Shown here: piece after piece, positions 1-20,000 of the stretch | Position numbering within the stretch: position 1 is the stretch's first letter | Layout: every line of letters begins with the position of its first letter | IMG/VR virus record: IMGVR_UViG_3300042894_005760 | Direction: 5' to 3' (one strand) | Source of the DNA: an uncultured virus (IMG/VR IMGVR_UViG_3300042894_005760) | Taxonomy: Duplodnaviria; Heunggongvirae; Uroviricota; Caudoviricetes | DNA length: 20,000 nt | Made by a program: the position numbers and the translations under genes | The notes under the pieces: generated by a model | What the model saw: only the letters and a program-made list of their open reading frames with translations | What the model was told of the DNA's origin: nothing | Databases searched by the model: none

Positions 1-22
1 TGATAACCAAACTTGGTAGAAT

Positions 23-50
23 AAAAAAACCCACTTAATAGTGGGTTTTT
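23..50. terminator. Bidirectional intrinsic terminator
   Basis: AAAAACCCACT-TAAT-AGTGGGTTTTT perfect hairpin with A/T tails, abutting the stop of the minus-strand ORF at 49. Confidence 0.85.
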
Positions 51-243
51 ACTTTACATATGTTTTTATTATTTCAATCATATCATTTTGATAACCATCA
101 AATAGATTTCTTCTATTTAAAATAGAACGAGAAACTCCTAATTCATCACTATCATAATAAGTGAACACTTTACCTAAATTGACAAAGTGTTCAAGTCTTC
201 CAGTTAGTTTCCAACGAATACATATTATAGTACTACTCCTCAT
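49..243 (-). CDS. Hypothetical protein (64 aa, MRSSTIICIRWK...)
   Basis: Start moved from 354 to ATG 243, which overlaps the phosphoesterase stop (ATGAGGAGTAG), suggesting translational coupling. Ends at the terminator. Confidence 0.7.
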   Translation of the reverse strand: MRSSTIICIRWKLTGRLEHFVNLGKVFTYYDSDELGVSRSILNRRNLFDGYQNDMIEIIKTYVK

Positions 244-985
244 ATTCTCTTTCTTCCCACAATTCACCAACACCCAATACTCTATGTATGATACCATCAA
301 TATTTGTTGTATCACTACGATGAAAATGTCCATAGTAGTGGTGAGTAACATCATTATTCATTTTAATAGTTTGAAACGCCATAGTAATCATTCTTCTTTC
401 ATCTAAGAGATCCATTTTAAGTGCAGGATCTGCATAAATAAATTGATTTACAAAGTCACCAAATCCATTACTATTATCCGGAACACAGTAATCTGGTGCA
501 TTGTGAGTAACCACAATATTAATATCTCGTAAATCAACTAACTTATCATCTTCCCAATTGAAGATTTCATCTGGCCACCAACTTTCGTTCATACCTTTTA
601 TGTCATATCGACCAATCGCCTGATTTTTAGTTTTACGCATTTTACGGTCTATACTTACTGCACCACCAATACATAAGATGTTTTTACCTTCTAAATTAAG
701 AACAGTATAATCTTTTAAAAGTTTAATGTTAGTAAATCCAAATGGATCATTATCAAAGTAACCAGGAAAGTCATGGTTTCCTCTTATTGCATATAAGAAA
801 ACATTGCGTTTAACAAGTTCATTATGTACAAACTCTAAAGTACGTTTTTCTTTTAATAGTCCATTAAATCCTACGCCAAAGTCACCCACTTGGATTATGT
901 GAGCGTCCTTAATATCAAATCGTTTAAGATACTGAGTAACTAAGTTAAAGTTGCCGTGCAAATCACCCAAAAACATCAAGCGCAT
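233..985 (-). CDS. Calcineurin-like metallophosphoesterase
   Basis: All five motifs present: GDLHG, VGDFG, GNHD, THNAP, GHFH. Confidence 0.93.
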   Translation of the reverse strand: MRLMFLGDLHGNFNLVTQYLKRFDIKDAHIIQVGDFGVGFNGLLKEKRTLEFVHNELVKRNVFLYAIRGNHDFPGYFDNDPFGFTNIKLLKDYTVLNLEGKNILCIGGAVSIDRKMRKTKNQAIGRYDIKGMNESWWPDEIFNWEDDKLVDLRDINIVVTHNAPDYCVPDNSNGFGDFVNQFIYADPALKMDLLDERRMITMAFQTIKMNNDVTHHYYGHFHRSDTTNIDGIIHRVLGVGELWEEREYEE

Positions 986-1004
986 AGTTTCTATTTTTAA
1001 TTAT

Positions 1005-1031
1005 TTATATGCAAATATATGAAATTAGTTT
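1005..1031 (-). promoter_or_regulatory. Promoter region: AAAC-N17-ATATAA overlapping a Bacteroidota-type TAnnTTTG box (1012-1019)
   Basis: Minus strand reads AAACTAATTTCATATATTTGCATATAA, ending 20 nt before ATG 985. Confidence 0.5.
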
Positions 1032-1051
1032 GAAAGGAACAATTAAAACTT

Positions 1052-1060
1052 TAATATATA
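1052..1060 (+). promoter_or_regulatory. Putative late promoter TAATATATA
   Basis: Recurrent intergenic 9-mer upstream of starts; resembles the T4 late promoter TATAAATA. Confidence 0.55.
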
Positions 1061-1080
1061 CAAGAAATGTATGATAACAA

Positions 1081-1914
1081 ATGGAAGATATAATTAACAT
1101 AATAAAAAGAGAGTATCCAAAAAGTGGATATAAAAAAACTGCAGACATTTTAAATTTAAGTGTTTTTAAATTAAAAAATATTATTAAAAAGAACAATATA
1201 GTTTTACAAGAAAGAGTTAGAAAAGTATCAATAGAAAATTTTAATAATATTGATAAAAAGGAAGTTGCATACTTTTTGGGATTTTTTTGGTCCGATGGTT
1301 ACATTTCAAGAGATGAAATAACAATACAGATAAAAAAAACTGATGGTATAATAATATATTCTATATTAAATACATTTGGCGAATGGAGAATAACAGACCG
1401 AGATAAAAAGTTAAATGGTAAACATTTTGAACAAAGTATAATTAGAATAAATGATAAATATATCAAGGAATTTTTAATAGATAATGACTTCGATAAAAAG
1501 TCTCTATTATCACCATCTAAAATTTTAAAAATAATACCTGATAGTCTAAAACCTTATTTTTTTAGAGGATTGGTTGATGGTGATGGATGCTTCTGTTCAA
1601 AAAATAGAAACTATTTTTCAATAACTGGTAATATAAATCAAGATTGGATAGATTTTGAAGAATTATTAAATTCATTAAATATTCAATATTCACTGAGTAG
1701 AAAAGAAAGAAATACTGGTAAATCTAGTTATATTGTAATATCATCTAAAATAGATATAATAAAGTTGGGTAATTATTTATATGGTGAAAATTTTGATGAA
1801 ATTGGTCTAAAAAGGAAATATGATATATATAATGAGATTAAAAATAAACCTACTTTGAAAAATAAACCAATAAAAGAACATAATAGATATTATGGTAAAC
1901 TTATTATAGAATAA
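1081..1914 (+). CDS. Free-standing double-motif LAGLIDADG homing endonuclease
   Basis: Two LAGLIDADG-type helices, AYFLGFFWSDGYI and YFFRGLVDGDGCF. N-terminal HTH-like segment (YKKTADILNLSVFKLK) and C-terminal GLKRK. Confidence 0.88.
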   Translation: MEDIINIIKREYPKSGYKKTADILNLSVFKLKNIIKKNNIVLQERVRKVSIENFNNIDKKEVAYFLGFFWSDGYISRDEITIQIKKTDGIIIYSILNTFGEWRITDRDKKLNGKHFEQSIIRINDKYIKEFLIDNDFDKKSLLSPSKILKIIPDSLKPYFFRGLVDGDGCFCSKNRNYFSITGNINQDWIDFEELLNSLNIQYSLSRKERNTGKSSYIVISSKIDIIKLGNYLYGENFDEIGLKRKYDIYNEIKNKPTLKNKPIKEHNRYYGKLIIE

Positions 1915-1923
1915 TAATATATA
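1915..1923 (+). promoter_or_regulatory. Putative late promoter TAATATATA
   Basis: Exact motif 21 nt before ATG 1945. Confidence 0.55.
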
Positions 1924-1944
1924 CTAAAAAATATAATAAAAATA

Positions 1945-2316
1945 ATGGAACATAAAGAAGATTCAGTAACTCTGAAGTTTTTAAAAGACACTCTTAAAAA
2001 AGGTACTGACTTCGCACAAGAATTTTGGGAAGGTACTAAAAGAGAAGCTACTGAAACTAAAATATCGATTCTAATCATTAGAAAAATGATTCAGGATAAA
2101 GAAGTAACAGATGGTGAAATTAAGTTCTTAAAAGAGCACTCAATGGATTTGGTGAAGCTTGTACCATTAGTTTTAATCTCTGGTATTCCTATTCCAGTTC
2201 CTATAACACCATTATTAATTGCCTTGGGTAAAAAATATGGATTTGACTTTCTTCCAAAAGATAATAGACACTACTTAACAGATACTAAAGTTAAAGGAAA
2301 AGAAAGAGAGATTTAA
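1945..2316 (+). CDS. Small membrane-associated protein with LETM1-like segment
   Basis: EVTDGEIKFLKEHSMDLVKLVPLVLISGIPIPVPITPLL...FLP resembles the LETM1 Pro-rich TM region (DLFRLVPF..F..VP....LLP....FPNMLP). Recalled similarity only. Confidence 0.6.
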   Translation: MEHKEDSVTLKFLKDTLKKGTDFAQEFWEGTKREATETKISILIIRKMIQDKEVTDGEIKFLKEHSMDLVKLVPLVLISGIPIPVPITPLLIALGKKYGFDFLPKDNRHYLTDTKVKGKEREI

Positions 2317-2843
2317 TTAATTCTAATTTTCATTCCACATAACTCATCATTCCAAATATGTGACTTATCATTTATTAGATCAGATATATCTAAATTATAA
2401 TTTGTTTCTTTTGAACTACTTAGCTTTTTAATTATTTCAATTTCTCCTCTTCTAATTGAATATCTTCTTTTTAAAATAGTTAAAAATGGTATAAAGTGAT
2501 CTTTAGTTTCACTCCATTTTAGATTTTTAAATCCACCATTTGTTTTTAGATTTTCTAAAGTTATAATAAATTCTTTGTGTGGTGGATTTAACTCACCAAC
2601 TTCTATTTTTAATCCTCCATCTACAAGCCAAACTAAACTATTCTCACAAAAATCCTTCAAATTATCTATAAATAAATCTCTCTGCTTCCTCTCATCTTCT
2701 GTTAGTTGAGTAGGTTGTTCAGTGTATCTTTTATAATCCATTAATCTTCTTTCTGCCATTTTAGGATTCTTTTTACGAAGTTGTCCGTTAACATCTCTAA
2801 AATGTCCTTCTGGAGTTTCTTCTTTACCAAACTTATAATTCAT
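2313..2843 (-). CDS. Hypothetical phage protein (176 aa)
   Basis: Long ORF whose start overlaps the GH108 stop (TAATG). Confidence 0.8.
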   Translation of the reverse strand: MNYKFGKEETPEGHFRDVNGQLRKKNPKMAERRLMDYKRYTEQPTQLTEDERKQRDLFIDNLKDFCENSLVWLVDGGLKIEVGELNPPHKEFIITLENLKTNGGFKNLKWSETKDHFIPFLTILKRRYSIRRGEIEIIKKLSSSKETNYNLDISDLINDKSHIWNDELCGMKIRIN

Positions 2844-3832
2844 TATTCTACAAATACTATTTTTTGTAATCTATCTAACCAACCATCACCATGTCTTTTA
2901 AAAGTTCTGGCTTCTTTATATCTATCTTCACGATACTTTTTAATAGTATTAAAAAGTTTATCTTGTTCCAATGAATTAAGTTGTTTAATGTAATCACCTT
3001 CAAATGGATTTACATCATCAGATATTTCAATTCCATTATCTCTTAAAACATTTCTCAATACTGATTTCATTCCTGAAATTCCTTGATTTACACATCCATC
3101 ATAAACAACGTCTGCTACTGATTGATTACAGAATCTTTCAATTTTTTGATCATCCCAGTATTGATTTTTATAAATATCTAAAGCGGTTTCATATGATAAG
3201 TTCATCATATCTTCTTTTTTAGGTAGTTTACCTAAATATTTCATTAGAACTGGTGCAGAGATACCATATTTACTACCAACAAATCTTTTTAACTTTTTAC
3301 CACCCATTTCAAAATCTACAAAGTTTCCAGTATCACCTTTATCATTTGAATAGTCTCCTTCTGCAAGAGCTACGGCTTTTTGAGAAACCTCAAAAGAAGC
3401 TTTCTTAGTAACTTTAATAAACTCTTTGACTATTTTCTTGTCTGCCTTATATTGATCTGCTGATTGCGTTAAATAAGCCACTGAACCGAATAATAGGAAC
3501 ACACTTGCATAGTTAATTAAAAGTTTTCTTCTAGTTTTTTCTGGAAGAAGTTTTATTTTATCTAATAGTTTATAAAAGTATTTTATAACTTGATCTTTTG
3601 GTAATTTAGATAAGAAAGCTTTTAACTTTTCTAAAACTTTAGAAGTCGTAGATGTAGTTGGTTTAGTTAAATCCCATTCAAAAGTAACCGGTTTTTCTTC
3701 TACTGGTTTTTCAGTTTCTTTTTTCATATCCCAAGTGAATGTAGGACTAGGTTCGTCAGATTCTAATAATAAAAAAATATCATTTATTATAGATTCAAAT
3801 AAAAAATCATTATATTTGTACAAATTATTCAT
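2843..3832 (-). CDS. Glycoside hydrolase family 108 muramidase with N-terminal extension and hydrophobic segment
   Basis: EGDYSNDKGDTGN...KYGIS (GH108 EGGY.N.P.D.GG...GI motif), IYKNQYWD, YDGCVNQG and a C-terminal PG_binding_3-like FKRHGDGWLDRL. Confidence 0.85.
   Translation of the reverse strand: MNNLYKYNDFLFESIINDIFLLLESDEPSPTFTWDMKKETEKPVEEKPVTFEWDLTKPTTSTTSKVLEKLKAFLSKLPKDQVIKYFYKLLDKIKLLPEKTRRKLLINYASVFLLFGSVAYLTQSADQYKADKKIVKEFIKVTKKASFEVSQKAVALAEGDYSNDKGDTGNFVDFEMGGKKLKRFVGSKYGISAPVLMKYLGKLPKKEDMMNLSYETALDIYKNQYWDDQKIERFCNQSVADVVYDGCVNQGISGMKSVLRNVLRDNGIEISDDVNPFEGDYIKQLNSLEQDKLFNTIKKYREDRYKEARTFKRHGDGWLDRLQKIVFVE
3811..3818 (+). promoter_or_regulatory. Putative Bacteroidota sigma -7 box (TATATTTG)
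   Basis: Matches TAnnTTTG, 36 nt before ATG 3855. Confidence 0.4.
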
Positions 3833-3836
3833 AAAC

Positions 3837-3845
3837 TATATATTA
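3837..3845 (-). promoter_or_regulatory. Putative late promoter TAATATATA
   Basis: Exact motif 4 nt before ATG 3832 (minus strand). Confidence 0.55.
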
Positions 3846-3854
3846 AAAAATTAA

Positions 3855-4460
3855 ATGAAAAGACTATTATTATTTCCATTTGTATTTCTTTATAACACCA
3901 TAAAGAAAAATATTTTAAAAACTATTTGGATAGCACTTGCTATTATTGGATTTCATTTTTCACAGGGTTATAAAGAGGATGTTATTGAATCAAAAACTGC
4001 AACTCATGTTATAAAAACTGATAAAAACTACACTTATTTTTTTGAAGAAGGAGACAATCGTTATTCAACAATGGTTTTTGATGGACCATTAAAGAACAAT
4101 ACTTATGTTTATAAAGATACTCAAGGTGAATATATTTGGTTACAAGCATTAGGCTGGGTATCACTTATTATTTTAGTAATTGGATTCTTTGTTGGACTCG
4201 GTGAAGATGAAGTTTCGTGGGAATTTGATGAATGTTTTGAAAGATCATTATCTTTTTTAATTGATTGTGAATTTGAGGATAATAAGTTTTATTATTTTGC
4301 ACTTGGTAGATTAATTAGAAAAAGTGATAGACAGATAAGTGACCATTATAGAAATATTGCAAATGAGTTAAATATTCATAGTTTTAGTGATATATTAAAT
4401 TGTCCTAAGTTTATGACAAGATCACAAAGAAGAGGTAAGTTATTAGATGAATTAGTATAA
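3855..4460 (+). CDS. Hypothetical membrane protein (about 2 TM helices)
   Basis: Hydrophobic segments TIWIALAIIGFHF and IWLQALGWVSLIILVIGFFVGL. C-terminus RRGKLLDELV. Confidence 0.8.
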   Translation: MKRLLLFPFVFLYNTIKKNILKTIWIALAIIGFHFSQGYKEDVIESKTATHVIKTDKNYTYFFEEGDNRYSTMVFDGPLKNNTYVYKDTQGEYIWLQALGWVSLIILVIGFFVGLGEDEVSWEFDECFERSLSFLIDCEFEDNKFYYFALGRLIRKSDRQISDHYRNIANELNIHSFSDILNCPKFMTRSQRRGKLLDELV

Positions 4461-4486
4461 AAAAAGTCCCAATTTGGGACTTTTTT
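4459..4486. terminator. Bidirectional intrinsic terminator
   Basis: AAAAAAGTCCC-AATTT-GGGACTTTTTT between convergent genes. Confidence 0.88.
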
Positions 4487-4964
4487 ATTTATTGTAGTTT
4501 TTCAAAAGATCAACTAATCGATTTAGTGTTTCATCATCTAATGAGTACCAACCTTCATCGTTTGTTATCTCTCTAATTTCTTTGTTAAGTTGTTCTTTGT
4601 CAACTCCGTCTTCACATAACCAGTGGTATAATTCTACACACTCAGTTGCCAAATCGAATTGATTATACCCAGTAGATTCATTTTTCAAATCTCTTAAATC
4701 AGAAACTTCACTAGGATTACCTTTTTTCCCTCTTTTTCCTTTTTTCTTTCCATTGAAACTGTTTATTGGTGTTTTAGTTTGAACTCCACCTAATCCAAAT
4801 CCAATGTCACCTGAACCCGAAGTTCCTGGTACACCTGGTAATGGACCAACTTGTGCCGCAACAACTGGACCCATTCCTGCGGTATTTGATGCATTGACAG
4901 TAGCAGTTCCACCACCACCTTCTCCATCTTCAAAAAACTTTTGATACTTTTTTAAATATTTCAT
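4485..4964 (-). CDS. Hypothetical Gly-rich protein, possibly virion-internal (159 aa, MKYLKKYQKFFEDG...)
   Basis: Start reassigned from 5006 to ATG 4964, directly after TAATATATA. N-terminal motif shared with other genes in the window. Confidence 0.8.
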   Translation of the reverse strand: MKYLKKYQKFFEDGEGGGGTATVNASNTAGMGPVVAAQVGPLPGVPGTSGSGDIGFGLGGVQTKTPINSFNGKKKGKRGKKGNPSEVSDLRDLKNESTGYNQFDLATECVELYHWLCEDGVDKEQLNKEIREITNDEGWYSLDDETLNRLVDLLKNYNK

Positions 4965-4968
4965 AGTA

Positions 4969-4977
4969 TATATATTA
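4969..4977 (-). promoter_or_regulatory. Putative late promoter TAATATATA
   Basis: Exact motif 4 nt before ATG 4964. Confidence 0.55.
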
Positions 4978-4988
4978 AATAAAAAAAC

Positions 4989-4996
4989 TACATTTG
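4989..4996 (+). promoter_or_regulatory. Putative Bacteroidota sigma -7 box (TACATTTG)
   Basis: Matches TAnnTTTG 4 nt before ATG 5001, which would give a nearly leaderless mRNA. Confidence 0.45.
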
Positions 4997-5000
4997 TGTC

Positions 5001-5351
5001 ATGCAATTAAAAATTAATAGACTATCATATCAAAAGTTATGTGTACATAACACCGTTGAAATCAAGTGTGATGAAAAACACATTGGTTATTATGATATTA
5101 GTACTACTTATAAAATATTAGAAGATAATTTATTACAAATGTTATATTCTGATAGATTTATTACAAAACTTAGTAATATTTATGGAATAAAGAAAAAGTA
5201 TATTCAAATGAAATTAAAAAGTTCGGATGATATAACCCTTGAAAACACTAGCTATCCCGGTACTAAGATAGTTTTTGAGGTAGAATTTAATGATCCTATT
5301 TGGTTTATAAAATATAATAGAGATTTGAAAATCAGACAATTACTTAATTAA
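5001..5351 (+). CDS. Hypothetical protein (116 aa) with C-terminal RDLKIRQLLN motif
   Basis: ORF fills the gap between divergent promoters and the endolysin. Confidence 0.75.
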   Translation: MQLKINRLSYQKLCVHNTVEIKCDEKHIGYYDISTTYKILEDNLLQMLYSDRFITKLSNIYGIKKKYIQMKLKSSDDITLENTSYPGTKIVFEVEFNDPIWFIKYNRDLKIRQLLN

Positions 5352-5375
5352 TAGAAATTTTTTACAATATTTTTT

Positions 5376-5384
5376 TAATATATA
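5376..5384 (+). promoter_or_regulatory. Putative late promoter TAATATATA
   Basis: Exact motif upstream of the endolysin, a typical late gene. Confidence 0.6.
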
Positions 5385-5404
5385 AAAGAAAAATATTGTA
5401 AATT

Positions 5405-6217
5405 ATGTTATTAAAAGTAGGTTCAAAGGGAGACGATGTTAAGAAACTCCAAGAGAAATTAGGTACTACGGCTGATGGAGATTTCGGACCAGGTACAGAG
5501 AAATTAGTAAAAGAATGGCAAACTGAAAATGGTTTGACTGCAGATGGTCTTGTAGGTGATGGAACTTGGACAAAAATGTTTGGTTCGGCACCAGTTGCTG
5601 CACCGGTTACATCAGGAACTTTAAAGTTAGAAAAATTAAAAGGACACATTCCTGATGCAGTAATTGCACAAATTCCAGATACTGCTGCAAAATTTGGTAT
5701 TACTACAAATTTAAGATTAGCTCACTTTTTATCACAATGTGGTCATGAGTCAGGTGGTTTCAAAGCAGTTTCAGAAAACTTAAACTATTCAGCAGATGGA
5801 TTAGTAAAAATATTTGGTAAATATTTTAATGCTACTACTGCAGCAGGTTATGCAAGAAACCCAGAAAAAATTGCTTCTAAAGTTTATGCGTCAAGAATGG
5901 GTAACGGTAACGAAGCTTCAAAAGAAGGTTTCAAATTCAGAGGTAGAGGTTATATACAATTAACTGGTAAAGAAAACTATACAAAATTCGGTAAATTTAT
6001 TGGAGAAGATATCGCCTCAAATCCAGATTTAGTTGCAACTAAATATCCTTTAGCTTCAGCAGCATTCTTCTTTAATTCAAACGGTCTTTGGGCTATTTGT
6101 GATAAAGGTGCAGATGATGCAACAGTTACTGCGGTAACAAAAAGAGTAAATGGTGGAACTATTGGTTTAGCTGATAGAATCAAACACTTCAAAGAGTATT
6201 ATAACTTATTGAAATAA
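5405..6217 (+). CDS. Endolysin: PG_binding_1 domain plus glycoside hydrolase family 19
   Basis: LKVGSKGDDVKKLQ..DGDFGPGT..WQ..GLTADGLVG (PG-binding), and RLAHFLSQCGHESGGF, ENLNYS, FRGRGYIQLTGKENY, VTKRVNGG..GLADR (GH19). Confidence 0.95.
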   Translation: MLLKVGSKGDDVKKLQEKLGTTADGDFGPGTEKLVKEWQTENGLTADGLVGDGTWTKMFGSAPVAAPVTSGTLKLEKLKGHIPDAVIAQIPDTAAKFGITTNLRLAHFLSQCGHESGGFKAVSENLNYSADGLVKIFGKYFNATTAAGYARNPEKIASKVYASRMGNGNEASKEGFKFRGRGYIQLTGKENYTKFGKFIGEDIASNPDLVATKYPLASAAFFFNSNGLWAICDKGADDATVTAVTKRVNGGTIGLADRIKHFKEYYNLLK

Positions 6218-6218
6218 T

Positions 6219-6248
6219 AAAAAAGTCGAGTAAATCTCGACTTTTTTT
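6219..6248. terminator. Bidirectional intrinsic terminator
   Basis: AAAAAAGTCGAG-TAAAT-CTCGACTTTTTTT between convergent genes. Confidence 0.88.
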
Positions 6249-6921
6249 ATTGTAATAACTTCTCTAGTTTTGCATTTCTCATAATACATTCATATCCAAC
6301 AATAGAAACCTTAGATATAGCACTCATTATCTTTTGTTTATTAAAAAATCCATTATAAATAGAAGTATTATCTGCATCACAGTGTGTGATTTTTAAAAAT
6401 AGATTAGGTTGTAATCTAACTATAAACTTTTCAATGAATTTATTATCTTCATCACGTATTTCAATATAGAATGATTGTTCATATTCAGGTCCACAATTAA
6501 ACTGTGACCTGGTAAATCCTAGCTTATCTAAGTACTCAATAACTAAGTCCTGTTTTTTATAACGACAAGTAAGTTTAGTCTCAGTATCATAGTAAGAAAA
6601 TCTTGAAGGAAATCCTTCAAAAAAATCAATACCACCTATATGATAAGTATCATTATATTTTTCTAATTCATCATCTAACTCACCAGTAAGATAAGCTAGT
6701 TTTTCTTCTCTTGAGGAAGAATTACTTATAACTTTTTTAGTTATTTCACTATCAAAGATAAAATAAGTTTCTCCTGTTAAAGAAGTAGTACTTTCACAAT
6801 TATCTATTAGTTCTTGTGGGATTTCACTTTTTTCGTAGGTAAAAAAGGTTTCGTGTGTTTTTTCTTGTTCAGTATCTTCATCAATAAATCCAATACCTTT
6901 ACCAGTGTCTATTATTTTCAT
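6247..6921 (-). CDS. Hypothetical protein (224 aa, MKIIDTGKG...) with C-terminal RNAKLEKLLQ motif
   Basis: Start reassigned from 7056 to ATG 6921, because the extension overlaps the divergent gene and AT-rich promoter DNA. Confidence 0.8.
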   Translation of the reverse strand: MKIIDTGKGIGFIDEDTEQEKTHETFFTYEKSEIPQELIDNCESTTSLTGETYFIFDSEITKKVISNSSSREEKLAYLTGELDDELEKYNDTYHIGGIDFFEGFPSRFSYYDTETKLTCRYKKQDLVIEYLDKLGFTRSQFNCGPEYEQSFYIEIRDEDNKFIEKFIVRLQPNLFLKITHCDADNTSIYNGFFNKQKIMSAISKVSIVGYECIMRNAKLEKLLQ

Positions 6922-6926
6922 AGTTA

Positions 6927-6962
6927 TTATATAAAAAACAAAAAAATGGTTTTTCAAATATA
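6927..6962 (-). promoter_or_regulatory. Promoter region: TATATTTG (6955-6962) followed by AAAC-N16-ATATAA
   Basis: Minus strand reads TATATTTGAAAAACCATTTTTTTGTTTTTTATATAA just upstream of ATG 6921. Confidence 0.5.
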
Positions 6963-6969
6963 ATATATA
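6961..6969 (+). promoter_or_regulatory. Putative late promoter TAATATATA
   Basis: Exact motif upstream of ATG 6996. Confidence 0.55.
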
Positions 6970-6995
6970 ATTAAACAAAAAATATAGAAATATAA

Positions 6996-7337
6996 ATGAA
7001 ACACTTAAAAAGATTTGAAACTTATTCAATAAATGAAGAAGAAGGTAAAATATCACAGTTTTTTAGAGGACATGATTCAAGTGAAGATAGAGATACAAAG
7101 ATGAGAGAATTCTTTAAAGAATTAGATTCTTACGAAGAACAAGCCAAAAATGATACTGAAATTGTATTTAACAGACAATCTTTAGAGAAAAAAGCCAAAG
7201 ACAACAACTATAAAGGTCATTTGGAAGCTAGAGATTCTAGAAGTGGTGGTACATACATTATATATGTTGACGGTGTATCTGATTTTGGAAAACTTGCATC
7301 ACTTGCTGCAAATAAAAGAAACAATCCACTAAATTAA
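6996..7337 (+). CDS. Hypothetical protein, possibly virion-internal (MKHLKRFETYSINEE)
   Basis: 113-aa ORF with the shared N-terminal motif and a late-type promoter. Confidence 0.82.
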   Translation: MKHLKRFETYSINEEEGKISQFFRGHDSSEDRDTKMREFFKELDSYEEQAKNDTEIVFNRQSLEKKAKDNNYKGHLEARDSRSGGTYIIYVDGVSDFGKLASLAANKRNNPLN

Positions 7338-7394
7338 GATTTTTCCTACATTATAAAAATAATATATATGATTGGTAAACACCAACCAATGAAT

Positions 7395-7430
7395 AAAAAG
7401 TCTCGTATCTATTAAGAACGAGACTTTTTT
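7395..7430. terminator. Probable bidirectional terminator overlapping the 3' end of the 7412-7834 gene
   Basis: AAAAAGTCTCGT-(11 nt)-ACGAGACTTTTTT between convergent genes. Confidence 0.7.
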
Positions 7431-7834
7431 AGTATCTTTTTATCTACTTTATCTAAAGATTTTAAACCATTTTCATTGATTTTATCTAAAACATCATCAA
7501 CGGTTTCGTTATCTAATCGAAATCTTCTAAACAATTTGGGAGTAAGTGTTTCTACTTCTGGATATAATCTTTGAAGTTCACCAGAAATAACTTTGTCAGA
7601 AACATCTTTAACTTCAATTACAAAGTATTTTTTCATTATATCAACAACTCTTTTTAATTTTATAGTATCCAATCTAACGAACATTTCATCGTTATCAGAA
7701 AATCCTATATAATTAGTATCTTTTTCATTTAAAGAAAGTGCAACTTCCTCAAAAAATGGATGTGAAAAATCATTATCATCCGAATTAATGTTTTCAACAT
7801 CTTCTACAATAGTTATTTGATATATTCTATTCAT
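7412..7834 (-). CDS. Hypothetical protein with C-terminal DUF6576-like helical motif
   Basis: C-terminus VDDVLDKINENGLKSLDKVDKKIL matches the recalled ID.ILDKI...G..SLT..EK..L pattern. Confidence 0.75.
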   Translation of the reverse strand: MNRIYQITIVEDVENINSDDNDFSHPFFEEVALSLNEKDTNYIGFSDNDEMFVRLDTIKLKRVVDIMKKYFVIEVKDVSDKVISGELQRLYPEVETLTPKLFRRFRLDNETVDDVLDKINENGLKSLDKVDKKILKKSRS

Positions 7835-7891
7835 ATCTTATATATTTATATCTCAAATATAAAACAAATAATTTAATTACCAAAATAATTC

Positions 7892-7918
7892 TAACTTTTT
7901 TTGTAAAAATGTATATAA
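7892..7918 (+). promoter_or_regulatory. Putative middle promoter (T)AAC-N17-ATATAA
   Basis: Same bipartite motif as before the helicase genes. Confidence 0.5.
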
Positions 7919-7941
7919 AATAAAAAATAGACGGAAATAAA

Positions 7942-9468
7942 ATGCTAGTAGAAACAAGTTATTTAACTAATACCAAAAAGCTGGTATGTAGTTATGTTGA
8001 CAAATCAGGAGAAATTAAATTAAAATACTATGATTGGGACACCCCAATGAAATATGTATCTTGTGAAGATACAGACCCACAAAAACATGCAGAATTCAAA
8101 TCTTGGGATGGTAAATCTGTAAAACAAATTGAAGTAAATCATCCAGATAGATATGCAATCTATGAGTTCTTAGATTCACTTCCTGAAAAAGAAAAAGATG
8201 AGATCTTTGAGTTTAACTTACCAAAGATATTCTTTATAGATATTGAAACAGAAATCGTTGATGGTTTCCCAGAAGCGGCAGATATTAAAGATGCTGATGG
8301 TAATGTTATAAAAGAAGGTGCATGTACACAAGTTCTTTCTATATCAATTGTTTATGATGATAAAATAATTCTTCTTGGTTTAAAAGATATGCCAGAAGAT
8401 ATGCAAAATAGAATTTGTGATAACACAAATAAATACTTTGAGAAATTTGGAACAGAATATAAGTTTAGATATGTTAAATACGAATCTGAATTTGATATGT
8501 TGTACGCTTTCTTTGAGAAAATGATTCCTAAGATGCCAATTTTAACTGGTTGGAACTTCTTAAACTATGACTGGGTTTATTTAGTAAATAGAAGTAGAAA
8601 GATTTCTAAATGGGCTAACGGAAAAGAATGGAAAATTGACCCAGCAGTTTCATCACCTTTAAAAAGAATAAATAAAATGTGGGGTACTGATTATGAAGTT
8701 CCTGCACATAGAATGATTTTTGATTATATGCAACTATATGAAATCTGTGATACTTCGATTAAAGTAAAAGAATCTTCTTCATTAGACTTCGTTGCCAATA
8801 AACTAGTTGGTGTTGAAAAGATTAAGTATAATGGTTCATTACAAAAACTTTATGAAGACGATTTTGAAACATTTATGTACTATAACGCGGTCGATTCCGT
8901 ACTTGTACAAAAAATACACGAGTCAAGAAACTATATTTCAATTATTTATGCGATTTCATCATTGGCAAAGATTAGAATTGTCGATGTAGTATCTCAAATG
9001 AATAACGCATTAGGTTCATTGGCGATTACCGAAGGTGTTTTAAGAAACAGATTTAGAGAAATGGACAACATTGTTCTTTTCAAAGATGAAAGAGGTGACG
9101 GAGAATCTACTATTGCAGGTGGTTGGGTTAAAGATCCTGTTGTAGGAATGAATAGATGGGTAGTTATTTATGACTTTGCCTCACTATATCCAACTACACA
9201 AAGACAATTCTTTATTGCACCAGAGACATTTGTTGGAGTTCAAGATGAGAAGAATAAAGGTTTCTGTGATAATGGTAGACCTATTGATGAAGAGAAACAC
9301 GTTGTTTGTGTAAATGGTGTGGTTTTTGAGAAAAGACTATCACCAACACTTAGAATGTTGGAAGATGTTTATGCTGACAGAAAGTATAATAAAGGAATTA
9401 TGATGAGAAAGAAAGACGAACTAAAAGAAGTCATGGATCAAATCAAAGAGCTTGAAGAATCACTATAA
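7942..9468 (+). CDS. Family B DNA polymerase, N-terminal subunit (3'-5' exonuclease plus motif A); split gp43A-like
   Basis: ExoI FIDIETE, ExoII TGWNFLNYD, ExoIII YNAVD, AGGWV..P and motif A YDFASLYP are present. The ORF ends in the fingers helix (RKYNKGIM...) without KxxxNSxYG or YGDTDS. Confidence 0.9.
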   Translation: MLVETSYLTNTKKLVCSYVDKSGEIKLKYYDWDTPMKYVSCEDTDPQKHAEFKSWDGKSVKQIEVNHPDRYAIYEFLDSLPEKEKDEIFEFNLPKIFFIDIETEIVDGFPEAADIKDADGNVIKEGACTQVLSISIVYDDKIILLGLKDMPEDMQNRICDNTNKYFEKFGTEYKFRYVKYESEFDMLYAFFEKMIPKMPILTGWNFLNYDWVYLVNRSRKISKWANGKEWKIDPAVSSPLKRINKMWGTDYEVPAHRMIFDYMQLYEICDTSIKVKESSSLDFVANKLVGVEKIKYNGSLQKLYEDDFETFMYYNAVDSVLVQKIHESRNYISIIYAISSLAKIRIVDVVSQMNNALGSLAITEGVLRNRFREMDNIVLFKDERGDGESTIAGGWVKDPVVGMNRWVVIYDFASLYPTTQRQFFIAPETFVGVQDEKNKGFCDNGRPIDEEKHVVCVNGVVFEKRLSPTLRMLEDVYADRKYNKGIMMRKKDELKEVMDQIKELEESL

Positions 9469-9474
9469 ATAATA

Positions 9475-9499
9475 AAACCTCTATCATAAGTAGAGGTTT
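9475..9499. terminator. Probable bidirectional terminator
   Basis: AAACCTCTA-TCATAAG-TAGAGGTTT between convergent genes. Confidence 0.7.
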
Positions 9500-9674
9500 A
9501 TTCGTATAAAGATTCAATGTGTTGGGTAAAGTATTGCCCAAATTTTTCAATACAAAGGTCATAGATTTCAAATTCATTTGAAAGTCCATTTTCCAATAAT
9601 TCGTCAATAAAATTAAAAATTTCATCTGTTGTAGTATAAACAGAAAATTCGTCGTGATGTAAGATATGTTCCAT
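9498..9674 (-). CDS. Small acidic hypothetical protein (58 aa, MEHILHHDEF...)
   Basis: ATG 9674 preferred because the upstream ATG 9704 overlaps a TGATATATA promoter-like motif. Confidence 0.65.
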   Translation of the reverse strand: MEHILHHDEFSVYTTTDEIFNFIDELLENGLSNEFEIYDLCIEKFGQYFTQHIESLYE

Positions 9675-9762
9675 AAAAAAGTGGTAGTTTAATCTATATA
9701 TCATATAAAAAATATAAAAAACCTTGTTTCTTAATAAAAAATTTAAAAAAAAATCATTTTTT

Positions 9763-9788
9763 AAACAATTACCTTTTATATCATATAA
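9763..9788 (+). promoter_or_regulatory. Putative middle promoter AAAC-N16-ATATAA
   Basis: AAACAATTACCTTTTATATCATATAA, 26 nt before ATG 9815. Confidence 0.55.
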
Positions 9789-9814
9789 AACGTAACAAAA
9801 ATATCAACTAAAAT

Positions 9815-11482
9815 ATGTCATTAAAGAAAGATCTTTCAAAATATAGTCCTCGAAAACAACAACAAGAAGCAATAGATTTTATAGACCAACAATTCAAAAA
9901 AGATCCTACTACCAAATTCTTCTTATTAGATATGCCAGTCGGTGTTGGAAAAAGCCATCTTGCTTTAATGATAGCAGATTGGTACAAAAAGAATAAGAAT
10001 AAAATGGCTAGAGTTGATATAATCACCAACTCAAAAATACTTCAAGATCAATACTCAAGTACTTATGAATCTATTGCAGATTTAAAAGGTAAAGAAAACT
10101 ATGAATGTTCTTCTTATGCTTGTTCTTGTGCACAAGGTTCTGAATTTAATAGACTTAATAAAACTTCTTGTGAAGTTTGTCCTTATTCTTCTGCAAGAGA
10201 AGGTTATATTAGTAGTGGAGTTTCTTTAACTAACTTTTATCTTTATATTCTTTATGCCATGTATAATCAAAAGTTAATGGAAGCTAGAGATGCAAGAGTT
10301 TTAATTGTTGATGAAGCACACGACTTTGATGATGTAATGAGTTCATTCATTTCTATTAAAATAACTGAAACGGTAATCAAAAGATTTAGTTTTTCTAATG
10401 AACACGATTTGATTTCGAGATTAAAAGCAGTCACTACTATTAGTGCTTATGTAGATTTCCTAAAATATTTCAATAATGAAGTTGTAACCACAATGGAACA
10501 AATGGAAAAAGGTATGTCTAAGGCAGAAAGAGACGTGGTTCAAGATAAAAGAGATTTGAAAATCAATAAAGTTTTAAATGGTAAGAACAGTGATGTTAAA
10601 TTAATGCAATTAATTACTGATTTAAAACAGTATCAAATGAAAATTGAGTTATTTTTAACAGAATATAAAGCAAATCCTAATAACTGGGTTTTAGAACCTT
10701 CTTATAATGAAAAGTTAAGACAAAAAGAACTATCATTGGAACCAATTTGGGCTTATGATTACTTAGACAAGTATGTTTTTTCTCACTATGATATGGTCTT
10801 TTTAATGTCTGGTACTATTTTAGACAAAAATCTTTTCTGTCAGTTAAATGGATTAGATGTTACTAAAGCCGCTTATCACTCGATTGAGTCTCCTTTCCCT
10901 GTAAAGAATAGACCTATTATTTATATGCCGATTGGTAAGATGTCTTATAAGAATAAAGAAGAAACTTTTCAAAGATATATTCCTTATATTAAGAAGATAA
11001 TGAATAAATATGCCGGTCAAAAGGGAATTATACATACAAACTCATTTGAATTATCAAATTGGATTCAAAAATCTATAAAAGATAAGAGATTTGTTTTTCA
11101 TGATTCTACAAATAAAGATGAAATGTTAAAAATGCACTGTGAAACTGATAAACCAACGGTTTTAGTTAGTCCAAGTATGGATACTGGTGTTTCATTAGAT
11201 GATGATTTGGCAAGGTTTCAAATTATTGCAAAAGTTCCTTATCCAAGTTTAGGTTCTCAAAAGAATAAAATGAGACAAAGTAATAATCCTGATTGGTATG
11301 CTTGGAAAACTGTTTCTGGATTTATACAAATGACTGGACGTTCTGTACGTTCTAGTGAAGATTATGCAGATACTATTATTTTAGATGGTTCGTTTGGGGA
11401 TGTAATGAAACATAGTTCTCATTTCTTACCTAATTGGATTCAAGAAGCAATTAAAAAGGTTACCATTAAAGTCACAACATAA
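9815..11482 (+). CDS. DinG/XPD-family SF2 helicase
   Basis: Q motif PRKQQ, Walker A MPVGVGKS, LKGKENYEC..C.C...C..CPY Cys cluster (Fe-S-like), IVDEAH, MSGT, GVSLDDD..RFQIIAKVPYP and QMTGRSVRS..D...IILD. Confidence 0.92.
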   Translation: MSLKKDLSKYSPRKQQQEAIDFIDQQFKKDPTTKFFLLDMPVGVGKSHLALMIADWYKKNKNKMARVDIITNSKILQDQYSSTYESIADLKGKENYECSSYACSCAQGSEFNRLNKTSCEVCPYSSAREGYISSGVSLTNFYLYILYAMYNQKLMEARDARVLIVDEAHDFDDVMSSFISIKITETVIKRFSFSNEHDLISRLKAVTTISAYVDFLKYFNNEVVTTMEQMEKGMSKAERDVVQDKRDLKINKVLNGKNSDVKLMQLITDLKQYQMKIELFLTEYKANPNNWVLEPSYNEKLRQKELSLEPIWAYDYLDKYVFSHYDMVFLMSGTILDKNLFCQLNGLDVTKAAYHSIESPFPVKNRPIIYMPIGKMSYKNKEETFQRYIPYIKKIMNKYAGQKGIIHTNSFELSNWIQKSIKDKRFVFHDSTNKDEMLKMHCETDKPTVLVSPSMDTGVSLDDDLARFQIIAKVPYPSLGSQKNKMRQSNNPDWYAWKTVSGFIQMTGRSVRSSEDYADTIILDGSFGDVMKHSSHFLPNWIQEAIKKVTIKVTT

Positions 11483-11506
11483 AAAAAGACCCAATGGGTC
11501 TTTTTT
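11481..11506. terminator. Bidirectional intrinsic terminator
   Basis: AAAAAAGACCC-AAT-GGGTCTTTTTT between convergent genes. Confidence 0.88.
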
Positions 11507-11527
11507 ATTTTATAAGAAGAATGATTA

Positions 11528-11728
11528 TTAACCCATTCCTCCACCATAATTATGTATATTTACTTTTTCACCATCAACTAAAAGATTTATATTACCTCCA
11601 ATATTTTTTAATGCTTTTTTAATTTCATTGATAACAACTTGTTTAACTTGTCCATCACCATCAATATTAATATTTACTTGACCTTCAGCACCACCAAAGA
11701 ATTCTTCATTAAACTTTTTAATTTTCAT
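11528..11728 (-). CDS. Small hypothetical protein (MKIKKFNEEF...)
   Basis: Starts 2 nt after the previous gene's stop and has the shared N-terminal motif. Confidence 0.75.
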   Translation of the reverse strand: MKIKKFNEEFFGGAEGQVNINIDGDGQVKQVVINEIKKALKNIGGNINLLVDGEKVNIHNYGGGMG

Positions 11729-11730
11729 AA

Positions 11731-12285
11731 TTATTTCTGTTTTTTAAGTATTGAATCCTGTAATGCTTTTGGTAACTTCTTTTGAGCAACCGTTAAACCT
11801 TTTTTACCACCTTTATCATCTTCTTTAGCGTCTTTAGCAGCTTTCTTCATAGGCTCTTTTTTATCACCATCTTTATCTAAATCTAAGAAATCTGGTTTAC
11901 CTTTTCCACCTTTTTTATCGTCTTCTTTACCTTTACTTTTAGCTTTTTGTTTATCTAAATATGCTTTGAAACCTGGATTCATTTTTTTCTTTTCAAGAAC
12001 TTCTTCGTCTCCCCATCTTCTGATTCTGTTTTCTGCTTGATTTTCTTCTTCCTCTTCTTCTTCTTCTGATAATCCATAGTCATCTTCATGTTCTCCTAAT
12101 TCATTAGTATCATCACAAGTTGCACAATCTTCTTCATCTTCTCCAAAGTTTTCAAAGTCATCTTCATTGAATTCATTTCCTTCTTCACCGAATTCAGCTA
12201 CATCACTCTCACGTTCTTGTGCGAATCTACCGTACTTTTCTTCTTCTTCAAATGAAAAGTTTTCAAATCTTTTAATATGTTTCAT
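11731..12285 (-). CDS. Charge-polarised low-complexity protein, probably head-internal (MKHIKRFENFSFEE)
   Basis: Acidic N-half and Lys-rich C-half, with a DxDxDG motif (DFLDLDKDGDKKEPMKKAAK). Confidence 0.85.
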   Translation of the reverse strand: MKHIKRFENFSFEEEEKYGRFAQERESDVAEFGEEGNEFNEDDFENFGEDEEDCATCDDTNELGEHEDDYGLSEEEEEEEENQAENRIRRWGDEEVLEKKKMNPGFKAYLDKQKAKSKGKEDDKKGGKGKPDFLDLDKDGDKKEPMKKAAKDAKEDDKGGKKGLTVAQKKLPKALQDSILKKQK

Positions 12286-12307
12286 ATTTTTTAAAGCTAT
12301 TTTTTAT

Positions 12308-12316
12308 TATATATTA
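12308..12316 (-). promoter_or_regulatory. Putative late promoter TAATATATA
   Basis: Exact motif upstream of ATG 12285. Confidence 0.55.
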
Positions 12317-12356
12317 AACTTTTTTATTACTTTTTCTGATTTTTAATATAAATTTT

Positions 12357-12365
12357 TAATATATA
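12357..12365 (+). promoter_or_regulatory. Putative late promoter TAATATATA
   Basis: Exact motif 4 nt before ATG 12370. Confidence 0.55.
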
Positions 12366-12369
12366 TGAT

Positions 12370-13152
12370 ATGAAAATAACAAAATTTCAACAATACTCTC
12401 TTCAAGACTCAATGGTATCTGATTTTATCAACTCATTTGATGGTTTAATCACTGAATCAGACGAAACTGAATATAAAAAGATACAGAAAAGAGTAATAAG
12501 TGATTTAAGATTAAATGGAAATTTATCTCTAACATTTGGTGCAGGTATACAAGCTCTTTATCCAGTTGTTAATAAATTAATGACCAATATGAAAATCAGT
12601 TCTATTGAAGTTACCCCAGATAAAGTTGTTCTTTTAACAATATGTGCTTTTACAATAGTTTATTTGGAAGAGAAAAAGTTTAAAGATGGTAAAGAAGAAG
12701 ATGTTTTAACTAAAGATTCTAAATCTATGTTAGAAGAATTGAAGATGGTGGGTATTGGAAATGGAATTGTTAAGAAAGTAGTTAAGTTATTTAAGTCAAT
12801 TACTGGTATTTTTAACTTAATTGGTAAACATTTAAAGTCAGTAGTTAAAGGATTTGTTGATATGTTTGCTTATACTGCAATTTTGATACCTATAATGAAT
12901 GGTATTCTTTACATAGTTGGTAAATATGATCTAAATGTAGATAGTTTCTTAGAAAATTTTGCAGCTTTAACTATGGGAGTTGGTACTTTGATTGCAAAAA
13001 ATGGAATTATATCAATTATTGATAAACTAAAGGATAAAATTAATCCAAAAGATAAAAAAGAAATAGTAGATGAGGTTAATGCCAATATAATAAAGAAGGT
13101 ATCTGACTTCACACTTAACCCCGAAGATGGTGAAATGATTAATGAACAATAA
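12370..13152 (+). CDS. Hypothetical protein with several hydrophobic helices
   Basis: 260-aa ORF with segments LSLTFGAGIQALYP, VVLLTICAFTIVYL, MFAYTAILIPIMNGILYIV and FAALTMGVGTLIA. Confidence 0.82.
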   Translation: MKITKFQQYSLQDSMVSDFINSFDGLITESDETEYKKIQKRVISDLRLNGNLSLTFGAGIQALYPVVNKLMTNMKISSIEVTPDKVVLLTICAFTIVYLEEKKFKDGKEEDVLTKDSKSMLEELKMVGIGNGIVKKVVKLFKSITGIFNLIGKHLKSVVKGFVDMFAYTAILIPIMNGILYIVGKYDLNVDSFLENFAALTMGVGTLIAKNGIISIIDKLKDKINPKDKKEIVDEVNANIIKKVSDFTLNPEDGEMINEQ

Positions 13153-13159
13153 TTATAGC

Positions 13160-13185
13160 AAACTTAAACGTAGGTTTTAATATAA
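13160..13185 (+). promoter_or_regulatory. Putative middle promoter AAAC-N16-ATATAA
   Basis: AAACTTAAACGTAGGTTTTAATATAA before ATG 13208. Confidence 0.55.
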
Positions 13186-13207
13186 TAAATAAAATTAATC
13201 GAAATTA

Positions 13208-14536
13208 ATGACCCCACAACTAGAGAAGGTATTCTTCAATTACATTTTAACCAATAAGAAGTATTTCGATGTGGTGAAAACGTTCTTTTTTAGAAATTCT
13301 GAAATTCAATTTGTTTACGGAGTTATCAGACAGTATATGTTAGATAATAATGATCCTGGTATACCTACACCAAGACAAATATTAGACATGGTCGCTCTTG
13401 AAGACAAAGAAGGTGTTATCACGAAAGATATTTTAAAATCAATTTTACAAGTAGACCTTAAAGAGTATGATGAAAAAAACTTCATCGAACCGAAATTTAA
13501 CGCTTGGATCTTAGCAAATCGTTTAAAAACAGGAACTGTTGATATTATCGACGAAACCAGAAACCTTGATTCTATCTCAGACTTTGAAAAAGCGGTTGAG
13601 GCAGCTGGTCGTATTAAAGCAATCGTAGATGAAATGTCATCTACTAATTTTGTTGACGATGACGATATGGGTACCGACTTTGACGATGCCGAAAGTCACG
13701 TACAGGATAGTTCTCGATTTAAAGTTAGTTGTGGTTTTCCAACTATTGACCATATGTTAGGTGGTGGATGGGATATTGGAACCTTCAATGTAATTATGGC
13801 AGAAACCAATAATGGAAAGTCGTTATGGATGCAAAACTTTGCCGTTAAATCAGCTGATATGGGACATAATGTTCTTTATATCACTTTAGAAATGAGTGAA
13901 AGAAAAGTTATGAAACGTTTAGGTGCAATGCGTTTAAAAATTCCAATCAATGATTATGATACTATATCAAAAGATACTGATTTAATCAAAAAAAGAATTG
14001 CTGGTTTAAGTAAAACTGACGGTGGAGACATTTTTGATAAAAAAGTTGGTAAGATATATGCTAAGTTTTGGGCAGCAGGAACTGCAACTGTAGCAGATTT
14101 TGACAATTACATTCAAAAACTTAAAGAGAAAAAAGGAATTAAAATTGATTTAGTTATTGTTGATTATATCACTCTTGTTGCTGCACCTAAAGGCACAGGA
14201 TCTGATAACTTATATTCTAAAGGTAAAGTTTTATCTGAGGGATTAAGAGCAATAGGAGCTAAATATAAATGTCCTGTGATAACAGGAGTTCAAGTAGCAA
14301 AAGATGCTTGGAACTCCGCAGATATTACATTAGAAAGCGTACCCGAATCTAAGGCTATTGCTGAAACAGCAGACACTTTCTTTGCAATTATTCGTACAGA
14401 AGAAATGAAAAGACAAAACTTGTATAGATTCAAGTTACTAAAACAAAGAGACGGTGACTTTTTGAAGTCACAAATTAGGCTTAACCTAAACTCAACCTAC
14501 TTAACTTTAGAGAACGACCAGTTCTTAGATAGTTAA
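13208..14536 (+). CDS. DnaB-like replicative helicase (T4 gp41-like)
   Basis: GFPTIDHMLGGG, Walker A AETNNGKS, LYITLEMSE, Walker B LVIVDYI, CPVITGVQ, ESKAIAETAD and LKQRDG. Confidence 0.93.
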   Translation: MTPQLEKVFFNYILTNKKYFDVVKTFFFRNSEIQFVYGVIRQYMLDNNDPGIPTPRQILDMVALEDKEGVITKDILKSILQVDLKEYDEKNFIEPKFNAWILANRLKTGTVDIIDETRNLDSISDFEKAVEAAGRIKAIVDEMSSTNFVDDDDMGTDFDDAESHVQDSSRFKVSCGFPTIDHMLGGGWDIGTFNVIMAETNNGKSLWMQNFAVKSADMGHNVLYITLEMSERKVMKRLGAMRLKIPINDYDTISKDTDLIKKRIAGLSKTDGGDIFDKKVGKIYAKFWAAGTATVADFDNYIQKLKEKKGIKIDLVIVDYITLVAAPKGTGSDNLYSKGKVLSEGLRAIGAKYKCPVITGVQVAKDAWNSADITLESVPESKAIAETADTFFAIIRTEEMKRQNLYRFKLLKQRDGDFLKSQIRLNLNSTYLTLENDQFLDS

Positions 14537-14537
14537 C

Positions 14538-14563
14538 AAACAAAATTGTATTTTGTTATATAA
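14538..14563 (+). promoter_or_regulatory. Putative middle promoter AAAC-N16-ATATAA
   Basis: AAACAAAATTGTATTTTGTTATATAA before ATG 14579. Confidence 0.55.
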
Positions 14564-14578
14564 AAAAATAAAAAAACT

Positions 14579-15544
14579 ATGGCAAAGAAACATGTCAGTG
14601 ATGAAGACGACGACTTCGAGAATGACTTCGATGAGATTGAAGATTTTGAAGGTCCTTCTTTGGAAGAATTTGATGAAGAAGATTCTGATGACTCCAGTGA
14701 CTCTGGTTTAGACTTTGGTGATGATGAAGATTTAGATATTATCATTGAAATAGATGAAGAAGATTTAGATCTTGATTTAGTACCTGAGGTAGAAAAAGTA
14801 GTAGATACTGTAGATGAGGATATTGTTTTGTCTAAACATAAAATAGAAGGAAAACACTCATTGAAATATGACTCAATCTTTAAAGGTAAAAAAGAAGAAG
14901 CGGTTGATGAGGATGATACTTCTGATTTATTTTCTGGATATTACAGAGAAACAATAGAAGTTGACAAAGGTTCTAATTACCATTTTGAATCAATTGATAA
15001 TGAAATGTATATTAGAACAAAATTAGTTAAAGAAAGAGTTTATTTTGTATTGGGAGAACATACCGCAATAAACTTCTTGAATAACAGAAGAAAACCATCA
15101 AGAGTAGATTTTAACAATTATTACTCTTTATTAAAAATTCATCTTAAAGATGAAAGTTTTACAAATGTTGAACTTTTTAATGAACTATCAGTTTACTTTT
15201 CTGATAATTTATTCAATATGTTTAAACTATTAGATAACAAATGGCGTAATTTAATAATCACTGAATTACAAGACCATATTGGAAAAAACATTAATTCAAA
15301 AGATATTACAAATAGAAATATCTATGAAGGAACAGAAATCGAATTTGTTTGGGATGATCCAATTACAGAAGAAGAAAAAATTATTACTGGTGTTGTAATG
15401 GAAACAGACTACGATACTAGTACTTTTAAAGTAGATTCTTATGAAAATATTTATATGGTAAACATAAAAAATATAACTAGGATTTTAAATAATACTAAAT
15501 TCAAGTATAACCTAAACAAACTCAACAACATAGATTTTTTATAA
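14579..15544 (+). CDS. Hypothetical protein with a very acidic N-terminal region
   Basis: 321-aa ORF whose first ~80 residues are Asp/Glu-dominated, followed by a globular C-terminal part. Confidence 0.85.
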   Translation: MAKKHVSDEDDDFENDFDEIEDFEGPSLEEFDEEDSDDSSDSGLDFGDDEDLDIIIEIDEEDLDLDLVPEVEKVVDTVDEDIVLSKHKIEGKHSLKYDSIFKGKKEEAVDEDDTSDLFSGYYRETIEVDKGSNYHFESIDNEMYIRTKLVKERVYFVLGEHTAINFLNNRRKPSRVDFNNYYSLLKIHLKDESFTNVELFNELSVYFSDNLFNMFKLLDNKWRNLIITELQDHIGKNINSKDITNRNIYEGTEIEFVWDDPITEEEKIITGVVMETDYDTSTFKVDSYENIYMVNIKNITRILNNTKFKYNLNKLNNIDFL

Positions 15545-15644
15545 AATAAATTTTTTTGACATTATAAAAAACCAATAAAAAAAAGAATATTGATTTTTTT
15601 AATTTAAAAAGTATTTCAATATATAAAAAACAAAAAATTAATAA

Positions 15645-18194
15645 ATGAGCATGATAAAAGTAATGAAAAGAAATGGTAAGAAAGAGCCAGTCATGTTAGA
15701 CAAAATCTTAGACAGAATAACTCAACAAACTTATGGTTTAGACCAAAAGTGGATCGTTCCTTTCGAGGTTGCACAAAAGGTGATTGAAGGAATTATGCCA
15801 GATATTCAAACTTCTGTTTTAGATCAACTAGCAATGGAGACTGCAGCATCTCTTACAACAAAACACCCTGATTATTCAACATTAGCGGCAAGATTAGCAA
15901 TTACGGCATTACACAAAGAAACTAAGAAAAGTTTTTCAGAAACTGTTTCTGATTTATACAAATACGTAGATCCAAAAACTAGAAAACACTCACCGATTGT
16001 TTCTAAAACTTTCTATGATATTGTAAAAAAACACGCAGATGAATTAGACTCTGCAATTGTACACTCCAGAGATCATAACTTTGACTACTTTGGATTCAAA
16101 ACATTAGAAAAATCATATCTATTGAAACTTGACGGCAAAGTTGCCGAAAGACCTCAATATATGTATATGAGAACAGCACTACAAGTTTGTGGTGAAGACA
16201 TACAAGGTGTTATCGATACTTATAACTTACTTTCAGAAGGTTATTACACACACGCTACACCAACATTATTCAACTCTGGAACAACAAGACCTCAATTATC
16301 TTCTTGTTTCTTACTTGATACAGAATCAGATTCTATTGAAGGTATTTTCAATACTTTAAAAGAATCCGCACAGATTTCTAAAAACGCTGGTGGTATTGGT
16401 ATTTCTTTTACAAAAGTAAGAGCAAAAGGTACTTATATCGCAGGAACTAATGGTACTTCAAATGGTATCATTCCTTTCTTAAAAATCTTCAATGAAACTG
16501 CAAGAGCAGTAGACCAAGGTGGTGGGAAAAGAAAAGGTTCAATTGCAATTTATATGGAACCTTGGCACGCTGATATTATGGACTTCCTAGATTTAAGAAA
16601 AAACCAAGGTAAAGATGAAATCAGAGCTAGAGATTTATTCTTAGCTATGTGGACTAATGATTTATTCATGGAAAGAGTTGACTTAGACGAAGATTGGTAT
16701 TTAATGTGTCCACACGAATGTCCAGGTTTAACTGAAACTTACGGTCAAGAATTTAGAGATTTATACATTGGTTATGAATCAGAAGGAAGATTTAAAAGAG
16801 TAGTTAAAGCTAGAGAAGTATGGAATAAAATCTTAGAATCTCAAATTGAAACTGGAACTCCTTATATCTTATATAAAGATTCTATCAACGAGAAGTCTAA
16901 TCAATCAAACATTGGTGTAGTTAGAAGTTCTAACTTATGTGCTGAGATTGTTGAAGCAACTGGAATTACTAAAGTTCAAAAAGAAATTCTTCAAAATAAA
17001 GAATTATTAGAAAGTTTAGGATTAGGTTCATTCTATGGTGAAGAATCAGTAAATGAAACTGCAGTTTGTAACTTAGCTTCTATTGCACTTCCTAAGTTTG
17101 TAAATAAAAACAAAACTTATAACCATAACAAGTTATTTGATGTTGCTTATCAAGCTACTATAAACTTAAATAAAGTTATTGATGTAAATTATTATCCATC
17201 AGAAGCAGCTAGATTCTCAAACTTATTACATAGACCAGTTGGTTTAGGTGTTCAAGGATTAGCAGACGTATTCTTTCTATTAGGAATTACTTATGATTCT
17301 GATGAAGCAAAATCATTAAACAAAGAGATTTTTGAAACTATTTATTATGCCTCAATTAAAGCTTCTTGTGATTTAGCTAAAGTAGAAGGTGCTTATCCAA
17401 CATTTAAAGGATCTCCAATTTCAGAAGGTAAATTCCAATTTGACTTATGGGGTACAAAACCAACAAAAAGATGGGATTGGGACAAATTAAGAGAGGACAT
17501 TAAAAAGTATGGAGTTAGAAACTCTTTAACTACTTGTATTATGCCAACAGCATCAACTGCATCTATCTTAGGAAACGAAGCAAGTTGTGAAGCTCAAACT
17601 TCAAATATGTACACAAGAGGTGTTTTATCTGGTACTTTTATCATTGTAAACAAATACCTTGTAAAAGAGTTAGTTAAATTAGGTATCTGGTCTGATAACA
17701 TTAGAAGAAAGATTATTGCCGAGAATGGTTCAGTTCAAAACATACCTGAAATTCCTACTAATGTAAAAGAAATCTTTAAAACTGTTTATGAGATTAAACA
17801 AAGAGACGTAATTGATATGGCTGCAGAAAGAGGAGCATTTATTGATCAAACTCAATCAATGAACATCTTTATGGATTCTCCAAACTTCGCAAAATTGACA
17901 GCAATGCACTTTTACGGATGGGGAAGAAGAGCTCTTATGAAAGATGAAAATGGTGTTGAAATTATCCCACAAGGAGAAAACACAGAAGTAATCTATGATA
18001 AATCAGGGAAACCAAGATTTTACAGAGAGAAGAAATCCGCTTTAAAAACTGGTATTTACTATCTAAGAAATAAAGCAGCAGGTGATGCAGTTAAATTCAC
18101 AACTCAAGAAGAAGTGAAATCTGCTGAAGACCAAATGGCAGAAATAGCATGCTCCTTGGATTCACCGGATGATTGCATTGCATGTGGCTCGTAA
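15645..18194 (+). CDS. nrdA: Class Ia ribonucleotide reductase alpha subunit with ATP cone
   Basis: ATP cone VMKRNGKKE, HATPTLFNSGT..QLSSCFL, GGKRKGS, catalytic SNLCAEI, VCNLAS, MPTASTA, LKTGIYYLR and C-terminal CIACGS. Confidence 0.97.
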   Translation: MSMIKVMKRNGKKEPVMLDKILDRITQQTYGLDQKWIVPFEVAQKVIEGIMPDIQTSVLDQLAMETAASLTTKHPDYSTLAARLAITALHKETKKSFSETVSDLYKYVDPKTRKHSPIVSKTFYDIVKKHADELDSAIVHSRDHNFDYFGFKTLEKSYLLKLDGKVAERPQYMYMRTALQVCGEDIQGVIDTYNLLSEGYYTHATPTLFNSGTTRPQLSSCFLLDTESDSIEGIFNTLKESAQISKNAGGIGISFTKVRAKGTYIAGTNGTSNGIIPFLKIFNETARAVDQGGGKRKGSIAIYMEPWHADIMDFLDLRKNQGKDEIRARDLFLAMWTNDLFMERVDLDEDWYLMCPHECPGLTETYGQEFRDLYIGYESEGRFKRVVKAREVWNKILESQIETGTPYILYKDSINEKSNQSNIGVVRSSNLCAEIVEATGITKVQKEILQNKELLESLGLGSFYGEESVNETAVCNLASIALPKFVNKNKTYNHNKLFDVAYQATINLNKVIDVNYYPSEAARFSNLLHRPVGLGVQGLADVFFLLGITYDSDEAKSLNKEIFETIYYASIKASCDLAKVEGAYPTFKGSPISEGKFQFDLWGTKPTKRWDWDKLREDIKKYGVRNSLTTCIMPTASTASILGNEASCEAQTSNMYTRGVLSGTFIIVNKYLVKELVKLGIWSDNIRRKIIAENGSVQNIPEIPTNVKEIFKTVYEIKQRDVIDMAAERGAFIDQTQSMNIFMDSPNFAKLTAMHFYGWGRRALMKDENGVEIIPQGENTEVIYDKSGKPRFYREKKSALKTGIYYLRNKAAGDAVKFTTQEEVKSAEDQMAEIACSLDSPDDCIACGS

Positions 18195-18226
18195 TCCCTG
18201 ATAATTGTTTAGTATGTGGTTCATAA
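18165..18226 (+). repeat. Diverged tandem 30-nt duplication of the nrdA 3' end
   Basis: 18165-18194 CCGGATGATTGCATTGCATGTGGCTCGTAA (PDDCIACGS*) versus 18197-18226 CCTGATAATTGTTTAGTATGTGGTTCATAA (PDNCLVCGS*), 22/30 nt identical. Confidence 0.85.
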
Positions 18227-18230
18227 AAAT

Positions 18231-18256
18231 AAAATCCTCTTTTTAAGAGGATTTTT
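18231..18256 (+). terminator. Intrinsic terminator after nrdA
   Basis: AAAATCCTCTT-TTT-AAGAGGATTTTT. Confidence 0.75.
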
Positions 18257-18332
18257 ACTATAAAAAATCCACCTTGGAAAAAAGCGAAATTTTCAAGGTT
18301 ACTATATACATAAAATAAATTAAAAGAAATTA

Positions 18333-18358
18333 AAACTTTTTCTAATTTATAAATACAA
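18333..18358 (+). promoter_or_regulatory. Putative promoter of the ncRNA pair (AAAC-N16-ATACAA, overlapping TATAAATA)
   Basis: One-mismatch version of the middle-type motif, ending 6 nt before the first paired base of ncRNA 1. Confidence 0.5.
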
Positions 18359-18364
18359 TAATAC

Positions 18365-18435
18365 AATCAGTAGCAAATCTAACAGATACATCGAAATGGT
18401 ATTCAACAAAACTCTGTGGATAAATTACTCTGGTT
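18365..18435 (+). ncRNA. Putative Y RNA-like ncRNA 1 (71 nt)
   Basis: AATCAG(18365-70) pairs with CTGGTT(18430-35), followed by a bulged T, AG/CT, an internal loop and the ATCT-A-ACAGA/TCTGTGGAT helix. Lies upstream of Ro60 and shares its scaffold with ncRNA 2. Confidence 0.7.
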
Positions 18436-18451
18436 TTATTTATAAAAAAAC

Positions 18452-18677
18452 GCAAACATAGCAAAGTTCTAAGATACTTCGTATATTATACAACTATCAG
18501 AAAGAACGTATAGAGACGACTACTCTATGCTACCATGTAAGGGCATTAGCGCTTGCCTCTGGTCGAAAAGTCAGGAATTCATAAGTTTCCTTTAAAAATA
18601 TGAGTGAGATGTTGCTTTAAATATCGGCAAAGTTAAGTAGAATTCTTTGCGTCGCTTAGGCTAATATTCTTGTTTGC
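18452..18677 (+). ncRNA. Putative Y RNA-like ncRNA 2 (226 nt) with a multi-hairpin internal domain
   Basis: GCAAACA(18452-58) pairs with TGTTTGC(18671-77), followed by a bulged T, AG/CT and the AG-T-TCTAAG/CTTAGGCT helix. Five internal hairpins, GC-richer than its flanks, no long ORF, followed by a terminator. Confidence 0.72.
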
Positions 18678-18688
18678 TAAATTATAAT

Positions 18689-18728
18689 AAGACCAGATTT
18701 ACAGAAATGTAATTCTGGTCTTTTTTTT
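18689..18728 (+). terminator. Strong intrinsic terminator closing the ncRNA unit
   Basis: AAGACCAGATTTACA-GAAA-TGTAATTCTGGTC followed by T8. Confidence 0.9.
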
Positions 18729-18736
18729 ACAAAAAT

Positions 18737-18898
18737 ATGGAAATAGAAATAAAAACAAAATCTCTAAGTGAGATAGTAAAAAAATGTGAATCTCTAGGAT
18801 GGGATTTAAACAAAGTAAAAATAGAAACAAAGATATTCGAGGATTTATCTAATCCAGATGACTACTTTGTAAAAATGTATTTAAAAAATAAAAAATAA
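18737..18898 (+). CDS. Small hypothetical protein (53 aa, MEIEIKTKSLSEIVKKCESLGWDLNKVK...)
   Basis: Hand-translated ORF below the track cutoff, with an A-rich leader. Its stop lies 4 nt before the Ro60 start. Confidence 0.6.
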   Translation: MEIEIKTKSLSEIVKKCESLGWDLNKVKIETKIFEDLSNPDDYFVKMYLKNKK

Positions 18899-18902
18899 AA
18901 TT

Positions 18903-20000
18903 ATGTCAAAATTTAACACAACCGTAAAAGAACCAAAAACAAAAACTATAAACCTAGCAGGTGGTGAAGCTTATTCTCAAACAAATGAATTAGCTTTAGT
19001 ATCTATGTTACTAACTTCATTTGTGAATGATCAGTTCTACAAGTCTGGTAATGATACATTAAAAGATTTAAGAAGTTTGATTAAGAAAGTAGATCCTGAG
19101 TTTGCTGCGAAAGCTGCTATTTATGCCCGTGATAAATTTGGTATGAGAAGTATTACTCACGCTTTAGCTGGTGAATTGACATCAGAATTAAAAGGTAGTG
19201 AATTAGGTAAAAACTTCTATGACAAAGTTGTAGTTCGTGTTGATGATATGACTGAGATTATGTCATACTACTTAATGCACAAAACAAGTAAAGACAATCC
19301 AAAGTTCCCAAACTCTTTGAAAAAAGGATTTGCAAAAGCGTTTGATAAGTTTGATGCTTATCAATTAGCAAAATACTCTGGTAAAAACAAAGACCTTAAA
19401 TTAGTTGACTTGGTGAACATTGTACATCCAGTTCCAACTGATAGAAACAAAACTGCCTTAGAATTACTTGTTAAAGGTGATTTGAAAAACACTGAAACTT
19501 GGGAAGCTAAACTTTCTCAAGCAGGTCAAGTAGCGGAAAGTGAAGAAGATTTAACTCAATTAAAAGCTGATGCTTGGACTGATTTAATCACTTCAAGAAA
19601 AATTGGTTACTTTGCACTTCTTAGAAACCTAAGAAACATCTTAAATCAAGCTCCTAATGCAGTTCCTGCTGCTTGTGAATTGTTAGTAGATGAAAAGATG
19701 ATTAGTAAATCAAGAGTTTTACCTTTTAGATTTGCAACTGCTTATGAAGAAATCAGTAAAATGGGTTCTTCAAAAGAAGTTAGAGAAGTATTAGTTGCAA
19801 TAAACCAAGCTTTAGAAGTTTCAATGTGTAATGTTCCTAAGTTTGATGGTGATACATTAGTTGTTATGGACGTTTCTGGATCAATGAGTGGAAGACCATC
19901 TGAGATTGCATCATTATTTGGTGCGATTTTAGCAAAAGCTAACAATGCAGATGTTTTAACATTCGCAAATAGATCTGATTATAAGTCATACAATCCAATG
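18903..20000 (+). CDS. Ro60/TROVE-domain RNA-binding protein with vWA domain (3'-truncated by the window edge)
   Basis: Hand translation gives MSKFN...NLAGGEAY, AKAAIYARDKFGMRS, VRVDDMTE, LKKGFAKAFDKFDAYQLAKY, LVDLVNIVHP, TWEAKLS, GYFALLRNLRNI, SRVLPFRF and the vWA MIDAS motif VVMDVSGSM. Confidence 0.93.
   Translation, partial: MSKFNTTVKEPKTKTINLAGGEAYSQTNELALVSMLLTSFVNDQFYKSGNDTLKDLRSLIKKVDPEFAAKAAIYARDKFGMRSITHALAGELTSELKGSELGKNFYDKVVVRVDDMTEIMSYYLMHKTSKDNPKFPNSLKKGFAKAFDKFDAYQLAKYSGKNKDLKLVDLVNIVHPVPTDRNKTALELLVKGDLKNTETWEAKLSQAGQVAESEEDLTQLKADAWTDLITSRKIGYFALLRNLRNILNQAPNAVPAACELLVDEKMISKSRVLPFRFATAYEEISKMGSSKEVREVLVAINQALEVSMCNVPKFDGDTLVVMDVSGSMSGRPSEIASLFGAILAKANNADVLTFANRSDYKSYNPM

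Follow-up and report, generated by a model that had tools for sequence, protein, structure and literature searches.

The 20,000-nt stretch of viral DNA analysed in this study (the window) raises the question of what is done by a Y RNA that lies beside a phage Ro60 gene and carries a large insert without likeness to a tRNA. The window is AT-rich phage DNA encoding a split PolB, helicases, a class I ribonucleotide reductase and, at its end, Ro60, and its source was concluded to be a giant freshwater phage. The PolB ORF at 7942-9468 (508 aa) contains only the exonuclease and the start of the polymerase domain, as in a split polymerase. Moreover, a near-duplicate alternative ending lies at 18181-18225, after the ribonucleotide reductase gene end, as it does in L043, L046 and L070. 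The genes of interest are as follows:

18367-18433, plus strand: RNA 1, a short Y RNA with an RNA 2-type scaffold and a loop of about 22 nt; it shares repeat D3 with RNA 2.
18452-18677, plus strand: RNA 2, a Y RNA of the YrlA type, 5' of the intact phage Ro60 gene.
18903-20000, plus strand: Ro60/TROVE gene (PF05731, E 1e-20), which runs off the window; the protein has 482 aa in L001.

RNA 2 is separated from the PF05731 gene by 225 nt on the same strand. Between the terminator described below and Ro60, a 53-aa ORF (18737-18898) without a Pfam match is present in L043 and L044 and absent from L001, L002, L003 and L060. By sequence, the best structural relative of the window Ro60 is the Ro60 of phage phiLo (9L5Y/9KOP, E 7e-26). 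Relatives with 65-99% identity come from record LR745206 (634,780 bp) and from IMG/VR contigs, which reach 483 kb; huge phages of that size class have been predicted to infect Bacteroidetes (PMC7162821). Part of the stretch is contained in 24 sequencing runs from 17 studies. Among the four runs examined, three RNA libraries had contigs over the Y RNAs, and run X9 showed no cover over them. One 336-nt contig from a close relative corresponds to 18342-18677 and stops at the predicted 3' end of RNA 2, so that transcription of RNA 2 is hinted at by contigs that show neither strand nor true ends and cannot prove it.

According to the earlier note, the scaffold holds about 25 nt in RNA 1 and about 170 nt in RNA 2; this contrast holds, at about 22 and 170 nt. 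Folded by itself, the insert gave a z of -0.75 (46/200 shuffles equally good), and the full RNA (18452-18680) gave a z of -2.88 (1/200 shuffles equally good). The fold of the insert alone is not significant, and the support for a real and conserved insert comes from homologues. RNA 2 was recovered from 85 of 122 sequences, which comprised the window and 121 Ro60 loci, many of them truncated upstream of Ro60; 64 of the RNAs were distinct, with lengths of 204-320 nt, and all 85 had the same arrangement upstream of Ro60, with the short RNA 1 first and the long RNA 2 after it. Nine further distinct RNAs from LR745206 and a pattern scan enlarged the set to 73, in which the insert measured 151-266 nt (median 209). 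The comparison of homologues for which the earlier note had called revealed that the pairing is kept, while the sequence drifts and the number of knots varies. In the viral pattern matches (n=32), the full-length RNAs precede Ro60 save in L170, where no Ro60 was present within the 2.5 kb examined. Model R1 detected a single copy per record in two phage records and none in three bacterial assemblies, with 150 candidates scored per record or assembly, and no match was obtained in 16 genome_contigs loci (L156 left out). Furthermore, Rfam returned no match to RNA 2 for the window (up to E 5) and 10 loci, and ARAGORN none in the window.

The class of the RNA is indicated by its scaffold, which consists of two strands:

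18452-18481, plus strand: 5' strand with outer stem, bulge motif, inner stem and GAUAC-UUCG, from the fold and conserved in homologues.
18651-18677, plus strand: 3' strand, from the fold and, weakly, from the end of the RNA-library contig of the close relative at 18677.

A terminal stem joining the 5' and 3' ends and broken by an internal bulge is present in RNA 2 and its homologues. This stem, the bulge motif and G(A/U)UACUUCG are common to RNAs that bear a permuted tRNA module and lie at distant Ro60 genes, and one such scaffold RNA (L038) aligned to the YrlA model RF02553 with 52 bits, the gathering score being 69. On the strength of these common elements and the L038 alignment, the RNA 2 scaffold was equated with that described for YrlA/B by Chen et al. 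in 2014 and is predicted to be the Ro60-binding module. RNA 2 resembles YrlA/YrlB (RF02553; PMC4201824) in adjoining Ro60 on the same strand, in belonging to two tandem RNAs and in its stem-bulge-stem. After the inner stem, where YrlA has YUAY, a UAC-containing motif occurs in 73/73 RNAs, but it served as the extraction anchor, and the form G-A-U-A-C, found in 54/73, departs from YUAY. YrlA and YrlB measure 80-150 nt, against 204-320 nt for RNA 2, which lacks the T/acceptor/D module and the strict GNCGAAN0-1G and has a pseudoknot chain as its effector. The strict Rsr motif GNCGAAN0-1G was found in 0/73 RNA 2 sequences; the commonest form at its position is UAGCGAUAG (42/73), and the window has UAGCAAAG. 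A candidate internal Rsr site, GGUCGAAAAG at 18561-70, was rejected, as it is not kept in L003 or L044. With T-loop or D-arm motifs in 0/73 homologues, the description of the effector as large, conserved, structured and non-tRNA-like, on a Y-RNA scaffold beside Ro60, was borne out.

In distant Ro60 loci, the same scaffold bears the tRNA module of YrlA, and at other sites of two related genomes it likewise bears tRNA modules, which argues that the effector module is swappable. In these two near-complete relatives, the tRNA clusters include further scaffold RNAs, whose tRNA modules are laid out in several ways. L145 (G003) contains, at 62-210 and 876-1006, tRNA-shaped genes in which a circularly permuted Y-RNA scaffold replaces the anticodon arm. 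In L143, L146, L144 and L147, Y scaffolds with a permuted T-acceptor-D or an unpermuted D-anticodon-T module lie inside phage tRNA clusters, and ARAGORN labels some of them as tRNAs. By pattern, three genomes (G009, G010 and G011) have RNA 1 and RNA 2 only; as far as the pattern reaches, this disagrees with the statement that a tRNA-like Y RNA is found in every species.

As to the effector itself, comparison of homologues predicts that its 170 nt form a single-stranded track poor in G, followed by three H-type pseudoknots that abut one another and by a hairpin:

18482-18507, plus strand: G-poor, A/U-rich linker, presumably single-stranded from its base composition.
18508-18572, plus strand: pk1, with stem 1 (18508-15/18523-30), a crossing stem (18518-21/18569-72) and a variable hairpin (18532-63) inside.
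18573-18602, plus strand: pk3, with stem 1 (18573-77/18587-91), a crossing stem (18580-83/18599-602) and an A-rich loop.
18603-18625, plus strand: pk4, with stem 1 (18603-06/18613-16; two G-U pairs in the window) and a crossing stem (18608-12/18621-25).
18627-18650, plus strand: terminal hairpin of the effector, paired at 100%, with two-sided change in 3/6 pairs.

Each knot starts directly where the crossing stem of the preceding one ends. Over its first 22 nt in the 73 RNAs, the linker has A 0.50, U 0.30, C 0.14 and G 0.06, against 0.20 G overall, and part of it is paired in the RNAfold structure of the window RNA. All five complementary pairs listed in the earlier note lie at the coordinates given there. 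Its reading of them as serial hairpins stands for 18508-30 (stem 1 of pk1), 18541-58 (the variable hairpin in pk1) and 18627-50, and fails for 18577-605 and 18608-25, each of which is the second, crossing stem of a pseudoknot. The hairpin picture also missed the first stems of pk3 and pk4 and the crossing stem of pk1. Resemblances to RNase P, group I intron and preQ1 motifs that had been considered at first were lost once the pairings had been assigned. Beyond the close relatives, scaffold RNAs of 320-350 nt that seem to be knotted chains were observed at L119 (2266-2590), L250 (856-1205) and L262 (1041-1375), where Ro60 is 48-55% identical; these RNAs have no sequence likeness to RNA 2. In L250 and L262, an AUG-started frame of about 27 codons was seen by eye after the scaffold.

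The fold was assigned by eye on an alignment, and the helices were chosen on the same sequences that were used for the tests. In alignment A2 (26 sequences, 25 distinct, from subclades that keep pk3, with near-duplicates and three subclades left out), 92.7% of the positions were paired and both sides had changed in 14/25 pairs (0/500 shuffles; slid controls 40-51%), or in 8/9 when only crossing stems were counted. The pk3 crossing stem changed on both sides in 4/4 pairs; in pk4, stem 1 was 97% and the crossing stem 82.5% paired, with two-sided change in 2/4 and 4/5 pairs, respectively. A separate subclade (A4, 14 sequences) was 97.8% paired with two-sided change in 7/29, its count of pair types not exceeding that of shuffles. 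Another (A5, 11 sequences) has five abutting knots, 84.8% paired, with two-sided change in 19/40 pairs and one stem paired at only 60.6%. For the crossing stem of pk1, all three core positions pair in 69/73 RNAs, and 10/13 sequence types pair, against 15% cross-pairing, in a count for which the anchors of at least nine sequences were set by hand. Because kin share changes, the changes were also counted on a Ro60 tree built from the proteins of 65/73 RNAs (eight with fewer than 300 aa left out); the count omitted L007 for pk4 and eight pk3-less sequences for pk3, and used the five-knot subclade for pk1 only. On this tree, 13 partner pairs share 44/50 possible changes, against 148/470 (31%) for non-partners, and 0/20000 permutations reached 44/50. 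Three RNAs found after the model had been fixed (L226, L230 and L251) fit it by eye with new pairs. A loose pseudoknot finder scored shuffles alike for most of 26 RNAs. With a strict finder of abutting chains, tuned on the RNA 2 family, 9/19 RNAs beat all 60 shuffles, including the window, L226, L119 and L262; L012, L009, L230, L250 and L248 did not. Comparison establishes the scaffold, the fold, the variable number of knots and the position beside Ro60. The fold is well supported.

With free sequence, fixed pairing and a variable number of knots, the effector is best understood as a stable arm that is read by its shape, and not as a guide, a pocket or a message. The reading that we prefer, with a probability of about 0.5, places RNA 2 among the phage Y RNAs with a scaffold of the YrlA/YrlB class and has a knot chain take the place of the tRNA-like effector and tether Ro60 to an RNA-processing machine. 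Phage Ro60 would grip the terminal stem of RNA 2, and the abutting helices, stacked on one another, would make a rigid arm that resists nucleases. S1/OB-fold domains may then hold the track and the knots, which would link Ro60 to the machine as in RYPER, and selection would act on shape and repeat number rather than on sequence. A tether made of RNA predicts no direct contact between proteins. It has been reported that a Y RNA tethers Rsr to PNPase (PMC4201824), that the Ro60-Yrl of phiLo binds host PNPase and attenuates it in vitro (PMC12135203), and that S1 contacts the pseudoknot ring of tmRNA (PMC3968760). A partner with S1 domains is proposed since such domains are shared by PNPase, a known partner, and the phage's own RNA proteins; the PNPase of the host, as for phiLo, is one candidate, and RNase R (in the three closest relatives) and the phage bS1-like protein are the others. 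The Deinococcus radiodurans RYPER complex (Rsr-Yrn1-PNPase) has the same two-module logic, a Ro60-binding stem and an effector, but its Y RNA has another scaffold lineage and an effector bearing a T-arm. Thermus phage phiLo likewise has Ro60 with two Y-like RNAs upstream, Yrl1 and Yrl2 (PMC12135203; PDB 9KOP, 9L5Y). That paper describes the Yrls as consisting of one or two hairpins and nowhere uses the word pseudoknot in its main text, and, unlike phiLo, relatives of the window phage encode RNase R, SmpB and bS1. The earlier note had suggested that the domain recruits a different partner or acts as a decoy for host RNases. Recruitment of a different partner is plausible, and the knotted domain fits an inhibitor or a tether better than a cleavable bait.

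RNB was found in 8/19 records, including the three closest relatives, and in 3/6 near-complete genomes, and 2/2 proteins scored above the TIGR02063 cut-off for RNase R. RNase PH/PNPase domains and RtcB were each found in 0/5 relatives. With no RNase PH/PNPase domain found in the five relatives and RNase R missing from three of the six near-complete genomes, a universal nuclease partner, if any, would be that of the host. A Ro60-RNA 2 particle might instead trap a host 3'-5' exoribonuclease or a defence RNase on a substrate that cannot be unwound and thereby shield phage RNA. The slowing of host PNPase by phiLo Ro60-Yrl in vitro (PMC12135203) offers a precedent, a roadblock would suit the tolerance of knot number and sequence, and A, C and U predominate in the linker. 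However, no cleavage motif is kept, close relatives encode their own RNase R, and the 3' end of RNA 2 is buried in the scaffold stem, leaving no obvious entry for an exonuclease, so that we hold this trap to be unlikely, if worth keeping in mind.

SmpB is present in 7/7 near-complete or complete clade genomes (G003, G004, G009-G012 and W01; L280-L292, L322-L372), its C-terminal tail apparently intact in 5/5 as judged by tail motifs, and a bS1-like protein in 5/5 relatives. No tmRNA exceeded the Rfam cut-off in the SmpB-bearing genomes, the control having passed in 9/14 genomes, and ARAGORN with default settings found none in G011 or W01. RNA 2 shares with tmRNA (RF00023) a single-stranded, A-rich track, then serial pseudoknots in variable number, and a long closing stem. 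The track and knots might dock on bS1 and the 30S subunit, as a mimic of the tmRNA ring, and bring Ro60 to stalled ribosomes, with the phage SmpB, bS1 and RNase R taking part. This reading draws on the parallel layout and on the binding of the ring by S1 (PMC3968760), on the general presence of SmpB without a tmRNA above the cut-off, and on G011, which has SmpB, bS1 and both Y RNAs and is without a tRNA gene. On the other hand, RNA 2 scores nothing against RF00023 and lacks a tRNA-like domain with alanine identity, its track is not preceded by a pseudoknot, and it has no conserved tag frame; an AUG lies within 40 nt in only 36/73 RNAs, and the three frames in 64 RNAs span 1-75 codons without a shared end. 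Moreover, in G025 (82% complete), which encodes SmpB, no knot chain is present in any of the seven Y RNAs, and a host tmRNA may serve the phage SmpB. A split tmRNA completed by a tRNA-like acceptor Y RNA of the phage was rejected, since such an RNA is by pattern absent from 3/6 near-complete or complete genomes; with RNA 1 and RNA 2 only in G009-G011, a phage-encoded acceptor piece is not general. The two acceptor-like Y RNAs in L145, also tried as a split tmRNA, lack G3-U70 by eye. Ribosome docking was accordingly regarded as rather improbable. A wider version, in which huge phages grafted a tmRNA-like ring on a Ro60 stem, bS1, SmpB and RNase R perform quality control independent of tmRNA, and RNA 1 autoregulates Ro60, seems just as doubtful.

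The role of RNA 1 in such a scheme can be considered separately. RNA 1 is kept upstream of RNA 2 in relatives, and folded alone it gave a z of -0.8. A promoter-like motif at 18258-18275, 5' of RNA 1, is conserved in most relatives, and the RNA 1 loops of the window and relatives often have a GGA motif before an A-run. Two further elements frame RNA 2:

18429-18447, plus strand: 3' strand of RNA 1 and spacer, pairing with 18682-18697 in a helix that encloses RNA 2.
18686-18728, plus strand: terminator-like hairpin with a U-tract in the gap between the Y RNAs and Ro60 (inverted repeat I2), kept in relatives; a consensus scan did not pick it up.

The duplex of 18429-18447 with 18682-18697 has -16.2 kcal/mol in the window (0/100 shuffles). 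Across loci, the corresponding duplex averages -15.6 vs -6.5 kcal/mol, with 61/64 loci at 5/100 shuffles or fewer, and in the variant loci L020, L053 and L065 the strongest pairing is with the partner from the locus itself. It is a conserved, covarying helix that occurs also in distant Ro60 loci. Of 22 distant loci, 7 had no terminator call, and in 8 of the remaining 15 the best site was a Y RNA 3' strand, 4 of these 8 at 5/200 shuffles or fewer. In a pseudoknot-free model of the window, the enclosing helix is favoured while the terminator is incomplete (-78.4 vs -68.9 with the RNA 1 stem forced), and RNA 1 plus terminator once it is complete (-85.4 vs -82.7). The pairing suggests autoregulation of Ro60 by attenuation, with RNA 1 as the probable Ro60 sensor: binding of Ro60 to RNA 1 would free the terminator and shut off the Ro60 gene. 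A rival reading of the same helix is an RNase III-type processing stem.

The conserved helix that RNA 1 forms with the terminator encloses RNA 2, and this also raises the possibility that the knots are armour or a folding spacer, which would stabilise an RNA that titrates or gates Ro60, or set the timing within the attenuator. Knots pk2-4 of tmRNA act mainly in folding (PMC3968760), and Chen et al. considered that the tRNA module may protect against nucleases (PMC4201824). In distant loci, however, the helix encloses short or tRNA-like RNAs, which argues that the switch needs no knots, and 150-270 nt with a biased linker would be costly to keep for armour alone. This explanation was judged improbable, and slightly more so than docking on the ribosome.

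An antisense regulator, a small-peptide mRNA or a ligand-binding riboswitch formed the last group considered. About half of the RNAs have an AUG in the linker, but ORF lengths and ends are not conserved. The topology of pk3 resembles that of preQ1-I aptamers, and this was counted for a riboswitch; against it, the pk3 loop bases are freely replaced together with their partners, and there is no Rfam match. An antisense role is disfavoured, the helix and linker sequences drifting and only the composition of the linker being kept. The group as a whole is largely refuted and very improbable.

The bacterial Y RNAs described so far have effectors that are tRNA-like or a short hairpin and whose binding partners are largely open (PMC4201824). 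In the literature searched and Rfam, neither a Y RNA with a pseudoknot chain nor Ro60 attenuation was found, most subscription papers lying outside the scope of the search. The main text and six supplements of PMC10690425 contain no TROVE or Ro60, its other supplements or those of PMC5737381 could hold the motif unnamed, and the available parts of PMC7824862 and PMC11208441 mention TROVE proteins and nothing further.

In conclusion, RNA 2 is most readily explained as a tether between Ro60 and an RNA-processing machine, and its candidate partners RNase R, bS1 and SmpB are phage-encoded and expressible, which makes the question testable in vitro without a cultured host. If true, the Ro60-sensing attenuator would be a new route by which Ro60 sets its own level. 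Within one phage clade, the scaffold presents a natural swap series, with a loop only, with several tRNA layouts and with differing numbers of knots, and a Y RNA with an interchangeable knot chain would make the Y RNA scaffold a general adaptor.
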